A DNA stretch of 64,000 bases. Origin: a virus (taxonomy: Duplodnaviria > Caudoviricetes). Numbering within the stretch: position 1 is the stretch's first letter; every line of letters begins with the position of its first letter. Where the stretch lies: IMG/VR virus record IMGVR_UViG_3300044641_005618; one strand, written 5' to 3'. The translations under genes were made by a program, and so were the position numbers. Of the stretch, positions 1 to 64,000 are shown piece by piece. The notes beneath the pieces are model-generated. The model did not search any database and was not told the DNA's origin. It saw nothing but the letters and a program-made list of their open reading frames with translations.

Positions 1-1
1 T

Positions 2-1771
2 AATATCCTTGAAGGTGTCGAGTACAATTTTCATGTACCTTTCACCGTCAACTTCTCCACCCTTAAACCCTTTCATGAAGTCTGAGAGGAATTTTTGGAT
101 ACCCGTTCCAACGTCTTTTCCTGCCTGTTCGGGGTTGAAATAGCTCGCAAGTGCCTTAAAAGTCTCTGCTAAGCCCCTGCCGAGTGCTTCAGCTAGGCTC
201 TTCTTACCTGAGGCTATATCAGACCCTAAGTTCTCAAAGTTGTCCTGCAGTTCAGTTAAAGGTCTCGCAAGAGCCCCGATAATTGAGTTGACGGGTCCTA
301 TCAAAAGGTTCCCCGCTGAGTTCATCATGTTAGCAAAACTTTGCAACAGCGGCCCGAATTGAGTCGCTATCACTTCGATCGGAGAGTCTGCTGACTTGTA
401 GAAGTCATCGAGGTTTTTTATAAATCGAACCCTGTTGTTCTTCTGTTGTTCCTCAATCTTCTGTATCTCAGCCTCTTTCCTGCCTTGTTTCGCAAGTGCT
501 TCTAAAACTTCCTTGTTTCGCCTATCGTACTTCGCTATTTGCTTGTCTCTCGCACCACTTGAGGTCATCATTGCTAAGGTCTTCTCTCCCTGTTTGCCAA
601 TGTCTGCTGTTAATGTGAGAATACCGGACGGACCGAGAAAGGTGTCGTTTACGGACTGCATACCACCTGCAATCGTATTCTTAGCTTCTTCAAGAGCAGC
701 CTCAGGCATTGCGATCGAGAAACCGTAACTGGCTGCCTTGATCCTTCCCTCGACAGTGTTACCGAACTTTTTAAGACCTTCTTTGAGGGATGAGACGAGG
801 ATCGGGTTGTTTTCAAAGACGGATAATTGTCTGTTGATTGTCCCCGATCCAAGGAACTGTGTAACTCCCATAGCAGCCTGGGGTGCGTACGCTGGACTAG
901 TAATTACAGATCCGATTTGGGAGTACAAGATAGCGAGTTTCTTGCCGACGCCGTTTTCTCCCCCCATCACTTCATTTAGTTTCTCCCTACTTACAATAGA
1001 AAGGTCTGTGATGCCTTTCTCCTTTAGCATCACAGGGAGCAGGTTGTCGCCGAGCTGTCTTGACAGAATTTGTATGGTTTTTGAGCTTACTGTACTTGTT
1101 CGAATAATCTCGTTAATCGCGCTATCCATGGAGCGACTAATGTTCTTCGTCTGAAGGTACATATCGTTCGAAGCGTCCTTCAATGCCTGACCCTCTTTGC
1201 CGGCCAGTCCCTGTTTGAACATTCCCTCTTTATTCAGGGACCCGAACAAGGAACCACGAGCCATGACATCTCCAAGCTGGTCTTGAACTGCCTCAGAGTA
1301 TCTCTTTCCTACGAACCCTAGACCCTGCTGAAGGATGTTTACAGCGGAAGAGGCCCCCGCTGTTAAAGCATTCGCAAACCCTTCTCCTACTTTTATGAGT
1401 GCGTTTGCCTCGAGAATTTTCCCCAGAATCTTTGCATCTTCCTGCGCTGCCTTTAACCCGGACTTATCGATGGGGAGCCCTTTCTTCGACACCGAGTCAA
1501 GGTCTTTGCCAAGCATCTGAACTTCTTCGCGAGCTGCTTGAATACCGGATTTGTCGAACTTAAACTGAAGCTTGTTCAGAGTCTTCATTTCATTCTGAAG
1601 AGTCTTCAGCTCTGAGTTAGCCGCCTTAAATCCGTCTCGCAAAGATACCGCAGCATTATCCTTGCTGAGGGGTTTGCTCAGCTTCTGAAACTCCTTATTT
1701 AGATCCCTTAGCTTCTTGGTAATTTGATCGTCAAACTTACCAATCAGTGTAAAGGTCTTATTCTCCGCCAT
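2..1771 (-). CDS. Tail tape measure protein (partial, runs off window start)
   Basis: Not in the ORF track because it has no stop in the window. Hand translation from ATG 1771 gives MAENKTFTLIGKFDDQITKKLRDLNKEFQKL..., an open, Ala/Gly/Leu/Lys-rich helical frame typical of tape measure proteins. GGGTAAA motif at 1811-1817. Confidence 0.75.
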   Translation of the reverse strand, partial: MAENKTFTLIGKFDDQITKKLRDLNKEFQKLSKPLSKDNAAVSLRDGFKAANSELKTLQNEMKTLNKLQFKFDKSGIQAAREEVQMLGKDLDSVSKKGLPIDKSGLKAAQEDAKILGKILEANALIKVGEGFANALTAGASSAVNILQQGLGFVGKRYSEAVQDQLGDVMARGSLFGSLNKEGMFKQGLAGKEGQALKDASNDMYLQTKNISRSMDSAINEIIRTSTVSSKTIQILSRQLGDNLLPVMLKEKGITDLSIVSREKLNEVMGGENGVGKKLAILYSQIGSVITSPAYAPQAAMGVTQFLGSGTINRQLSVFENNPILVSSLKEGLKKFGNTVEGRIKAASYGFSIAMPEAALEEAKNTIAGGMQSVNDTFLGPSGILTLTADIGKQGEKTLAMMTSSGARDKQIAKYDRRNKEVLEALAKQGRKEAEIQKIEEQQKNNRVRFIKNLDDFYKSADSPIEVIATQFGPLLQSFANMMNSAGNLLIGPVNSIIGALARPLTELQDNFENLGSDIASGKKSLAEALGRGLAETFKALASYFNPEQAGKDVGTGIQKFLSDFMKGFKGGEVDGERYMKIVLDTFKDI

Positions 1772-1823
1772 TCTCTTTTCTCGTGCAGAAATAGCCGGGT
1801 GTTAATAGACTTTACCCTTAGTA

Positions 1824-3347
1824 CTAAAACTGCCCTTGACCCCGAGGCAGTGTCTTTCTAACCTCAACCCCATTGTTAGTGTAACTCACGGTACTCTCTC
1901 CCTTTTTATTCACATTGACTCTCACATTCGTTGCTCCTGATGGTACTCCGGGAATTTTCGTTGTCGGCGAAACACCTTGATTAGTCTGTCCAGCCACGCC
2001 GTCTCTTCTCCGGGACGAGTTGGTTTGCTGCTGATTCACAACTACCGGACGAGTCGATAGAACACTCGCAACGGCACCTAAATTCGAGGTAGTCCCGGAA
2101 ACTGTTTTGCTTGCTACGTCTCTCCCGTCATCAACTTGGTACGAGGGAACTTGTGAAAAGGAAATGTCAACCTTGGCACGTGTTGCAAGGCCAGTCAAGT
2201 CTCTCATTTCCTCCTTCACCTTCACCTCCTTAATAAGGAAGCACCCACCATCAACATCACCATATCTCTTATTATTTGCATAGACCCAATACACGGGTAC
2301 CTTAACGTAGCCGTTTTGCGTGTCCAGTGTGAAACTCAGGAGTTTTTCCAAGTCAGAAACCTTCCCTTCAATGGTCTTCCCCCTTGTGAAACCCTCCACA
2401 AGAGCGTTTGACATACTTAGTTCCCTCATTCCCCGGCTGCCCGATATCACGGGTGGCAGGTTTGTGCCGAAAATTGGAACTCTATCCACCTGAACGGCGG
2501 TTGACCAGGAAATTTCTTCAGGTGCGCAGATAAAGTTCCACACTGAGGACTGTTGTGAATCTTGAGAGAAGGGTTGTCCTACTGTGGAGCTTGTAAGAAT
2601 CTGCGGGATCGTCGATATTGCCTTAAATGCGTCAGGGCTCCCAAACGGAACACCACGAAAGGAACCCGCTAAGTTGGCTTGTTTTGTCAAGTCTCCGAGG
2701 ACAGCTCCAGAGGCACTCTGAAATGCTGCTGAGTAGTCGGCCTTCGGTGTTGGGGGCAATCCCCCTGAAGACGGAACACTTTGCCCTGCAGGTAGAGATG
2801 TTTGAACACCACTCCCACCCCTACCCGACACTTGATCCGTAATTTCCGCCTGGGCTCCAGAAACTGCGGGCTTAATAGAAAACACCACGTCAGCACCGTT
2901 TGTTCCAGGGTTGTAAGCGTACCCTTGGTAGTCTGCGTCTGGCTCGTTTCCTGCCCCTGGAAAGAACTTGGTTGGGCTACTTACTGTTGCCGGGAATAAT
3001 GTACCCAGAAGGTCTCTCGACAAGTTACTAACCGCGTTTCCCGCAAAGTCTTGAACCAACGAACCCAGGGGGCCAAGGGCTTTTGAGTTGACGATAGAAG
3101 CCGTCAAGGACTGGGATATGGCTTGACTACCGGTTGAAATTAGCCCCGGTGTTACTGCCGAGCTCAAAAACGAAGTGAGTGACTGCGGGCTTAACCCTGC
3201 GGTGCTCGCCCACTGGTCTGACAATTTGGGGCTCAAAGCCACTCGGACCGCTGAAGACGCGAGATTATTTATTAAACCCCCTGCAACACCGTTCACAAGG
3301 GAGTTTGAGCTTACTGAGATTGTAGGAATGACTCCGGAAAAGGCCAT
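1824..3347 (-). CDS. Tail tube-like / baseplate-proximal structural protein
   Basis: Central segment (FICAPEEISWSTAVQVDRVPIFG...RELSMSNAL...VKVKEE...RAKVDISF) resembles tube-initiator domains of contractile tails. Start placed at ATG 3347, which overlaps the upstream stop (TAATG). Confidence 0.5.
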   Translation of the reverse strand: MAFSGVIPTISVSSNSLVNGVAGGLINNLASSAVRVALSPKLSDQWASTAGLSPQSLTSFLSSAVTPGLISTGSQAISQSLTASIVNSKALGPLGSLVQDFAGNAVSNLSRDLLGTLFPATVSSPTKFFPGAGNEPDADYQGYAYNPGTNGADVVFSIKPAVSGAQAEITDQVSGRGGSGVQTSLPAGQSVPSSGGLPPTPKADYSAAFQSASGAVLGDLTKQANLAGSFRGVPFGSPDAFKAISTIPQILTSSTVGQPFSQDSQQSSVWNFICAPEEISWSTAVQVDRVPIFGTNLPPVISGSRGMRELSMSNALVEGFTRGKTIEGKVSDLEKLLSFTLDTQNGYVKVPVYWVYANNKRYGDVDGGCFLIKEVKVKEEMRDLTGLATRAKVDISFSQVPSYQVDDGRDVASKTVSGTTSNLGAVASVLSTRPVVVNQQQTNSSRRRDGVAGQTNQGVSPTTKIPGVPSGATNVRVNVNKKGESTVSYTNNGVEVRKTLPRGQGQF

Positions 3348-4018
3348 TATTTCCACCCTTGGCTACGGGTTTTCTTCACGTTAGTGTTCTTCTTATCGTC
3401 CCTCTTCACATCTTTCACAATTTGGGGAATTGCATCCAGAGAGGACTCGTCTAGGCGATATGTGCAAATCCACCCTCGCTCAGTTGGTGCAATCTCAAAG
3501 TTGAAACGGTGACTGTCGTACTGAAAAGTTCCTGCGAACGTTCCGTCGTCTACTTGCAAAAAGTCGTTCGAACTTGATGGGTACTTGCCCTTAGCATCAC
3601 GAATGCTGTTTACCGAGTCCCCGAAAACACTCTCAATAACGCTTGTAAGTACCCTTTCAACTTTTTCAGCAGTTCCCAGGTTATCCTCAACGAAGTCGTC
3701 TGAAATACTCTGAGGGTCGCTTGCGCTATCCCAGAGCTTTTCGGGGGAAATATTCTCTATGGACTCTGCAGACGGCCAGTGATCGGGGTTTACCTTTTGT
3801 AGCAACTCTAAGGTCTCGTCAACTTCTTCAGTACTCAGGTCTTCCACCCCCTCAACCTTAGAGAGTGCAGAGACTAGTGAAACGTCTCCATCGGCGAATT
3901 CGTGGGCAAAGTTATCCAGGTAACCCTGAGGAATGCTTGCAGCATTTCCTCCGCACGCTTCGAGAAGAAGGTGCGCCATTGAACTACAATGGGCGAAGTA
4001 GGATAAGTCGGACTGCAT
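3347..4018 (-). CDS. Hypothetical protein (223 aa, acidic)
   Basis: ORF track; GGGTAAA motif at 4043-4049; stop overlaps the next start. Confidence 0.7.
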   Translation of the reverse strand: MQSDLSYFAHCSSMAHLLLEACGGNAASIPQGYLDNFAHEFADGDVSLVSALSKVEGVEDLSTEEVDETLELLQKVNPDHWPSAESIENISPEKLWDSASDPQSISDDFVEDNLGTAEKVERVLTSVIESVFGDSVNSIRDAKGKYPSSSNDFLQVDDGTFAGTFQYDSHRFNFEIAPTERGWICTYRLDESSLDAIPQIVKDVKRDDKKNTNVKKTRSQGWK

Positions 4019-4060
4019 CCCGGCACAATCATTCTCCCTAGTTTTACCCGTTTTACCGCC

Positions 4061-5062
4061 CTAAAGTCTCGTTGGTGAATCTAAACCCACCTTAGCAAAC
4101 TGAATTAGGGTCTGATCAAAGTGGTCACTCCGAAGGTTAACTCCGGGTTCATTTAAGCATTCTACAAGGTTTTCATACCATGGGGCGTCTTTTTCTATAT
4201 TGTAGTCAAGGTTGGGTTCTGTCAAATCGAATAAGGATTTTGGGCTGCCTGGTGGCAAATTATCTCCCATGTCACCAAATTTAACTTTCCAGTCGGCAAG
4301 ATTTTTGGGGTGGTCTAAGTCGAAACCCATCCTCCATTTAGTATGCTCAATTACACCTGCATTATCTACAAGTCTTGCTTGAATTTTCTCTTTTGGGAAG
4401 GGGACACGAGTGTTTGCGAAATACACTCCAATGTCTTCATCTACAAGTTGAGACCAATCTCTGTCTAGGGTGGATAGCAAAATTTGCCGGTCTCTTACAA
4501 CAGACCCTGGTTCGCTATCTCGAGAAAGCCGATAAACGGCCCCGGCAATATCATCGGCCTCAAAACCTTCCTGAGAGAACACCGGATAGTACTTGTTGAC
4601 GTATTCCCACCCTATGTCAAAGATGCGCCAAAACGTATCTGTCTTGTCCCCCCGAGTACCTTTGTAATTAGTTGGAATTTCTGATATGTTTTTTCCTTTC
4701 TTCTCGGCATATTCTACCCAGGCGGTCTGAACTTCTGTGGACTCTATCATGACCCGGTCGCGCCAGTAGTTCCCTGTGTCTTTGAACCGACTATCCGCAA
4801 CCACGACTATACGGTAGGGGTGCCTCGGGAGCATATCTGGCCCCCGGTTAATTTTTAGGGCCCAACACCCTTTTATCAGTTTGTCCTCTACATCCTTATT
4901 TACAGACCCCTCGACTTTATCTTCGAACCACCGTTTCACGTCGTGTAAATAAACGTGGAAATCAACAACTACGAGTGGGGCGGGGTTACTATCGAGCTTA
5001 AAGTAGGACTCTAATTTTGGTCTTGGCGTTTCACTTTCACTCATATAATTCAGCGGTAGCAC
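4061..5062 (-). CDS. 5'-3' exonuclease / flap endonuclease (T4 RNase H-like)
   Basis: FEN-family acidic motifs VVVDF, YKGTR, FEADDIAG, TLDRDWSQL, GDMGDNLP. Confidence 0.85.
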   Translation of the reverse strand: MLPLNYMSESETPRPKLESYFKLDSNPAPLVVVDFHVYLHDVKRWFEDKVEGSVNKDVEDKLIKGCWALKINRGPDMLPRHPYRIVVVADSRFKDTGNYWRDRVMIESTEVQTAWVEYAEKKGKNISEIPTNYKGTRGDKTDTFWRIFDIGWEYVNKYYPVFSQEGFEADDIAGAVYRLSRDSEPGSVVRDRQILLSTLDRDWSQLVDEDIGVYFANTRVPFPKEKIQARLVDNAGVIEHTKWRMGFDLDHPKNLADWKVKFGDMGDNLPPGSPKSLFDLTEPNLDYNIEKDAPWYENLVECLNEPGVNLRSDHFDQTLIQFAKVGLDSPTRL

Positions 5063-5093
5063 CCTTATTCTAGGTTCTACCGCTATTCGTAAA

Positions 5094-5327
5094 CTATATT
5101 GTTTTCGGCATAGGTAAGTCTATGTAGTATGCCGGAAGGCCAACTTCTTCCTCGGAAAATCGCGAGTCAGATAAACTGTGCCATTCACCTGATTTAAAGA
5201 GCCACACGTCACAATTTGACACTTGAAAGTCCCCACTCCTATCCGAGAATGCGACCCAGTATTCTTTGTCGACCGGGGGGGAATCCTCCGCAATCTTCCA
5301 GAATCCTTTTGCGATTTGATTATTCAT
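5094..5327 (-). CDS. Hypothetical protein (77 aa)
   Basis: ORF overlaps the thyX stop, in operon context. Confidence 0.6.
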   Translation of the reverse strand: MNNQIAKGFWKIAEDSPPVDKEYWVAFSDRSGDFQVSNCDVWLFKSGEWHSLSDSRFSEEEVGLPAYYIDLPMPKTI

Positions 5328-6127
5328 GTTAGGGGTAATTGTGCTCTTAAGATCTCAACTTCGGCCTTTAGTTTCAAAATCTCACGATCCTTCACGTCTT
5401 CAGCGTATAAGGGCTTTTGTGTCTTCTCATCGAACAGAGAGCGATAGATGGTCGGAAACTGTGTTGAGAAGATTGTTCGAACTGCCCGTGCTAGCTCAAC
5501 GTGCTCCCACTGTGCCACACCTTCATCGTCTCTCACTCCGATGTAGTGAATGAAGGAGCGGACGCTTCCCTTCAGGTACATGCGAGTGTAAACCCCTTCT
5601 GGTAACACAAATCGGGCCATCTCTTTTGCGATGCCCTTGTCCAGAAGGTTTGTGTAGGACTGGAGCGCTGCTTTATACGCAAACTCAAACTCAGCCAACA
5701 TAAAGTCTGTGAGGCTGGGGTCCTCGGCTACAAAACTGTTTTGCCGGTTCTTGGTGTCTTGCAACCGCGCCTGTTCAGGCATGTAGAAGAGATCCTTGAA
5801 TGTTGGTAAGTCCTCCGTATGCTTGCGCATCATTTCTTGGTTCTCATACCGCCCCGAAAACTGCTGAAATTTGAACGAACTATGCCTAAGAACCTGAACA
5901 GAAATTGCAAGCGGTGTTACAACTTCCACGGTGAGGTCGGCCTGGTCAAACACGCTCCAGTGGCCCTCTTTCGCACAGTACTTGAGCAGATGCTCAATTT
6001 TAGGGTTGCTCTGGTCTTTGCTCGTTACGCGTGCGATGTATGCTATCAGCTCCTCCCCTTGGGGGGTGGTGCTTACAAGGCGAGATTTGCTGGAGCCTTC
6101 GATGAACCACGGATTGTTATTCTCCAT
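5324..6127 (-). CDS. thyX: FAD-dependent thymidylate synthase
   Basis: IAYIARV, HWSVFDQA, QVLRHSSFKFQQFSGRY (ThyX signature variant), AKEMARFVLP, AQWEH. Confidence 0.95.
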   Translation of the reverse strand: MENNNPWFIEGSSKSRLVSTTPQGEELIAYIARVTSKDQSNPKIEHLLKYCAKEGHWSVFDQADLTVEVVTPLAISVQVLRHSSFKFQQFSGRYENQEMMRKHTEDLPTFKDLFYMPEQARLQDTKNRQNSFVAEDPSLTDFMLAEFEFAYKAALQSYTNLLDKGIAKEMARFVLPEGVYTRMYLKGSVRSFIHYIGVRDDEGVAQWEHVELARAVRTIFSTQFPTIYRSLFDEKTQKPLYAEDVKDREILKLKAEVEILRAQLPLT

Positions 6128-6128
6128 G

Positions 6129-6509
6129 TCAAGAAGCTCCCTGTGAGGTTAGACGGGCTTCGAGTCTATCAGCAATCCCCGCGACAATCTCAGCCATAGT
6201 GGCTACGGCAGTGGAGTCATTGATCTTAATAGCCGGATCTTGAACACTGAAAAAAGGGTGTTCCACGGGCTCATTCCCCCTTTGTGACTCTTCACCCGAG
6301 GACAATGCAAGAAACTCGTCGTAGTCTAACGGGTAGCCTATTGCTCTCAAGAACCGCTCAAAATTCTCAATCATTTCGCTAAGGTCCGCCTCAGACGAAA
6401 ACTGTATAGATACTCGTGGGTCGGATGGATCTTCGGCGTCAATGAAAGCTGGGAACCCCTCGGTGGAAGGCTCGTAGAGAAAGGTAATTGTACCAAACAT
6501 TGTATTCAA
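6129..6509 (-). CDS. Hypothetical protein (126 aa)
   Basis: ORF tightly packed in the operon. Confidence 0.65.
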   Translation of the reverse strand: MNTMFGTITFLYEPSTEGFPAFIDAEDPSDPRVSIQFSSEADLSEMIENFERFLRAIGYPLDYDEFLALSSGEESQRGNEPVEHPFFSVQDPAIKINDSTAVATMAEIVAGIADRLEARLTSQGAS

Positions 6510-7126
6510 AAGTCGAGAGAAATTTCGTCAGAGCTTAATGCGGCAAGGTCTAAACCTTTCGCCATGAGATCCATAATACGAACGGTAGATATGCAATCTG
6601 CAAGGGCGTCGTGTGCGGGCAACCCGGACAAGTTTGGAAGTTTCTGCCAGCGCACACCGCCCTTGCTTTCGTTCCACTCACCCCTCCACTCTGAGTACCT
6701 GTCCATGCAACAACTCGCCCCCGAAAATTTGGGAACCGCCATGTTATACTTCTTATACAAGTGTACTAAAAGGGCAATGTCAAAGTCTGCGTTATACGCT
6801 ACAACGTGCTTGTTTTCGAGTACAAAGGATATTAGCTTTGCAACTTGAGGGAAGACAGGGCTCTCACTAACCATGTCGTTGGATATACCGTGTATCCCAA
6901 CTAGCTGGTCACTCATTGGCTGAGCGGGTTTTATCAGCATGGAAAACAACGGTCGCATAGCGGTGTTTGTTACAGTGAGTTGAACAATTTCCGTTGTGGG
7001 GTCGTTTCTCAGAATTCCCGTGGTTTCGCAGTCAATGACTACGGTTTTTGTATCAGCAAGGCGCTCTTTCGCCCATTCTGACGATTTTCGCTTGAGCTCT
7101 TTAAACTCTAACTCTGTTGGTTTCAC
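6506..7126 (-). CDS. DEDDh 3'-5' exonuclease (DnaQ/epsilon-like)
   Basis: ExoI VIDCETTG, ExoII AYNADFD, ExoIII AHDALADC. Confidence 0.92.
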   Translation of the reverse strand: MKPTELEFKELKRKSSEWAKERLADTKTVVIDCETTGILRNDPTTEIVQLTVTNTAMRPLFSMLIKPAQPMSDQLVGIHGISNDMVSESPVFPQVAKLISFVLENKHVVAYNADFDIALLVHLYKKYNMAVPKFSGASCCMDRYSEWRGEWNESKGGVRWQKLPNLSGLPAHDALADCISTVRIMDLMAKGLDLAALSSDEISLDF

Positions 7127-7376
7127 TGTTTAGGTAAGTTTCTAAGGCGGGGTCGTCCGCTTCAGCTTCATTGTAGGTTGCCTCTAAGGGAGGTAAACTC
7201 TGGGCGTCACGGTACTCCCTCTCGATCCTTTCGTGCCATTCTATCACCTTCGTGAAAGCAACGATTAGGTCTGTTGCGTAGCCTCGGACTCTCTCACGGT
7301 TTCCCGGCCCGTCTTGCAAAACGAACTCAAAGTAAGTTCGTCCGTTATGGTCGTGGCTTTCGATTTCAATCTTCAT
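7101..7376 (-). CDS. Hypothetical protein (91 aa)
   Basis: ORF overlapping both neighbours in the operon. Confidence 0.6.
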   Translation of the reverse strand: MKIEIESHDHNGRTYFEFVLQDGPGNRERVRGYATDLIVAFTKVIEWHERIEREYRDAQSLPPLEATYNEAEADDPALETYLNSETNRVRV

Positions 7377-7740
7377 AGTTCTTAGTTAGAGACACAGGGA
7401 GAATCCCATAATCTTCGAGTCCAAACAGGCCCCTGTCAATTGACTTCCCCCCCATCCGAGTGTAGGAGTAAACCTTACCGGTGAAGCGCACACGCTCGTT
7501 CTTTCCGGGTACGCCCCCGGCCATCTTAAACTGCCTCTTCAACACCCACAAATGGTCAAGGTAAATTGACTCTCCCAGTGGCAAAGGGGTTACAAAAACG
7601 TTCACAAGGCATAACGAATCAAGATCTTTTCTCTTACCGTGGGGGCGAAACTCTTTCACTCTGCCTGAGCAATCCACCTCAGTTCCCAGTAGGTACTTCA
7701 GATCATCTCGCTGTCGTATTACTGAGGATGTTTCTGTCAC
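7366..7740 (-). CDS. Hypothetical protein (124 aa)
   Basis: First ORF of the DNA-metabolism block. Confidence 0.6.
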   Translation of the reverse strand: MTETSSVIRQRDDLKYLLGTEVDCSGRVKEFRPHGKRKDLDSLCLVNVFVTPLPLGESIYLDHLWVLKRQFKMAGGVPGKNERVRFTGKVYSYTRMGGKSIDRGLFGLEDYGILPVSLTKNYED

Positions 7741-7814
7741 ATTTAGTGAGTTGTTTCTACTTGGAGTTTAGCGCTGTTAAGCCAAGGGTAAAGCTTCTTA
7801 CACGAACCTACTCG

Positions 7815-8573
7815 ATGAGCGACACACTCGGCAAACAAACATTCGGACTAACCAAAAAAGACTACACCGACAAACTAAGTAGAATTATAGAGAACCACCG
7901 AGTAAATTCCCAGCTTATCGGTGAACCAAAGGATTTCGTCTTAAGGTCGTGCCGAGTCACACCTACATGGGAAAAGTTGTCAACAGACCCCGAAGTTAAG
8001 CTCTATCTTAGGAATGTCGATATCGCCGGTGGGATGAGAGTGAAAATGCTAAGCCTCGAAAGAGGTGGCTCCAAGCAACCTGTACCCAAGAAGAAACTTA
8101 TCGACTTTTTGTACCCTCCCAAGAAAATCTCAACCAGTGCAAGCTCAGAGGAGAAGCATTTTAATGCGGTAAAAGCAGCCATGAGGAGCGGTGTGTCTCA
8201 ACAGCTGAAGGATTTTCGAGACTCTGTGAGTCTTCCGGCAACTTGCTACCTAACGGGAAAGAATCTAAGGAGGGGCATGAAGACAGACGTAGACCACGTG
8301 GGTTTGTCTTTTGCTGAAATTGCCGATTCGTTTGTTAGACTAAACTCGTTGACCTATGTGGATATTTTCTTAGTGGGACCACCCACGGCGAAGGAGTTTA
8401 AGGACAAAACCCTGTGGAAAGAATGGAAAAGCTATCACCTTGCAAAGGCTAATTTTTCTCTGGTGTGCTCCTCGGCTAATCGGTCAAAGGGGTGCGAGGG
8501 TTACAAAACTTCTGAGGAAGTTCTGGGGTCTTTCTCCAAATGTGATACGGAGGATCTTTCCCTGGATTTTTGA
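7815..8573 (+). CDS. Putative HNH-type nuclease with DCL/DUF3223-like N-terminal region
   Basis: Only clear plus-strand gene. Start placed at ATG 7815 (MSDTLGKQ), 22 nt after GGGTAAA at 7786-7792. C-terminal CYLTG...DVDH...ANFSLVCSSANRSKG looks like a beta-beta-alpha-metal motif. DUF3223 similarity is from memory only. Confidence 0.45.
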   Translation: MSDTLGKQTFGLTKKDYTDKLSRIIENHRVNSQLIGEPKDFVLRSCRVTPTWEKLSTDPEVKLYLRNVDIAGGMRVKMLSLERGGSKQPVPKKKLIDFLYPPKKISTSASSEEKHFNAVKAAMRSGVSQQLKDFRDSVSLPATCYLTGKNLRRGMKTDVDHVGLSFAEIADSFVRLNSLTYVDIFLVGPPTAKEFKDKTLWKEWKSYHLAKANFSLVCSSANRSKGCEGYKTSEEVLGSFSKCDTEDLSLDF

Positions 8574-8605
8574 AATAGTACAAATCCAGGTGTTCGTTGA
8601 CTTTT

Positions 8606-9317
8606 TTAGTTAAAGCAGCCTAAGTGGGTGTTCGGCCCTACTGATTGATGGTAACCGTAATCGTTCCACCACTTATTTGAGCCCCCTGAACTCTGCACAT
8701 CGGTGGACGCAGTGTATTGAAGCGTGCCTGTTTTACCCGATGCACCAAAGGTCACGCTGTAAACGCCACTAGTTAACGAGTTTCTGTTTAACCAGACGCC
8801 TTCACTGCCGGTGAACGTTGCGACACCCGTTGACGTAGCGCTGACCAGCTGACGACATTTGCTGCCCCGCAGAAGCTGTAATTACCGAAAAGATAAAACG
8901 CACCGAAAAACAAGTCAAATCTATTTGTCCATGTGTGGGCAACCGGGGGACCGCTTGCTGATGATGTCGCCGTATTAAAAAAGTAGTCAAAACGTTGTGC
9001 CTTTTGGCTAGTGTCAGAAAGCCCTGAGTTATTATTTAGATAGTCTACAGCTGCAGATAGTGACTGCCCCGAAGGGGCCCATATCACGGAATCATCGTTA
9101 CAGGTTAAGTCCTTGTATATGAAATTTCTTTGGTTTGGCGTTGCTCCTGTATCCATGGCGCCACCAGACGGGTTGAGTTGCAACGGCCTTGTATTGCCAC
9201 TTCTGCTTGGTACAGGTACGTAAACGATTGTTGATGTTGTAAACGTCAGCACGGATGGCTCAGGCCCCACGCCAACGCTGCCCAGAAACGCTGGATCTCG
9301 AAAGCCAAATCCCTCAT
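8606..9317 (-). pseudogene. Frameshifted fibre-associated gene (two apparent 1-nt deletions)
   Basis: ATG 9317 is one base out of frame with GFGFRDPAFLGSVGVGPEPS... The frame shifts again near 8845 into VSATSTGVATFTGSEGVWLNRNSLTSG...LGCFN* (stop 8606-8608). The span is 712 nt; adding 2 nt gives 238 codons. Confidence 0.5.
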
Positions 9318-9321
9318 CCTC

Positions 9322-10611
9322 TTACCCCTGCACCGTGTAAACTGCCGTAGCGTCATCATTAGACGTCCCCCAGAAGCGCACGCTGAGAATCGCTGTTTTA
9401 CCTGCCGCAATAGTTGAGGGCACCGTAGCCGGTGACTGAGTGAATATCCAGCTCGGGAAGGTGAACGCACGGGATGTGCTGTCACAAATGATCCGAATTG
9501 ATACTTCTCGTCCGGCTTCGAGATTGCTTGTCGTAAACGTAACTGGGCCAGCAAGGACAAGGGTGGCCATTTTACCGGCTAAGACACCCATGTCCAGGTT
9601 CACCGTGGCCGCGTAAGTTAGGGTAGTTGGAGAGTCTTCGGTTGCCTGTGGCCCAGTGGGACCCACGGGTCCAACTAAAGAAACGAAAGTACCCCAAGTA
9701 CTTTCAGTCTTTGGCCCATAGAAAGTTGAATTGGTTGTATCAATATAGAAGTCCCCCACGAATCCAAGAGCTAAGCCTGGCGACCCTGGCCCAGAGAGTA
9801 TAGTTTTTCCACTCACTCCCGAGGCACCAGTCGCACCCGCCGCCCCCACTCCCGTCGCTCCCGTGGCCCCCGTGGCCCCCGCCCCGGTTGCGCCTACCGC
9901 CCCCGTGGCCCCAGTTGTTCCAACCCCCGTCGCCCCGGACGCACCAATTAGACCGGTTTCACCGACTGGGCCAGTTGGCCCTGTAACCCCAATCGGACCG
10001 GTTGCTCCAGTAGCCCCAGCTACTCCAACGCCTGTCGCCCCCGTCGCCCCGGTTGCACCAACGGCTCCCGTCGCCCCGGACGCACCAATTAGACCGGTTT
10101 CACCGACTGGGCCAGTTGGCCCTGTAACCCCAATCGGACCGGTTGCTCCAGTAGCCCCAGCTACTCCAACGCCTGTCGCCCCGGTTATTCCAACGCCCGT
10201 AGCACCAACGGCTCCTGTCGCCCCTACAACTCCAACACCCGACGCACCCGTTGCCCCGACTGCACCCGTTGCCCCGACTGCCCCCGAAACTCCTGTGGCA
10301 CCTTGGGGAGGGTCCCGTTGAATAGAGTTCCATGAGAAGCCATTCCAAACATTGAGAGACCCTTCAGTTGTGTCGTACCATAGCTCCCCTAGGCACAGAC
10401 CCAAGAAGTATGGGGCTGAAACCCCAGAGTTTGGGGGTTCTGGGCCAACATGGCACGGACCGACCTTTCTGAGATTACCCTCAGTGTCTGCGAAGTATAA
10501 ACCAGGTTCTTCAGTACCTATGTTTGCAGCTAACTGCCCGTCCTGTAAAGTAAGGGGGTTCGGTCTTTTTTTCTCGTCTGTACTTCGTAGAACCAAGGTG
10601 GTTTGAGACAT
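9322..10611 (-). CDS. Collagen-like tail fibre protein
   Basis: Long G-X-Y (GATGATG) run. N-terminal fibre-anchor-like domain (LRS...KRP...GQLA.N...EPGLYFAD...[10 protein letters not shown]) shared with 11929 and 17519. Confidence 0.8.
9926..10182. repeat. Direct repeat, 116 bp identical, 141-bp period, in collagen region
   Basis: 9926..10041 = 10067..10182 by direct comparison. Confidence 0.9.
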
Positions 10612-10673
10612 ACTCTCCTTAGGGTTTTTCGACTCTTATTGAAAGTTATACCCTTTGGGACAACGGGGCAGTG

Positions 10674-10949
10674 TTAACTAAAGCCTACTGGCCATATTTG
10701 GCCGGTGGATCTTAGTACAACTTGAAGGGTGGCAACAACAACTGGATCAAATCCGGCTGTTACAAAGTTGATGCCCCCGGCATTTCCGATACTAGGTGTC
10801 ACAGGGTTAACGCCGGTAATTTGTGTGGTAAATCCCGCTGGAGCTACTCTCGATTGTGGGCCAAGATCTCTCAGAGCAATAATTGACCCCGCAAAAGATC
10901 CACTATCCCAAAGTGCTCCCGATATGCTCTGCGCTGTGGTTATTGACAT
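10674..10949 (-). CDS. Small fibre-associated hypothetical protein (91 aa)
   Basis: Start overlaps the upstream stop; Gly/Thr/Ser-rich composition. Confidence 0.65.
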   Translation of the reverse strand: MSITTAQSISGALWDSGSFAGSIIALRDLGPQSRVAPAGFTTQITGVNPVTPSIGNAGGINFVTAGFDPVVVATLQVVLRSTGQIWPVGFS

Positions 10950-11923
10950 CAGACTGTTCGTGCGAGGAATACGGGGTTGCTAGTTATACCATTCTGGGAC
11001 CCGCTGTTTGCAAACGTTAATATCTCGTATTCTTCTACCCCGGCAGTTACCGTGGCATTGTCTTGTATCGCTAAGATGTTACTATTTTTAATGGAAGAAA
11101 TGCCGAAGTCTGTCGGTAAATCCGTTGAATGTACGCTAGTGAGCCGAATACCATTGAATACCGGGTTAAAGTTTGTGCCCGCACTCGGATTTGCATCTGT
11201 TGTCCAACCGGGCAAGACAAAACCTTCTTGAGGAAACTCTGCAATGCCAGTTGAACCAAAATTAACTGGAATGCTATACACCGTGCAGTTTACATCAAAA
11301 GAATGCCCCTGAGAAGACGTGCCTATACTTGAACCAAGAAGAAGCTCCCGCCTATTACGGTGAATGGAGTTTATCCTAACTCGCCTATCAGGTGCAATGA
11401 CCCGATAGATGCCACTATGGTATCCAAGATTTAAGTTGTAAAACGCCCTAAAAGTTGCACCGGGAGGGTCAATCGTAATCGTCTGATATGTTGTACCAGT
11501 TCTAAGTACAAAAAAGCTTCGCCCACTTGATGTGTAACGGGTAATTGAGAAGCTAATTGATGTGGAAATCGCCAGAAGTGCAAACGCTGAGTCAAGATTA
11601 GCAGTATTAGTGCTAAACCAATCTACATATTGCGTACCAGCACCACCAACACCTGCTGGAATCTTGGATGTAACATTCCACCCTGTACTGGTTCTAACCC
11701 AGACTCCAGTTCCATCGAACGAGAACCAGTAGTATGTTTTACCGTAAGTTTTGGCGGCATCATAAGTAATCTCTAAAACCCGGTGTTCTCTGCCACCAGA
11801 AGAAAAAGAGTCGTGCCAGGCTGTCATTAACCCGGCGCCAATAAAGGCATCTCGTACTGCATCTGTGACTTGAATGATTGTCCAAGGCGCAACGGCGGCA
11901 TATGATTGTTTGGTGACGGCCAT
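10949..11923 (-). CDS. Fibre-associated / receptor-binding hypothetical protein (324 aa)
   Basis: Beta-rich Thr/Ser/Gly/aromatic composition, inside the fibre cluster. Confidence 0.6.
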   Translation of the reverse strand: MAVTKQSYAAVAPWTIIQVTDAVRDAFIGAGLMTAWHDSFSSGGREHRVLEITYDAAKTYGKTYYWFSFDGTGVWVRTSTGWNVTSKIPAGVGGAGTQYVDWFSTNTANLDSAFALLAISTSISFSITRYTSSGRSFFVLRTGTTYQTITIDPPGATFRAFYNLNLGYHSGIYRVIAPDRRVRINSIHRNRRELLLGSSIGTSSQGHSFDVNCTVYSIPVNFGSTGIAEFPQEGFVLPGWTTDANPSAGTNFNPVFNGIRLTSVHSTDLPTDFGISSIKNSNILAIQDNATVTAGVEEYEILTFANSGSQNGITSNPVFLARTV

Positions 11924-11928
11924 AATTG

Positions 11929-12861
11929 TTAGTTCTCCTGAGGATGAGTTGTTGTGGTTAAGGTTATTGCGCTGGACCCCTCGCTACGTTTGACTAATCT
12001 AACGTAAACAAGGCCGTTTGAGTCTCCCTGAAGAAGTGGGACAGGGTTTTGAATAATTGTTTCGGGTGTCAGGGTTGTTACATTTTCCGAGTATGGCTTA
12101 TTGTCCCCGAGGTTTATAATAGACTGCAAAGGACCGCCGGGCGTTGATCGGGGGTCTGCCGATCTTTGTGCACTTGACCTGTACATTCTGACCCATGCTG
12201 GGTCGGAAACTTGAATGGCGACTAGTTCTGAAAGTTTTCCTAAGTTCATTGTAAAGTTTTCCTCGTCCCCTTGGGACAGCAAACTGGTGGTGTGGGTGGT
12301 GTTTACTCTCATGGCCCCCACAGGACCTGTAGCTCCTATGTCGCCCGCAGGACCCGTAGCCCCGATGACACCTACACCCGTAGCCCCAGCAGGGCCCGTA
12401 GCCCCAGTAGCTCCAATCGCACCAGAAGTTCCTACACCTGTAGCCCCAGCAGGGCCCGTAGCCCCAGTAGCTCCAATCGCACCAGAAGTTCCTACACCTG
12501 TAGCCCCAGCAGGGCCCGTAGCCCCCGTGACACCGGTTGCACCGGGTGACGGACCGCCATCCCCAAGAATTGCAAACCACGAGAAGCCATCCCAGATATT
12601 GAGTGCCCCTTCAGTTGTGTCATACCACATTTCGCCGACACAGTTTCCACCGTGGTAAGACTGGGGGACACCGGAGTTTGGTGGCTCTGGACCAACGTGA
12701 CACGGCCCAACTTTTCGAAGACTCCCATCAGTGTCGGCAAAGTACAAACCTGGCTCTGCAGGGTCTATGTTTACTGCTAACTGCCCTGGAAAAAGAGTTT
12801 CAGGGTTCGGACGCTTCTTTTCTACCCCGCTTCTAAGAATCTGAATTGTTCGAGTCGTCAT
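11929..12861 (-). CDS. Collagen-like tail fibre protein (paralogue of 9322..10611)
   Basis: Same N-terminal domain ([15 protein letters not shown] is identical) plus G-X-Y repeats. Start placed at MTTRTIQ. Confidence 0.8.
12371..12525. repeat. Tandem repeat, 60-bp unit, about 2.6 copies
   Basis: Unit accagaagttcctacacctgtagccccagcagggcccgtagccccagtagctccaatcgc; encodes collagen triplets. Confidence 0.9.
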
Positions 12862-12885
12862 GGGTACTCCCTCGTTCAAGGGAAA

Positions 12886-13368
12886 TTAAAGGTGAACTTC
12901 GACCGTGAAGCTTTGGGAGGTAGAGCTGACTTGCCCAACTGAGTTAAAAGCATTGACTCTGCAAGTGTAAGTGCCCGTGGAGTCTTGCGTAGTATCTTCA
13001 AGAGTCAAAGAACTAGATGTAGCGTCGGGGACTACCAGCCCACTTAAGCCCACCCATTGGTACGTAACCTCACACTCCTTTGACGAGTACTCGCAATTCA
13101 GAACTATGTTGCTACCAACATGGGCTCGTTGGAATGAGTTGCTAATGTTGAGGGGAGTGAGACTAGGGGAGCCGAGAATGGCGTTGGTGGTGAAAGATGG
13201 GTCAATTTCACGAGCACGGTTGACGGCGTCTTCCAAGGTTAAAAACTCCTCGAACGTGGATTCGTCCGGGGCTCCGGTGTTGGCACCAGCAATGTGGATG
13301 AGTGAGACTCCAGTGGGCAAAATAGCTAACCCGCAAGTGTTGGGGGTTTGCACGGTGTAATTTTTCAT
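12886..13368 (-). CDS. Ig-like domain virion protein
   Basis: I-set pattern VLNC...TYQW...SSSLTL...DSTGTYTCRV. Confidence 0.8.
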   Translation of the reverse strand: MKNYTVQTPNTCGLAILPTGVSLIHIAGANTGAPDESTFEEFLTLEDAVNRAREIDPSFTTNAILGSPSLTPLNISNSFQRAHVGSNIVLNCEYSSKECEVTYQWVGLSGLVVPDATSSSLTLEDTTQDSTGTYTCRVNAFNSVGQVSSTSQSFTVEVHL

Positions 13369-13372
13369 AATT

Positions 13373-13993
13373 TTAGTTGTTAGTTACAATCCAACCGGAG
13401 GAAACGAGAGTAGCTTTTGCCGCTAAACCAGCTGGTCCCGGTGGGGAATTTGTCCCACCGGAAATGTTTATTGAACGATTTCCGGTTGATGAGCCCCGTC
13501 CAGCCGCAATAGCAACAAGAATAGCATCAACTGAGGATTGATTTAAGGCATTATTGTTAAAGTAGTATTGAATGGGGAAGCCAACGGTACTCGTTTTAAT
13601 AATTCCTATTCTCGTGATGGCCGTTAGAAGGGGGCAGTTGGCAATACTTACAACTCCCCCATTAGTTTCAATGTTAAGCCCGTCTATGTTTTCCAATCTT
13701 TCTGCATTAATTATAAATGTAGACTCCGGCGCCGTATAATATGGAGAGTACCAAACATCCACCATTTTAGTCACAAATGACCCGCTTACCGCACCGCCGC
13801 CGCCCAGGGTGAGAATTCTAAATGAGTTAAAAGTTACAGTTCGATAGGGGTCTGGACAAGACACGTTCGGGGTAATATCCGACCCCAGGAAAAGGATGGG
13901 AGGATAAACAGCTGACACCGGGTCGGATGCGTAAATACCGGGATAAGACCCAATATTGCTATCATTACCATAAAATTGTGAAAGTGAAGACAT
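13373..13993 (-). CDS. Fibre-associated protein (206 aa)
   Basis: C-terminal NALNQSSVDAIL...INISGGTN...AKATLVSSGWIV resembles capping segments of phage surface proteins; coupled to the upstream fibre. Confidence 0.5.
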   Translation of the reverse strand: MSSLSQFYGNDSNIGSYPGIYASDPVSAVYPPILFLGSDITPNVSCPDPYRTVTFNSFRILTLGGGGAVSGSFVTKMVDVWYSPYYTAPESTFIINAERLENIDGLNIETNGGVVSIANCPLLTAITRIGIIKTSTVGFPIQYYFNNNALNQSSVDAILVAIAAGRGSSTGNRSINISGGTNSPPGPAGLAAKATLVSSGWIVTNN

Positions 13994-16900
13994 TAGCTAA
14001 GCCTCCAACCGTTTGTAGAGTCAATGTAAGTAAAGGTCATAGCAGCATACTTTTTGTCAAGGGTGAGGTTTTGTGAAAGTCCCATTATGTTTGAGCCGTT
14101 GCGGCCAACTACAGTATTCAACCAAGTGCCAGCAACAACTACAGTCAGGGCGTCTCCAGGGGAGGGTGTTGCTGGTAATGTAATCGTTTTTCCTGAGGCG
14201 GTGACAACCACGTAGTCGGGTACTGAAGCCGTGTAGTTGTCATTAACTACTACAACTGGAATTCCACCGGTTGAAGTCTGAACCCACTGCCTCGATGTTC
14301 CGTCGTTGTACAGAATGAAGAGGGCTCCGGAGTTAGGATTCCAGTACAACGACCCGTCTATTGCCCCCTCGGGGGAACTTCCAATCGAAGGTGCAGTGGT
14401 AAGGGCGGGAACTTTGAGCTTGACTGTCGAGTCCGAGACATCAATACCCAACCCCCCTGTAATATCCGAGGAAATATTCTGGTTGTTGCTCTCGGGGAAG
14501 TAGCTCCCAAGGTCGGCTACACCCAGGGTCTCATTCGTGCTTAAGTCAGTTAACCCTGCAGCAGTTACAAAATAACCTTCCTGATTTGAGCCTGTTGCGT
14601 AAACACGGCCCCCAAGCTGGTTGGTGAAGTAGTAAGTGAACTGGTTTTGAATTGACAAGTCCCCTTGATAAGACGGTAAAGCTTTCGTGTAGTTTAAGAA
14701 ACCCGCCCACTCCCAAGAATGGCCAAACATGCGGACTGTGGATGGCCTACGGAAGTCAATAGACCAGTGTGCCAAGGCATTCGCCACTCCCGACGGCGCA
14801 TACCCTTTCATGTCCTCACTATTTGATGTGTCAAGCTCCCTGTTAGGGGTTGTGGTAGGAGTCAATAAGCTTCTGGCTTGGCTATTAGTAAAGCCGATGC
14901 CAACTAGAAACTGGTAGAGACCACGGTAGTCAGTAGCAGTAGTATACTGGCCCTTAATTGCTTCGTCGTTCGTCCAGCATGTTGTTAAGTTGTATCCACA
15001 ATTCGAAGTTCCGGCTAAACCGTCCGTGTCGTTGTCAAAGACAACTACAGGAGTGGTGTTCAGGAAGAAGTCGTAAGCATTGTAGTCAGACTCCATGTGA
15101 ACGTACGACTCTTTCCACTTCTCGAAGTCGAAAACAGTGTCGAAGTTTTTAAGGACACAACTATAGTGTTTATTCAGGTGGCGTACTGTTTCTCCCTTGC
15201 GGTAGTACTCACCAGGGGTCCAAGTTTTGACTGCGTTGGACCGCTGTAAAACAACTCTGGACTTTTTAGCAACAGCGTCTGAGCCAATTGGAACCAAGTC
15301 CGACTTTTTCACAATAACCAAGTCCGAGTCTGACATGAGGCTTAGAACAGGTCCCCCAGGAGAGGTTTGTAGAACGTAGTCTCTCATCGGAGAGCGAACA
15401 TTCGGGTTCGTGTTTGTGATGTTTACGCTAAACTGCCTCTGGCTCGGGGACCTTGTGTCAACTAGGCGACGAATAAACACTCGACTACCTGAAAGGCTCG
15501 CCTGGTTACCCGTACCCCCAGGCACACCACCGATCTGATTCTGCATTGCAGCAGATATCTTAATTTGCTCGGGGTTTGCAGCATCCCAGGCGCCCGTAGC
15601 TAAAGGTGCTCTCCAGGAAAAACCTCGTGGGTTTTCTATCCAAAGGTAACTTCCAGCTTTGAACGTGTAATTTCTGGAAGCCAGAATTTGAGGCTCTCCT
15701 GAATAAACTTCCGACTCCAAAAGTGGTTTGTCTAGAGTTATAATAGTTGAGTTGTTCACCTGACCGGAAGAGACCTTGCCGATCTCAATGGTTCTGACGA
15801 CAGTTTGCTGATCCGCTAAGTTGGTGGCAACGTTTATGGTTGCAACGTCCCAATTCGTATCTTGAGGAAAAGCCTCAGACTTGTAACCTTCGGCTAAAGC
15901 AGCACAGCCACCGAAGGAACTATTGGAGTTAGTTATTGAGATTTCTCCGCCGCTTTTCACCCAGTGGTGCACACCTTGCCCAATGGCAAACACGGAAACC
16001 TCCTGAACGAACGCGTCGTTAATAGCTCGTATATGGTAGGACCTTCGAGTAGGGTCCATTCTCAGGTTGTTGGGGTCTAGGGTAATATAGGTGTTGTAGT
16101 TGGAAATCGTGTTCCCCCAAACGTTCGTGAAGGCGTTATATCTCTGCCAACAGTACAAGTCTCTCTGCAGGGAAACTCCAGTGAACTGAGATGTTACGAT
16201 GGACTTAAACCCGGTCACATCATTCCCATCCGCGTTTATGCCACAGAGGCCATAGCTGGATCTTATGGAACAGTTAAAAATGTACGGAGAGGAGCCGGTG
16301 ATTCCGTCAGTGGTCTCCTCCGGAATCCCTGAGGGTTGGGGTGCAACAATTTCGGTCTCTCCTGGGTTTGTGATGAGGTTTGGACTGAGTTGAGCGAAAA
16401 TTGTCTGAGCTTTAGCGTAGTACGCAGTTAGGTCAGTGTCGGAGACGAACGAGAAGCAATCGAGCAAGTGGTGGCTAGCCGCTAAACCCAGCTTGTCCTT
16501 GAAAGTAAAGTTGAAGAAGAACCCTCCCCCTGTAACGCGAAGAATCGAACCCCTGTTCGTGTCAATGTTCCCGGTCTTGGCCGGAACATAGTTCGGTCTA
16601 ATTATGGTTTTTCTCAAGTCCGCACCAATAACAGACACCCCTCGGGGAAGTATGACCCCGGCGTAAGAGTTGCTGTTCATCGCACTTAACTGGGACTCCG
16701 TTGGAGTCGTGCCGCTAACCCACGGGCTAACTGTAGCGCTCCCTGGCGTCCCATCAATGATGTGCTCTCCTGCCGAGCATTTTATCACAAAGCGGTCAAA
16801 TGCTAACGGGTTCGGTTGTGTTCCCACCTGGAATCGAGCAACCTCAAGAGCGGCTCTTTGAATTGTCTTGAATGGCTTCTGAGGAGTGTACCCTGACACA

Positions 16901-17481
16901 GCCATCTGATTTGTTACAATCGGTGAAACGGTGTTATCATAAATTCCTGAGACAAAAATGTCACTCCCAATCTGAGGGTTAACGTAAAGGGTGTAAGTCC
17001 CTGTGAGAAGTGCCTGGTTTAAGTCCGGTGGCCCATAAGATGCCGGAACCCAAGAGGTTCCTGTGCAAATGTACAGTCGCTCACTTTCACTGTTCCAGTA
17101 CAGACTTCCGATTGTGGCTTCGTCTTCGTTTGTTCCAATTTCAGGGACATTTTCAACTGTCCCGAAAGGTAGCGAGACTTTTATCGCCGTGCCGACTAAA
17201 TTTAAGCCAAATCCCGGATTCCTAACAACCCACGAAAGCACCCCGTTGGTGCCAACGGTGAGCTGACCACCAACCACCGGGGCAGCGGGCCAAACATACG
17301 AGTTAAAGGCTGTATTGCTGTTAGTTTTAATCACCCCTGACGAGGTCGAAGCATTGAAGGAAATAGTCCCGTCCAGCCCTATTGTTACGCCAGCCCCCTC
17401 CTTAACCCCCTGGGGCTGACCAGATAAAACAGCGCCCTTGCCGCTGTCTCCCATGAGTAGTTGAGCTCTTGTTAATGCCAC
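13993..17481 (-). CDS. Large tail fibre / spike protein (1162 aa)
   Basis: Motifs LYVNP...KPFKTIQRAALE, RGVSVIGADLRKTIIRP, GSSPYIFNCSIRS resemble cyanophage-type fibres; beta-helix-like core. Confidence 0.75.
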   Translation of the reverse strand: MALTRAQLLMGDSGKGAVLSGQPQGVKEGAGVTIGLDGTISFNASTSSGVIKTNSNTAFNSYVWPAAPVVGGQLTVGTNGVLSWVVRNPGFGLNLVGTAIKVSLPFGTVENVPEIGTNEDEATIGSLYWNSESERLYICTGTSWVPASYGPPDLNQALLTGTYTLYVNPQIGSDIFVSGIYDNTVSPIVTNQMAVSGYTPQKPFKTIQRAALEVARFQVGTQPNPLAFDRFVIKCSAGEHIIDGTPGSATVSPWVSGTTPTESQLSAMNSNSYAGVILPRGVSVIGADLRKTIIRPNYVPAKTGNIDTNRGSILRVTGGGFFFNFTFKDKLGLAASHHLLDCFSFVSDTDLTAYYAKAQTIFAQLSPNLITNPGETEIVAPQPSGIPEETTDGITGSSPYIFNCSIRSSYGLCGINADGNDVTGFKSIVTSQFTGVSLQRDLYCWQRYNAFTNVWGNTISNYNTYITLDPNNLRMDPTRRSYHIRAINDAFVQEVSVFAIGQGVHHWVKSGGEISITNSNSSFGGCAALAEGYKSEAFPQDTNWDVATINVATNLADQQTVVRTIEIGKVSSGQVNNSTIITLDKPLLESEVYSGEPQILASRNYTFKAGSYLWIENPRGFSWRAPLATGAWDAANPEQIKISAAMQNQIGGVPGGTGNQASLSGSRVFIRRLVDTRSPSQRQFSVNITNTNPNVRSPMRDYVLQTSPGGPVLSLMSDSDLVIVKKSDLVPIGSDAVAKKSRVVLQRSNAVKTWTPGEYYRKGETVRHLNKHYSCVLKNFDTVFDFEKWKESYVHMESDYNAYDFFLNTTPVVVFDNDTDGLAGTSNCGYNLTTCWTNDEAIKGQYTTATDYRGLYQFLVGIGFTNSQARSLLTPTTTPNRELDTSNSEDMKGYAPSGVANALAHWSIDFRRPSTVRMFGHSWEWAGFLNYTKALPSYQGDLSIQNQFTYYFTNQLGGRVYATGSNQEGYFVTAAGLTDLSTNETLGVADLGSYFPESNNQNISSDITGGLGIDVSDSTVKLKVPALTTAPSIGSSPEGAIDGSLYWNPNSGALFILYNDGTSRQWVQTSTGGIPVVVVNDNYTASVPDYVVVTASGKTITLPATPSPGDALTVVVAGTWLNTVVGRNGSNIMGLSQNLTLDKKYAAMTFTYIDSTNGWRLS

Positions 17482-17518
17482 TGTTCAGAACTAACATATA
17501 TAAAGAGTTTTACCCTAG

Positions 17519-20500
17519 TCATAGCACACCCGTCTCGTTCGCCAGAGATAGGACTATACCCGGCCCCCACCTTAAGAAACTACTCCCGTACTTACCCTGG
17601 TTTGGACAGAAAATAAACTCTGCGTTGGACACTACTCGTAGGTTTGCTACGGTGTTAGGTAGAGGGGCGTCAGTCGGGTCTAAGAAAGTCAAAACAGAAT
17701 TTTCCACAGTGTAGGATACACCAGGTAACTGCAACGCACCACCCAAGCTGAGCATAATATTCTCCGCTGTTACAGCAGAAGCATTCACCACCTTACCTCC
17801 GTACTTTAAGGGGAATGAAGTTCTAGCCCCGTTAAACTCCCCACTAATGTCGTCAAGTGAGTAAACTTCTACAGGGTAAGTCGAACGCAAAGACCAGTAC
17901 GAACCCGAACAAACAGATCTAATGTCTAGGGTAGTTCCTTCGGGGGGAACTCCTGTGAAGGAAAACCGAACAGTTGTTGGAGAGGTCCTCTCAACAGAAT
18001 AAGAGAACGGCAGAGAAGAGTTGACAGCGGACAAGGGTATTTGCTCCACCCCACCCAAAAATACGAACGTGTTGTTGGCGGTGACTTCCAGTGGGGCCAA
18101 TAAGCTTGGGTCTAAGGGAATGGTGGCCGTGAAGTTCGTTCTTGCTCCGTCAAAGGGCTCAACGAAGCTCAAAGACGCAACGGTTAGAGTTCGATTTGAG
18201 TCAACACTGGTTACAACCCGAATATTGCAGGACAAGCCTGCTGGAGGGGATTCTGCGAATTGGATCCTGTTCCCGATCAGAGAGTAGTTCACAAAGGGCT
18301 TTTGTACAGAAGCTCCGAGAGTTACAAATAAGGATTCTGCGGACAGCTGATCTGGCGGTATTGCTAAGCCACTGCGAGTCAAGTCAAAGGTTGAACGGGA
18401 CCCGTTGAGCTCAGGTGAGATGTCGTCGGCAGAGTATACAACAACTTGAGAAGGGAACTCAACGTATGGCTGTTCTTCATATATTTGTTGGTTGCTGGGG
18501 TTAATTGTCGGAGTAGAGTACTCGTAGAAGTTCGCTGTTAGCGCTTGACGCTGTGGGCCAAACTGAACAATTTCCCCCTTATCATTCACTCCCATTACGG
18601 TAAGTCTCCCGCTCCAAGTAGTGGTGGCTTGGTAGTCGGTAGCTAACTTTCGAGTGAAGTCGTTGCTCTGAAACTCGGGGAGTCCTCGAGAGTAGTTATA
18701 GTAACCCGCGTAAGCCCAAGTGTGGGTGTTGGCAGATATAATCGAAGGTTGGTTAAATTCAAGAGGCCATTTATCTACCGTCAATGAGTAACCGTTTGTG
18801 GGAAGATTACCAACGAGGGACATAATTGACATTAGCCGTTCCCCCCAGTACTTTGGAACCAAATAAGGTTTTAGGACCCCCTTTGAATAGCCCATGACTT
18901 CAAAGAAGCGATACATTGCCCTTTTTGTGCTAGTCCAATCGGGGTCGTAAAGCTCAGGCTGAGGGAGTGGATTTGTACTACAAACTGTGACTACAGTCTG
19001 CTGTGGCCAGTTGTTTCCCGGTAGTGTTGTCGGGTAGTAACTGTTCTCATAAGTTAGACGTATTCCTCGAACGACGGTTCCGTTCAAGTTTATGACTCGA
19101 ATGTACTCAACACCAGAAGAAGAACTAAGTCGAATCACCGACGTTGTTTGACGTGGGTTCTCAATATCAACAGACGACAAAACGGAAAATTCCACTATTG
19201 AGGGTCGGTATCTCCGGGGTAGCGGAGTTAAGGTGGCGTCTTGTTTCAATTGCACCTCAGTCAAAGCAGAGACCGTGTAGGTGGCAGCGCCATCAGCTAA
19301 GTCTTTTAGGCACAGTCCAAGACTCTCTGTGCTGTCGTCCCCGTCATAAACACTCTGAGAAGAGTAAGTTGGGTAGGGGTCAGTGGCACCTCTAAAGTAG
19401 CTCTGCTCTGAGTACCCCTCTGTACTCAGGTAGGAGTCGATCGCGTAAGAACCTTGAAAAGTTTCTGAGACCTTTTCTTGTTTTTCCAGGACACTTGTGT
19501 CAACGAACGGTGAGCAGGTCTCGATCGGAGCCACAGAGAAAGGACCAAAGCTGTCCGTGAAACTTGAAGCCTCACCGTAATAAACGCAGTTCCACAGGTT
19601 GTTTTCAGCGGCGTACCAGTTTCTGTTTCTGTATGTCGTGTACGATCCAGACGGAAGGTTGAAATTACTTCCTTGCCCCCAGGGGCGACTGTAGTCGGTC
19701 GCCGTAATTGCCACATAGTAAGTAAGATCTTGGTTACTATCCCCAATGACGTAATTAAACTGAGGGGAAGACCCTTGTCCACCCGTCTCCATGGCGTCAA
19801 CTGTGAAGAGTCTCCCCCAACCCCCCAGGACCCCTGGGTCGAATTGAACATTCGGTCTTAGCGAAATTGAACCCTGTTGTTGGCTGGTTTGGTTTAGTCT
19901 TAGTACGGATCCTATTTGTGGGGCAATAGCGTTCGGTAGGGTGTTTCTTATAAACAGACTGTACGATCTTTCAAAGTCTTGTCTTGGGTCAGTAAACCTT
20001 CGAATATAGGGGACACCAAGAATTGGTAGTAGACTCTCATCATTCGGTATCGTACTGTCTGATGACCTTAAGCGGAGTTTAGCGAAGTTTACGGGGTCCC
20101 CAAGGCCAGTAATAACCGTTGGCCCCCCGTCTGCGGCAAAAAATCCGCGGTAGGTGCAGGACTCAGTTTCAACCCAAAGTGCTGTCCCTGGCCCTAAGGA
20201 GTAAGGAAGTAAGTGACAAGGGGAAAAGTCTGAGCTCAGCTCTAGTATTTGCGTGTTCGGGTCCTCGGGGTCGATATAAATCGCCTTAATCTTTCCCCCA
20301 AGGGAAAGTATTCTCTTGTTGTCTGGGTTCTCTACCTGAGACTTAAGCAGGGCCAGTGGCCTTTGAACGCCCTCAAGAACGAATCCCTTTCCGTTAGGCT
20401 TCGCACCGCCTATTGTGTTAATTCCAAGGAAACCCTCAGACTTAAACGCAACCGATCCGAAGTTTGTCGTGCTATTTGTTAGGCTGCAGGTTCCGCCGTT

Positions 20501-22291
20501 TAGTGCCCAAACCCCAATCGCAGGGCCGATACTATACACAGATTGAAACTGCCCGTGAGCCCCATTCCTGACGCGGAACCCGAAGTGTCGAAAGTCCCTT
20601 TCGATGTCTACAATTCCTATGCTTTGGCCGCCTGGCTCCGTGAGGCTCTTGTAGTAATACCGTATGTTATTTACGGGAGTGGAGTTTAACAAGGAAAGTT
20701 GATCCTTCACTGTAACGTCGGACAGCGAAGAAGGGCGAAGCTCCACTGGAGTCGATAGAAACTTCGCTTCAGTCAAATTCCACCACTTTTGCTCTGGTAG
20801 CTTCGTGGCCGGGTTTACGAGGGTTGTGTAAATTTCGTACACGCACGGGTCGTTCTGTAAAGAAACCGCTGTGCAAGAGACTGCGACTACCGACTTAAAC
20901 CCGGAAACAGACGCCCCGTCGAAATCCCCCCAGTTCATGCCATAGTCGGATCTGAGAACAACGTCTTTTGCGTAAAACGGCGAGTTTCTCGTGGTGTTTG
21001 AATCCTCGTTGTTAGGGTAGGCCCCAACTGGGGCTACGATTGTATAGTCCCCGCTATCTACTAGGGACATGCCCTTTGTGACTTTCCCGCCAAAGAAGTC
21101 AGGAAATGCCTTCTGAACTTTCGTGAAGTACTCACCAATCTCAAATAAAGTTGCGTTTTCGAACACCTTGAGCCTGTGAGCAGACTTTAGAGTGTTTTCC
21201 ACTAAAAACTTCGGCGTTGTCTTATCACTGAATGTCGGTAAAGAGGAGAAAGGTACGTACTCCGCAGCGGGAGTCTCTGTTTGAGACCCGAAAGATAAGT
21301 AAAAGCGGTCAGTATCAATGGGGACAACATAGTAGTTCCCTGCGGTGAATGTCCCTGTGCTCTGATCCACAGTCGGCTCGAAACTTACGGACGCGACATC
21401 ATTGAATAAGTGTCCGTGCGGTCTTTCGGAAATAAAAACGGCTAGTCCGTTTTCTTCTGTAATTGAAATAACAGTTCTCGATGACAATTTGTCAACTACG
21501 GAGAAGGACTCAGCTACAGAATTTCCTACGCATTTGAAAATTGAGCTTAAGGGTTGGTCAATTCCTCGATAAGCTGCAGGAAATGCCGGGTTGAAATATG
21601 ACGGAACAAATGCCGGGGAAACAACGCACTTTTTTAGATCGAGCCCTATAATAGAGATGCCGAAGGGGACAATTATCCCTCCACTTAGTGGGTTGAACTG
21701 CTGGAGTTGCGCAGTTGTAACTTTGTCGCCTGAAGAAGAGAAATTTACAGTGAAGTCATCGAGGCTAACGCCGGGGCCATTGTTGGCTGTTATGAGAGAG
21801 GAGGAGAGAAGGATCGTATAGCGATTGCTTTCGTTCGAAGTGGGGAAACCAGCTAAAACGCGGCTTATGTATATCTTCGAAAGCTCAAGTATTGCTCGGG
21901 ATAAAGTCTGAAAGGGCAAGGCTTGCCCGTCGTTTCGAAGAGAATCCGTTGAGTACTTAAACTCAGGCGCAACAAACACTATGCTCCCCCCGCCACCGAG
22001 GAAAGGAGCGGACACCGTGCGCCATTGACTCGTTGCGTCTCCTACATTGAGTGTGCCGTCCTCGGTGTCGAACCACAACTCTCCCTTTTCCGGGAGGTTC
22101 GTAGGAGGAAGGGGCAGCACTGAGGGGGGCCCAACTTTAATTACTTGACCGTCAGTGACTGAGAAGAAAAGCCCTGGTTCTTCGCTGTTTGTGTTTAAGC
22201 CGATTTCACCTGGCGGAAGGTGAGACGCACTCGGCCTCTTTCCGGCGATTGAGGAGCGCTTCAGAACTATTCGTTTGGCTTTGGCTGACAT
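17519..22291 (-). CDS. Large tail fibre protein (1590 aa), paralogue of 13993..17481
   Basis: Shared core (PFQTLSRAILE, GISIIGLDLKK, GFKSVVA, HTWAYAGY); N-terminal IVLKRSS...KRP domain; C-terminal DDIS..FNG.R..F.L repeats. Confidence 0.75.
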   Translation of the reverse strand: MSAKAKRIVLKRSSIAGKRPSASHLPPGEIGLNTNSEEPGLFFSVTDGQVIKVGPPSVLPLPPTNLPEKGELWFDTEDGTLNVGDATSQWRTVSAPFLGGGGSIVFVAPEFKYSTDSLRNDGQALPFQTLSRAILELSKIYISRVLAGFPTSNESNRYTILLSSSLITANNGPGVSLDDFTVNFSSSGDKVTTAQLQQFNPLSGGIIVPFGISIIGLDLKKCVVSPAFVPSYFNPAFPAAYRGIDQPLSSIFKCVGNSVAESFSVVDKLSSRTVISITEENGLAVFISERPHGHLFNDVASVSFEPTVDQSTGTFTAGNYYVVPIDTDRFYLSFGSQTETPAAEYVPFSSLPTFSDKTTPKFLVENTLKSAHRLKVFENATLFEIGEYFTKVQKAFPDFFGGKVTKGMSLVDSGDYTIVAPVGAYPNNEDSNTTRNSPFYAKDVVLRSDYGMNWGDFDGASVSGFKSVVAVSCTAVSLQNDPCVYEIYTTLVNPATKLPEQKWWNLTEAKFLSTPVELRPSSLSDVTVKDQLSLLNSTPVNNIRYYYKSLTEPGGQSIGIVDIERDFRHFGFRVRNGAHGQFQSVYSIGPAIGVWALNGGTCSLTNSTTNFGSVAFKSEGFLGINTIGGAKPNGKGFVLEGVQRPLALLKSQVENPDNKRILSLGGKIKAIYIDPEDPNTQILELSSDFSPCHLLPYSLGPGTALWVETESCTYRGFFAADGGPTVITGLGDPVNFAKLRLRSSDSTIPNDESLLPILGVPYIRRFTDPRQDFERSYSLFIRNTLPNAIAPQIGSVLRLNQTSQQQGSISLRPNVQFDPGVLGGWGRLFTVDAMETGGQGSSPQFNYVIGDSNQDLTYYVAITATDYSRPWGQGSNFNLPSGSYTTYRNRNWYAAENNLWNCVYYGEASSFTDSFGPFSVAPIETCSPFVDTSVLEKQEKVSETFQGSYAIDSYLSTEGYSEQSYFRGATDPYPTYSSQSVYDGDDSTESLGLCLKDLADGAATYTVSALTEVQLKQDATLTPLPRRYRPSIVEFSVLSSVDIENPRQTTSVIRLSSSSGVEYIRVINLNGTVVRGIRLTYENSYYPTTLPGNNWPQQTVVTVCSTNPLPQPELYDPDWTSTKRAMYRFFEVMGYSKGVLKPYLVPKYWGERLMSIMSLVGNLPTNGYSLTVDKWPLEFNQPSIISANTHTWAYAGYYNYSRGLPEFQSNDFTRKLATDYQATTTWSGRLTVMGVNDKGEIVQFGPQRQALTANFYEYSTPTINPSNQQIYEEQPYVEFPSQVVVYSADDISPELNGSRSTFDLTRSGLAIPPDQLSAESLFVTLGASVQKPFVNYSLIGNRIQFAESPPAGLSCNIRVVTSVDSNRTLTVASLSFVEPFDGARTNFTATIPLDPSLLAPLEVTANNTFVFLGGVEQIPLSAVNSSLPFSYSVERTSPTTVRFSFTGVPPEGTTLDIRSVCSGSYWSLRSTYPVEVYSLDDISGEFNGARTSFPLKYGGKVVNASAVTAENIMLSLGGALQLPGVSYTVENSVLTFLDPTDAPLPNTVANLRVVSNAEFIFCPNQGKYGSSFLRWGPGIVLSLANETGVL

Positions 22292-22341
22292 TTGCTAAAG
22301 AGCTTAAGACTGTGTGCAGAGGCACTCATACTTTTACCCCC

Positions 22342-22503
22342 TCAAATGTACCTCGCTGCCTCTTTCGCCTCAGAGCTCACTCCGCGTTTCCCAAGCTCCA
22401 TTGCCGTGTTAAGAATTTCCCGAGCGCGACTTCTTTCGCGTGGGTTTCCCCTCACCCTCTTGTAGAGGGACATTAAGTCCAGGTACTTTTGATCCTTTTC
22501 CAT
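22342..22503 (-). CDS. Small kinase-associated protein (53 aa), not in ORF track
   Basis: Hand translation MEKDQKYLDLMSLYKRVRGNPRERSRAREILNTAMELGKRGVSSEAKEAARYI*. Start overlaps the kinase stop (TAATG). Paralogous to 24805..24957. Confidence 0.75.
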   Translation of the reverse strand: MEKDQKYLDLMSLYKRVRGNPRERSRAREILNTAMELGKRGVSSEAKEAARYI

Positions 22504-23771
22504 TAACTAACCCCTTCGTATAGTATGGAAATAAGCCTTGCAGCGTCGTCCTTGCCGATCTTACCCCAAGCACCTTTGTTGTAAGAGCTGAGTGGTTGGT
22601 CTAAACTGTGGGTCACCACCTCAGCAATATCGTCTTTGTTAAGACCAAGCTTTTCCATCTCGGTGTAAACTTTGATTCGGTTTCGTATAATCTTCCCGAG
22701 GTTTGTTTGGGGGGTAGTACCCTTCGAAGTAGCTGTAGCGGATGGTGGCAAGTAAAACTGCTTGTTGTCTCGTGCCTGGAAATCCCCTGAGTTTTCATTG
22801 AGTGGCTTTCTGAGCATTGCACCAGGGGGTAGTAAGTACCTCACCGATAAAACTCCAATGGCCTCTGAGAGAGCTGCACGAGGGTCATCCTGTGAAACAC
22901 CGAAGTCAACAAAACGTGCTTTCCCCTTGTCATCGATAATTACGTTTCCTACGTGGGCGTCATTATGGGCAACACCTTGCTCATGGAGTTTCTTTCGTAG
23001 GGCGTAGTAAGAGTCGCCCACAGTTGTGTTTCCAACTGGGCTTTCGTAAGAGTCAAAGTCTTCAGCTGACTTACCCTTTACACGGGACATTGCTATTCTT
23101 CCAGGGTAGTACCCAGCGTTGTTGAACTCAGCAGACTTATTCATCTCAGCCGAGATTAGCTTGGGGGTTATATCCTTTCCACTTAATTTCTCAAGAATTC
23201 TCACTTCATTTTCCCCCACCTCCCCTCTTTTCACGACTACGGACGGGGGTGGTTTGGATGCAATTACCGCTCCGTACAATCCTGATCCTAGCCCTTTTGA
23301 CCCCGACTCGTACGACTGTTTCCAGTCGTAGCTACCACCTAACTTTAGGGTTGGTGTGAACTCGGTGTCGAATTCGAGTGCGTTTTGGCGTTCTTGAATA
23401 GCTGGGCGGTCCGCCCTGGTGTGCTTAACCCATGTGTCAAAGAGTGCCTTTTCAACTTTCGTAGCCCTGTCTATCTCCTCGTCCGTCATATACTCTTTGT
23501 TACGTAGCTCAGCAAGCTGGCGCTCTGCCTCCCGCTTTAACGAGGGGAAGTCACTACTGGCATTGACCGTTGCCTTCGGGCCTAAGGCTAGGGCATCAAT
23601 AAGGTCCTTGACCAAGGGGTTTGTCTCGCCATTCTTAGCAACTTTGCCTGCTAAGGACCCCTGTAAGTTTTCTACTTGGTGGGATAGTTTAGGGGTCAAG
23701 GAGGCTCTGCACTTAGCCTCGCGGCTAATGCAGGTACCTCCACAGCTCTTCCCCTTAGTGCAGCGCTTCAT
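22503..23771 (-). CDS. Ser/Thr protein kinase-like protein with N-terminal Cys motif
   Basis: Gly loop GLGSGLYG, VVVK, ENE, catalytic HNDAHVGN, VDFG; N-terminus KRCTKGKSCGGTCI. Confidence 0.85.
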   Translation of the reverse strand: MKRCTKGKSCGGTCISREAKCRASLTPKLSHQVENLQGSLAGKVAKNGETNPLVKDLIDALALGPKATVNASSDFPSLKREAERQLAELRNKEYMTDEEIDRATKVEKALFDTWVKHTRADRPAIQERQNALEFDTEFTPTLKLGGSYDWKQSYESGSKGLGSGLYGAVIASKPPPSVVVKRGEVGENEVRILEKLSGKDITPKLISAEMNKSAEFNNAGYYPGRIAMSRVKGKSAEDFDSYESPVGNTTVGDSYYALRKKLHEQGVAHNDAHVGNVIIDDKGKARFVDFGVSQDDPRAALSEAIGVLSVRYLLPPGAMLRKPLNENSGDFQARDNKQFYLPPSATATSKGTTPQTNLGKIIRNRIKVYTEMEKLGLNKDDIAEVVTHSLDQPLSSYNKGAWGKIGKDDAARLISILYEGVS

Positions 23772-24223
23772 TTTCTATTAGCGACTTCACCTGGTTCTTT
23801 GAAGTTATGTAGCAGTTCTTGTAAGCGATCGATACGGGTACTCATAGAGTCAATCCGCTCTGAGTAGGAAGTCTCCATACCGGCAGCGATATTGTGGTCG
23901 TCATTGTTCTTTCGAGCCAGGTCAAGCGTTGCCATTTTGCCGTCAATTTCCTCGCGCTCTTTCACAAGTTTCTTTGTCGCAGCCATCTGCCTTTGAAGTT
24001 CTTGAAACGCTCCACGCTGTCGAGAGAGCTTCATGGCAAAGCCCAAGTCAGCAATTGCTCTCGATATCGCTTCGTGCCGCTCGCCCATAGCGTCGTACTC
24101 CCCGAAGCTGGGGCGGAGAGTCGAGGTGGCTGAGGGTTCCATCACAGTTCCTCGGTAGTAATCCGTCGGAGTGTGGGAGAAACCTTCAAGCTGAAGTTCA
24201 TTCTCGGGGAAGTTAGGATTCAT
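23768..24223 (-). CDS. Hypothetical coiled-coil protein (151 aa)
   Basis: ORF with GGGTAAA at 24265-24271. Confidence 0.7.
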   Translation of the reverse strand: MNPNFPENELQLEGFSHTPTDYYRGTVMEPSATSTLRPSFGEYDAMGERHEAISRAIADLGFAMKLSRQRGAFQELQRQMAATKKLVKEREEIDGKMATLDLARKNNDDHNIAAGMETSYSERIDSMSTRIDRLQELLHNFKEPGEVANRK

Positions 24224-24286
24224 GGGTTCCCTTCTTGAGAAAAGAGATTCTTGTTGTACATAACTTTACCCTTCACTACTGTGGGT

Positions 24287-24808
24287 CTAACCGCCGAGCT
24301 GACGAATTTGACTCTGTATGGCCTGGCGCCCACTCTCGGTGGTTTGACTCGCTAAGGCTTTCTTAAGCCCTTCTACCCTGTTCGTTTGAACTGCGGAGGA
24401 CTGCGACTGGGTCGGCTGCTTTGCGAACGGCACTTTTTGCTTCGGGCCCACCTTTGCCTCTCCTGCAACAGACCCCCAGGCTACGATTACTGGCTTGCCT
24501 CCCTTGATGGCCCAGCCGAACTTCTTCCCCTCAACCGTAAAAGCCTTTTTATTGGCTGCGGACGCTTGCTCTTTTGTTGACGCCCCGGCACCTTGTTTCT
24601 GAGCTTCGTTGCTTAGCTGCTCTTCTTGCTTGCTTCTTTTCGACGTGTCGAAATCTTTCCCCCCGGTCCCCCCAACTTTCCTGCACACACCGTATACCAT
24701 CTTCTCATCGGATTCACACGCCGCAAAGTCCCAGTCGATAATTGTGTAGTGGACACCTTCGATTGAGTGATCAACTGAAGGGAAGTTAAAATTGTTCATG
24801 GGTGTCAC
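24287..24808 (-). CDS. Hypothetical basic protein (173 aa)
   Basis: Contains DFAAC...YGVCRK, a weak relative of the Cys module in neighbouring genes. Confidence 0.7.
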   Translation of the reverse strand: MTPMNNFNFPSVDHSIEGVHYTIIDWDFAACESDEKMVYGVCRKVGGTGGKDFDTSKRSKQEEQLSNEAQKQGAGASTKEQASAANKKAFTVEGKKFGWAIKGGKPVIVAWGSVAGEAKVGPKQKVPFAKQPTQSQSSAVQTNRVEGLKKALASQTTESGRQAIQSQIRQLGG

Positions 24809-24957
24809 AGGTAGGCGGCGGCTTTAAACTCTTCTTCAGATACTGTTCCGGATTTAGCTAGTTTTTGCATAGCTTTGAAAATCACAGATGCTTCCTTCTC
24901 CTCGCCTTGAAAGAGTGCGTGTTTTCGGTAAGAGGCGAGTTTAACATAGATGCTCAT
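24805..24957 (-). CDS. Small kinase-associated protein (50 aa), not in ORF track
   Basis: Hand translation MSIYVKLASYRKHALFQGEEKEASVIFKAMQKLAKSGTVSEEEFKAAAYL*. Start overlaps the kinase stop (ATGA). Confidence 0.75.
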   Translation of the reverse strand: MSIYVKLASYRKHALFQGEEKEASVIFKAMQKLAKSGTVSEEEFKAAAYL

Positions 24958-25841
24958 AGAATTCCCTCGTAAAGGGATTTGAGAAACTCCTTGACTTCGG
25001 AGTTTGAAAGATTCCTAATCGCCGGAGGTAGATCCGCTTCTTTGGTTCGTATTTCTACAGAATCATTCGAGTCGAACTTCAAGTTCGACACAACTTTACC
25101 CCAGTTCTCTTGAAATTTTCTGTATAGAACACTTCCCTGGCCGTCGTCTTCACCGAAAGCGGTTCTCGAGGAAGAGTCTTTGTTGGTAAGTAAGGCCTCC
25201 ACTAAAGCGTGACGGCTACCAATTTGAGATAGACCGAAATCTACGAACATAGTTCTCTTGGTTTTCGGGTCATAGAATACGTTTCCGTCGTGAGTATCGT
25301 TATGAGCTATTCCCGCCAAATGCATTCGAGCTCTTGCTCTCATCATGGAATCAATTTGCTCAACCTTTTGTTCCTTAGACAGGGACTGAGAAGATAGGGG
25401 CTTTCCTTTCGCTTCTTTCATTTGAATCATTCCGTCTCCCGAGGTGACATGCCCCCCAAATATAATTCTATTCACTAATTTCTCGTTTTTTAAGGGTGTA
25501 ACAGAAACTAAAGATGGGGCCAATCCTGTCCCACTTAAACGAGTTAGAGCTTCAGCTTCATGTTGACCTATTTTTCCTTTCTTAATAACTGTAGGAGGTG
25601 GACCCGCGTTCAAACGAACCTCCCCCATGTCCCCTTTTCCAAACGCTTCCCCCTCGTCAAACGCTTTCTGTATACTCCTTTTTTCGTTTTCTTGGCCCAC
25701 TTCAACCCCTTTTCTGCACCGTCCGGCTGTGCCGTAGTGCGTGCCGTCCAACCTTTCACAACGTGTGAAATCGTGAACCCCGGTGAGGAGTTCCCTCACC
25801 CTTTGAACAGAGTTATCTGTAAAGTAACCGAGTTTGCTCAT
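24954..25841 (-). CDS. Second Ser/Thr protein kinase-like protein
   Basis: FGKGDMG, TVIK, QHE, HNDTHDGN, VDFG; N-terminal DFTRCERLDGTHYGTAGRCRKG module. Start placed at ATG 25841. Confidence 0.85.
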   Translation of the reverse strand: MSKLGYFTDNSVQRVRELLTGVHDFTRCERLDGTHYGTAGRCRKGVEVGQENEKRSIQKAFDEGEAFGKGDMGEVRLNAGPPPTVIKKGKIGQHEAEALTRLSGTGLAPSLVSVTPLKNEKLVNRIIFGGHVTSGDGMIQMKEAKGKPLSSQSLSKEQKVEQIDSMMRARARMHLAGIAHNDTHDGNVFYDPKTKRTMFVDFGLSQIGSRHALVEALLTNKDSSSRTAFGEDDGQGSVLYRKFQENWGKVVSNLKFDSNDSVEIRTKEADLPPAIRNLSNSEVKEFLKSLYEGIL

Positions 25842-25851
25842 GAGATTGAAA

Positions 25852-26193
25852 TTACCATTTCTCACGGTCTGACCAATACGCAGCAGAAGACTTCCCCTTC
25901 GCAATATTAGCAGCATGCCTCGCCTTAAACGACTGCCGTCTGGCCTTGTAAGACTCTGACTCTCCCTCTTTCTTCGGTGACCCCTTCACACCTTGCTGCC
26001 CGAATCGAATCAGCTTGCCCCCTTTGGGTGCACCGGGATAGCACGACTTTACAATATGGGAGCTTGTTGGGTGACTCGGAGTGGCGTGAGGGTCGTTACA
26101 GTCAAGAGAGCTTTTGTCTACCTTTTCCGCATACTTTTCCAGTGCAGCCTCTCGAAAAGAAGCGTAGGACGAATTGTCAAATGATCCCCACAT
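25852..26193 (-). CDS. Basic phage protein of unknown function
   Basis: C-terminal KLIRFGQQGVKGSPKK...ARRQSFKARH...SAAYWS...W resembles a recurrent phage family. Start placed at MWGSFD. Confidence 0.65.
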   Translation of the reverse strand: MWGSFDNSSYASFREAALEKYAEKVDKSSLDCNDPHATPSHPTSSHIVKSCYPGAPKGGKLIRFGQQGVKGSPKKEGESESYKARRQSFKARHAANIAKGKSSAAYWSDREKW

Positions 26194-26197
26194 TGTC

Positions 26198-26572
26198 TCA
26201 ATCTTCGTATTGCAACGCGTCGGCAACCGAGGTCATGCTGTTCTCAGCCTCAGCCAACTTTGCCGCCATCCACGGACTCAGATTCGTGTAAGGCCCAACC
26301 AGTTCCAGTATAGTTTCAATATTGTCCCTCATAGATCGCAACTGAGAAATGGCCATGCTGCCGTTCGGTTCGACTTCCCTGTCGTCTTCGGCAGCGTCTT
26401 CGTAGTCGGAGTCGTAGTCATCCTCGTCGTCCTCACCCATAAAGAAGGTGTCAGGGTCCCTCCCTGGCTCTTTCTCGAATGCTGGAGCAACTCCCATGAA
26501 GTTGCTGGGGTTTTCAACCCCGTACTTGTAAGCGCTGTAAGCTTCCGGTGAAAAGGATCCCCAGTGACTCAT
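26198..26572 (-). CDS. Hypothetical acidic protein (124 aa)
   Basis: N-terminal WGSF...Y motif shared with 25852; GGGTAAA at 26598-26604. Confidence 0.7.
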   Translation of the reverse strand: MSHWGSFSPEAYSAYKYGVENPSNFMGVAPAFEKEPGRDPDTFFMGEDDEDDYDSDYEDAAEDDREVEPNGSMAISQLRSMRDNIETILELVGPYTNLSPWMAAKLAEAENSMTSVADALQYED

Positions 26573-26605
26573 TTCTGTAAGTGGTTAACTACCTAACTTT
26601 ACCCC

Positions 26606-26977
26606 TTAGTTATTCGCGTTCTCCCTATGCCTGTAAAACTGCATAGAAAGCTCTTCCACTTTATCGACTAGCCGGTTGTGGTCTGTCTTCAGAGTGTACT
26701 TCTCAGGAAGTTCCGCTCGCATATCGTTAAGAGCTTTCTCAACATTCTTAATGTGGGAAAGGACATTCTCGTTTTGAACTGTATTCGCTGCAATCAGAGC
26801 GTTAATTCTTTTGTCGTTCTCCTCAATAAGACGTTCTATCTTTTGGTCTGCGTTGTTTCTCAGGTACTGAACTCTTTTTTCGTTCTTACCTTGAATTACA
26901 AAGGTGCCACCGACACCTGCAAGACCGGCTGTGAAAATCCAGCCGCAGATTATGAGTGGTATTTCAAAAAGTCCCAT
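26606..26977 (-). CDS. Membrane-anchored coiled-coil protein (123 aa)
   Basis: N-terminal hydrophobic helix followed by a heptad-rich segment. Confidence 0.65.
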   Translation of the reverse strand: MGLFEIPLIICGWIFTAGLAGVGGTFVIQGKNEKRVQYLRNNADQKIERLIEENDKRINALIAANTVQNENVLSHIKNVEKALNDMRAELPEKYTLKTDHNRLVDKVEELSMQFYRHRENANN

Positions 26978-26979
26978 GT

Positions 26980-27774
26980 TTACTCCGGCAACCTTGACTG
27001 ACCAGCTTCGACCGCTGCTCTAGCTGCTTTCCTTGAGCTCCTTCTTGCACTCGGAGCCTCTTCGCTGAAGTCTGGGGAAGGCAAGCCTGACTCCCCTTGC
27101 CCCATTCGATCTTTCACCGTTTGGGGAAGACCCGACTCCCAGCCGTACTTCTTAGCAATGCGAATAATCTCGGACATAATTTTGCGCGGGTTCGCTGCCC
27201 TGCCCACGGAAGACCACGCCGCTGAGACATCTTGAGTGCTCGCAATGGGGAAGGACATACCGGGCCCAGCAAACTCTCCCCGCTCCTCTCCGGACTGCAG
27301 CTTCTGCCTTTTATTTGCGGACCACTCTCGAAAGTCTGCGTCGCTTTTCGCTGCTGCTTTGCAAGAGTCGCATTTGCATTTTCCAGTCCCTTTGCACGTT
27401 GTTTGTGAGAAGGGCTGAGGCATAGACATTAGCTCAGTGTCATCGGCGAAATTATACTCTTTTCTTTTTATTTCACGAAATGCCGCTATCCTGGCCCGTT
27501 TACGCCCGAAAATCTCTTTCATAGCAGCTTGGCCGTCTGCGTGAGCATCTCGGTCACGATTGACTAAGTTTTCTTTCTTCTGACGGCTAGCCTTGTTGGC
27601 GTCTAAGAGTGCCTCGTTGTGAAAAGACATATTACCGTCTTTGTCAGTTCGCCACTTTTTTCCTGTGCGGTTCATTTCCTCAAGTTTGTCTGTGGAAATA
27701 GCTGTAGCCGCATTCATGGAACCGCCGACTCCCGGCAGGGTTACAGACGAAAAGTCTAAGTTAGCACCGTACAT
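26980..27774 (-). CDS. Hypothetical protein (264 aa)
   Basis: GGGTAAA at 27799-27805; charged, with a CKGTGKCKCDSC segment. Confidence 0.7.
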   Translation of the reverse strand: MYGANLDFSSVTLPGVGGSMNAATAISTDKLEEMNRTGKKWRTDKDGNMSFHNEALLDANKASRQKKENLVNRDRDAHADGQAAMKEIFGRKRARIAAFREIKRKEYNFADDTELMSMPQPFSQTTCKGTGKCKCDSCKAAAKSDADFREWSANKRQKLQSGEERGEFAGPGMSFPIASTQDVSAAWSSVGRAANPRKIMSEIIRIAKKYGWESGLPQTVKDRMGQGESGLPSPDFSEEAPSARRSSRKAARAAVEAGQSRLPE

Positions 27775-27853
27775 AGGGGTCTTACGTTGATTCTTAACTT
27801 TACCCTCTTTTCGCTCAGAAACGGACTCCAGGGTTTACTTCCCCACGTAAACG

Positions 27854-28174
27854 TTAGACCTTACTTTCTTCGTCCAAGTTGTCGTCTTCTTTGGTCTTGC
27901 GCTTGCGGCTCCCTCGCACAGTTGAAATTATTTCCGAAACATTTTGCCCTGAGGAGGGGACTAAAAGTGCTAAAATTGTGGTGAGTGCTAGTTTCCCGGT
28001 CTCGTTAAAAGTATTGGTCGCATTGTTACAGATAAGGGTTACTTTTGTGGAGTCTTTGTCACGTTCTGCGTAGGACTGGCAGGACCACGTTTGATACCCT
28101 ACAATTAGAAACTGAATTAGAAATATACCTGCTAATGCTCGAATAAGCAGAGCTCTCTCGTTGAATTGAACCAT
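27854..28174 (-). CDS. Two-TM membrane protein (106 aa)
   Basis: Two hydrophobic segments and a charged C-terminus; GGGTAAA at 28197-28203. Confidence 0.65.
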   Translation of the reverse strand: MVQFNERALLIRALAGIFLIQFLIVGYQTWSCQSYAERDKDSTKVTLICNNATNTFNETGKLALTTILALLVPSSGQNVSEIISTVRGSRKRKTKEDDNLDEESKV

Positions 28175-28197
28175 GCTTGCCCCGCTAGTATAGAGTT

Positions 28198-28878
28198 TTA
28201 CCCTTTCAAGGACAGCAAAACCGAGAGAAGAGAAAGATCTCCGAGAAGTTTAGCTGAGGTTGCTTGAGAGGTTTGCTCAGAAAAGGATGCCTCAGAACCT
28301 CTAAATAACTTCTGAAGCCTTAAAAGGTCGGCGCTGTACTTTCGTGATATGGCGCCCGAAATTTGGGCCACTTTGGGAAGTTTTGACCCTACAAACGCAG
28401 CACCAACTCCAGTGAACTTTCCTGCAAGTAGGGGCAGAGCTTGATGGATAATCTCACGACTTTCCTGGCTGGTTAGAAAACTGTCCACGCCCGCGTGGGC
28501 ACTTTTTCCCAGGAACGCGGCAGAAGCTTCTGTGAGCAGGTCCCTTACAAAGTCCTCACCCGACCTTAAATGGCGAGAGTGAAGTCCCGTGGCAACCACC
28601 GCTTGAACAATTGTTTCCGACAACTTTTCTGTGGTTTCCGGGGGTATGCCGTAGCGAGTTTCCAGGTACTTTGATACCAAGGGTCCAACAACTTTCCCCG
28701 CTTTCCACGACGTTACGTTGGCCCCAACATGCTCTCCAAGGTGCAACAACCTCTCGCTGTTACGCGAGAGACTGTCGCTCACTGGCGCCGGCAACTTTTT
28801 CTCGCACTTAAAATCCTTGCTTATGCAAGTCGCTGAGCAAGACTTTCCTGCTGTGCATTTTTTCCTAGGATTGCCCAC
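28198..28878 (-). CDS. Hypothetical protein with N-terminal KKC..GKSC..TCI motif (226 aa)
   Basis: Same Cys motif as the kinase at 22503. Confidence 0.7.
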   Translation of the reverse strand: MGNPRKKCTAGKSCSATCISKDFKCEKKLPAPVSDSLSRNSERLLHLGEHVGANVTSWKAGKVVGPLVSKYLETRYGIPPETTEKLSETIVQAVVATGLHSRHLRSGEDFVRDLLTEASAAFLGKSAHAGVDSFLTSQESREIIHQALPLLAGKFTGVGAAFVGSKLPKVAQISGAISRKYSADLLRLQKLFRGSEASFSEQTSQATSAKLLGDLSLLSVLLSLKG

Positions 28879-28890
28879 TGATTGTTCCCC

Positions 28891-29493
28891 TTAGTCATGG
28901 CCAGGGTCAAGGTCAGAGTCAAGGTCAGAGTCAAGGTCGTCTTCGCTTTCATTCAAGAGCTCGTCTACTATGCGGTCAATATCCTCGTCAGATAGCTCTT
29001 CGTCATAGTCGTCTTCCAGTTCTTCCAGTTCGTCCGACTCATCCAGCTCGGATTCTTCGCTCAAGAGCTCGTCGATTAACCGTTCTACTTCGTCATCGGT
29101 AAGCTCCGGCTCGTCTTCTTCGCCCGTGTCAAAATAAGCGTCATCTTCGTAGTCGTCATCTTCGAGCGAATCCTCAGAAAGCTCTTCACCGTCGCCATCT
29201 GCAAGAAGCTGATCAATAAGCTCCTCAAGCTCTTCGTCGGAGAGCTCTTTCTCGGGTTCTTCAATTCCTGGAACAAGAATTTGATTGGCTTGAAAGTCCT
29301 TGTTTGACCCGTCGTTCGCTTTCCACAAACCAGTGTGCTGAATCCACGGCGAAGTGTTCAGAACTAAGTTGGTTGGAAGGCCCGTGTATTTATCAGTCTC
29401 TTGGTCTTCCGGCTCAAGGATCTGTGCTGCGTAGGCAGCTCTGAACGCTTCAATCGAGTCAGTGTCGAAGTCACCGTTGATTCTGTTAGACAT
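28891..29493 (-). CDS. Highly acidic repeat protein (200 aa)
   Basis: Three copies of EL[ST]D[DE]....[LI][IV]D.LL; GGGTAAA at 29518-29524. Confidence 0.75.
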   Translation of the reverse strand: MSNRINGDFDTDSIEAFRAAYAAQILEPEDQETDKYTGLPTNLVLNTSPWIQHTGLWKANDGSNKDFQANQILVPGIEEPEKELSDEELEELIDQLLADGDGEELSEDSLEDDDYEDDAYFDTGEEDEPELTDDEVERLIDELLSEESELDESDELEELEDDYDEELSDEDIDRIVDELLNESEDDLDSDLDSDLDPGHD

Positions 29494-29534
29494 TGTATGG
29501 TTTGTGGACTGCTAAACTTTACCCTCCGATCACC

Positions 29535-29900
29535 TCAGATCGATTCGTACTTGCCTGAAACATCCTGCAGCATCTTTCCGTTGCCTTGGAGGTTCTCTCG
29601 GTACTTCTTGATCTCGGATTGGACATCGGCGCGGAACTTTCCTTCCTCGATAAGCTTTCTCTTGCGTTCTTCTTGGGTCTCTTCAGACTTTTCAATAAGT
29701 CGTCCATCTGCGGTAACTTCAAGGTCGCTTTGTAGCTTCGATGGGGCAGCAGGATTCGGATTCACCTCAAGAGTTAAACGATCAAGCAACTTGTCGAAGT
29801 GATCTCGAAGTGAGCGGCGGCAGATAGCGTTGGCGGATATGTCCATTGGACCGCACGGTACGCGATACAGCTTCTCAATTTTGTCCTTCGTCTTTAGCAT
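29535..29900 (-). CDS. Hypothetical protein (121 aa)
   Basis: ORF tightly packed with neighbours. Confidence 0.65.
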   Translation of the reverse strand: MLKTKDKIEKLYRVPCGPMDISANAICRRSLRDHFDKLLDRLTLEVNPNPAAPSKLQSDLEVTADGRLIEKSEETQEERKRKLIEEGKFRADVQSEIKKYRENLQGNGKMLQDVSGKYESI

Positions 29901-29902
29901 AG

Positions 29903-30238
29903 TTATGCTCCATTACGGGGCTTTTCCACCCATTCTTTGTCGTAGTCAGCGTAATGCCGGCCCTTTTGCTTTTCCTTGAGTGGCTTTGCCGATGCTTTGT
30001 TCGACTCTCTCATACCAAGGATCAAGGTGTCTCGCATTGCTCGAAGTTGCTCGCGGGGGATTGTGCACAGGTTGCTGTCGCGATACGAACGGAACTTGTG
30101 AGCAACATCTGAAGGGTCGTCACACTGCAAGAAAACGGACCATACCCCGTAGGATTGAGGGTGGCTGAGGGAGCCAGGCGGTAGGCTTTGCTCCAAGGCC
30201 AAGCGGTCGGGGCGAGGGAAGCGAGTGTCTCTCCTCAT
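29903..30238 (-). CDS. Hypothetical protein (111 aa)
   Basis: ORF with upstream GGGTAAA near 30311. Confidence 0.65.
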   Translation of the reverse strand: MRRDTRFPRPDRLALEQSLPPGSLSHPQSYGVWSVFLQCDDPSDVAHKFRSYRDSNLCTIPREQLRAMRDTLILGMRESNKASAKPLKEKQKGRHYADYDKEWVEKPRNGA

Positions 30239-30358
30239 GGTTTTGCCTCAAGGCTGGGCTTTGGCGGGGCACAAATCACGGTGCTGTTGTTATGTCTGGC
30301 TATGGTGAGTTTTACCCCCCCCCTCTCCATTTTAACCTTAGAGGGGCCGAAGCCCCTG

Positions 30359-30943
30359 TCAATCTTCTGTGTCTACTCCGGGAATTTCTCCTCTGAACAT
30401 CATATCGTCGTCTGTTTGCCTTGCCCAGTAACTCTCTTTCAGGTCTGAAACTGAGGGAAGGCCTCTTTTCGGTATGTTAAAGTCTTTTAAGGCTTCTACC
30501 ACTTCTTTAGCAATTCCTTGTCTCTGCGATTTAGTTAATTCACTGGGCCATAACTCATCTTTTCGAATTTCTTTAACAATAGATTCAACGGTTAAATTAA
30601 CCTTGGCTTTAACCATAGACGGGGTTGTAACCTTGCCCCCACTTCTTTGAGCTGTGGCTTTCTTTTCTACCGGTTGTTTGGCTTCTTCAGTACCCTTCTT
30701 ACACTTCCCTCGGGTGCCATAGGCCGAGCCGTCGGCTCGGACACACCGTGTAAAGTCAAAAGAGCCAAGGAGTGTGTTCACAGCTTCTTCAATGAATGGG
30801 TATTTGTTCCCGTAATTTTCAGAGAAGGACAAACCTTCGGATGCTAACGCATCCGCTTCATTGCGGAGTTCTAAAGCTTCGCCTAAGTTACCTTTCAGTG
30901 CTTCTGAGAGGGCTTCGAGGTAACAGTGGTCGAGTTTGTTCAT
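30359..30943 (-). CDS. Hypothetical protein with duplicated leader and DFTRC module
   Basis: MNKLDHCYLEALSEAL... leader identical to 38289..38900, then DFTRCVRADGSAYGTRGKCKKG. Confidence 0.75.
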   Translation of the reverse strand: MNKLDHCYLEALSEALKGNLGEALELRNEADALASEGLSFSENYGNKYPFIEEAVNTLLGSFDFTRCVRADGSAYGTRGKCKKGTEEAKQPVEKKATAQRSGGKVTTPSMVKAKVNLTVESIVKEIRKDELWPSELTKSQRQGIAKEVVEALKDFNIPKRGLPSVSDLKESYWARQTDDDMMFRGEIPGVDTED

Positions 30944-30944
30944 G
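30774..30944. repeat. 171-bp exact repeat, copy 1
   Basis: Identical to 38731..38901 by direct comparison. Confidence 0.95.
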
Positions 30945-31000
30945 GTTGACAATCAGAAAGTTGCGGGAGAGTTTCACCCCCATCTTTTTATTTTACCCTT

Positions 31001-31029
31001 AAGAAAGGGGCCTTTCGGCCCCTTGTCTT
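31001..31029 (-). terminator. Rho-independent terminator after phoH
   Basis: Minus strand AAGGGGCC-GAAA-GGCCCCTT followed by TCTT. Confidence 0.7.
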
Positions 31030-31060
31030 AGTCATGCCACCCCGTCAAGGAAAGTAGTGA

Positions 31061-31783
31061 TCAAGCTTCGTAAGCCTCCAAGATTTCAGCTATAATTCCA
31101 TTTCTTACAATATCCTCTCTTTCAAACTTAACTCTCCCTACGCCCCGAATGGAGGAAAGTCGATGGTAGCAGTCTAAGAGTCCGTTTTCAGGTTTAAACA
31201 CATCGAGGTCAATTTGTCTAGTGTCCCCTGTAATGATAACTTTTGAATCTTTTCCAACCCTACTAATGACGGTTTTGACGTTTTCAGGCATAGAGTTCTG
31301 AGCCTCATCAAAAAGAATCAGACACTCATTTAGCGATCTTCCCCGTAAGTCCTCTAGAAGAGTGGGCTCTACAATTTTCTTATCGACCAAGTAGTCAGCA
31401 GCCCCCCTACTCTTAGTCATTACAACCAAATTGTCGTATACTGGCCCAACAAGAGGTTTCATCTTTTCCTCAAGCGTTCCAGGCAAGGCACCCCTACTTC
31501 TTTGATGAGAGCATCCTACATCACTTCGAATGTAGTAAACTTTCTGTATATTACCTTTTGAAATCTCAGTCAAACCCCACCACAGGGCCACAAGAGTTTT
31601 CCCAACTCCGGACGGTCCAATAGCTATGGTAACTGTATTTTTATTCAAAGAAGTCCAAAGATCTTCTTGGCGGTCAGACTTTGAGTAGAAGGGTATGACA
31701 TCCATACCCCGGCCATAGGAACGTTCAACCGTTTGAGCTGTTTCAGCGCGACGTGACTTGCGCTTGTCTCGACTTTTCAACAT
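31061..31783 (-). CDS. phoH: PhoH-family ATPase
   Basis: GPSGVGKT, GALPGTLEEK, LRGRSL, ILFDEAQN, GDTRQID, DIVRNG. Confidence 0.95.
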   Translation of the reverse strand: MLKSRDKRKSRRAETAQTVERSYGRGMDVIPFYSKSDRQEDLWTSLNKNTVTIAIGPSGVGKTLVALWWGLTEISKGNIQKVYYIRSDVGCSHQRSRGALPGTLEEKMKPLVGPVYDNLVVMTKSRGAADYLVDKKIVEPTLLEDLRGRSLNECLILFDEAQNSMPENVKTVISRVGKDSKVIITGDTRQIDLDVFKPENGLLDCYHRLSSIRGVGRVKFEREDIVRNGIIAEILEAYEA

Positions 31784-31963
31784 GGTATAAGAGGACTTGA
31801 CAACAGTGGATAGCTTGTATTCTTCGTTGATAACCAGGACTACATAATCCTCCCCCTTTTTCGAAACGAATGGTAGAGTTTATTGTGAAAGGGAAACCCT
31901 ACGGGCTAGTTTCACCCGTTGGCCCCCCCCCCCCTTTTTTTTGACTAAATGGTGGCGTTTAAG

Positions 31964-32167
31964 TCACTCGTGAATCCTTTCTACGAATAGATCGAAACCG
32001 TCAGCCCCGCCACACCACCGAGAGTAGGAGTCTTCTGGGATCACATACTGGGGTCTTTTCTTAGCTTGGTCAAGGTACCTGTCTGAGGCAGGGTCTGTAA
32101 TGAGACAACGAGTCCCGTGCAACTCCTGCATTATTGCAGTGTTTTTATCAGTTGGTGAAATAGCCAT
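31964..32167 (-). CDS. Hypothetical protein (67 aa)
   Basis: ORF between the second terminase and phoH. Confidence 0.55.
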   Translation of the reverse strand: MAISPTDKNTAIMQELHGTRCLITDPASDRYLDQAKKRPQYVIPEDSYSRWCGGADGFDLFVERIHE

Positions 32168-32229
32168 TTTAACTGTTGAGAAACAACAGCAACTTTTTGT
32201 GCGGTTGCGAATCGCAATCTACACCGGAA

Positions 32230-33651
32230 TTAAACAGCAGGTGGAAGCAGTTCCATGAAACTAACCAAAATAGCATCCATTATATCTGAGTACGATCCAA
32301 TGCACTCCCAACTTTTAAACAACACGTTGTGTATATCTGAGTTGGATGCTACTTTCCCCGACTTTACCATTAGATTGATCGCAAGTGCCTTAGCCACCAC
32401 TCTCTCCTTGCTCACTCGAACAGGTAAACCTAGCTTCTCTAGGTACTGTCTCCAGTGCTTACTCGCCCAGGACGACTCGATAACAACTTCTGTCACGCCG
32501 TATGCTTTGGCAGCCAGAGAAACAATTACGCCAACAGTCTCCAAGTCCCAATTCGCCTGGTACGCGTCGAGAACGTACACACAGTCCTTTTCCTTCGTGG
32601 ATCCAGCCACACAAATCCCAGTCATATCCGCGTTGCCTGGCGAGCAAGAGGGGTCAATAGATATAATAACCTTGTCCAGGTGTGGGATCTCAGAGCAGAC
32701 TCCGAACCCAGTGTTGGACACCCCTTTGTACAACCACGAGAACTTTACATCTCCGATTGTTTTCCGTAAGTCCTGTAGATTCTTCGGGCTAAATGTGGGG
32801 TTTCGGAAGGAAAGAGCGTCATTGATACCCTGCCCAACTTTCCTACCTAGAATATCAACCTTGGCTTCTTCTTCGCTCTCAATGATGGCGGATAAGTTAA
32901 TGTGAACGGCTCCGTTCGGGTTTGAGACTGGGTCAAAGACACCGTACTTTTCCAGAAAGTAGCTGAAAATATCCCCCTCACCTCTTCGAGACCCGAGAAC
33001 AACTGTGGCCCTATTCGCTACTCCCAGGGTTCCAATTTGCTCCACCCATTCACTATTAACACCATTACCCATATACTTATGGTAGTCATCGATCAACCAA
33101 ACTCCGGCCCCTCTGAATCCCCCGTAGGCGAGACCGCACACAGAACTCCCAGGAGCAGACGGCGAAACATGGTGCGGTTCCAACTGAACTTTCGAAAAAA
33201 TCCCTCCAGAGGAAGGAGTACTAATCAGTTCCTTCACCCTACTTGCTGCAAATCTGGATGCACTTTGGTCGTAAGAAGTTACGACATGACTAACAGTAGA
33301 GTCTTTCCTTAAGAGCCAGGACAATAAGTGAACCCCCAGAGTGGTTTTTCCTGATCGTGGTGGCATTGACACGAGGAGAATTGGGTACCTTCCTTCGGCG
33401 ATGTCCTCAAAGGCGGACCCTATCACTTCGTACGCTTTTGTATCGAGCGGTGCGTTTTCGAGTGCGAAACCTCCTGCACCGGACACAAGATCGCAGAAAG
33501 CAAGAAAGCTACTTTTCGCACTTTCCTTAGCGAACGCTTCTTGAGGTAACCCCTCAAGTTTCAGCTCAAGGAGTTTTCGTCGGTAGCTCCTCCAGCTTGA
33601 GTGCTCTGCTAGCTGAGAAGCGTGCGTTATTTTTTGGTGTTTAAGTGACAT
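32230..33651 (-). CDS. Terminase large subunit paralogue (divergent second copy)
   Basis: Walker A MPPRSGKT, Walker B WLIDD, nuclease SIDPS...ADMTGICV...SDIMDA; N-terminus homologous to 33685..35448. Confidence 0.8.
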   Translation of the reverse strand: MSLKHQKITHASQLAEHSSWRSYRRKLLELKLEGLPQEAFAKESAKSSFLAFCDLVSGAGGFALENAPLDTKAYEVIGSAFEDIAEGRYPILLVSMPPRSGKTTLGVHLLSWLLRKDSTVSHVVTSYDQSASRFAASRVKELISTPSSGGIFSKVQLEPHHVSPSAPGSSVCGLAYGGFRGAGVWLIDDYHKYMGNGVNSEWVEQIGTLGVANRATVVLGSRRGEGDIFSYFLEKYGVFDPVSNPNGAVHINLSAIIESEEEAKVDILGRKVGQGINDALSFRNPTFSPKNLQDLRKTIGDVKFSWLYKGVSNTGFGVCSEIPHLDKVIISIDPSCSPGNADMTGICVAGSTKEKDCVYVLDAYQANWDLETVGVIVSLAAKAYGVTEVVIESSWASKHWRQYLEKLGLPVRVSKERVVAKALAINLMVKSGKVASNSDIHNVLFKSWECIGSYSDIMDAILVSFMELLPPAV

Positions 33652-33684
33652 CTTGTGGTTGTGTTTGTGTTGTCTTGGATTGAG

Positions 33685-35448
33685 CTAATTAAAAAGGTCG
33701 TAGCCGGATCCGCTCCGAAGACCTCGGCTGCGGCCACCCCGGAAAATGCCCCTATCAAGTGTCTCGGCAGACTGGGGGTCAGGGTCGTTTAAGCCCGTAC
33801 TGCGGGGGACTCTTCGGCCCCCGACCGATACAATTCGCTCTTCGAAAAGCCCACCGTAGGATTGACCGTCTCTGAACATCGGTCTGCGTAGGTCACCAGC
33901 CCATTTTCGACTCTGAATGATCGAGTCTTGTATACCCCGATCCACAGAGTCAATTTTGAGCGAGTAGTAAGTCAGCGCCCATACCATGGCGTCAGTACTA
34001 TCGTCGTGGCGAACATACGGGAAAGAAGTTAGTTCCTTTACGAACGCGTCAGTCCATAGTCCTCGAACCAGTATAACGCGATGGTTTTCGAGTAAAGGGC
34101 AGACTGCCTGAAGACGTGTCGTCTTTGACTTCAGCGGCCTCATTTCCTCGATAGGTATCTTAGCCTCTCGCTTCAGCATTTGAATGAGAGAGTGCCCCGA
34201 TGCGGCTTTCTCAATGCATAATACCTTTGCGTTGTATAAGGCGTAATGTTGCTTTACCGAGTCAATCAAGTCAGGAAAGCCCCACTTACCCTTAACAATC
34301 TCACGAATGTAAACAGTATCTGGATTACGAGTGTTTATGCCCGCGACGCAGATTGCACTTTCATCTGCTTTCTCTCGCTCGGAGAAAGCGCAGTCAACTC
34401 CAAACCATACAACGTCCAGGGGAGGGCAGTCTTCCTCCTCAATTACCTTGACCCAGCTATTCTTTACAATCTGTCCCTCAGCCGATACAGGAACCCCTTG
34501 GTAAAGTGCTGCGAACTTAAAGCTACCCATTATCTTTTTCTGGGACTCAAGCATCGGAACAGAGAAAGCGGGGTTGTCGGGCCAGTGGCTTTCTCCCATC
34601 TCTCTTCCCAGCGGATCATTATCAGGGTCTTCACAGAGCCCTGCTATGTTTATCCACCTCCATCCAAAAGGATTATCTTCCGGGTCGTATAAACCATCTC
34701 CATCCATCAAGACCCCGTGAAGGTCTTTTTCATGAAAACGGGTTGCTATAATAACTTGAGCGTAGTGGTTTGTTCTTCGTGTGGACATTTGCTCTGCCCA
34801 CCAACTTTCTAAATTGTCCAGCGCTGCTTTAGAGTCAGAAGATTTCAATGGGTCGTCAATTAGTGCTGCACCAATACCCGTGGATTCCATGTCTATGGTT
34901 CCAGACGTGAACCCAGTGAGAATACCTCCAACGGATGTCGCAAGTACATAACCACCACCCACTAAATCATATTTCGAGTCACGGTTAAATCCTGAAAACT
35001 CAGGAAAGACCTTCCTAAACGAGGGAGTCTTCATCATTACGACAGCTTCTCTGTGAAACTTTTGAGATAAAGAAGCCCCGTAGGAAGCCAAGATGTGTTG
35101 GGTTCTTTCGTCTTTTCCGAGCAACCACGCCAGGAACATTGTGGAAAGCATAGACTTTCCTGAACGCGGGGGGCACGAAATAATAAGCCGATTGTATCGA
35201 CGTTCGTAAAGATCCTCAAAGGCACTTGCAATGATCTCGTGAAAGGGGGAAACGTTTAAGTCCCCATTTTTCATGATGTCACAAAAGGCCAGGAAACAAT
35301 CTCGGGCAGCCTTAAACCTGAACTCCTGAATTACAGATCGAGGTGCTTCAAGAAGTTCAAGCTCTCGAATACCCTTCGTATATTTTCTCCACCGGGATTT
35401 TTCCTCTAGCTGAGAAGCGTGTGTTATAGACGGGGGGCGAAAGTTCAT
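33685..35448 (-). CDS. terL: Terminase large subunit
   Basis: CPPRSGKS, ALIDDP, IATRFH, GVDCAF...DESAIC, HDDSTDA. Confidence 0.93.
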   Translation of the reverse strand: MNFRPPSITHASQLEEKSRWRKYTKGIRELELLEAPRSVIQEFRFKAARDCFLAFCDIMKNGDLNVSPFHEIIASAFEDLYERRYNRLIISCPPRSGKSMLSTMFLAWLLGKDERTQHILASYGASLSQKFHREAVVMMKTPSFRKVFPEFSGFNRDSKYDLVGGGYVLATSVGGILTGFTSGTIDMESTGIGAALIDDPLKSSDSKAALDNLESWWAEQMSTRRTNHYAQVIIATRFHEKDLHGVLMDGDGLYDPEDNPFGWRWINIAGLCEDPDNDPLGREMGESHWPDNPAFSVPMLESQKKIMGSFKFAALYQGVPVSAEGQIVKNSWVKVIEEEDCPPLDVVWFGVDCAFSEREKADESAICVAGINTRNPDTVYIREIVKGKWGFPDLIDSVKQHYALYNAKVLCIEKAASGHSLIQMLKREAKIPIEEMRPLKSKTTRLQAVCPLLENHRVILVRGLWTDAFVKELTSFPYVRHDDSTDAMVWALTYYSLKIDSVDRGIQDSIIQSRKWAGDLRRPMFRDGQSYGGLFEERIVSVGGRRVPRSTGLNDPDPQSAETLDRGIFRGGRSRGLRSGSGYDLFN

Positions 35449-35477
35449 ATTACACTGTTATACGTTTTACGGGTCTC

Positions 35478-35753
35478 TCACTCAATACTTTTTAGCAACT
35501 TCGTAAGTGTCCCGTTATATTCTTTCGCCAGGATCTGCTCCTGTTTGCTCTCCGAATCGGTCAGACTCACAATATCCGACACAATCTCGCGGTGTGCTTT
35601 CACAGCCGAGTTGAACACGGTCACAAGATCCCGAGTACTACACTCCTCCAAGTGGTCTTGAAGCAGCTCAAGAGCGTCTTCAGCAACCTGCAATGCTGCT
35701 GCGGCAAGGGTCTCTTTCTGCCTCAGAATTTTGTCGTTCGAATTTGTTATCAT
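35478..35753 (-). CDS. Probable terminase small subunit
   Basis: Helical 91-aa ORF directly upstream of terL; start ATG 35753 overlaps the upstream stop. Call rests on position. Confidence 0.5.
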   Translation of the reverse strand: MITNSNDKILRQKETLAAAALQVAEDALELLQDHLEECSTRDLVTVFNSAVKAHREIVSDIVSLTDSESKQEQILAKEYNGTLTKLLKSIE

Positions 35754-35902
35754 AGTGTTTTTCTGCATCGTGAGCACCCTGTATTTGAAGTTGGGTAACT
35801 CTTGAAGTTTTGCAATTGTTTAAGGATCGCCTGTGCCAAGGCTGTATTGTTGGACTTAACGGCAACGTCATACTGTGCCCAGAGCTGTGCGGGAGTTGCC
35901 AT
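35750..35902 (-). CDS. Small hypothetical protein (50 aa)
   Basis: MATPAQLWAQYDVAVKSNN...GCSRCRKTL; fills the gap between two genes exactly. Confidence 0.6.
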   Translation of the reverse strand: MATPAQLWAQYDVAVKSNNTALAQAILKQLQNFKSYPTSNTGCSRCRKTL

Positions 35903-35904
35903 AC

Positions 35905-37128
35905 TTAACAGAGACTCGGAGGATTTGGTCCGCCTTCGCAAGGAATACAGCCGAGCTTCCACAAGGAATTAATCGACGCAAGCTCGAAGGAATCTTGTAT
36001 CAACCAACCTTTACCCTGCGGAGACTGGGCTACAAAGTAGAACCGTCCCTGCGGTGTTTGAATAAACGTGTCTGGCTTCACACCGACGAGTGCTCCGCCC
36101 ATCAAAGTTTGCAACTTGCCATTCGGGTCCAGAGGATCCGAGTACAAGGTTTGATTCGCCCCCCTTACAACTGCGAACTCCCCGAAAGTGAGTCCCGAAG
36201 ACCAAGACGCATCTTTCACACTTAGAGGGTCTATCCCCCCCTTAGTCGCACCGGAAACCGTGTTCCTCCAAAGATCCACAGCGTAACGAGCAAGCTTTTT
36301 CCCGGAGTTAACGTAGAAAACTTCCTTTATGGGCTGCTTTGTTGTGGCGTTCCAAATTGTTACAACCAAGCGACCGTCCGCCGTGAAATTCTTATTACTT
36401 AGCAAGTAGATCGGCTGATTTAAAGGATCTTCGAGGAATACTTCACTCGGGCTGCGAACATAGACCCAATCTCCTGACTGCGTAAGTTCTTCGCTCCACT
36501 GCACTCCGAGTGCGTCTGTGAACGCAGCCTCCAGGGGATTCGTTTCAGGGTACCACGGCACATACACACTCCCCGTTGCTTCATCGAGGACACCAGCCAA
36601 AGGCAAAGAAGTTAGGACATTTAGAGTGGGAAAAATTTGGCGGCAATCACCACGTTGAACACAGGGGTCGAGTGCGATATACGGCAGGGTTTCCTCGATA
36701 GTTACGGACCAGTTTTGAGTGTAGGTGTACTGGGACTCCGGGCTTAAGCCTGTGAACTGGGACGTAGAGCATCGAAAAGGTTCCAAAACTTGCACGTAAG
36801 CACCCGAAGGGGCACTCCCCGACAGTGTGATTTTTGCGCCCATGAGGAGTTGCGTGGCAAAGTCGTGTCCGGAACTCGTCAGGTAGTTTTGGCACGAAAA
36901 GTTAAGCTCGAAATTGAGAGTGTCTTCGTATATGAAAGGCACTCGGTTTTTAACATTGCTTGTTGAGCTTTCGTAGCGCACAACAATGTTGTTCGTCTGA
37001 GTTACAACGCCCTCATTCTCAACCGCGTCAGCCAAACGCAATACATTAACCCCAATTGGTATGAGGGGGGAGGCAATAAGAGAGTCGCAGAGGAATTGCT
37101 CTATTTTAGTTATTGTATTCAGTTCCAT
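35905..37128 (-). CDS. Tail completion / terminator-like protein (Mu gp37-like N-terminus) with C-terminal extension
   Basis: N-terminal ~150 aa (IVVRYESS...LNFEL...LLMGAKITLSG...YTQ.W) fits the tail-terminator pattern; adjacent to a gp36-like gene. Confidence 0.55.
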   Translation of the reverse strand: MELNTITKIEQFLCDSLIASPLIPIGVNVLRLADAVENEGVVTQTNNIVVRYESSTSNVKNRVPFIYEDTLNFELNFSCQNYLTSSGHDFATQLLMGAKITLSGSAPSGAYVQVLEPFRCSTSQFTGLSPESQYTYTQNWSVTIEETLPYIALDPCVQRGDCRQIFPTLNVLTSLPLAGVLDEATGSVYVPWYPETNPLEAAFTDALGVQWSEELTQSGDWVYVRSPSEVFLEDPLNQPIYLLSNKNFTADGRLVVTIWNATTKQPIKEVFYVNSGKKLARYAVDLWRNTVSGATKGGIDPLSVKDASWSSGLTFGEFAVVRGANQTLYSDPLDPNGKLQTLMGGALVGVKPDTFIQTPQGRFYFVAQSPQGKGWLIQDSFELASINSLWKLGCIPCEGGPNPPSLC

Positions 37129-37140
37129 TTAGGTTAGGAC

Positions 37141-38220
37141 TTAAGGGTAGATCGTATCAGAGCCGTTAACGCGATAGCCGCCTGCGTCGTTCGGCTCTGT
37201 AATTTGTGGAGTCCCACCTAAGTCTTCGTAGTTTCGTGCTGAGATCCAGTTAGTTTCAGAGTTGTTTTGCCCCGTTGCCCCGAAACCAGCACGAAAGTCC
37301 GGAGCCTGGTCTCCCGCCATGTCCGTGTTCCATCCGCCGAAACCTTTACCTGAAACTCCGTTGTACCGTTGGGGGACGCGCCAAGAACGCATGATCCCAG
37401 CTTTCGTATCTATAGCTGAGTCACCGTGGCCCGCACGAACCGAAGTCATTTCTCGTTCAGCGTCGAGTTGTTTTAGTGCTTCGGTGTAATCCTTGAAAAC
37501 ATCTTCTCTTCGCCGGACATTATCTAGGTAGTATCGGGCTATAATCAGTGCCGTTCGGCGGCGGTTGCTCGTAATTAGGACCTTTCCCGCTTTCCCTGAC
37601 TGCTCAATGTATGAGTCTATGAGAGCGTTTGCATCCTCGATTGCCATTCGCATCTTGGCAACATTCACCGAGTTTGCACTCGCGTCGTCAATGTTTGTAA
37701 GTTGTACGGCTTCCTTGAGTCCGTAAGCGATAATGAAATCGTCGGGAGACGCGCTACGCGGGTCGGACCTGTTTGGCGTTAAAACACCTGAGCGATCTTG
37801 ATGCGGATAGCCGTAACCGCCAATAGTCTGCCCAAGGTTGGAACCCTTGCGAGAGCTTTCCGTTTGTTCGCTCGGTGTGAGCGTGTTTCGGACCGAAACT
37901 CGGTAAAAGCCTCGTACTGCGTTTCTTTTCTTTACAACATCACTAGCTGTGGAGGGGACTAGCCCCCTCATGCAGGACGCTAAGGCGACGGGGGGCTCAT
38001 AGGAAACAAATACCTCGTCCCACGCAGACAAGCAGCTGTCTAGCCCAAGGGATACCATTGTGTCCGAGGAGTACACAAGTGTCTCGACACCGTACTGGCC
38101 GTAGTTCACAGTGAAGGAACTTATGGGGACACTGACCCGAGTGTCAAGTGGGCTATCGAAGTACAGAACAACTGTACTCGGCGCTGAAAGTATGGCCTCC
38201 TTTATCTGCGGTACTGACAT
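37141..38220 (-). CDS. Head-tail connector (Mu gp36/DUF1320-like) fused to a SwmB-like Ig domain
   Basis: DFIIAYGLKEAVQLT...AIEDANALIDSYI...IARYYL...DYTEALKQL; N-terminal VVLYFDSPL...SFTV...VFVSYEPP. Confidence 0.75.
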   Translation of the reverse strand: MSVPQIKEAILSAPSTVVLYFDSPLDTRVSVPISSFTVNYGQYGVETLVYSSDTMVSLGLDSCLSAWDEVFVSYEPPVALASCMRGLVPSTASDVVKKRNAVRGFYRVSVRNTLTPSEQTESSRKGSNLGQTIGGYGYPHQDRSGVLTPNRSDPRSASPDDFIIAYGLKEAVQLTNIDDASANSVNVAKMRMAIEDANALIDSYIEQSGKAGKVLITSNRRRTALIIARYYLDNVRRREDVFKDYTEALKQLDAEREMTSVRAGHGDSAIDTKAGIMRSWRVPQRYNGVSGKGFGGWNTDMAGDQAPDFRAGFGATGQNNSETNWISARNYEDLGGTPQITEPNDAGGYRVNGSDTIYP

Positions 38221-38288
38221 TCGGCTCTTTCCTTGTACAAGGTTTTACCCTGCTGCCCAAGGAAAGTCGGAGCCCCACGAAAGCTACC

Positions 38289-38900
38289 TCACATCAGTTT
38301 GTCCCTGCCCATTGACATTTTGTAAGGTTTGCTGCCATGCCTTGTATCTCCCCCATCTAAGCGTATACTATTTCCGGACCGTGTCGCCGACCAATGGGTG
38401 CCACTTTCGTCCTCAAATTTGAACCTTTCCCCCTCCTTTAACTTTCCAAGGGCAGTTTGGTGCTCGGGGTGTAGAACAGCCTTGAACTCAGACCCCTTAC
38501 TGACCACTACCCTGTCACCCTGCTTTCTTACGGAAGTATCCGGACCTTTGGCTGCGAGTCTTTTGAGAGTGGCTTGGGCAGCCATGTCTCTTTCTACCTT
38601 GGTTCGCCTGGCGGGAGAAGTCGCCTTTACCGGTTTGGCTTCTTCAGTTCCTTTTCTGCACTGCCCCGCTGTTCCGTACGCTTCACCGGACGGTTTCACG
38701 CAGCGAGTGAATTCGTACGAATCAAGTAAAGTGTTCACAGCTTCTTCAATGAATGGGTATTTGTTCCCGTAATTTTCAGAGAAGGACAAACCTTCGGATG
38801 CTAACGCATCCGCTTCATTGCGGAGTTCTAAAGCTTCGCCTAAGTTACCTTTCAGTGCTTCTGAGAGGGCTTCGAGGTAACAGTGGTCGAGTTTGTTCAT
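38289..38900 (-). CDS. Hypothetical protein with duplicated leader and EFTRC module
   Basis: Leader identical to 30359..30943, then EFTRCVKPSGEAYGTAGQCRKG and a different C-terminus. Start may extend to 38936. Confidence 0.75.
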   Translation of the reverse strand: MNKLDHCYLEALSEALKGNLGEALELRNEADALASEGLSFSENYGNKYPFIEEAVNTLLDSYEFTRCVKPSGEAYGTAGQCRKGTEEAKPVKATSPARRTKVERDMAAQATLKRLAAKGPDTSVRKQGDRVVVSKGSEFKAVLHPEHQTALGKLKEGERFKFEDESGTHWSATRSGNSIRLDGGDTRHGSKPYKMSMGRDKLM

Positions 38901-38901
38901 G
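38731..38901. repeat. 171-bp exact repeat, copy 2
   Basis: Identical to 30774..30944. Confidence 0.95.
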
Positions 38902-38978
38902 TCTGATGTTGTGAAAATTTCAGGGAGTGTTTTCACCCCTATCTTTTATTTTACCCTTTGCGGACCTGGTCTAGGTAG

Positions 38979-39389
38979 TCAACGCAGCAGGAAGTCTTTC
39001 GGGTCGTTTGACACGGGAGAGAGATTCTCGGACACCCAAAACGAGTAGATATCCTTGTGAGCTCGCACCGAGTACCCTTGGGCGGGGGAGTAGAGACAAT
39101 TTATAAGGAATTGAAAGGCCAGTCGAAGGGGCCACTCGTCTCTCCAGTTGACTTCCCAATTGTCTATCGTGAGCAACTTACCGCTCACTGTGTAGTCTAC
39201 TCGGGATGCTATGCTCCCTCCCCTTAAACCTGGTGAGGGGTAATCGAAAGTTTGAGCAACGGACTCGTAGGGCTCCCCATCATACTTTCCTAGGACATAC
39301 CGCAGCTCACTTGCCCCGTCCTGAAAGTACAAGAAGTCCTGAAAGATAAATTCCCCTTGGCGATAGACCGATGGGCGACGTACTGCCAT
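38979..39389 (-). CDS. Hypothetical protein (136 aa)
   Basis: Coupled ORF in the structural operon. Confidence 0.65.
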   Translation of the reverse strand: MAVRRPSVYRQGEFIFQDFLYFQDGASELRYVLGKYDGEPYESVAQTFDYPSPGLRGGSIASRVDYTVSGKLLTIDNWEVNWRDEWPLRLAFQFLINCLYSPAQGYSVRAHKDIYSFWVSENLSPVSNDPKDFLLR

Positions 39390-39760
39390 TAGACTCTCAC
39401 CAGTGCGTGGAAAGTTCCGTTCCTAGCGACAATAACCCGGTCTCGGTACTCTTTTCCGTCCACAATGAGCCGATCCGTGTTGGTTATTGCTTCGACTCTC
39501 AGGTCCTGTTCGCAAGTCACCGGCTCAAGAAAAGTTGTGGGCACCGCAACAAAGAATCTTTTCTGGCTCAAAAAACTCTTTCCAATCGAAAAGGAAACGT
39601 GCGCATTCACGGAGTTAGCAGCGTAAATTGAGTCGTATACACAGAGGTTCTCAACTACTCCGAGAGATTTGTAGAACACTGGTGCCAATGGGTTTGTAGC
39701 ACTCTGGCCGAACCCCGGAGAGTTGACAAAGCCTGGGTCGTAATCCTCGGTGAACGTCAT
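39389..39760 (-). CDS. Hypothetical structural protein (123 aa), possibly head-closure-like
   Basis: Small beta-rich ORF (TDRLIVDGKEYR) in neck/baseplate context. Confidence 0.45.
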   Translation of the reverse strand: MTFTEDYDPGFVNSPGFGQSATNPLAPVFYKSLGVVENLCVYDSIYAANSVNAHVSFSIGKSFLSQKRFFVAVPTTFLEPVTCEQDLRVEAITNTDRLIVDGKEYRDRVIVARNGTFHALVRV

Positions 39761-40953
39761 TTGAAGGGGTTGGGTAAGGAAGGTAGCTTAGAGAAAACAG
39801 TTTTTATTGTTGCCGCAGGGTTCTGAAGCGTCGAGATGACAAACTTGGTGGCACCCGGAACATAGGAAGGCAGCGACTTCTCTGCCGCATTTTTCACAAA
39901 GTCGGTGGGGTCTGCTATGACTTTTCTAAGAACTTCTGAGAAGTTTAGAACTTTTTGTGCTTGCTGAATCGCTGTCTTCGTAAAATTCGACCCTGGGACA
40001 CTCTCGACTGCGGCGAGAATGTCAGGGTTGTAGGTGGTTATGAACGACCCGGTAATATTATCGATAAACCCAGAATTTCGTGCAAAGCTAAGGGCAGTGT
40101 CTTGGCTGAACAAAGGCCCTTCCACAAACTTGAAAGCTTGTATCGTGCTCATCGGGGGCGGTGCCCACGCTGCAGCAGACCCCCAAGGATTACCGGCAGG
40201 GGCAGTAGAGTACCCGGTTCGCCCCTCTTTTTTCATTTCCTGATGACTTGTAACAAAAACGTGGTCGTATGTTGCAGCCATTTGTCCAGGGCTGAGACGA
40301 TTTCCAGCAGAGTCAACCTGCGATGTAACATCGTTTCCGCCTGCGTGCCCGTGCGCCAAATCTGCGTGCCTTACCCATATGTACTGTCCGTCTCTCTTCA
40401 GACAAATACACACCCAATCTGAGTTCATTGGACCATTTTCTTCAACAACAGTGCAGCCGTGGTTCTCCTTGCACGCCGGGGGCAGACCGCCAGCTTCGTA
40501 TATCGGCAGCCGAGTCATTGTGCTGTTGCTCGGAATCTGTAGAGCTTGCTGAGAGCCGTCGGTCAAATTCTGAGGGTCGTACAGCACGTCTTGCAAAACT
40601 GCATAGTGGTACTCCCCGTTGCTCAAAGAAATATTCACTCTCTTTCCTTCGAGTGTCTTCGGCTGCTTTCCCTTAAATGCTGGGGAAACATCAAGCCAGT
40701 GTGACAAGTTGCTCGACTCTCCTGGCCTTGGTAAAGAAAATTCCCCTGCACCTTCGACTGACGGAATATCCTGAGGGTTCATGGCGTCGAACAGCACCTT
40801 GACTCTTCCCAAGTCTTCAGGGTCCTCAACACTAATTATCGTTCCACGAACAGTTCCCCTGGGTGACCCGGCGTACCTCGCGTTGGCTTCGATGGCTTTC
40901 GCCATCTCGACCTGTTGTCGAATCCATGGAATGTTTCTCAGGCTTTGGGCCAT
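39757..40953 (-). CDS. Baseplate hub / spike protein (gp5/VgrG OB-fold N-terminus)
   Basis: RGTIISVEDPEDLGRVKVLF...SHWL motif. Confidence 0.75.
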   Translation of the reverse strand: MAQSLRNIPWIRQQVEMAKAIEANARYAGSPRGTVRGTIISVEDPEDLGRVKVLFDAMNPQDIPSVEGAGEFSLPRPGESSNLSHWLDVSPAFKGKQPKTLEGKRVNISLSNGEYHYAVLQDVLYDPQNLTDGSQQALQIPSNSTMTRLPIYEAGGLPPACKENHGCTVVEENGPMNSDWVCICLKRDGQYIWVRHADLAHGHAGGNDVTSQVDSAGNRLSPGQMAATYDHVFVTSHQEMKKEGRTGYSTAPAGNPWGSAAAWAPPPMSTIQAFKFVEGPLFSQDTALSFARNSGFIDNITGSFITTYNPDILAAVESVPGSNFTKTAIQQAQKVLNFSEVLRKVIADPTDFVKNAAEKSLPSYVPGATKFVISTLQNPAATIKTVFSKLPSLPNPFK

Positions 40954-40956
40954 AGT

Positions 40957-41250
40957 TTACCGTATCTTGAGGGAAAACTTCGGAGTGTTTTTTGACGGTA
41001 GTCGCTTAGCGAGTGCGGGTGGTCGTAGTGCCGCCTCCGCTTCTTTCACAGGGGGCACCTCAGAGCTTGCCTCAGGGTGAGGTTCCTGGCTAACTCCCTC
41101 CTCCCCGGAGACCCCAATCGGGTCGGTCTCACCGACTAGGCCAGTTGGCCCCGTCACCTCTTCAACAATTGGGTCAGATGAGGTTGTGTCTTCTGTGTGG
41201 GGCAGGGTCAGTTTTTCTGTGTCGGGAGTACTTTTTCTTCGTGTGGTCAT
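40957..41250 (-). CDS. Low-complexity hypothetical protein (97 aa)
   Basis: GGGTAAA at 41273-41279; contains a degenerate collagen fragment. Confidence 0.6.
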   Translation of the reverse strand: MTTRRKSTPDTEKLTLPHTEDTTSSDPIVEEVTGPTGLVGETDPIGVSGEEGVSQEPHPEASSEVPPVKEAEAALRPPALAKRLPSKNTPKFSLKIR

Positions 41251-41280
41251 TTCAGTGAGGTAGCTAAGAGTTTTTACCCG

Positions 41281-43353
41281 TCAAGTCTCAAAGTCGAAAA
41301 CGCCTTCTTCTGACGCAGACAGATCGGCTGCAAATAGTGAGTACCCCACTTTGTAGTGGTTCGCGTCGACAGTTGACGAGGCACCCCCATCTTTGCAGAC
41401 TGACGGATACTTATAAATGCTCGCGTCCCACAATGGTGCTGGAACGACTTCGAGTGTTTCTTCCTTAAGGTCGTTGACAAGAAAGCCACGTAAATTCTCG
41501 GAAGAAGACGAGCGTAAGTACTCCCCGTCCCAGTCACCGTAAGTACTCCCCGGCAAGGAAGTGTTTGCTGTGCGACTGTGAAGAAGGTCGTAGCTCACAA
41601 GCTCGGCCTCGTCAAAGTCATCGTAGGGAGTGTCAAAACCAGGGGCAATATCCGAATTGTCGTAGTCGTCCGACGTCCCTTGACCGTACAAAATATCTGA
41701 GAAAAGGTAAGGTTCTGAGTACAAAAACGGAAGCAACCCCCTCTCACCACCGTACAAAACTACTTGTTCGTACACGAGCGGCTCCGACTGTTCCGGGGGG
41801 CACGACATTTTCTCGGGGTTGGGGGAAGAACCCCAGTACCCGAAATTCTGACAGATTAGGTTTACTTTCTGCCAGGTTTTTTCGTCTCTCCCGTACGCAG
41901 GGGGGAGGCGCACAAAGTACCGCTCCCAGTTCGGGTCACTAGGTCCGTGGTTTGTGTCGGCCCGAAGAGAGTTAGGGCTCCGAAGAAGCTCAAGTTCGCT
42001 CGGAGAGCCAATTACCTGCAAAGCTTCACTTTTCCATGGCCTTAAGAGAGTTCCGCTATCTGCCACATTGGGGGACATGTAGTGAGTGCGGCCACTGAGT
42101 ACGAGGTCGGATATTTTGCAGTTGAAGTTGGATGCTAGGGAGTCAGAAATGCTTATTACAGGCTCACCCACAGACCCAGTGTAAGTCAAAGGTGTATAAA
42201 CAAAGCGGAAAGTTTGAGATGGGGTGTCAATTTCGTACAGAAACTGAAAGTTGTCGGATACGTGAGAAACTCCTTCAAAAACTCTAGCCCCATCACAGTA
42301 AATTACAGCGGCACCAAAGTCCCCAAAGTCTGGAATTGGCCCCCCGCTCTCACTTTCTATATACGCCAAGACATCGTAAAAACTTACGTTCTTGTCGACA
42401 TCGCTCGTATGGACTGAAAACCTTTCGTCAAACCCATGGAGTCCTAGGGCGTCAAAAACAAAGTTAAACGGTAACCGTCCGCCTTTGTTCGACCATACTC
42501 CGTAAAAGTTATCGATCTTTTCTTGAGTGACCCAGTCAGAGGGGTTTGACCAAGGTGACACCCTCACTCGCAAGGTGGAACTTTCGTACGTTAGCTCCCC
42601 TTCGAGACCGAACCCGTTAGAGGAAAGATCTGGGGGGATATCAAGGTACCAGCTCTCTCTCGAAAAGTCATAAGTCGGATTAATTGATACTAAAGAGGTG
42701 GTGAAAGTTACAGGGAGGCTGAAAAAGTACCGTGCACCCGCTACAAATGTGTTAAACTTGTAAGGTATTGTCCTCGCTGTGTTGTACTTCGGGAACAGGA
42801 CAAGGTCGGACCCCTGGACTTCGCAAAGGAAGGAAGCGTCAGCGGTCGAGCCAGGCTCGGGGCGAAAGAATGGGCTGGGCAGATCGCCAGGAGCTATCAC
42901 CTTAAGCTGCTTATTTTCCGAGAGATCAGTGAAGAACTGCTCTCCCAAACCTTCGAAGGTTAAGACATAATTGGACCCATCTTGAGAAACTCCTTTCAGC
43001 AAGTATGAGTAGTCCCCCAAGTAAAAGGTCTGGCCCGTCTGTATTCGTGGGTCTGCCTTTATAATTACTGTGCCGTCCCAGTTGCGAACTTCGACAACTT
43101 CTGGGTGAATGTACCCGTCGTACACACCGAAGGATCCCGTCAAAAGATTTCGCTTTTGGGAGACTGTCGAGGCTAGGTTGGACCAGTATTCAGGACCGCT
43201 CCAGCCCAAAAGCTGGGCGAGCCAGTCAAGCTGGTCGTTTACACGGCTCTCGGTTAGAGCCACTGAGTTAAGTTGCTCGGCAGTTAGGTAGAGGTTTGTG
43301 GTACCGTAGTCCTCAAAGTCACTAACACTGAACGTGGGGTCAAGGTCTGGCAT
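41281..43353 (-). CDS. Baseplate-associated structural protein (690 aa)
   Basis: Long ORF in the baseplate operon; function inferred from context. Confidence 0.55.
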   Translation of the reverse strand: MPDLDPTFSVSDFEDYGTTNLYLTAEQLNSVALTESRVNDQLDWLAQLLGWSGPEYWSNLASTVSQKRNLLTGSFGVYDGYIHPEVVEVRNWDGTVIIKADPRIQTGQTFYLGDYSYLLKGVSQDGSNYVLTFEGLGEQFFTDLSENKQLKVIAPGDLPSPFFRPEPGSTADASFLCEVQGSDLVLFPKYNTARTIPYKFNTFVAGARYFFSLPVTFTTSLVSINPTYDFSRESWYLDIPPDLSSNGFGLEGELTYESSTLRVRVSPWSNPSDWVTQEKIDNFYGVWSNKGGRLPFNFVFDALGLHGFDERFSVHTSDVDKNVSFYDVLAYIESESGGPIPDFGDFGAAVIYCDGARVFEGVSHVSDNFQFLYEIDTPSQTFRFVYTPLTYTGSVGEPVISISDSLASNFNCKISDLVLSGRTHYMSPNVADSGTLLRPWKSEALQVIGSPSELELLRSPNSLRADTNHGPSDPNWERYFVRLPPAYGRDEKTWQKVNLICQNFGYWGSSPNPEKMSCPPEQSEPLVYEQVVLYGGERGLLPFLYSEPYLFSDILYGQGTSDDYDNSDIAPGFDTPYDDFDEAELVSYDLLHSRTANTSLPGSTYGDWDGEYLRSSSSENLRGFLVNDLKEETLEVVPAPLWDASIYKYPSVCKDGGASSTVDANHYKVGYSLFAADLSASEEGVFDFET

Positions 43354-43354
43354 G

Positions 43355-44626
43355 TCACTCCTCCACTTCTACAAGATTGTTTTTCAAAGTGGCATATTCG
43401 TGTCTCATGCAGTTTTGCGGGCTCATCCACAAAGACGAGTACCCGTTCACCTGCGAGAACAGGTTAATGAGGTTTGTATCCAAGGCACGGGTAAGCCAAT
43501 CAGCCAGAGGCTGGTGGTCTGTGTGAACCACCTCTCTCAGATCTGTGATCTTTTCGATTTGGTAAGTCCCGTCAATACTCACGTAGGCCAGTTTGCATAG
43601 AGTGGCCGGTACTTCTTTTCCTGCGCTGTTCGTGACTGTCTTTGGTACGTTGTTTTCGGGGTAAGCAGCTAGGTTAATGACAGAGGTTGCTACTGCGGGC
43701 TTTCTAAGTAAAGACAGGGTACCACTCACAAGGACCCGATTGATTGCCACTTTGGTGTCTGTCCATGTTACTTTCCACCCACGGTTGTACGAGGGTTCCG
43801 GGATTGAAAATTTGAAGTACTGCCCGTTAGCGTCGGACGCAACGTCGGACGCACCCTGTAAGACCCAAACCGGGTTTGAGCAATAGAGGTCGTCGTTTTC
43901 GGGAGGGCTGGACGACACATAAAGCGACGCTGAGCCTGTTACAGAGGAGCCATCGGGGCACCGTAGTTCAACTTCGGTGTAAGCGGCGGGGTGCGGGCTT
44001 TGCCACGACAGGTAGGCTTGCCCCGTGTAAGACGGAAACACACCGTCGAAGTTTCTCCACTCTTGAGACTCAAGGTCCGTGAAAGCGAAAGCGGGGTTGT
44101 ATCTCCACCCTGGCACAGCATCTGTGCTACTTTCCACTCTTATGTCGTATCCAGATAAGGAAAATTTATTGACAGAGTACTCAGCGACAAAGGGTGAGTC
44201 GTCGTAGTAAAGTTGGTAGGCCAGCAGGTACTTTGTGCTTATCATTCCCATTTCTTCCAAGCTTATAATCACAGGGTCAACCGTTAAGCTCCCATACTTC
44301 CAAACCACAACTCCGGACTGAACTGTCAAGAATTTGTTTTCTCCGGAAGACTGAACCTGAAGTGACCCGGTCCCTGAGCGACCGCCCCCCACGGGAATGT
44401 AAGTATAGGCGAATTCGTCATCGAGTCCAAAGTCCAATTTGTAGAGTTGTGAGGCCGACGGCAAACGTGCGTAGATGGGCCTCCCGTTTTCAACCCACTC
44501 AGTTGGGTGAGGGTTGAGCTTAAGCGCATCCACGTATTGGGAGGAAAGATTCACTCCTTGCTCGAAAGTAGAAGATGTTTCAATTTGCGCAGTCCCCCCG
44601 TTCAATGCGACCAGATTCTGACTCAT
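43355..44626 (-). CDS. Baseplate-associated structural protein (423 aa)
   Basis: Coupled to baseplate J; central beta-sandwich-like segment. Confidence 0.55.
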   Translation of the reverse strand: MSQNLVALNGGTAQIETSSTFEQGVNLSSQYVDALKLNPHPTEWVENGRPIYARLPSASQLYKLDFGLDDEFAYTYIPVGGGRSGTGSLQVQSSGENKFLTVQSGVVVWKYGSLTVDPVIISLEEMGMISTKYLLAYQLYYDDSPFVAEYSVNKFSLSGYDIRVESSTDAVPGWRYNPAFAFTDLESQEWRNFDGVFPSYTGQAYLSWQSPHPAAYTEVELRCPDGSSVTGSASLYVSSSPPENDDLYCSNPVWVLQGASDVASDANGQYFKFSIPEPSYNRGWKVTWTDTKVAINRVLVSGTLSLLRKPAVATSVINLAAYPENNVPKTVTNSAGKEVPATLCKLAYVSIDGTYQIEKITDLREVVHTDHQPLADWLTRALDTNLINLFSQVNGYSSLWMSPQNCMRHEYATLKNNLVEVEE

Positions 44627-47448
44627 AGCGCTAACGTCCCCTCTCCGTAGTTCGGCGGGCTAAGTGCAAAAGTTGTTCCCGTGTACCAGGATAAGTCGGG
44701 AATTTGACTCAAGGTTGAGGTGTTTTCCCACACGTATGTTAAACTTGGTGACGAGCTAAAGTTCCTTCCGGAGTTCCGAGGAACAACAGTTATTTGGCAG
44801 GATCCAAGCTTAATCGAAGATGTTTCCACACCGTACTGGGACAGCACCGGCTCTTCACAGCGATAGGAAACTACGTACCGTAGTAAGTTGCCCGCGTACT
44901 CTTCGTACCTTGCAGTGTTGTCGGCGGGTAAGCCGGACCAGTTCGTTACTGTTTTCTGGGGTGTGAATGACTTCATGACTCTGTAATAGTTCCGACCGTC
45001 TTCACTCAAGATCGTGTCTTCCGTGGCGTTCAGGTATGCGGGGTTGAAGTAAGGAATGTAGTCGTCTACGGGGGGAAGGGATGGGCCGAATTCCTCAGAC
45101 TTTACGAACACGCCGTTATTCAGATATATGCTAAAGTCAAATAGGGGGGTGACTGCGGAGGTGGCGGTGTAGGATTTCACATCGGAACCTTCTCGAAAGA
45201 ACGTGCGATCACCCTGAAAAAAGGTGAACATTCTGTCAAATTTTCGCAGGAGTGTGTTGTTCGTTAGCTCGGAAGCTAATTGAGTCTGAAGTGCAGGGTT
45301 AGGGGCAAGGTTATAAACCAACCCTTCGTTAAGCAAATCTTGTATGTTGGTGCTACTCGGAGTGAAGTGCGAAGTCGCAACGTAGTACGTGGCTGGAGAA
45401 GACGAAGTTTCCTTGTACAACAGGTACTGTCCTGGCTTGAACCGAGCTTTGTACTTGTACAAAGGTAAGCCACCATTCCCGTTGAACACGATGGTCTCAG
45501 ATAGGATTCCCGAATCAACAAGATTACTAAAGTATTCCTTAACGGATAGCTGATTTGGTCTATAGGTGAAACCAGCATTTACACGGGCGTACTTCACAAT
45601 TGCGCCCTTTGTTAAGTCTACGTAGTTGTAGTGAGGGTCAACAACGGGATTGGGCCCTCCTCCTACTTGGGGAGTAGAAACCCACGTTCCTTGAGCATAG
45701 GACAACCCCGCAGTAAGCTGAGCAGGAACCACCGGCAGCCCAACTAAAAACTCTGCCTGAGCACCAGTAATATCGTTGGTGGACGGGTTGAGTGTAAAGT
45801 TTTTTGAAACTAGCCAGGCAAATCCTCCTGCACGGCTATTTAAGGGTACTGCAGAGGGACTTTGAGGAATGAAATCTCCTGATAAGTAGTCATATTCCAC
45901 AATTTCAGGGTTTATTGTACCACCAGAGGAATACGTGAAAGAGTTTCCAATTTCCCACGGTGAAAAGGTTTTCACTGCGGAGATTTTCCCGTTCAGGATG
46001 TATGAAGAAACGGCGGAAGAAGAACCGATGCTTAAGTTCTCTAGGACGATGTGCAACCCTTGCTGGGCCGGATCACCGGAGCCGTCGTGGTACACTATGT
46101 CACCAAGGGAGTAGGACCCGGAGGTTAGCGGTCTAATCTGTTTGAGCGTAAGGTTGCCGTAAACCGTCTGATCTTTCTTGTTCGAGGAGTAGGGTGTAAA
46201 GTTTGACTCTACCGGGTAGAAGGTTGGTGCGGGGCTATTGACGAGTACAAGGTTACCCTCTTCCAGCAGGTTGTCGGACGCGGAAAAGTCGTAGATATTT
46301 GTGTATACCGACGCGTTCTTATTGAGGGAGTTCGGAGTGTTGTAGGCTGTTGATACTTTTACAGAAGGGTCTTTGAACCTTGTGTTCGTGTCGAAAGTTG
46401 CGTAGAACGCTGCGTCGATGTCGCTCACAGTCGGAGTCACGTTCGCAGGAAAAACCTGCCCAGGTGTGAAGACTGAGAAGAGACGGTCTCGAAAATTGAG
46501 TGCAGACTCCTTAAAGTTTGACCCGAAAGTCCCGTTGGAGTCCACTTCAACGGTTAAGTTGTACTGAACTTGGCTTAGCGTAATGGGGAATAGGTGCCCT
46601 TGATTCTCAATCGGGACAGAGAAATTTACTGCGTTTTGGCCCAGCGACAGTTGCTGAGTTGTAAGTTCTTGACCGTTTGGCCCAAGCACGAAAAAAGACA
46701 CCTGTCCGTTGGGGCGAAGGTAGTCTTGCGTGTAATTGTATCCGTAGAAGCTGGAGCGATTCGGTTGGACAGAGGTCAAAGTGCCTACACCGTACAAATC
46801 AGTGAAGAAATCTTGCCAGTCGGTGCCACTGACGGGGTTTCTCCTACGAATTAGAGTGAAGAACCTTTCCTGAACTTCCTGAAAAGTCTCGATGTCACTT
46901 CCGCCAACGGATGGTTGAGGGTTTGTTGCAGATAAGTTGAGTGTTCCTGTGTTTGAAGTTCCGGTGATTGAGTTTGCGGGAACGTTATAGGCGGCGCCAA
47001 CAAACTTTGAGTAAACGGGGATTCTGCCGGTGAGGTCTCCAGGCGGAATCACCAGATCGGAGCTTGTAACAAACTCGTAGCTTTCTCCTGAGGTTAGCTG
47101 AGGGTTTGTAGAGAACAGGGTCCCTGCGGGAATAACAGTGGAACTCTTTGAAGGTGGTACCGAAATTACCAGCTCGGCTGTTGAGGTTGTTCCGAGCCTC
47201 CTCATTGCCCCCAAAAAGGGTCCGATCCACTCAATGAGAATTTTGTCAGGGAGCTGGTTGGCCCAGAACAAGAATTCTCCCTGCGCAAAAGCCTGCCCCT
47301 CAAGGAGGACAGCGAGGGGGTTTCCCGCACTGAAGTCGTTAAGGGTTTTGTTAGACGCTTCGTAAACGGTTTGAGCCGCTGCTTTAACCAGGTCAGCTTC
47401 ATTGCGCGGGTCAATGGAAACCGACGGTAACGGTGAATAACGTGGCAT
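44623..47448 (-). CDS. Baseplate J-like wedge protein with large insertion (941 aa)
   Basis: IDPRNE..LV, DFSAGNP...LLE, RRLG...VIPAGT, GAAYNVPANSI, GGSDIET. Confidence 0.85.
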   Translation of the reverse strand: MPRYSPLPSVSIDPRNEADLVKAAAQTVYEASNKTLNDFSAGNPLAVLLEGQAFAQGEFLFWANQLPDKILIEWIGPFLGAMRRLGTTSTAELVISVPPSKSSTVIPAGTLFSTNPQLTSGESYEFVTSSDLVIPPGDLTGRIPVYSKFVGAAYNVPANSITGTSNTGTLNLSATNPQPSVGGSDIETFQEVQERFFTLIRRRNPVSGTDWQDFFTDLYGVGTLTSVQPNRSSFYGYNYTQDYLRPNGQVSFFVLGPNGQELTTQQLSLGQNAVNFSVPIENQGHLFPITLSQVQYNLTVEVDSNGTFGSNFKESALNFRDRLFSVFTPGQVFPANVTPTVSDIDAAFYATFDTNTRFKDPSVKVSTAYNTPNSLNKNASVYTNIYDFSASDNLLEEGNLVLVNSPAPTFYPVESNFTPYSSNKKDQTVYGNLTLKQIRPLTSGSYSLGDIVYHDGSGDPAQQGLHIVLENLSIGSSSAVSSYILNGKISAVKTFSPWEIGNSFTYSSGGTINPEIVEYDYLSGDFIPQSPSAVPLNSRAGGFAWLVSKNFTLNPSTNDITGAQAEFLVGLPVVPAQLTAGLSYAQGTWVSTPQVGGGPNPVVDPHYNYVDLTKGAIVKYARVNAGFTYRPNQLSVKEYFSNLVDSGILSETIVFNGNGGLPLYKYKARFKPGQYLLYKETSSSPATYYVATSHFTPSSTNIQDLLNEGLVYNLAPNPALQTQLASELTNNTLLRKFDRMFTFFQGDRTFFREGSDVKSYTATSAVTPLFDFSIYLNNGVFVKSEEFGPSLPPVDDYIPYFNPAYLNATEDTILSEDGRNYYRVMKSFTPQKTVTNWSGLPADNTARYEEYAGNLLRYVVSYRCEEPVLSQYGVETSSIKLGSCQITVVPRNSGRNFSSSPSLTYVWENTSTLSQIPDLSWYTGTTFALSPPNYGEGTLAL

Positions 47449-47461
47449 TTAAATTCTCCGT

Positions 47462-47938
47462 TCAGTATGTACCGTTGTCCACCACAAGAGCATTCAACTG
47501 GTCGGACAATACTTTTTTCGTTACAAGGTCTGCGTCTGCTAACGCTGCAAATTTCTGGCTGGTTGAGGATGGGCTGATGCCGTTGGCGTTATTGTACTTA
47601 AGGTTGGTCAGGAAACTTCGCGGAGCTTTGTTATAGTTCTGAGTGAGTGTGGGATTTGAGGCGGGGTCAAATCCGAAGCCCCAGTACCCTGAGACAACTT
47701 TTGAACCAGAAATAGGTGTGCCAGACAGAAGTTGACCGGTGCCCGACAAAGTGGGTTGCTCAGTGGTCAGTGTAACGTAGCGGCTGTCTAAGCCTGTAGG
47801 CCCTGTCTTTTCAAGGTCGTCGAGACCCAAGGGGTCGTAGTGCCAGTCAAGGTCTTGGCCGTCAAAGACAATGTTCCTTGCACCATTTAGCCACTCACTT
47901 GTTACGACAACGCCACTTGAAAATAGAGTTTTGGCCAT
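47462..47938 (-). CDS. Hypothetical structural protein (158 aa)
   Basis: GGGTAAA at 47968-47974; heads the baseplate operon. Confidence 0.65.
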   Translation of the reverse strand: MAKTLFSSGVVVTSEWLNGARNIVFDGQDLDWHYDPLGLDDLEKTGPTGLDSRYVTLTTEQPTLSGTGQLLSGTPISGSKVVSGYWGFGFDPASNPTLTQNYNKAPRSFLTNLKYNNANGISPSSTSQKFAALADADLVTKKVLSDQLNALVVDNGTY

Positions 47939-47986
47939 TTCTTCTTAAGGTCTATTCTTACAAAGGTTTTACCCTCTTGTGGACAC

Positions 47987-48012
47987 AAAAAAGCCCCGGT
48001 TAGGGGGCTTTT
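47987..48012 (-). terminator. Rho-independent terminator after the tail tube gene
   Basis: Minus strand GAAAAGCCCC-CTAACC-GGGGCTTTTTT. Confidence 0.8.
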
Positions 48013-48023
48013 CGAGTTGTGAA

Positions 48024-48467
48024 TCAGGTTCGGTCCCAAGAGTTCACGGTTAATTGAATCTCAATCTCCTGGACATTGCCGCTTTCACGGTCAACATCGG
48101 CGGTATTAAGAGACATGAACTGACACCCGTAGCAAGTGTATTGGCCGCCAGCAGGGGCTGATCCGTTTCCAACACAGTCCTTCGGAGTGACTGTAACTGT
48201 GATTTCTCGGCAATTGTACTGCAACCAGTAAATTTCCAACTGCTTGAAGATCGTGGGATCGTACGGAGCAGAAAGGGAGATGTTGTCTACCTTTTTGGGG
48301 CCTACAACTTTGTAAATACGGTTACCAGTACCATTGGCGTAGTCACTGCTACTTGAGGAATCCTTGATTCCGCTGAATTTTGTAAACGTGGCGATTAGTG
48401 TGGGTCCGTCAGGAGCTACGAAGCTAACTTCGTACTGGGACTTTGTAATCGGTCTGAGAATAGCCAT
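48024..48467 (-). CDS. Tail tube protein
   Basis: 147 aa; FTKFSG...GPKKVDNISLS...ITVTV...GCQFMS...DVDRES...EIQLTV, T4 gp19-like pattern. Confidence 0.8.
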   Translation of the reverse strand: MAILRPITKSQYEVSFVAPDGPTLIATFTKFSGIKDSSSSSDYANGTGNRIYKVVGPKKVDNISLSAPYDPTIFKQLEIYWLQYNCREITVTVTPKDCVGNGSAPAGGQYTCYGCQFMSLNTADVDRESGNVQEIEIQLTVNSWDRT

Positions 48468-48495
48468 TGGGTCACCTCCTTGTTACCTTCCCTTA

Positions 48496-51400
48496 TCAGG
48501 ATAGGATGTTGGTGATCATAGCGCCAGAACCAATAAGACCAGTTGCGCCGAGGCCAACTAGGTTAACCACACGTTCAATTGTGATTTCAGCACGAACAAC
48601 GCGGCGTTCACGAATGTAGTATTCGGGACGGACGGCGGGGGTGCCTGTGAGCTGATATGTGTAAGAGAAGGCAGGAGTCGCAGCATTCGCACCACCAGCA
48701 GGCATGATGGAATCAGAAGGACCGTTAGGGCTGTAGAACAGAAGGATACCGTTAGCGGGGAATACCGGCTGTAGGGTTCCATCTTGCGCTAAGTAACGAC
48801 CTTCGGCAACACGTAGGCCACGCTCAAGACCGAAGTAGCGAGCAATGACGTCAGTGTCGACGCTGTCTGCAGATGTGTACTTGATACGATCAAGGATCTT
48901 CTCGTTGGTCAGCAAGAGGTCAAACACGGCAGTACCGACGACTGCGGAGTTTGGACGGATACCGATTTGGTTGGCGACTGCACGCTTGAGGGTTAGGATG
49001 TCTTCAATTGGGTTAGAAGTAGCACCAGACCAGGCGGCGTCTCCAGCAACGGAGCCGTAAGCTGTCTTAAAGTTTGTCCAGGTTGTGAAACCGAGTCCGG
49101 TCTGGGAACCTGCGGTTCCGTTGTAGGGCTCGTAAGGGTTGTAAGTCGCGGTGACGGAAACAGCTTGAGCAACGGTGTACTCGTAGCTGTTCATCAATCT
49201 GGACATTGCATTCCTGGTTTCGATTGCGCGAAGATCTACTTGTGCAGGCAAATTGTTATCGTAAAGGCTCTTTATCCCTTACTTCTTTCTGTTTCCAGAA
49301 AGTTCAGACTATATCTTCACCTTTGCTAAGCAAAGGGCTGGGCGCTCGTGGACGAGTTATTGTTGTCGAAACTCATCGTCTAGTCGTTGAACCTTTTTAC
49401 CACAGAAATCATAGCGATTTCTCGACGTAGTAAACTCGGCTGCTGATTGCCTGTTTCTTTAACGGAAATTCAGGGATCCCAGCAATTCACCCAGTTAATT
49501 TGTGGTTAAGCTGCCACAGCAAGAGCCAAACAACCCTCGCCAGCGTTTTCAATTCAATACTGTTACCGTAAAGGCTCTTTATCCTTTACTTCTTTCTGTT
49601 TCCAGAAAGTTCAGACTATATCTTCACCCTTGTTAGGGTGCTAGGCGCTCTTGTCAGCTTCATCACTGTTCTAGTGGTATGCTGTTAGTCGTTGAACGTT
49701 CTCTCAGTCCCCTGAGAGTTTCGCTGCTGATTGCCTTGTGTTTCAGAGAAGTCACTCCTGAAACCGTCAGGTTTCCCAGCAATTCACCCAGTTTTTCTTT
49801 CAGTTTCTCAACTGATGGAGGCTATTGATTCAACCTCTTCAGGCAATTCCCAGGCGACCACTTCCTGCTCTAGAGCATAAGGCTCAGAGTCGTAGCGGCT
49901 TTGGACGTATGGGATGTTAGTTCCGTAAGCACGACGGAAATCGTTTATAGCAAACTGCTCCTTCCCAAATCTGAGAATTCTCCCAGCGCGGGTAGGGGTG
50001 TCCACAACCGGTGCGATAAACACTTGTTACCGTGAAGGCTCTTTATCCTTCACTTCTTCGCATTTCTGCAAAGATCAGACTATATCATCATCTTCCTTAA
50101 ACTTTTTAACAACGGTTCGCAGAGACTGCCAAGTATTACCTAGACCGGTTAGCCGGAACAGCTTCCTGGCCCCACACTTTTCGTTAGAAACCCAAACTTC
50201 ATGCAATAAACCTAAATTAGACCAAACTTCGACATTAGCCCGAGGGTTTTTAATGCCTGTTCGATCCCGGTCGGGTCTATTAGCGGCTTGCAAGGCGAAT
50301 TGTATAGTTGGTTTACTAAGTGCCTTATCTTTAAGTTTCTGTCTTGATTCTGCACTCCACACTCTGTTCTTGCATAATTCTGCACGAGCGGATCTTTCTT
50401 TATCAGACATTGGAACTTTCCTGGGTCTGGCCTTTCCTTTATTGGATTTGCCAATTTTAAACCTAGTTTCGTCCGAGTGTTTATGATGAGCTAAGGTTTC
50501 GTACACTCTGGAGTTTTTCGAAGACTCCTTGAAAGAGTTTATAGCTTTGCCTAACCTCTTTATGGAAGAGAAAGCTAGAGCCAGTAGGCAGTGAGACAGG
50601 TAGTGCTCTCTGTAGGTGAGTTTGATTAGGTTACCATCTTCATTTCCACCCTTCATGCACTTGGGCACTATATGGTGAATGTGGTGTCCGGGTTCTCGTG
50701 TCAAACTCCTTGGGGGTCTGGAGAGGATAAACTTTATGTACCGTTGGTAGTGTAAGGGAGAGTCGGGCGCTCGTGGAAAGATTATTTCAGGGTTGATCAC
50801 TTTCTAGTCGTTGAACCTTTTTACTTAACACTACTATAGTTAGTAGAGACCCTAAGTAAACTTGGCTGCTGATTGCCTATTTTGCAAAAGCAAAACTAAG
50901 GTATCCCAGCAATTCACCCGATTTTCAATCAGAGTCACCTCTGAGTGGAACCCTATCGATTCGCAATGTTGGTGGACAGTATGTTTTCTCTGCTTACACA
51001 GAGTGTCGGACTATCTTATCGTTTCTTTACAAAACGTTGGGCGCTCTAGCCTGTTATTAAGGGAACTAAATCCCCCAGGTAGTCTCTGAACCTTCTTCCG
51101 GTGTACCGGAAGCTTGGCTGCGGATTGACCCTTTTGCTAAGCAAAAGTAGGCTTTCCCGCAGTTCACCCAATTTCTTTTCCCCTACACCAAAGGGAGCAT
51201 GAAGCCTTGTGCGAGTGTTGTGAGGATTGGCCAGTGTTATCGCAAAAGCTCTTTATCTTTTGCTTCTGTATGTTTCCATACAGGTCAGACTATATCATCA
51301 TCTTTGCTTGAGCAAAGAGTCGGGCGCTCGTGGATTGTTCGCCTGTTCTAGGCTACTTAATCTAGTCGTTGAACCTTGCCCCTATCCCTAGGGGCCTTGG

Positions 51401-51793
51401 CTGCTGATTGCCTATTTTGCAAAAGCAAAACTAAGGTATCCCAGCAATTCACCCGATTTTCAACTTTGTTTGGAAGTTGGGACCCTAATTAATCCACACC
51501 TGCATAAGTTTGTTGTAGCAACTTGTTATCGTAAAGGCTCTTTATCCTTTACTTCTCTACATTTCTGTAAAGTTCAGACTATATCATCATCTTTGCCTGA
51601 GCAAAGAGTCGGGCACTCGTGTCAGCCTCATCACTGTTCTAGTGGTACGCTGTTAGTCGTTGAACCTTGCCCCTATCCCTAGGGGCCTTGGCTGCTGATT
51701 GCCTATTTTGCAAAAGCAAAACTAAGGTGTCCCAGCAATTCACCCGATTTTCAATCAGAGTCACCTCTGAGTGGAACCTTTATGATTCATCAT
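48496..51793 (-). CDS. Major capsid protein, split by six group I introns (7 exons, 351 aa spliced)
   Basis: Exons 51793-51785, 51518-51492, 51230-51192, 50976-50959, 50020-49833, 49554-49533 and 49248-48496 total 1056 nt and read MMNLQQTYAGVDPILTTLAQGFMLPSTNIANFIAPVVDTPTRAGRILRFGKEQF...ELPEEVIENAGEGPAQVDLRAIE... The gene follows the protease and decoration genes. Confidence 0.9.
49249..49532 (-). mobile_element. Group I intron 6 of capsid gene (284 nt, no ORF)
   Basis: P AATTGCTGGGA, Q AATCAGCAGC, R TTCAACGACTA, S GATATAGTCT; P3 CUGGGUG/CGCCCAG; P1 GAGGGU with GCUCUU; ends in G. Confidence 0.9.
49555..49832 (-). mobile_element. Group I intron 5 of capsid gene (278 nt, no ORF, phase 2)
   Basis: P/Q/R/S present; P1 GAGGU with GCCUC; P10 UCAAU with exon AUUGA; ends in G. 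Confidence 0.9.
50021..50958 (-). mobile_element. Group I intron 4 of capsid gene (938 nt) carrying a homing endonuclease
   Basis: P/Q/R/S present; P1 GAAU with GUUC; 7-bp P10 CGAUAGG with exon UUUAUCG; ends in G. Confidence 0.92.
50075..50800 (-). CDS. Intron-encoded HNH homing endonuclease with NUMOD3-like repeats
   Basis: HIHHIVPKCMKGGNEDGNLIKLTYREHYLSH motif, then HSDETRFKIG and WSAESRQKL repeats. Confidence 0.88.
   Translation of the reverse strand: MINPEIIFPRAPDSPLHYQRYIKFILSRPPRSLTREPGHHIHHIVPKCMKGGNEDGNLIKLTYREHYLSHCLLALAFSSIKRLGKAINSFKESSKNSRVYETLAHHKHSDETRFKIGKSNKGKARPRKVPMSDKERSARAELCKNRVWSAESRQKLKDKALSKPTIQFALQAANRPDRDRTGIKNPRANVEVWSNLGLLHEVWVSNEKCGARKLFRLTGLGNTWQSLRTVVKKFKEDDDIV
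50977..51191 (-). mobile_element. Group I intron 3 of capsid gene (215 nt, divergent)
   Basis: P AACTGCGGGAA, Q AATCCGCAGC, R TTCAGAGACTA, S AAGATAGTCC; P3 UUGGGUG/CGCCCAA; P1 UCCCU with GGGGA; P10 UUGGUG with exon CACCAA. Confidence 0.9.
51231..51491 (-). mobile_element. Group I intron 2 of capsid gene (261 nt, no ORF)
   Basis: P/Q/R/S present; P3 UCGGGUG/CGCCCGA; P1 GGAU with GUCC; ends in G. Confidence 0.9.
51519..51784 (-). mobile_element. Group I intron 1 of capsid gene (266 nt, no ORF)
   Basis: P/Q/R/S present; P1 GAAU with GUUC. The 3' splice site could alternatively be 3 nt upstream (51522), adding one Leu. Confidence 0.88.
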
Positions 51794-51881
51794 AATAGAT
51801 GTTTCCTTGTGTGTAAAGTTGACTTCAAAGATTGCCGAAGCAATCTGACCCGCGAGTCCGAAAACTTTGGGGTCACTGTAG

Positions 51882-51889
51882 TTATACCC
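51882..51889 (-). promoter_or_regulatory. GGGTATAA variant of the putative late promoter, upstream of the capsid gene
   Basis: Lies just after a terminator and about 90 nt before the capsid ATG; the same variant occurs at 10646-10653. Confidence 0.55.
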
Positions 51890-51901
51890 TTCTTTTTCAC
51901 G

Positions 51902-51933
51902 AAAAAAGCCCCCAACTCGAAAGTTGAAGGCTC
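51902..51933 (-). terminator. Rho-independent terminator between decoration and capsid genes
   Basis: Minus strand AGCCTTCAACT-TTCG-AGTTGGGGGCT followed by a T run. Confidence 0.8.
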
Positions 51934-51967
51934 TTAGTGAAAACGCACCGAAATGCGTTAGTATTTC

Positions 51968-52441
51968 TCAGGCGAATGAAACCAGCAAGACAGTGCGACC
52001 GCCGATTCGCACGATTTCACGAATGAGCGGTATAGTACCGTCAAGAGTGACGTTGGTCCCGGTATTCGCAGTGGGTAGCGCCTTACCGTCAGCACCAACT
52101 GAAAGCTGGGCGTTGAGTACGAAGGGGGCCACGGCGCTGGCACTCACTTCAACAAGCAAGGAGCCACTGGTGGCCACAGAAGCTTGACGAGCGGTGCGAG
52201 GTTGAGACAGGGCTGTGGGAATGTAGGCCTGGTTCACACCTACAATCTTCCCATCAAACGCGGTCAGGTTGCCAGGGGCGCAAACTTTGTTTGCTCCGGC
52301 GTAGGTTGCGTAAGCAACAACTGCAAACTCAGGAATTTCAACGACTCCAGCCGTTCCACCTTGGTTGTCAGTAGCAGCGGTGAAAGTCTCCGCGTAACGA
52401 ATGAATTGCTTACCGTAAACTGGTGCGATGTTCAAAGACAT
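51968..52441 (-). CDS. Head decoration / capsid cement protein (DUF2190-like)
   Basis: 157 aa, Ala/Val/Gly-rich (IVGVNQ...ASVATSG...VGADGKA), directly upstream of the capsid gene. Confidence 0.7.
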   Translation of the reverse strand: MSLNIAPVYGKQFIRYAETFTAATDNQGGTAGVVEIPEFAVVAYATYAGANKVCAPGNLTAFDGKIVGVNQAYIPTALSQPRTARQASVATSGSLLVEVSASAVAPFVLNAQLSVGADGKALPTANTGTNVTLDGTIPLIREIVRIGGRTVLLVSFA

Positions 52442-52565
52442 TTTGATATTTTCAAAGGGTTATTGGTTTTGTTGTTTCCTCTAGGACTTGTTTTTCACCT
52501 AGCTTAGTTAATCAGGTTTTACCCTGCTTCACCTTAGTTTGAACCATGGTGAGTTCGTTTAAAAG

Positions 52566-53273
52566 TCAACGGTAGTCGATTCGGCAGCGGCAGCGATCGT
52601 AGCACCGGCACTCTTGCCCCGGCATCGGCAGGGTTCCAAAGGGCTGCCACCCCATCTCCCCAAACTTTATGCAGTCGGGGCAAGTTCTCCTGTCCAATAC
52701 TGGCACTCGCCGCATCTCCCGGTAACCCTGCTCTTGTTTGACGTAGGAGTCACCAAGGTTGAAAAATGAGTAGGAAGGGTTTGCAAGGTAGCGAACGACT
52801 CTGGTAACAAGGCTCAGCCAGGACATTTTCGGCTTCGGTGGGAACACCTCTTCGTCTCCTTCGTAAATGTCTTTAAGATCAATTTCCGAGAAATTTATGC
52901 GGTCGTCGCCGAGCATTAGAGTCCCGTCGTTTAAGGCTAGTTCAGTTTGGCTCAAGAATTCCAACAAAGGTGGGAGCATTTGCCCGGTCACAGTGCCCCA
53001 GGCCCGTTCGACTTTTGCTTTCGGTGCGGCTTTCCCTGCCCCCAGGTAAACGGCAGCGAGGGCTGCCGACAGCGTTTTATCAATCAAAGTTCGAGAATAC
53101 TCATCCCAGCGAATATCCTTGTCTCGCAAAGCCTTCACAAGAACTTTCGACTGGTTTGTCATGAGACTTTCCAGCTTCTCTTGTGTTTTCGCTTTGCGAG
53201 CTAAGACCTCTGCTTGAGAGAAGTAGTCCGCTCGCTTTTTCGTTACCTGCCCGACCAAAGTTAGAAGGTCCAT
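52566..53273 (-). CDS. Head morphogenesis protein (Mu gpF / SPP1 gp7-like)
   Basis: C-terminal DRRTCPDC...PMPG..CRC..RCRC motif. Confidence 0.8.
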   Translation of the reverse strand: MDLLTLVGQVTKKRADYFSQAEVLARKAKTQEKLESLMTNQSKVLVKALRDKDIRWDEYSRTLIDKTLSAALAAVYLGAGKAAPKAKVERAWGTVTGQMLPPLLEFLSQTELALNDGTLMLGDDRINFSEIDLKDIYEGDEEVFPPKPKMSWLSLVTRVVRYLANPSYSFFNLGDSYVKQEQGYREMRRVPVLDRRTCPDCIKFGEMGWQPFGTLPMPGQECRCYDRCRCRIDYR

Positions 53274-53305
53274 AGCTTAATCTCCGGGCAGCAGTATCGG
53301 AGCTA

Positions 53306-55885
53306 TCAGCCCCGACCTCCCCAAGGAATGGAACGCTTGATTGCCTCAACGTAATCGCACTCTCCAGCCTGAACCATCTTCATTGCACGAGAATGGGGGT
53401 CTAGATCTTCGTCATCTTCAGGGTCACTGAAACGTCCCTCTGCGACAACTTCACCGAAGTGAACCATGTTGGGCAAACGCTCAAGCAGCGCAAACAACTT
53501 GGTCGTTGGAGTTTCTCCTTCTGCGAAGTCAAGTGTACCGAACTCAAGACCTTCGCAGTAGTTTTGAAGCTCTCTCTGAGGAATTACTCCGTCGGTCATC
53601 TTTCCTTCGGTGTAGAGGCTGTCAACAAAGTCGGCGATGCGTTGCTTACGTGTTTTGGTCTGATGCTCCTGGTACTCTCTCTTCAGGCGAGAATTTTCAT
53701 TCTTAAGATTTTCCAGCTCGCGTTGGAACTCCTCGAACATTTGAACCGGATATCCCATGGGCTTAGCCTGTCCCATTGACCCCATTCCGCAGAAGTCGTC
53801 AGTTTCAGCGAATTCGTTGTCGTCACGGTCGCCATCCTCGTCCGGATCCTCTTCCATAGCGGGACGCTTTTGCCCGTAAGTCGAGCCCTTTCCGGTTCGA
53901 GTCATTGGATCGCGTTCTGCGAACTTGCGAGAAACTTTCCTGGAAGTCCCACACTCTTCCATGTCAAGATCGTCGTCTTCAGCGTGGTCGATCGAAGGCT
54001 TTTCACCCGATCGCTGACGCAGCACACGAACTTTGCGACTACCAACGACACTTTCTAGGTCGACAGCAATGTCGAGGTCGTCCGGCTCTTCCTCGGACCG
54101 GTCTGGGAAGTTTGTGGGTCCGTCTTCGCGACCGTGGGGATCGTTCCCCGCAGAAACACCTGCCTTTTTTGCAGTTCGTGTAACACCGTCGGACTCTTCG
54201 CTGTGATCCGCAATTTCCTTACCTTTGACCGACGCCCTCTTTTGTCCAGAGGTTTGGTGGAGAACGCGAGAAACTTTGTTGCCCTTGGTGCTCTGAAGCG
54301 GCACAGCAATATCTTCGGTGTCGGGCTCTTCCTCAGAGTCCTCAGAGACGGTTGTTGGCCCGCCGTCTCGACCGTGGGGGTCGTTTCCATCGGAGGTTCC
54401 CGGCTTGTTTCTTCCGGGGAGGCCGTACTCACCGTCGTTGTACTGGTCGTCTTCCATTGAACGGCGGCGACCCTCAGGTTGGTCGGCCCAACGGGAATCT
54501 TCGTCCCCTTCACCGTCGAGTGCTTTCGCCAGCTCTTCTCGGTCTTGCTCCTGGTCACCGTCCTTAGCAGTGTTTAAACGGTCCGTGTCTTGCGTCACGT
54601 CTGAAGTCAAACCTTCGCGGTCTTCCTCATCCCCTTGTCCAACCGACTGACGGTCCCCGTAGCTATCGTCGGATGACCGTGCTGTTTTAGAACGACCAGC
54701 TGGATCCCCTGAATCCTTCTCAGCACGTTTTCCAAATGATGCCTGTCTGTTCGCAGTTTTCTTAAACCCTACCTCAGCGTAGTCGCCCTCAGAATCTTCC
54801 TCGTCGGATTCTTCCACCTTCGCTGTCTTGGCCTTCATCTTAGCGATATTTTTCTTGAAAGCCGCAGGAACTTCTCGGTGTTCCTCGGAAAGTTCGTCTT
54901 CATCATCTTCCCCGTCCTCATCGTGGGCTTTGTGCTTAGCCTTCATCTTAGCGATATTTTTCCTGAAAGCAGCGGGAATCTCGCGGTGTTCGTCCGAGAG
55001 TTCTTCGTCGCCTTCTTCAAAAACCTCTTCCACAACTTGTACATGGTGGCCGTGAGCCCCTTTCGCAACTTTGCGAGAGACTCCTTCGTCGAACTTCTCT
55101 TCTGGAAATTTGTCTTCCATGTTTGCTAGACTTTGAGCGGATTCGGAGACTTCAGCTCCTTCACGCCCCATTTTCTTTTTCATTTCGGAAAATTGCTGGT
55201 TAGGGTTTTCGGGGGCGGTACTTTCATCCGCCGAATTTGTAGTTTGTGTCGAATCGACGTCTGTTTCAGTCTGATCGTCTTGGTTTTCTTGTAGCTCTTG
55301 AAGAGAAGAACTCATGTCTCCACGAATTTCCTCAAGCTTTTCCTTTAGGATTTCTAACGGGCTTCGCTCAACAAGAAGTGTGGGACCAAGCTCGTCGTCA
55401 AAGATGTCTTCTGGAGATAGAGCTGAAGCGAAGTTGAACACTCCGTTTCCTTCCTCAGAGAACGAGAAAGGCTCCAAGCCCTTAACCGCAGGGGGCGACG
55501 CCCCCAAAAGTGCCAAGTGCCGGACGCTCCACTGTCCCTCATGGGGGTTAATTGGAGAGTTTGGAGAGTAGAAGGATATGGAGACTTTGCGGTAATGCCC
55601 TTTTTTCACCAAATCTTTAGCAGTGTCAGTGAAGTCGACGTCTGCGTATAGCTTCTCTCCGCTCCTGACCAACTTTTTGACCCACCCGAAAGAAGGAACA
55701 CTGTCGTTGTCCCCAGTATGACCAATAACAAGGGGTGCCTCATGTGTTTGGGGGTCGTAGGAATCAACAACTTGCTGAAGGTCTTGGGGTGTGAAGTCCC
55801 TTTCTACGCCCTGGGCAGAAACCTGGGGTCCCGCCGTAAAAACATGAACACGTTTTGAAAACACTTTGCTACTCGTTGTACTCAT
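53306..55885 (-). CDS. Prohead protease (Mu gpI-like) fused to a long acidic scaffold (859 aa)
   Basis: EAPLVIGH, FGWV, YRKVSISFY, RHLALLGASPPAVKGL; acidic middle region; C-terminal coiled coil. Confidence 0.88.
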   Translation of the reverse strand: MSTTSSKVFSKRVHVFTAGPQVSAQGVERDFTPQDLQQVVDSYDPQTHEAPLVIGHTGDNDSVPSFGWVKKLVRSGEKLYADVDFTDTAKDLVKKGHYRKVSISFYSPNSPINPHEGQWSVRHLALLGASPPAVKGLEPFSFSEEGNGVFNFASALSPEDIFDDELGPTLLVERSPLEILKEKLEEIRGDMSSSLQELQENQDDQTETDVDSTQTTNSADESTAPENPNQQFSEMKKKMGREGAEVSESAQSLANMEDKFPEEKFDEGVSRKVAKGAHGHHVQVVEEVFEEGDEELSDEHREIPAAFRKNIAKMKAKHKAHDEDGEDDEDELSEEHREVPAAFKKNIAKMKAKTAKVEESDEEDSEGDYAEVGFKKTANRQASFGKRAEKDSGDPAGRSKTARSSDDSYGDRQSVGQGDEEDREGLTSDVTQDTDRLNTAKDGDQEQDREELAKALDGEGDEDSRWADQPEGRRRSMEDDQYNDGEYGLPGRNKPGTSDGNDPHGRDGGPTTVSEDSEEEPDTEDIAVPLQSTKGNKVSRVLHQTSGQKRASVKGKEIADHSEESDGVTRTAKKAGVSAGNDPHGREDGPTNFPDRSEEEPDDLDIAVDLESVVGSRKVRVLRQRSGEKPSIDHAEDDDLDMEECGTSRKVSRKFAERDPMTRTGKGSTYGQKRPAMEEDPDEDGDRDDNEFAETDDFCGMGSMGQAKPMGYPVQMFEEFQRELENLKNENSRLKREYQEHQTKTRKQRIADFVDSLYTEGKMTDGVIPQRELQNYCEGLEFGTLDFAEGETPTTKLFALLERLPNMVHFGEVVAEGRFSDPEDDEDLDPHSRAMKMVQAGECDYVEAIKRSIPWGGRG

Positions 55886-57369
55886 ACACGTTTTTTACCC
55901 TTCTTTTCGCCTTCTTCAGCGGGTTCTAAGTCATTCCCGAACACTGAGTCGTAAAGGTTTCCGTCCTCTTCAGGGTTGTACGTGGTTTGCTCACCGGATG
56001 GTTCTTCCTCCGGCTTTGGCTCGTTGTCACCCTCTGAAATTTCTTCAGGGTACTCTCCGTCAGCACCAAAAATAGACCCGTAGAGATCCTCGTCTTCGTC
56101 TGGGTTGAACGTGGTATTCCCCTCTTCCTCTTTCGTCGTGAACTCAGGTGCTTCGTCTTCAAGCTCAATACGAAAATGCCTCCCAACCCACTCCCTACGC
56201 GGTTTGTACCCCTTGTCGATAAGGGCTCCCAGGTCGGTGGCATTGAGGGAAGACTCCTCAATTCGAAACTCCCTTGTGAGGCTTGGCGCTGCAACGTCTA
56301 CACCGAAGTTAAGGTCTACAATCCATCGTACCAGAGTGCGAGTTAAAGTGTGAGAGATCGCTTCGGAAATTTCCGCTGCCTTCACAACTCGAACAACGTT
56401 TGCAACCTGTGAAGAAGCTCTGGATCCAGACTCAGCTTGCCCAGCCTCGTTTTCCCCGCAAAGTATGAGGCTAATTTCCTTGTCGATATAGTCAATCAGT
56501 CCCTTAAACACATCCGGAGTTCCGCTCGGGTTGACAAACTCAAGCTTGTACCCTTCCGGCAAAATTAGCGCAGTTTCCTGAGATAAGTTTGAGATGTGGT
56601 CATAGATCGTGTCAATTTCGGCAGAAGACGCGCTCAAGGGTGCAGTCGCAACAGCTGTGGGTGTCGCATACCGGTCCCCGTAAAGAACGTAGGACTCAAG
56701 GGCTCTTCTTCGGAATTTCACCAGGGGGTAAAGAACTCGCCCTAGCGAAGTTCCGTATGGGTCCCCGTTGTGCTGAGTCCAGTAGCGATTTACGACGAAT
56801 TTTCGAGCAGGGAGCTCAACCCCCTCAAACATACGATTGAAGGTTAAGCACCTCATTGTGAAGCCCGTTTGTGAGTCTTCCGCTTCTTGGAAAACAAATC
56901 GGCGCTGGTCTCTAATTCTTATGTCAAAGGGTATTACCCCGCGTTTTGATTTCTTCCACATTATTTCGCCAACACTAAACCCCACGATAAGGGCTTCAGC
57001 AAGTCCCTTATATATCTCGTCTAAGGGTAATTCTTCGAGGATTTCTGCTACGAAGTCCCTTACTGCAGTATCGCCAGGCTTTGAGCTGTATTCCTCAACG
57101 TACCACGGTCTCGATACAACCTCTTGAACTAACTTTGAGAACGAACTTTGTACGTGCTCGTCAAAGAAAAGCCGCTGATAGACGGAAAGCGCACGGTTCC
57201 CTCCCTTCTGGATGAGAAGGTCGTCACTTGGTCGAACGATGCTATTTCCGGATCCAGTAAAGGGAGAAGAGCTCCCAAACATGTAAATACTGGATAAGTT
57301 ATAAGGGTCGCTCGTATAACTTGAGATCTCCCCCTTCGGTACCGGAGCTGTCTTGAACCTATTTGCCAA
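55882..57369 (-). CDS. Portal protein (Mu gp29/DUF935-like)
   Basis: VGEIMW, RDQRRF, NGDPYGTSLGR.LY, DRYATP, IDYIDKEIS..LCGE. Confidence 0.88.
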   Translation of the reverse strand: MANRFKTAPVPKGEISSYTSDPYNLSSIYMFGSSSPFTGSGNSIVRPSDDLLIQKGGNRALSVYQRLFFDEHVQSSFSKLVQEVVSRPWYVEEYSSKPGDTAVRDFVAEILEELPLDEIYKGLAEALIVGFSVGEIMWKKSKRGVIPFDIRIRDQRRFVFQEAEDSQTGFTMRCLTFNRMFEGVELPARKFVVNRYWTQHNGDPYGTSLGRVLYPLVKFRRRALESYVLYGDRYATPTAVATAPLSASSAEIDTIYDHISNLSQETALILPEGYKLEFVNPSGTPDVFKGLIDYIDKEISLILCGENEAGQAESGSRASSQVANVVRVVKAAEISEAISHTLTRTLVRWIVDLNFGVDVAAPSLTREFRIEESSLNATDLGALIDKGYKPRREWVGRHFRIELEDEAPEFTTKEEEGNTTFNPDEDEDLYGSIFGADGEYPEEISEGDNEPKPEEEPSGEQTTYNPEEDGNLYDSVFGNDLEPAEEGEKKGKKRV

Positions 57370-57430
57370 AGTTACCTCTTTTCACACGCGTTTGGTTTCG
57401 GCATTTATTTCCTGTATAGGTTTTACCCGC

Positions 57431-57808
57431 TTAGTTTCCGAGGGAGAATTCAAGCGGCGGTTGAGGTATCCCGTTGACTTGATAAATTATGTACACTTTG
57501 TATATTCCGTCCTCTCCCGAGGTGATCCAGTCCCCTTTCACGACGAGGGACGACAACCCGGACACATGGGTTTGTATCGAATTTTGAAACTCTGAGTTAA
57601 TTTGTCCGGGGTCGATTATGTCGAGAGTGTGGTCTCCGACGCCGTAGTCCGCCCTCATTACTCGCTCAAAGAACCTCGTTTCAACGACACTTCGAATTTC
57701 CTGCGTCTTCAAGTCATAGTCCGTACTTGTGGCTAAGTTTCCATTCAGCACCCTTAGCGGGTAAGACAAACCTCGCACCGTTGTCGATAAAGTTTGTGGT
57801 ACCGTCAT
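57431..57808 (-). CDS. Baseplate wedge protein (GPW/gp25 family)
   Basis: GLSYPL...IRSVVETRFFERVMRADYG motif. Confidence 0.85.
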   Translation of the reverse strand: MTVPQTLSTTVRGLSYPLRVLNGNLATSTDYDLKTQEIRSVVETRFFERVMRADYGVGDHTLDIIDPGQINSEFQNSIQTHVSGLSSLVVKGDWITSGEDGIYKVYIIYQVNGIPQPPLEFSLGN

Positions 57809-58086
57809 CGTATTAGCCTCAAGAGTTGTGCTTCCAACTTCCGCACTCGCTTATTCACCTCGTCTTTCGGTAGGGAGCTTTGCATAAGCTTTTGAATTTC
57901 TGCTCGTAAGTCCCCGTTACCCATCGAAGGGTACAGGGATGGCTCTACGAAAACTTGCTCTCCGTTAAGTAAAGAAACACAGAGTGCCTCAATTGAGACA
58001 CCCTGCTGTTTTGCTTTTCTTGTAAGTGAGAAGAAGAGTGAGTCAGGAATCTGTAGATTTACTTCCTTGTCTGTTAACTCACTCAT
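57805..58086 (-). CDS. Ribbon-helix-helix DNA-binding protein
   Basis: VNLQIPDSLFFSLTRKAKQQGVSIEALCVSLL fits the CopG/Arc pattern. Confidence 0.65.
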   Translation of the reverse strand: MSELTDKEVNLQIPDSLFFSLTRKAKQQGVSIEALCVSLLNGEQVFVEPSLYPSMGNGDLRAEIQKLMQSSLPKDEVNKRVRKLEAQLLRLIR

Positions 58087-58089
58087 TTT

Positions 58090-61000
58090 TCAACCTAGGC
58101 CCTGAGAATCAAGTTCTCTGTTCATTTGGCCAACAGAGACGCGAATAAGATCAACCTCGATTCTTTCCAGTGTTGGTACGGGGGTGTCAAACACCTTCAC
58201 AAACACAACACCGTTCTCGAGGTTTCCCCCGCTGTTAATGCGCTCGTCACAAATCACTTGGAATGCGTCCGAGGGTCTCGCACCGAAGAGTGCACCGGAA
58301 AGGTAAAGCTGACTCAGAACACTATTCCCAATGGAAACAATTTGGTTGAACACAATACCAAACCCGTCAACAACCGAGAAGATCTGGTTGTCGAAAGCAT
58401 TACGAAGGGATCCATAAACCACGTTCTGAATCACACGAGTGTTCACAAATTGGAACTTACGCTGATCAGCGACGGCTTTGTTAATTCGAGTGCGACCGCC
58501 CCAGACGAACACCGCAGTGTTGGGGTACCCTGGCAAGGAACGAAGAACGTTACAACCATCTGGGTTAAGCAAGTTTTGCTGAGCCGAGTTCACAGAAATT
58601 TGAACGCCAGCAGCGTCTGCGAGTTGGTACTTGGTACCTGCAGGGGGGAACTGGAACCCTTCGGAGCGGTAACGGCGAGCTGCGATCCCGGTCACATACG
58701 GAGAGGGGGGAACAAATTGTCCTGCCGAGTTCTCCACGTATGGGCCGTAGAAAGCAATGAAGCCGAAGGCATTGAAGTAGCGCTGGCTGTCCTCGAATAG
58801 TCTGTTGACATTGTCAACACCCGCTTCCACAAACACAGCTTGGGGTTCGCCTGCAAATCCAACACCACGAAGTGCTTCGTCGATAATTTCGGTAGACGTG
58901 ATGGTCTCGAATCTCCACAGATTTGTGCTTGGTGTTTGTTCAGGAGTGAGAGCAAATTCAACTTGTGAACCGTAACAAACAGTGGAAACTGTGCTCAAGT
59001 CACCGCCAAGGGTGTTCGCCGGCACAACAACCCAACTGTAGGATGAGCCGTCAAATGTAACCGCCAACCTGTCCCCGACAACGACTCGTGTAACTCCGTC
59101 AGGAGCAACGGAGTTCGCCGGTGCAACCGTAACGTTAAAATAAACTCCGCTCAATTTTGAGAGAGCTGCTTGAATTGCAACTCCAGTGCTGTCAACGAGG
59201 AGACCACAAGCGGTGACGTATGGCGTCACAGAAACAAGCTTTCCGAGGACAACAGTGGTACTTGCGCTGAAGTTTCCTCCGAAAATCGGATCGATCACAG
59301 GGACGATGTGTGCTTCCGAGGAGAAGTTTTGGTCCACAGTGGGGGTGCAAAGAAAGTTCTCAACACTCGTTGAGGTCTCCCCAGGCCCCACAAGTTCTAA
59401 AGAGGGTAACCACCCCGCGTTAGCAGTTTCACCGTACGGGTAGACGTGCTCCGACCCAATAACTAAAGGACTTGAGTTCAGGTACAGGGATACAGTTGGA
59501 TCGTCGTTCGCCGTGAGCAAGTTGTGATCGTACGCACGGTCTGCGATTGTACCCGAAGCCAGTCCGTACTTTCTCCCTCGAACCAACGGAACAACGCTCA
59601 ACTCCGAGAGGTTTACAGTAGTTAACCCGCCGCCTAGGACCGAAGTGTACAGGATGGTGGGACTCGTGGAAATGCTTACCATCCCAACAGGATAGGGAAC
59701 GTAAGAACCTGCAAGGTAGTTGGAGCTAGAAGTTGCAAGTACAAACTTATCGGGGTCAATTACCTTAACATAATAAGCTTGTAGATTGTTTCTAACTGTT
59801 GCCTTAAAGAGGGTTGCAGTGCCTGCCAGAATGGGCTTAGTAAAGAAAAGTTTCTGTCCGTTAACTAATTTGTGAGATGTTACTCCGAAGGAAGCGGCAC
59901 CGGTGTATCCTGGGACAGTGCTTGAGGAAAGCACAGTTGAGGGGTTGAATAGTGAGCGGCTTACAAAGGATAGGCGGTAGTCATCGGTGGTGTTCTGTAA
60001 GCTTCCAGGTAAGTGGAGAGTGTTCACAAAAGCAGGAGCACCAGTCAGATTGTGAATCAAGTTTGAGGTCTGACCCTCAATAGTTACAGGTAAATCCCAC
60101 TGGGGTGTGGTATAAGTCGCTTGAGCTGTACTTGAAGTTGGGGATGCAACACTGAATGCTCCGGAGGGAGTTAGAGGTGCGTTTAATGCAGCACTGGTAC
60201 CCCCCAAGGCTGTAACTTCAGCCAGAATTGACACAGCTTGAGTAGAAGTTTGTGCGATATAAACGTATTGTACTTGTCCGTCTGATGGGTACGTTCCGTA
60301 TTGGGCACTGGAAAGTGGGGGTGCCACGAAGTACACCTCAGTTGAGGTTTCTCCAAGTGGAAGTAGGGGCAGAAAATCCGCGCCAAGGCCACTCAATGTT
60401 ACTCGTTGAATCTGGTAGTCTACCGGCCAAACTGTGCTTGACCCCAGGGCGAAGACTCCCCGGTTGGCTAGAGAGGCAGAGGATGTGACTGTGAACTTGG
60501 CTAAGTCCAGGAGGCCAACAGTTTCGCCCTCCGCTACTCCCTCCACTGACGACTGAACAGCAACCTTAGGGTCGTAGCCGGGAACTAGGGTCTGGTGTTT
60601 TAGACGGTCGTATGTTACTTCTTCACCCTTCCACTGATAGATGGCGTTATCAACCAGGTATAGGTTGTCGGTTACAAGGTCTTCTGCGGGCTGATGCGGA
60701 GTGTATTCTTTGTACTTGTTTACGTCGGTAACAAGGAAGGAGCCTGGGTCTGCTGCGGCCATCCACTTAAAGTTGTTGTCCTGGCAGTGTGCGGCAGCTG
60801 CTGCTCCAACTAGGGACCGGCCTTCGGCGTCGAATTGAGCGTACGCGGTGGGAGTTACAAGGTACCCTTGGTTTGCTTGTCCGTCAAAGGCAGTGTTAAT
60901 ACACTGAACGTAATCCTGAGGAACTCGCTCAAGATTGTTTTGAAGGCCAACGACATTTTGAATACTGTACGCGGTCTGCATTAAGACCTTTTGCGCTCCA

Positions 61001-61743
61001 ACTGGCAGTTGCTCGGTTACTACGGAAACACTCCCGTCGTAGGTGGCTGCTGCAATTGTTACGTAGCCGCTTTCCGAGTTTGAGGAAGGGAGCAAATCGT
61101 TTGCGAGGCCCGAGTCACGAACGAATATGGCACTGCTTACACTTGGGTTACTTTGAATAGCTGCGGCGATTGAGCTTGAAATTGCGGCAGAAATTTTGCG
61201 GTTATTGACCTTGTCACCGGAAATGTAATCAACAGGAATTACTGTTGGCACGCCGAGCCATTCCCCTTCGGATGTGTATCCGTTTGAGCCGTCTCCAGCA
61301 ACAAGCTTCAATCCGTTTAAGATAAGCTGTGCATAAACTACGTCGCCAGCTTTAAGGGTAGATGGAAGGCCAGTGCTACTAATCTTGGAGCCCGACGGAA
61401 GAATCTCTATTTCTACAATCTGGTTTGGAGTTCCAACACGAACGACTCGAAGATCACCAACTTGCGCATTCAAAAAGAATGCATTCACACAGTTGTAGCT
61501 AAGGAGGGGAATACGAGTTTCGGGAACTTTCCCTACCAAGGCTTTGTAGTCGGTTAGTGAAGATACTGGAACTGGTGTGTTGAAAGGGAAACGTGCGACA
61601 GTGACGTCTTCCTCAGTTTCAACCAACATGTAAGTTGTGTTGAACGAGGCAATACCGGTGGAAGCTACATTTCCAACACGCTCGTTGATATATGTACCTG
61701 GTGCTCCGGGGACGATACCGGTGCCGAAAGAAAAAGTTGCCAT
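58090..61743 (-). CDS. Tail sheath protein with large insertion (1217 aa)
   Basis: N-terminal APGTYINE; C-terminal AFYGPY...VPPSPYVTG, VWGGRT, FVNTRVI, PVPTLERI. Start placed at ATG 61743. Confidence 0.92.
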   Translation of the reverse strand: MATFSFGTGIVPGAPGTYINERVGNVASTGIASFNTTYMLVETEEDVTVARFPFNTPVPVSSLTDYKALVGKVPETRIPLLSYNCVNAFFLNAQVGDLRVVRVGTPNQIVEIEILPSGSKISSTGLPSTLKAGDVVYAQLILNGLKLVAGDGSNGYTSEGEWLGVPTVIPVDYISGDKVNNRKISAAISSSIAAAIQSNPSVSSAIFVRDSGLANDLLPSSNSESGYVTIAAATYDGSVSVVTEQLPVGAQKVLMQTAYSIQNVVGLQNNLERVPQDYVQCINTAFDGQANQGYLVTPTAYAQFDAEGRSLVGAAAAAHCQDNNFKWMAAADPGSFLVTDVNKYKEYTPHQPAEDLVTDNLYLVDNAIYQWKGEEVTYDRLKHQTLVPGYDPKVAVQSSVEGVAEGETVGLLDLAKFTVTSSASLANRGVFALGSSTVWPVDYQIQRVTLSGLGADFLPLLPLGETSTEVYFVAPPLSSAQYGTYPSDGQVQYVYIAQTSTQAVSILAEVTALGGTSAALNAPLTPSGAFSVASPTSSTAQATYTTPQWDLPVTIEGQTSNLIHNLTGAPAFVNTLHLPGSLQNTTDDYRLSFVSRSLFNPSTVLSSSTVPGYTGAASFGVTSHKLVNGQKLFFTKPILAGTATLFKATVRNNLQAYYVKVIDPDKFVLATSSSNYLAGSYVPYPVGMVSISTSPTILYTSVLGGGLTTVNLSELSVVPLVRGRKYGLASGTIADRAYDHNLLTANDDPTVSLYLNSSPLVIGSEHVYPYGETANAGWLPSLELVGPGETSTSVENFLCTPTVDQNFSSEAHIVPVIDPIFGGNFSASTTVVLGKLVSVTPYVTACGLLVDSTGVAIQAALSKLSGVYFNVTVAPANSVAPDGVTRVVVGDRLAVTFDGSSYSWVVVPANTLGGDLSTVSTVCYGSQVEFALTPEQTPSTNLWRFETITSTEIIDEALRGVGFAGEPQAVFVEAGVDNVNRLFEDSQRYFNAFGFIAFYGPYVENSAGQFVPPSPYVTGIAARRYRSEGFQFPPAGTKYQLADAAGVQISVNSAQQNLLNPDGCNVLRSLPGYPNTAVFVWGGRTRINKAVADQRKFQFVNTRVIQNVVYGSLRNAFDNQIFSVVDGFGIVFNQIVSIGNSVLSQLYLSGALFGARPSDAFQVICDERINSGGNLENGVVFVKVFDTPVPTLERIEVDLIRVSVGQMNRELDSQGLG

Positions 61744-61841
61744 TTGGGTAGATTCCTCCTTTTCCTTACCTTTGTGCCGGCGAGGATAAGTCCGGCGGTG
61801 GTGCCCGTAGGCCAAAGGTTTAGGGTGTATACCTAGAGGTT

Positions 61842-62204
61842 TTACCCTACCTGTCCGGTAACAACTTCGGAGCTATCGAGTGACCACCCGTTCAACCTGC
61901 TCACTTCACGAAGGGCGGACCGATTGTAGGATGACAAGGACAAAAAGTATTCTGCTTCGCTTGAAAAGGGGTAGAAGTCCAAGGATGTCTGCCCTGAACT
62001 TCTACCGAATATTGGGGACTGCTGTGATGCCCCTGACCCTGCTGTGTTTGCCCCCTCTTGAAGAACTGTCCCTGGAGGGGGAAGCTCAACGACAGACCAC
62101 TTGGGGTTGTAGTTTAGAACTTCTCGGTAAGCCAAGGAGTCCGAGTGAAACCCGTACCCTAGCTTTCTCCAGGTCATTCCAGGTTGGAAGACAAATGATT
62201 TCAC
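61842..62204 (-). CDS. Tail X / LysM-like baseplate protein
   Basis: QPGMTWRKLGY...YREVLNYNP...PPPGTVL. Confidence 0.65.
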   Translation of the reverse strand: MKSFVFQPGMTWRKLGYGFHSDSLAYREVLNYNPKWSVVELPPPGTVLQEGANTAGSGASQQSPIFGRSSGQTSLDFYPFSSEAEYFLSLSSYNRSALREVSRLNGWSLDSSEVVTGQVG

Positions 62205-62206
62205 GA

Positions 62207-62620
62207 TTAAGCAGACCTACGTGCGCGGGCCATGAGAGCCGCACCAGCTTCGGTTCCACGTGTGAGTTGGAAACCCTCCTGACTTGCAATCTCTTTAACT
62301 TCCTTTTGAAGCTGTGCCGACGGGATGAAAGGGTCTACTTCACCGTCTAGTCTTTTTGAGAGCTTTTCTTGTACGGAAGCTTCAATGGACTCCTTGCTCT
62401 GCTTTTCTTTCAACGCAGTTGTTTCAGATGTCTTAAGCTCCACCGTGGCGGGCTCTTGCGACGGTTTCTCAACCTTGTCCTCAACGGTTGAATCGGCGTT
62501 GTTCCCCTCGGCAGGTGCAACTTCGCTCTTGTCTTCGACCCACGCCTCGTCTACGTCCGGCGTTGCGGGGTTGTCTCCAAGAAATTGTCCCTTGTCGTCC
62601 TTAGCTCTTGTCTTTGTCAT
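62207..62620 (-). CDS. Hypothetical protein (137 aa)
   Basis: RAKDDKGQFLGDNPATPDVDEAW N-terminus followed by an acidic linker. Confidence 0.7.
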   Translation of the reverse strand: MTKTRAKDDKGQFLGDNPATPDVDEAWVEDKSEVAPAEGNNADSTVEDKVEKPSQEPATVELKTSETTALKEKQSKESIEASVQEKLSKRLDGEVDPFIPSAQLQKEVKEIASQEGFQLTRGTEAGAALMARARRSA

Positions 62621-62629
62621 GGTGATGAG

Positions 62630-63040
62630 TTAATTGAGAATGTGTTTCCAGGCGATTCCTGAAAGTTTTTCGAGAGATGACTTAGGCACCCCCATCCACG
62701 GCCTTGCAGCCATGTTTTTTGTACCAAACTGGTGGTAGGGTCCTACACTAGTCGTAAGGACCGCAAAGCGATCGTTTTTAAGGTAAGATAAGACTTTTGC
62801 AGTATCCTGCATCTTTCCTGTTACCCTGAGAATTGGGAGATCGCCGTACTGCTTTCTCTTCCAAGCACGGTACTGTGTTGTAAGTGGGCGCCAGGCTCGA
62901 CCGTTCGTGTCAGTCTGGTTTTTCCAGTACGGTTTGTTTTCGTTTAGGAGTACAGGGGCCCACTCTAACTTCGTGGGTTCCCACCAATTTGGGTTGAATG
63001 GCTCACCCTTGAAAGGTGTTCTTAGGTTAAACTTGAACAT
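62630..63040 (-). CDS. Virion morphogenesis protein (Mu gpG-like)
   Basis: WRPL...ILRVTGKM...YHQFGT.NM.ARPWMG. Confidence 0.85.
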   Translation of the reverse strand: MFKFNLRTPFKGEPFNPNWWEPTKLEWAPVLLNENKPYWKNQTDTNGRAWRPLTTQYRAWKRKQYGDLPILRVTGKMQDTAKVLSYLKNDRFAVLTTSVGPYHQFGTKNMAARPWMGVPKSSLEKLSGIAWKHILN

Positions 63041-63465
63041 TAGCGGCCTGCTCTCCTTGACTTTTTGATCTCGTCTTGCTGCTGCTCAGCAACTTTCTGA
63101 TTTATTTCAATCATGCGCTTTATTCGTGACATCGGTTGAGCTTCAAGCCAGTCGATTCCGCTGTCCCAGCGTTGCTTGTTCAGGTGGAACGAAATCTCCA
63201 TCCAACTTTCCGGAGTGAGAATACTCTCGTTGAGAATATTATCAGTGACCCACTTGTAGAGGGCTCGAAAGTTGGTGGAGGATAAAGTCTCAAGACTTTC
63301 AGGGTTCTTTATTAACCTGACAAGTAGTCCCATGGCACTTAAACCCTTATCTTGTAGAACTCTAGCGAAGATAAAGTCTTTCGGGACAATGTCCCGAACA
63401 TGGACTGCCTTGTTTCGCCCTACCGATACTAAAAAGGAAAAGTCTTCGAGTTCTTCAACGGTTAT
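63040..63465 (-). CDS. Tail assembly chaperone C-terminal extension (-1 frameshift product)
   Basis: The frame is open from ATA at 63465 (ITVEELEDFSF...HVRDIVPKDF...), upstream of the tracked ATG 63333, and is in the -1 frame of the chaperone. Confidence 0.7.
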   Translation of the reverse strand: MTVEELEDFSFLVSVGRNKAVHVRDIVPKDFIFARVLQDKGLSAMGLLVRLIKNPESLETLSSTNFRALYKWVTDNILNESILTPESWMEISFHLNKQRWDSGIDWLEAQPMSRIKRMIEINQKVAEQQQDEIKKSRRAGR

Positions 63466-63785
63466 TTTGGGTCTTTCTTTCCTTCTTCGGACCCGTTAGC
63501 CTGTTTAATCAACCCGACTACAACCTTCAGGTCTCGAGCACCCATGTCTGCAACTTCGTCAAAGGACACTTTTTCAGGCCCCACGTTTAGTCGTTCAACA
63601 AGGTGAAAGCTCTGCCGTGTCTCCCCGAGTGCCGACAATTCGTCCTCGATATAGAGCAGGTCTCGTCCAGTCATTTCACGAACTGTGATCTGTCTTCCGT
63701 CCGACAAGGCTCCGCTAAAGGTTAGAAGATCGTGACGGGTGTTTGGTTCTGCGGGTGGGTTTGGTTCTGTAGCTACAGTTCGCAT
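63462..63785 (-). CDS. Tail assembly chaperone
   Basis: ITVREMTGRDLL...VSFDEVADMGARDL pattern; GGGTAAA at 63814-63820. Confidence 0.75.
   Translation of the reverse strand: MRTVATEPNPPAEPNTRHDLLTFSGALSDGRQITVREMTGRDLLYIEDELSALGETRQSFHLVERLNVGPEKVSFDEVADMGARDLKVVVGLIKQANGSEEGKKDPK
63465..63471 (-). promoter_or_regulatory. -1 ribosomal frameshift slippery site C CCA AAA
   Basis: X XXY YYZ heptamer immediately before the chaperone stop codon. Confidence 0.7.
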
Positions 63786-63800
63786 GGTGATGTTGTATCT

Positions 63801-63998
63801 TTACCGCTCTAGTTTTACCCTAGCTTCTAAGAGCCTTTCCTCAATGAAAAAATCCCCCTGCCCAGGGGGGAGGGAGAGATAAAGCTTATTTGCGACTTCC
63901 CAACTTTTCTTCGCACTTTCCCTGTCACCTAGTTCCAGGCGATCGTAAATGTCCTCGATCCAACTCTCTGTGACTTCTTTCCTAAAGTCGGGGTCTAG
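63801..63998 (-). CDS. Hypothetical protein, 3' part (runs off window end)
   Basis: Hand translation LDPDFRKEVTESWIEDIYDRLELG...EARVKLER*. Confidence 0.6.
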   Translation of the reverse strand, partial: LDPDFRKEVTESWIEDIYDRLELGDRESAKKSWEVANKLYLSLPPGQGDFFIEERLLEARVKLER

Positions 63999-64000
63999 GG

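Follow-up and report, generated by a model that had tools for sequence, protein, structure and literature searches.

A predicted major capsid gene on the minus strand of the window (the whole 64,000-nt stretch of viral DNA analyzed) is split by six group I introns into seven exons, including four of 9 to 39 nt (Table 1). Introns 1 and 4 are paralogues. We consider it probable that the gene gives a seven-exon mRNA and that the complementarity of the intron 1 5' end to the first bases of exon 5 is a relic rather than a device for exon skipping.

The Rfam covariance model RF00028 (gathering score, 50 bits) gave six matches on the minus strand, which scored 66 to 103.2 bits over the full model length. 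When joined, the seven exons amount to 1056 nt, and their translation is identical to P0002, a 351-aa protein on record from public assemblies. The lengths of 27, 39, and 18 nt that an earlier note on this DNA had given for exons 2, 3, and 4 were upheld, and so was the phase 0 position of introns 1 to 4. Intron 6 is likewise in phase 0 and intron 5 is in phase 2. The last base is U in each of the six 5' exons and G in each intron, and the P1 helices have 4 to 10 bp; local folding reproduced the P1 hairpins of introns 2 and 4. The introns are presumably self-splicing members of group I. A sigma-70-like match at 51817-51789, which runs over the start codon, was attributed to chance.

Table 1. 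Exons, introns, and sequence elements of the capsid gene, with positions in the window
Feature	Position	Strand	Description
Exon 1	51785..51793	(-)	9 nt, MMN, 3' end GAAU; exon 1-exon 2 junction in RNA contigs
Intron 1	51519..51784	(-)	266 nt, phase 0, without ORF; RF00028 89.2 bits; mosaic of introns 4, 2, and 5
Intron 1 loop/guide AUAAA (+2 to +6)	51779..51783	(-)	complements exon 5 start UUUAU; also start-codon UUAU(G)
Intron 1 internal guide GGUUC	51774..51778	(-)	P1 with GAAU/C
Exon 2	51492..51518	(-)	27 nt, LQQTYAGVD
Intron 2	51231..51491	(-)	group I, 261 nt, phase 0; RF00028 97.1 bits
Exon 3	51192..51230	(-)	39 nt, PILTTLAQGFMLP
Intron 3	50977..51191	(-)	group I, 215 nt, phase 0; RF00028 66 bits; most divergent of the six
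Exon 4	50959..50976	(-)	18 nt, STNIAN, 3' end GAAU
Intron 4	50021..50958	(-)	group I, 938 nt, phase 0; RF00028 72.2 bits; guide CGAUAGG + GGUUC
Intron 4 ORF	50075..50800	(-)	241 aa, predicted HNH-type homing endonuclease with NUMOD3 motif; both ends inside ribozyme core sequence
Exon 5	49833..50020	(-)	188 nt, 5' end UUUAUCG
Intron 5	49555..49832	(-)	group I, 278 nt, phase 2; RF00028 103.2 bits
Exon 6	49533..49554	(-)	22 nt, completes V, encodes IENAGEG
Intron 6	49249..49532	(-)	group I, 284 nt, phase 0; P10 1 bp; RF00028 85.3 bits
Exon 7	48496..49248	(-)	753 nt with stop codon; body of the predicted capsid protein

We then analyzed the encoded proteins by profile searches. Exon 7 matched Phage_cap_E (1.4e-10) and phrog_1005 (1.3e-31), the PF03864 match reaching 41 bits. 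The phrog_1005 profile is collinear with the exons: its positions 101-305 correspond to exon 7 and 33-96 to exon 5, and positions 1-32 remain for the 31 residues of exons 1-4. These matches point to a major capsid protein of the lambda gpE type (PF03864/phrog_1005). Its N terminus, MMNL..TYAGVDPILTTLAQGFMLP.TNIANFIAPVV, is common to intron-free relatives, and 23 homologues, the most distant of them 74% identical, show no variation at residues 1-4 and at most of residues 11-42. An AlphaFold model of P0002, built with 23 close homologues, had a mean pLDDT of 46, with residues 1-123 below 50; residues 1-31 were not placeable and the model was left unused. The intron 4 ORF matched phrog_655 (1.3e-22), the HNH family phrog_12434 (1.2e-6), and NUMOD3 (2.6e-4), and contains the motif HHIVPK...GG..DGN......EH, and it is predicted to encode an intron-borne HNH homing endonuclease. 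Database entries for the capsid family are mostly truncated ORFs that start at intron ends. Gene callers fragment the gene, and the seven-exon arrangement provides a correct model for it. When the locus was compared by megablast with 50,697 phage records, the only matches were short ones to intron cores, in two unrelated records.

To follow splicing, we used the assembled contigs of three lake metatranscriptomes (runs X15, X16, and X20), with one DNA run (X1) for comparison; intron stretches without cover in the RNA runs were left out of the evidence. Contigs of the three RNA runs carried the joints E1-E2, E2-E3, E3-E4-E5, and E5-E6-E7. Exon 4 accounts for 17 letters flanked by the joints to exons 5 and 3, and one RNA contig has a synonymous variant of exon 6 flanked by the joints to exons 5 and 7. 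Intron-free DNA alleles occur naturally, so a joined contig alone is insufficient to establish RNA splicing, and the case rests on the ratio of exon to intron depth and on the joints being missing from the DNA run. The depth in X16 was 510 at each of E1-E2, E2-E3, and E3-E4-E5 and ∼20 to 120 over introns; X1 showed no such exon joints and covered all introns at ∼100 to 130. The introns are thus removed exactly at the RNA level, and the frame is restored. The exon 7 sequences of the RNA strains are ∼2% different from that of the window, and we therefore infer the splicing of the exact window allele.

The earlier note had proposed that splicing from exon 1 to exon 5 could yield N-terminal capsid isoforms, and this proposal was not borne out. 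The RNA contigs contained canonical joints only, with no exon 1-exon 5 joint in the contigs of X15, X16, and X20; none of the 142 predicted proteins of the capsid family starts with MMNF; and the introns at sites 1 and 4 each occur alone in relatives (see below). Assembled contigs lose rare variants and would therefore not reveal skipping at levels up to a few per cent. Exact-pattern scans for exon 1 followed by 0-30 nt and exon 5 gave 0 matches in JGI metagenome contigs and IMG/VR. A positive control with a gap of 54-84 nt, meant to detect genes that are intron-free or completely joined, likewise gave 0, and the scans therefore carry no weight for or against skipping. In principle exon skipping could occur, but the available RNA data do not support it. 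At the protein level, the N-terminal peptides of the capsid protein would begin with MMNLQQTYAGVD..., and MMNFIAPVV... would mark the exon 1-exon 5 product.

Several unusual joints in the RNA contigs were considered and rejected as skipping products. Two joints in X16 (50020 to 51523, and 51594 back to 50802; depth, 22.9) resemble a chimera of intron 1 and exon 5, but intron sequence flanks both sides; they fit a strain with an endonuclease-free site-4 intron that has an intron-1-like 3' part, as in the relative L021. For the joints 49194 to 51270, 49233 to 51609, and 48653 to 50037, the simplest account is that of variant introns or chimeras of assembly.

We next examined the pairings that led to the proposal. 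The 5' ends of introns 1 and 4 read CAUAAAGGUUCC and CGAUAGGGUUCC, respectively, and GGUUC of intron 1 pairs with GAAU of exon 1 plus C+1 of the intron. The AUAAA segment of intron 1 makes 2 contiguous pairs with its own exon 2 (CUA...) and 5 with the start of exon 5 (UUUAU), as the earlier note had stated, except that the 5 pairs require one unpaired guide base and fall to 3 in strict register. Intron 4 itself forms a 7-bp P10 with exon 5. In the precursor of 3335 nt, UUU[AG]U is present at only four places, one of them precisely nt 1 of exon 5, and the chance of the exon 5 match is ∼0.012 for intron 1 and ∼0.07 over the six introns. The P10 pairs formed by introns 1 to 6 with their own exons number 2, 2, 5 of 6, 7, 5, and 1 (in part a hand check). 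A weak P10 is normal in this capsid gene, since introns 2 and 6 have only 2 and 1 bp, and the canonical E2-E3 and E6-E7 joints are present in RNA contigs despite this. Accurate splicing with a P10 of 1 to 2 bp beside exons of 9 to 39 nt indicates that these ribozymes need little exon context. The short exons had also been thought to force adjacent P10 and P1 helices to share nucleotides, and hence to impose an order of splicing. This does not hold: in exon 4, the P10 of intron 3 occupies nt 1-6 and the P1 of intron 4 occupies nt 15-18, and exons 2, 3, and 6 have more spare room between the two helices than exon 4. As no exon nucleotide is common to neighboring helices, a forced splicing order is unsupported. 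The JGI contigs L013-L016, which may stem from either DNA or RNA, were excluded from the evidence on splicing order.

Could exon 1 nevertheless be joined to exon 5 at a low level, as splicing noise? The product would be in frame, given that exons 2-4 sum to 84 nt (which confirms the earlier claim that skipping keeps the frame), and the resulting capsid protein without residues 4-31 would probably be useless to the phage. Either a chimeric ribozyme made of the first ∼90 nt of intron 1 and the rest of intron 4, or pairing of the intron 4 GGUUC with the GAAU of exon 1 instead of that of exon 4, might produce it. Introns 1 and 4 have the same guide and are near-identical over nt 9-90, the P10 between AUAAA and exon 5 would be 5 bp, and the tandem group I introns of phage Twort yield transcripts minus one exon (PMC3073962). 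However, neither the three RNA runs nor the 142 family members showed such a product, and transcription of the 3' half of intron 1 ∼1.1-1.5 kb ahead of that of intron 4 would give cis folding a long head start. Moreover, GAAU occurs 17 times in the precursor, and the choice of the 5' splice site must therefore depend on the local hairpin. We regard skipping by noise as unlikely.

Comparison of the introns with each other shows that introns 1 and 4 are paralogues, inserted at sites that share only the 4-nt GAAU. Both use the guide GGUUC, both follow this 5'-exon end, and their nt 9-60 are 98% identical; their sites lie 84 coding nt apart, with flank identities of 6/9 upstream and 2/9 downstream. 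The description of intron 1 as a near-twin of intron 4 applies to nt 1-90 (87-100% identical), and elsewhere intron 1 is a mosaic with introns 2 and 5: nt 31-120 and 181-210 are 97-100% and 97% identical, respectively, to intron 2, and intron 5 is matched at 97% identity by nt 121-150. Within one genome, introns 1 and 4 show a similarity of 0.98 in the window and 0.94 in L021, and site-1 orthologues across genomes show 0.90. The site-1 intron of relatives encodes its own HNH endonuclease (222 aa), and because this is only 39% identical to the site-4 endonuclease, the duplication is old. The proposal that intron 1 is a transposed copy of intron 4 thus stands as far as paralogy at two sites is concerned; the direction from 4 to 1 is suggested only by the P10 match to exon 5, which is best read as a relic of shared ancestry. 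The restriction of the common sequence to the guide-paired nucleotides is the pattern expected of spread by guide pairing (reverse splicing), and ectopic endonuclease homing would be an equally good route.

We then looked at the occupancy of the two sites in relatives. The L020 contig (68.7 kb, DNA) contains the site-1 intron only, L018 (75.6 kb, DNA) has introns at sites 2 and 4 only, and L021 (282 kb, DNA) has eight introns; the site-1 intron occurs without the site-4 intron in L020 and possibly in L013, L014, and L016, and the site-1 intron of L016 has an intron-4-type P9 region. The site-1 and site-4 introns are thus present or absent independently. The site-1 guides vary among relatives (CAUAAAGG, CAUGAAGG, and CGAGAUGG). 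In L021, the site-1 AUGAA retains the exon 5 match with 5 bp, one of them G-U.

These data bear on programmed skipping, in which AUAAA would have been selected to guide exon 1 onto exon 5 for the production of N-terminal capsid isoforms. The phase 0 position of introns 1-4, an exon 5 match rarer than chance, and its retention in L021 would be in line with such selection. Yet the site-1 intron occurs in genomes that have no 3' splice site before exon 5, because they lack the site-4 intron, and the site-1 guide of L020 has lost the exon 5 match. Residues 4-31 are among the most conserved of the protein, and the skipped product was found neither in the three RNA runs nor among the 142 proteins. 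Phase 0 would also be explained by insertion after a third-position U (AAU, GAU, CCU, AAU, and GGU), with no need for selection to keep the frame. We therefore give programmed skipping very little credence. It is also highly improbable that introns 1 and 4 cross-fold or swap 5' splice sites in vivo to give a reproducible exon 1-exon 5 mRNA and a shortened capsid protein, missing residues 4-31, that enters the head or regulates it. Such an event would make a phage structural gene a natural case of ribozyme-driven alternative splicing. The match itself, with p of about 0.01-0.07 and its conservation in L021, is compatible with some selection.

The intron 1 loop may have been shaped by another pairing. 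CAUAA could form a hairpin with UUAUG of the start region, which would hide the start codon and the 5' splice site on unspliced RNA and, if real, would tie translation initiation to the removal of intron 1. A 62-nt fold has a 6-bp UUAUGA/UCAUAA stem extended by bases on the Shine-Dalgarno side, with -15.9 kcal/mol and z = -2.34 (4 of 200 shuffles were as good), and the equivalent region of intron 4 folds into P1 plus P2 instead. By a hand check, CAUGA of L021 can still form 5 pairs with UUAUG, a G-U pair among them. Against this, the stem is weak and A/U-rich, shows no covariation, and is not kept by the site-1 intron of L020 (CGAGAU). We consider this reading quite improbable. The local preference of the intron 1 5' end for the start-codon-region hairpin over P1, a competition that would favor skipping by noise, may slow intron 1 and allow the chimeric fold.

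We thus favor the reading in which six group I introns would have invaded the phage major capsid gene, with the seven-exon mRNA and its 351-aa capsid protein as the visible product. The common guide GGUUC of introns 1 and 4 would recognize GAAU at both sites. Gene conversion would keep moving sequence between these two introns and between them and the others, and would account for the mosaic make-up of intron 1 in the window and for its lack of an endonuclease gene. The 5-bp pairing of AUAAA with exon 5 would go back to an ancestor like intron 4, with a loop that forms 7 bp with exon 5. Intron 1 would join exon 2 with almost no P10, like introns 2 and 6 at their own sites, and the terminal G plus the local fold would set the 3' splice site.

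Group I introns that resemble one another have already been reported to cause exon skipping in Staphylococcus phage Twort: orf142 contains three of them and gives transcripts from which one exon is missing (Landthaler and Shub 1999, via review PMC3073962). As in orf142, several similar, related self-splicing introns lie close together here, between short exons of one phage gene, and the same route to skipping has been proposed. Unlike orf142, the gene studied here is a major capsid gene with six introns (eight in L021) and exons down to 9 nt, and the RNA contigs contained no skipped transcripts. Skipping, if real, would mean that self-splicing ribozymes generate protein isoforms in a bacterial virus, a rare occurrence; the evidence points elsewhere. 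In crAss-like phages (Zeta and Delta groups) and Jug phages, core genes including the capsid gene are split by group I introns, often with HNH endonucleases, and splicing in Jug phages was confirmed by metatranscriptome reads (PMC7886860, PMC12880540). The published crAss capsid gene is in five fragments, whereas the gene of this lake-water phage lineage has seven to nine exons, with micro-exons of 9-39 nt and a paralogous intron pair with one guide sequence. The capsid gene of Faustovirus E12 is also cut into many exons (13 published, the shortest of 13 bp) and has group I introns and intron-borne endonucleases (PMC6247863), but this is the gene of a eukaryotic giant virus; its endonucleases are of the GIY-YIG type and its introns are long (mean, 1273 bp), in contrast to the compact bacterial/phage-type group I introns described here.

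In rDNA, the presence of related group I introns at heterologous sites has been read as circumstantial support for reverse splicing as a means of spread (PMC1299323; review PMC3984707). These rDNA introns resemble introns 1 and 4 as paralogues at two sites that share only the guide-paired bases, here GAAU, and differ in that both sites here lie in one phage protein gene, 84 coding nt apart, each intron has (or had) a diverged HNH endonuclease, and gene conversion would be ongoing. In this natural population, every intron site is occupied in some genomes and empty in others, with one paralogous pair that has a common guide and a 4-nt target. This variation makes the mode of intron spread, by guide-directed reverse splicing or by sloppy endonuclease homing, approachable by genome comparison.

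The locus, a major capsid gene, belongs to a large phage of lake-water metagenomes: up to 96% of the locus's sampled words are present in DNA runs labelled lake water, and scaffolds of relatives reach 282 kb. In a profile search, the last exon matched Phage_cap_E and positions 101 to 305 of phrog_1005, and exon 5 matched positions 33 to 96 of the latter, which leaves positions 1 to 32 for the preceding coding sequence. An Rfam scan of the whole 64-kb window found six full-length group I introns within 51798-49285 (66 to 103 bits; gathering score, 50 bits) and no other match. Searching with the last exon retrieved 351-aa proteins starting MMN-LQQTYAGVD-PILTTLAQGFMLP-STNIAN-FIAPVV, and placing their N-terminal pieces on the DNA yielded seven exons (see the table), which join into 1056 nt with a translation identical to the public capsid protein P0002. 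The exon sizes and the phase 0 of introns 1 to 4 reported in the earlier note are therefore correct; intron 6 is also in phase 0 and intron 5 in phase 2. All six introns are preceded by U and end in G, and in each of the five phase-0 cases this required U occupies a synonymous third codon position (AAU, GAU, CCU, AAU, and GGU; 48496-51793, minus strand). Insertion after a third-position U would simply explain the phase-0 bias, which is thus no evidence of a frame-keeping design.

Coordinates of the capsid gene exons and associated features (in the window unless another locus is named)
Feature	Coordinates	Strand	Size or remark
Exon 1	51793-51785	-	9 nt
Exon 2	51518-51492	-	27 nt
Exon 3	51230-51192	-	39 nt
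Exon 4	50976-50959	-	18 nt
Exon 5	50020-49833	-	188 nt
Exon 6	49554-49533	-	22 nt
Exon 7	49248-48496	-	753 nt
Intron 4 endonuclease ORF	50075-50800	-	241 aa
Start-codon hairpin	51768-51806	-	start-codon region and first bases of intron 1, extended to the Shine-Dalgarno side
Upstream hairpin	51902-51932	-	11 bp, G+C rich, UUCG loop, then T-run
Site-1 HNH endonuclease gene	L013:241-909		222 aa
Site-1 HNH endonuclease gene	L020:3267-3935		222 aa
L021 capsid gene (ENA metagenome scaffold, 282,163 bp)	2780-5925		eight RF00028 matches

We then looked into the guide sequences. Introns 1 and 4 begin with CAUAAAGGUUCC and CGAUAGGGUUCC, respectively; each uses GGUUC to pair with the terminal GAAU of the exon and the intron's own first base. 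Computed pair counts between the 5' flanking bases of the guide and the next exon, supplemented by hand checks, gave own P10 helices of 2 pairs for intron 1, 2 contiguous pairs for intron 2 (5 with a one-base bulge), 5/6 for intron 3, 7 for intron 4, 5 for intron 5, and 1 for intron 6. Intron 1 makes a P10-type match of 5 pairs with exon 5 if one guide base is left unpaired, and of 3 in strict register. Since the 3335-nt precursor contains UUU[AG]U just four times, once precisely at nt 1 of exon 5, chance alone is an unlikely cause of the match (about 0.012 for intron 1, roughly 0.07 allowing for six introns).

The earlier note had read this match as a sign that exon 1 could skip to exon 5 and produce capsid isoforms starting MMNFIAPVV. 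Contigs from three metatranscriptome runs and one DNA run, aligned to the locus, do not bear this out. The RNA runs contained the joints E1-E2, E2-E3, E3-E4-E5 (with exon 4 seen as letters between two joints), and E5-E6-E7, none of which was present in the DNA run. In the lake metatranscriptome run X16, the first three had a depth of 510 each and the introns about 20 to 120, while cover of exons and introns in the DNA run was even, at about 100 to 130. The joint 50020 to 51785 (exon 1-exon 5) was absent from the contigs of all four runs, which, as contigs, lose rare variants. No MMNF start occurred among 142 proteins of the capsid family (the best 120 matches plus members of ten clusters), and the 31 N-terminal residues were present in all full-length family proteins. 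Exact-pattern scans for the skipped joint found no match and were uninformative, as the positive control likewise gave zero. An X16 contig joining exon 5 to intron-1-like sequence was rejected as a skipped mRNA because intron sequence lies to either side; it agrees with a strain carrying a short site-4 intron with an intron-1-like 3' part, the arrangement seen in the 282-kb DNA scaffold L021.

Each intron site is full in some related contigs and empty in others. The IMG/VR relative G001 has sites 1 to 4 as in the window plus two others, after residues 106 and 299; L021 has eight introns and one 15-nt exon, a 75.6-kb scaffold (L018) only sites 2 and 4, and a 68.7-kb contig (L020) only site 1. 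Introns 1 and 4 thus work without each other, and L020 offers no 3' splice site ahead of exon 5 as a skipping target. In L021, residues ~91 and 95 enclose a second intron, and another intron, which bears an endonuclease and follows residue 106, leaves the 15-nt exon, residues 102 to 106. Four further contigs, L013 to L016 (JGI samples 3300012708, 3300012752, 3300012717, and 3300012729, respectively), have exons 4-5-6-7 joined, intron 3 kept, and introns 1 and 2 variably kept; they represent either DNA alleles or RNA caught midway through splicing, with the most divergent intron, intron 3, being removed most slowly.

We propose that each intron folds locally during transcription and then splices onto the following exon, with the terminal G and the 3' structure of the intron itself defining the 3' splice site. 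P10 would be dispensable, as the weak own P10 of introns 2 and 6 shows. A cross-fold of the 5' part of intron 1 with the 3' part of intron 4 is chemically feasible, and its product would be in frame, but the own 3' half of intron 1 is transcribed more than 1 kb earlier. Moreover, residues 1 to 4 and most of 11 to 42 are invariant in 23 homologues (down to 74% identity), so the skipped product would miss a strongly conserved N-terminal part. We consider skipping at a detectable noise level unlikely and programmed capsid isoforms made by skipping highly improbable. Nor is a splicing order forced by helices sharing nucleotides supported: no exon nucleotide is required by two helices simultaneously, and in exon 4 nt 1 to 6 form the P10 of intron 3 and nt 15 to 18 the P1 of intron 4. 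Overall, the earlier observation is partly confirmed, and of its interpretation paralogy is supported, while skipping and forced order are not.

The complementarity between AUAAA and exon 5 is instead probably a relic of descent from an intron-4-like ancestor, which favours, without proving, the view that the lineage occupied site 4 before site 1. Among relatives, the site-1 guide loop varies (CAUAAAGG, CAUGAAGG, and CGAGAUGG), while site 4 keeps CGAUAGGG or CGAUAAGG. As a weak possibility, pairing with the start-codon region might have shaped the intron 1 loop, since local folding favours a UUAUGA/UCAUAA hairpin over P1 (-15.9 kcal/mol, z = -2.34); the equivalent region of intron 4 folds as P1 plus P2. 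This start-codon hairpin would compete with P1.

Sites 1 and 4 share GAAU, with 6/9 bases alike upstream and just 2/9 downstream, as expected if guide pairing chose the new site in reverse splicing (reviewed in PMC3984707 and PMC1299323); alternatively, a sloppy endonuclease may have carried the intron to the second site. Similarity between introns 1 and 4 of one genome (0.98 in the window; 0.94 in L021) exceeds that between site-1 orthologues of different genomes (0.90), and the L016 site-1 intron carries an intron-4-type P9 region, a case of concerted evolution by gene conversion. The "near-twin" likeness of intron 1 to intron 4 holds for nt 1 to 90 only. Judged by segment identities, intron 1 is a mosaic: nt 31 to 120 match intron 2 at 97 to 100% identity, nt 121 to 150 match intron 5 at 97%, and nt 181 to 210 match intron 2 at 97%.

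Intron 4 (938 nt) holds an HNH/NUMOD3 homing endonuclease ORF. It starts between P7 and P3', passes P3' and P8, and has its stop codon inside the conserved core segment ...AUAGUCUGA, so coding and catalytic RNA sequence overlap at both ends. The site-1 intron has its own HNH endonuclease gene in G001, L013, and L020, and the G001/L013 protein (222 aa) is 39% identical to that of intron 4, which makes introns 1 and 4 old paralogues; ribozyme core sequence encodes the first 14 residues (MINPEIIFPRAPDS), which for that reason are the same in the two proteins. Intron 1 of the window has no such gene and is a copy that lost it. Shared guide and related endonucleases bear out the paralogy behind the proposed transposition of intron 4; its direction, 4 to 1, is suggested by the match to exon 5.

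Capsid and other core genes rich in introns have been described from crAss-like and Jug phages (PMC7886860, PMC12880540) and from Faustovirus (PMC6247863), and PMC3073962, citing Landthaler and Shub (1999), reports exon skipping among three similar group I introns in phage Twort. The present locus represents, in dense form, a kind of intron-rich gene already known, to which it adds a paralogous intron pair and population-level presence/absence at every site. Many database "proteins" of the family are truncated ORFs whose start lies in the last codons of an intron (MFIAPVV, MLQQTY, MPILTT, and MIENAGEG). Directly after the upstream 157-aa gene, we read by eye a hairpin that looks like an intrinsic terminator, although absent from the scan tool's list. 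The RNA-derived contigs L010 to L012 start only 20 to 30 nt upstream of the capsid start codon.
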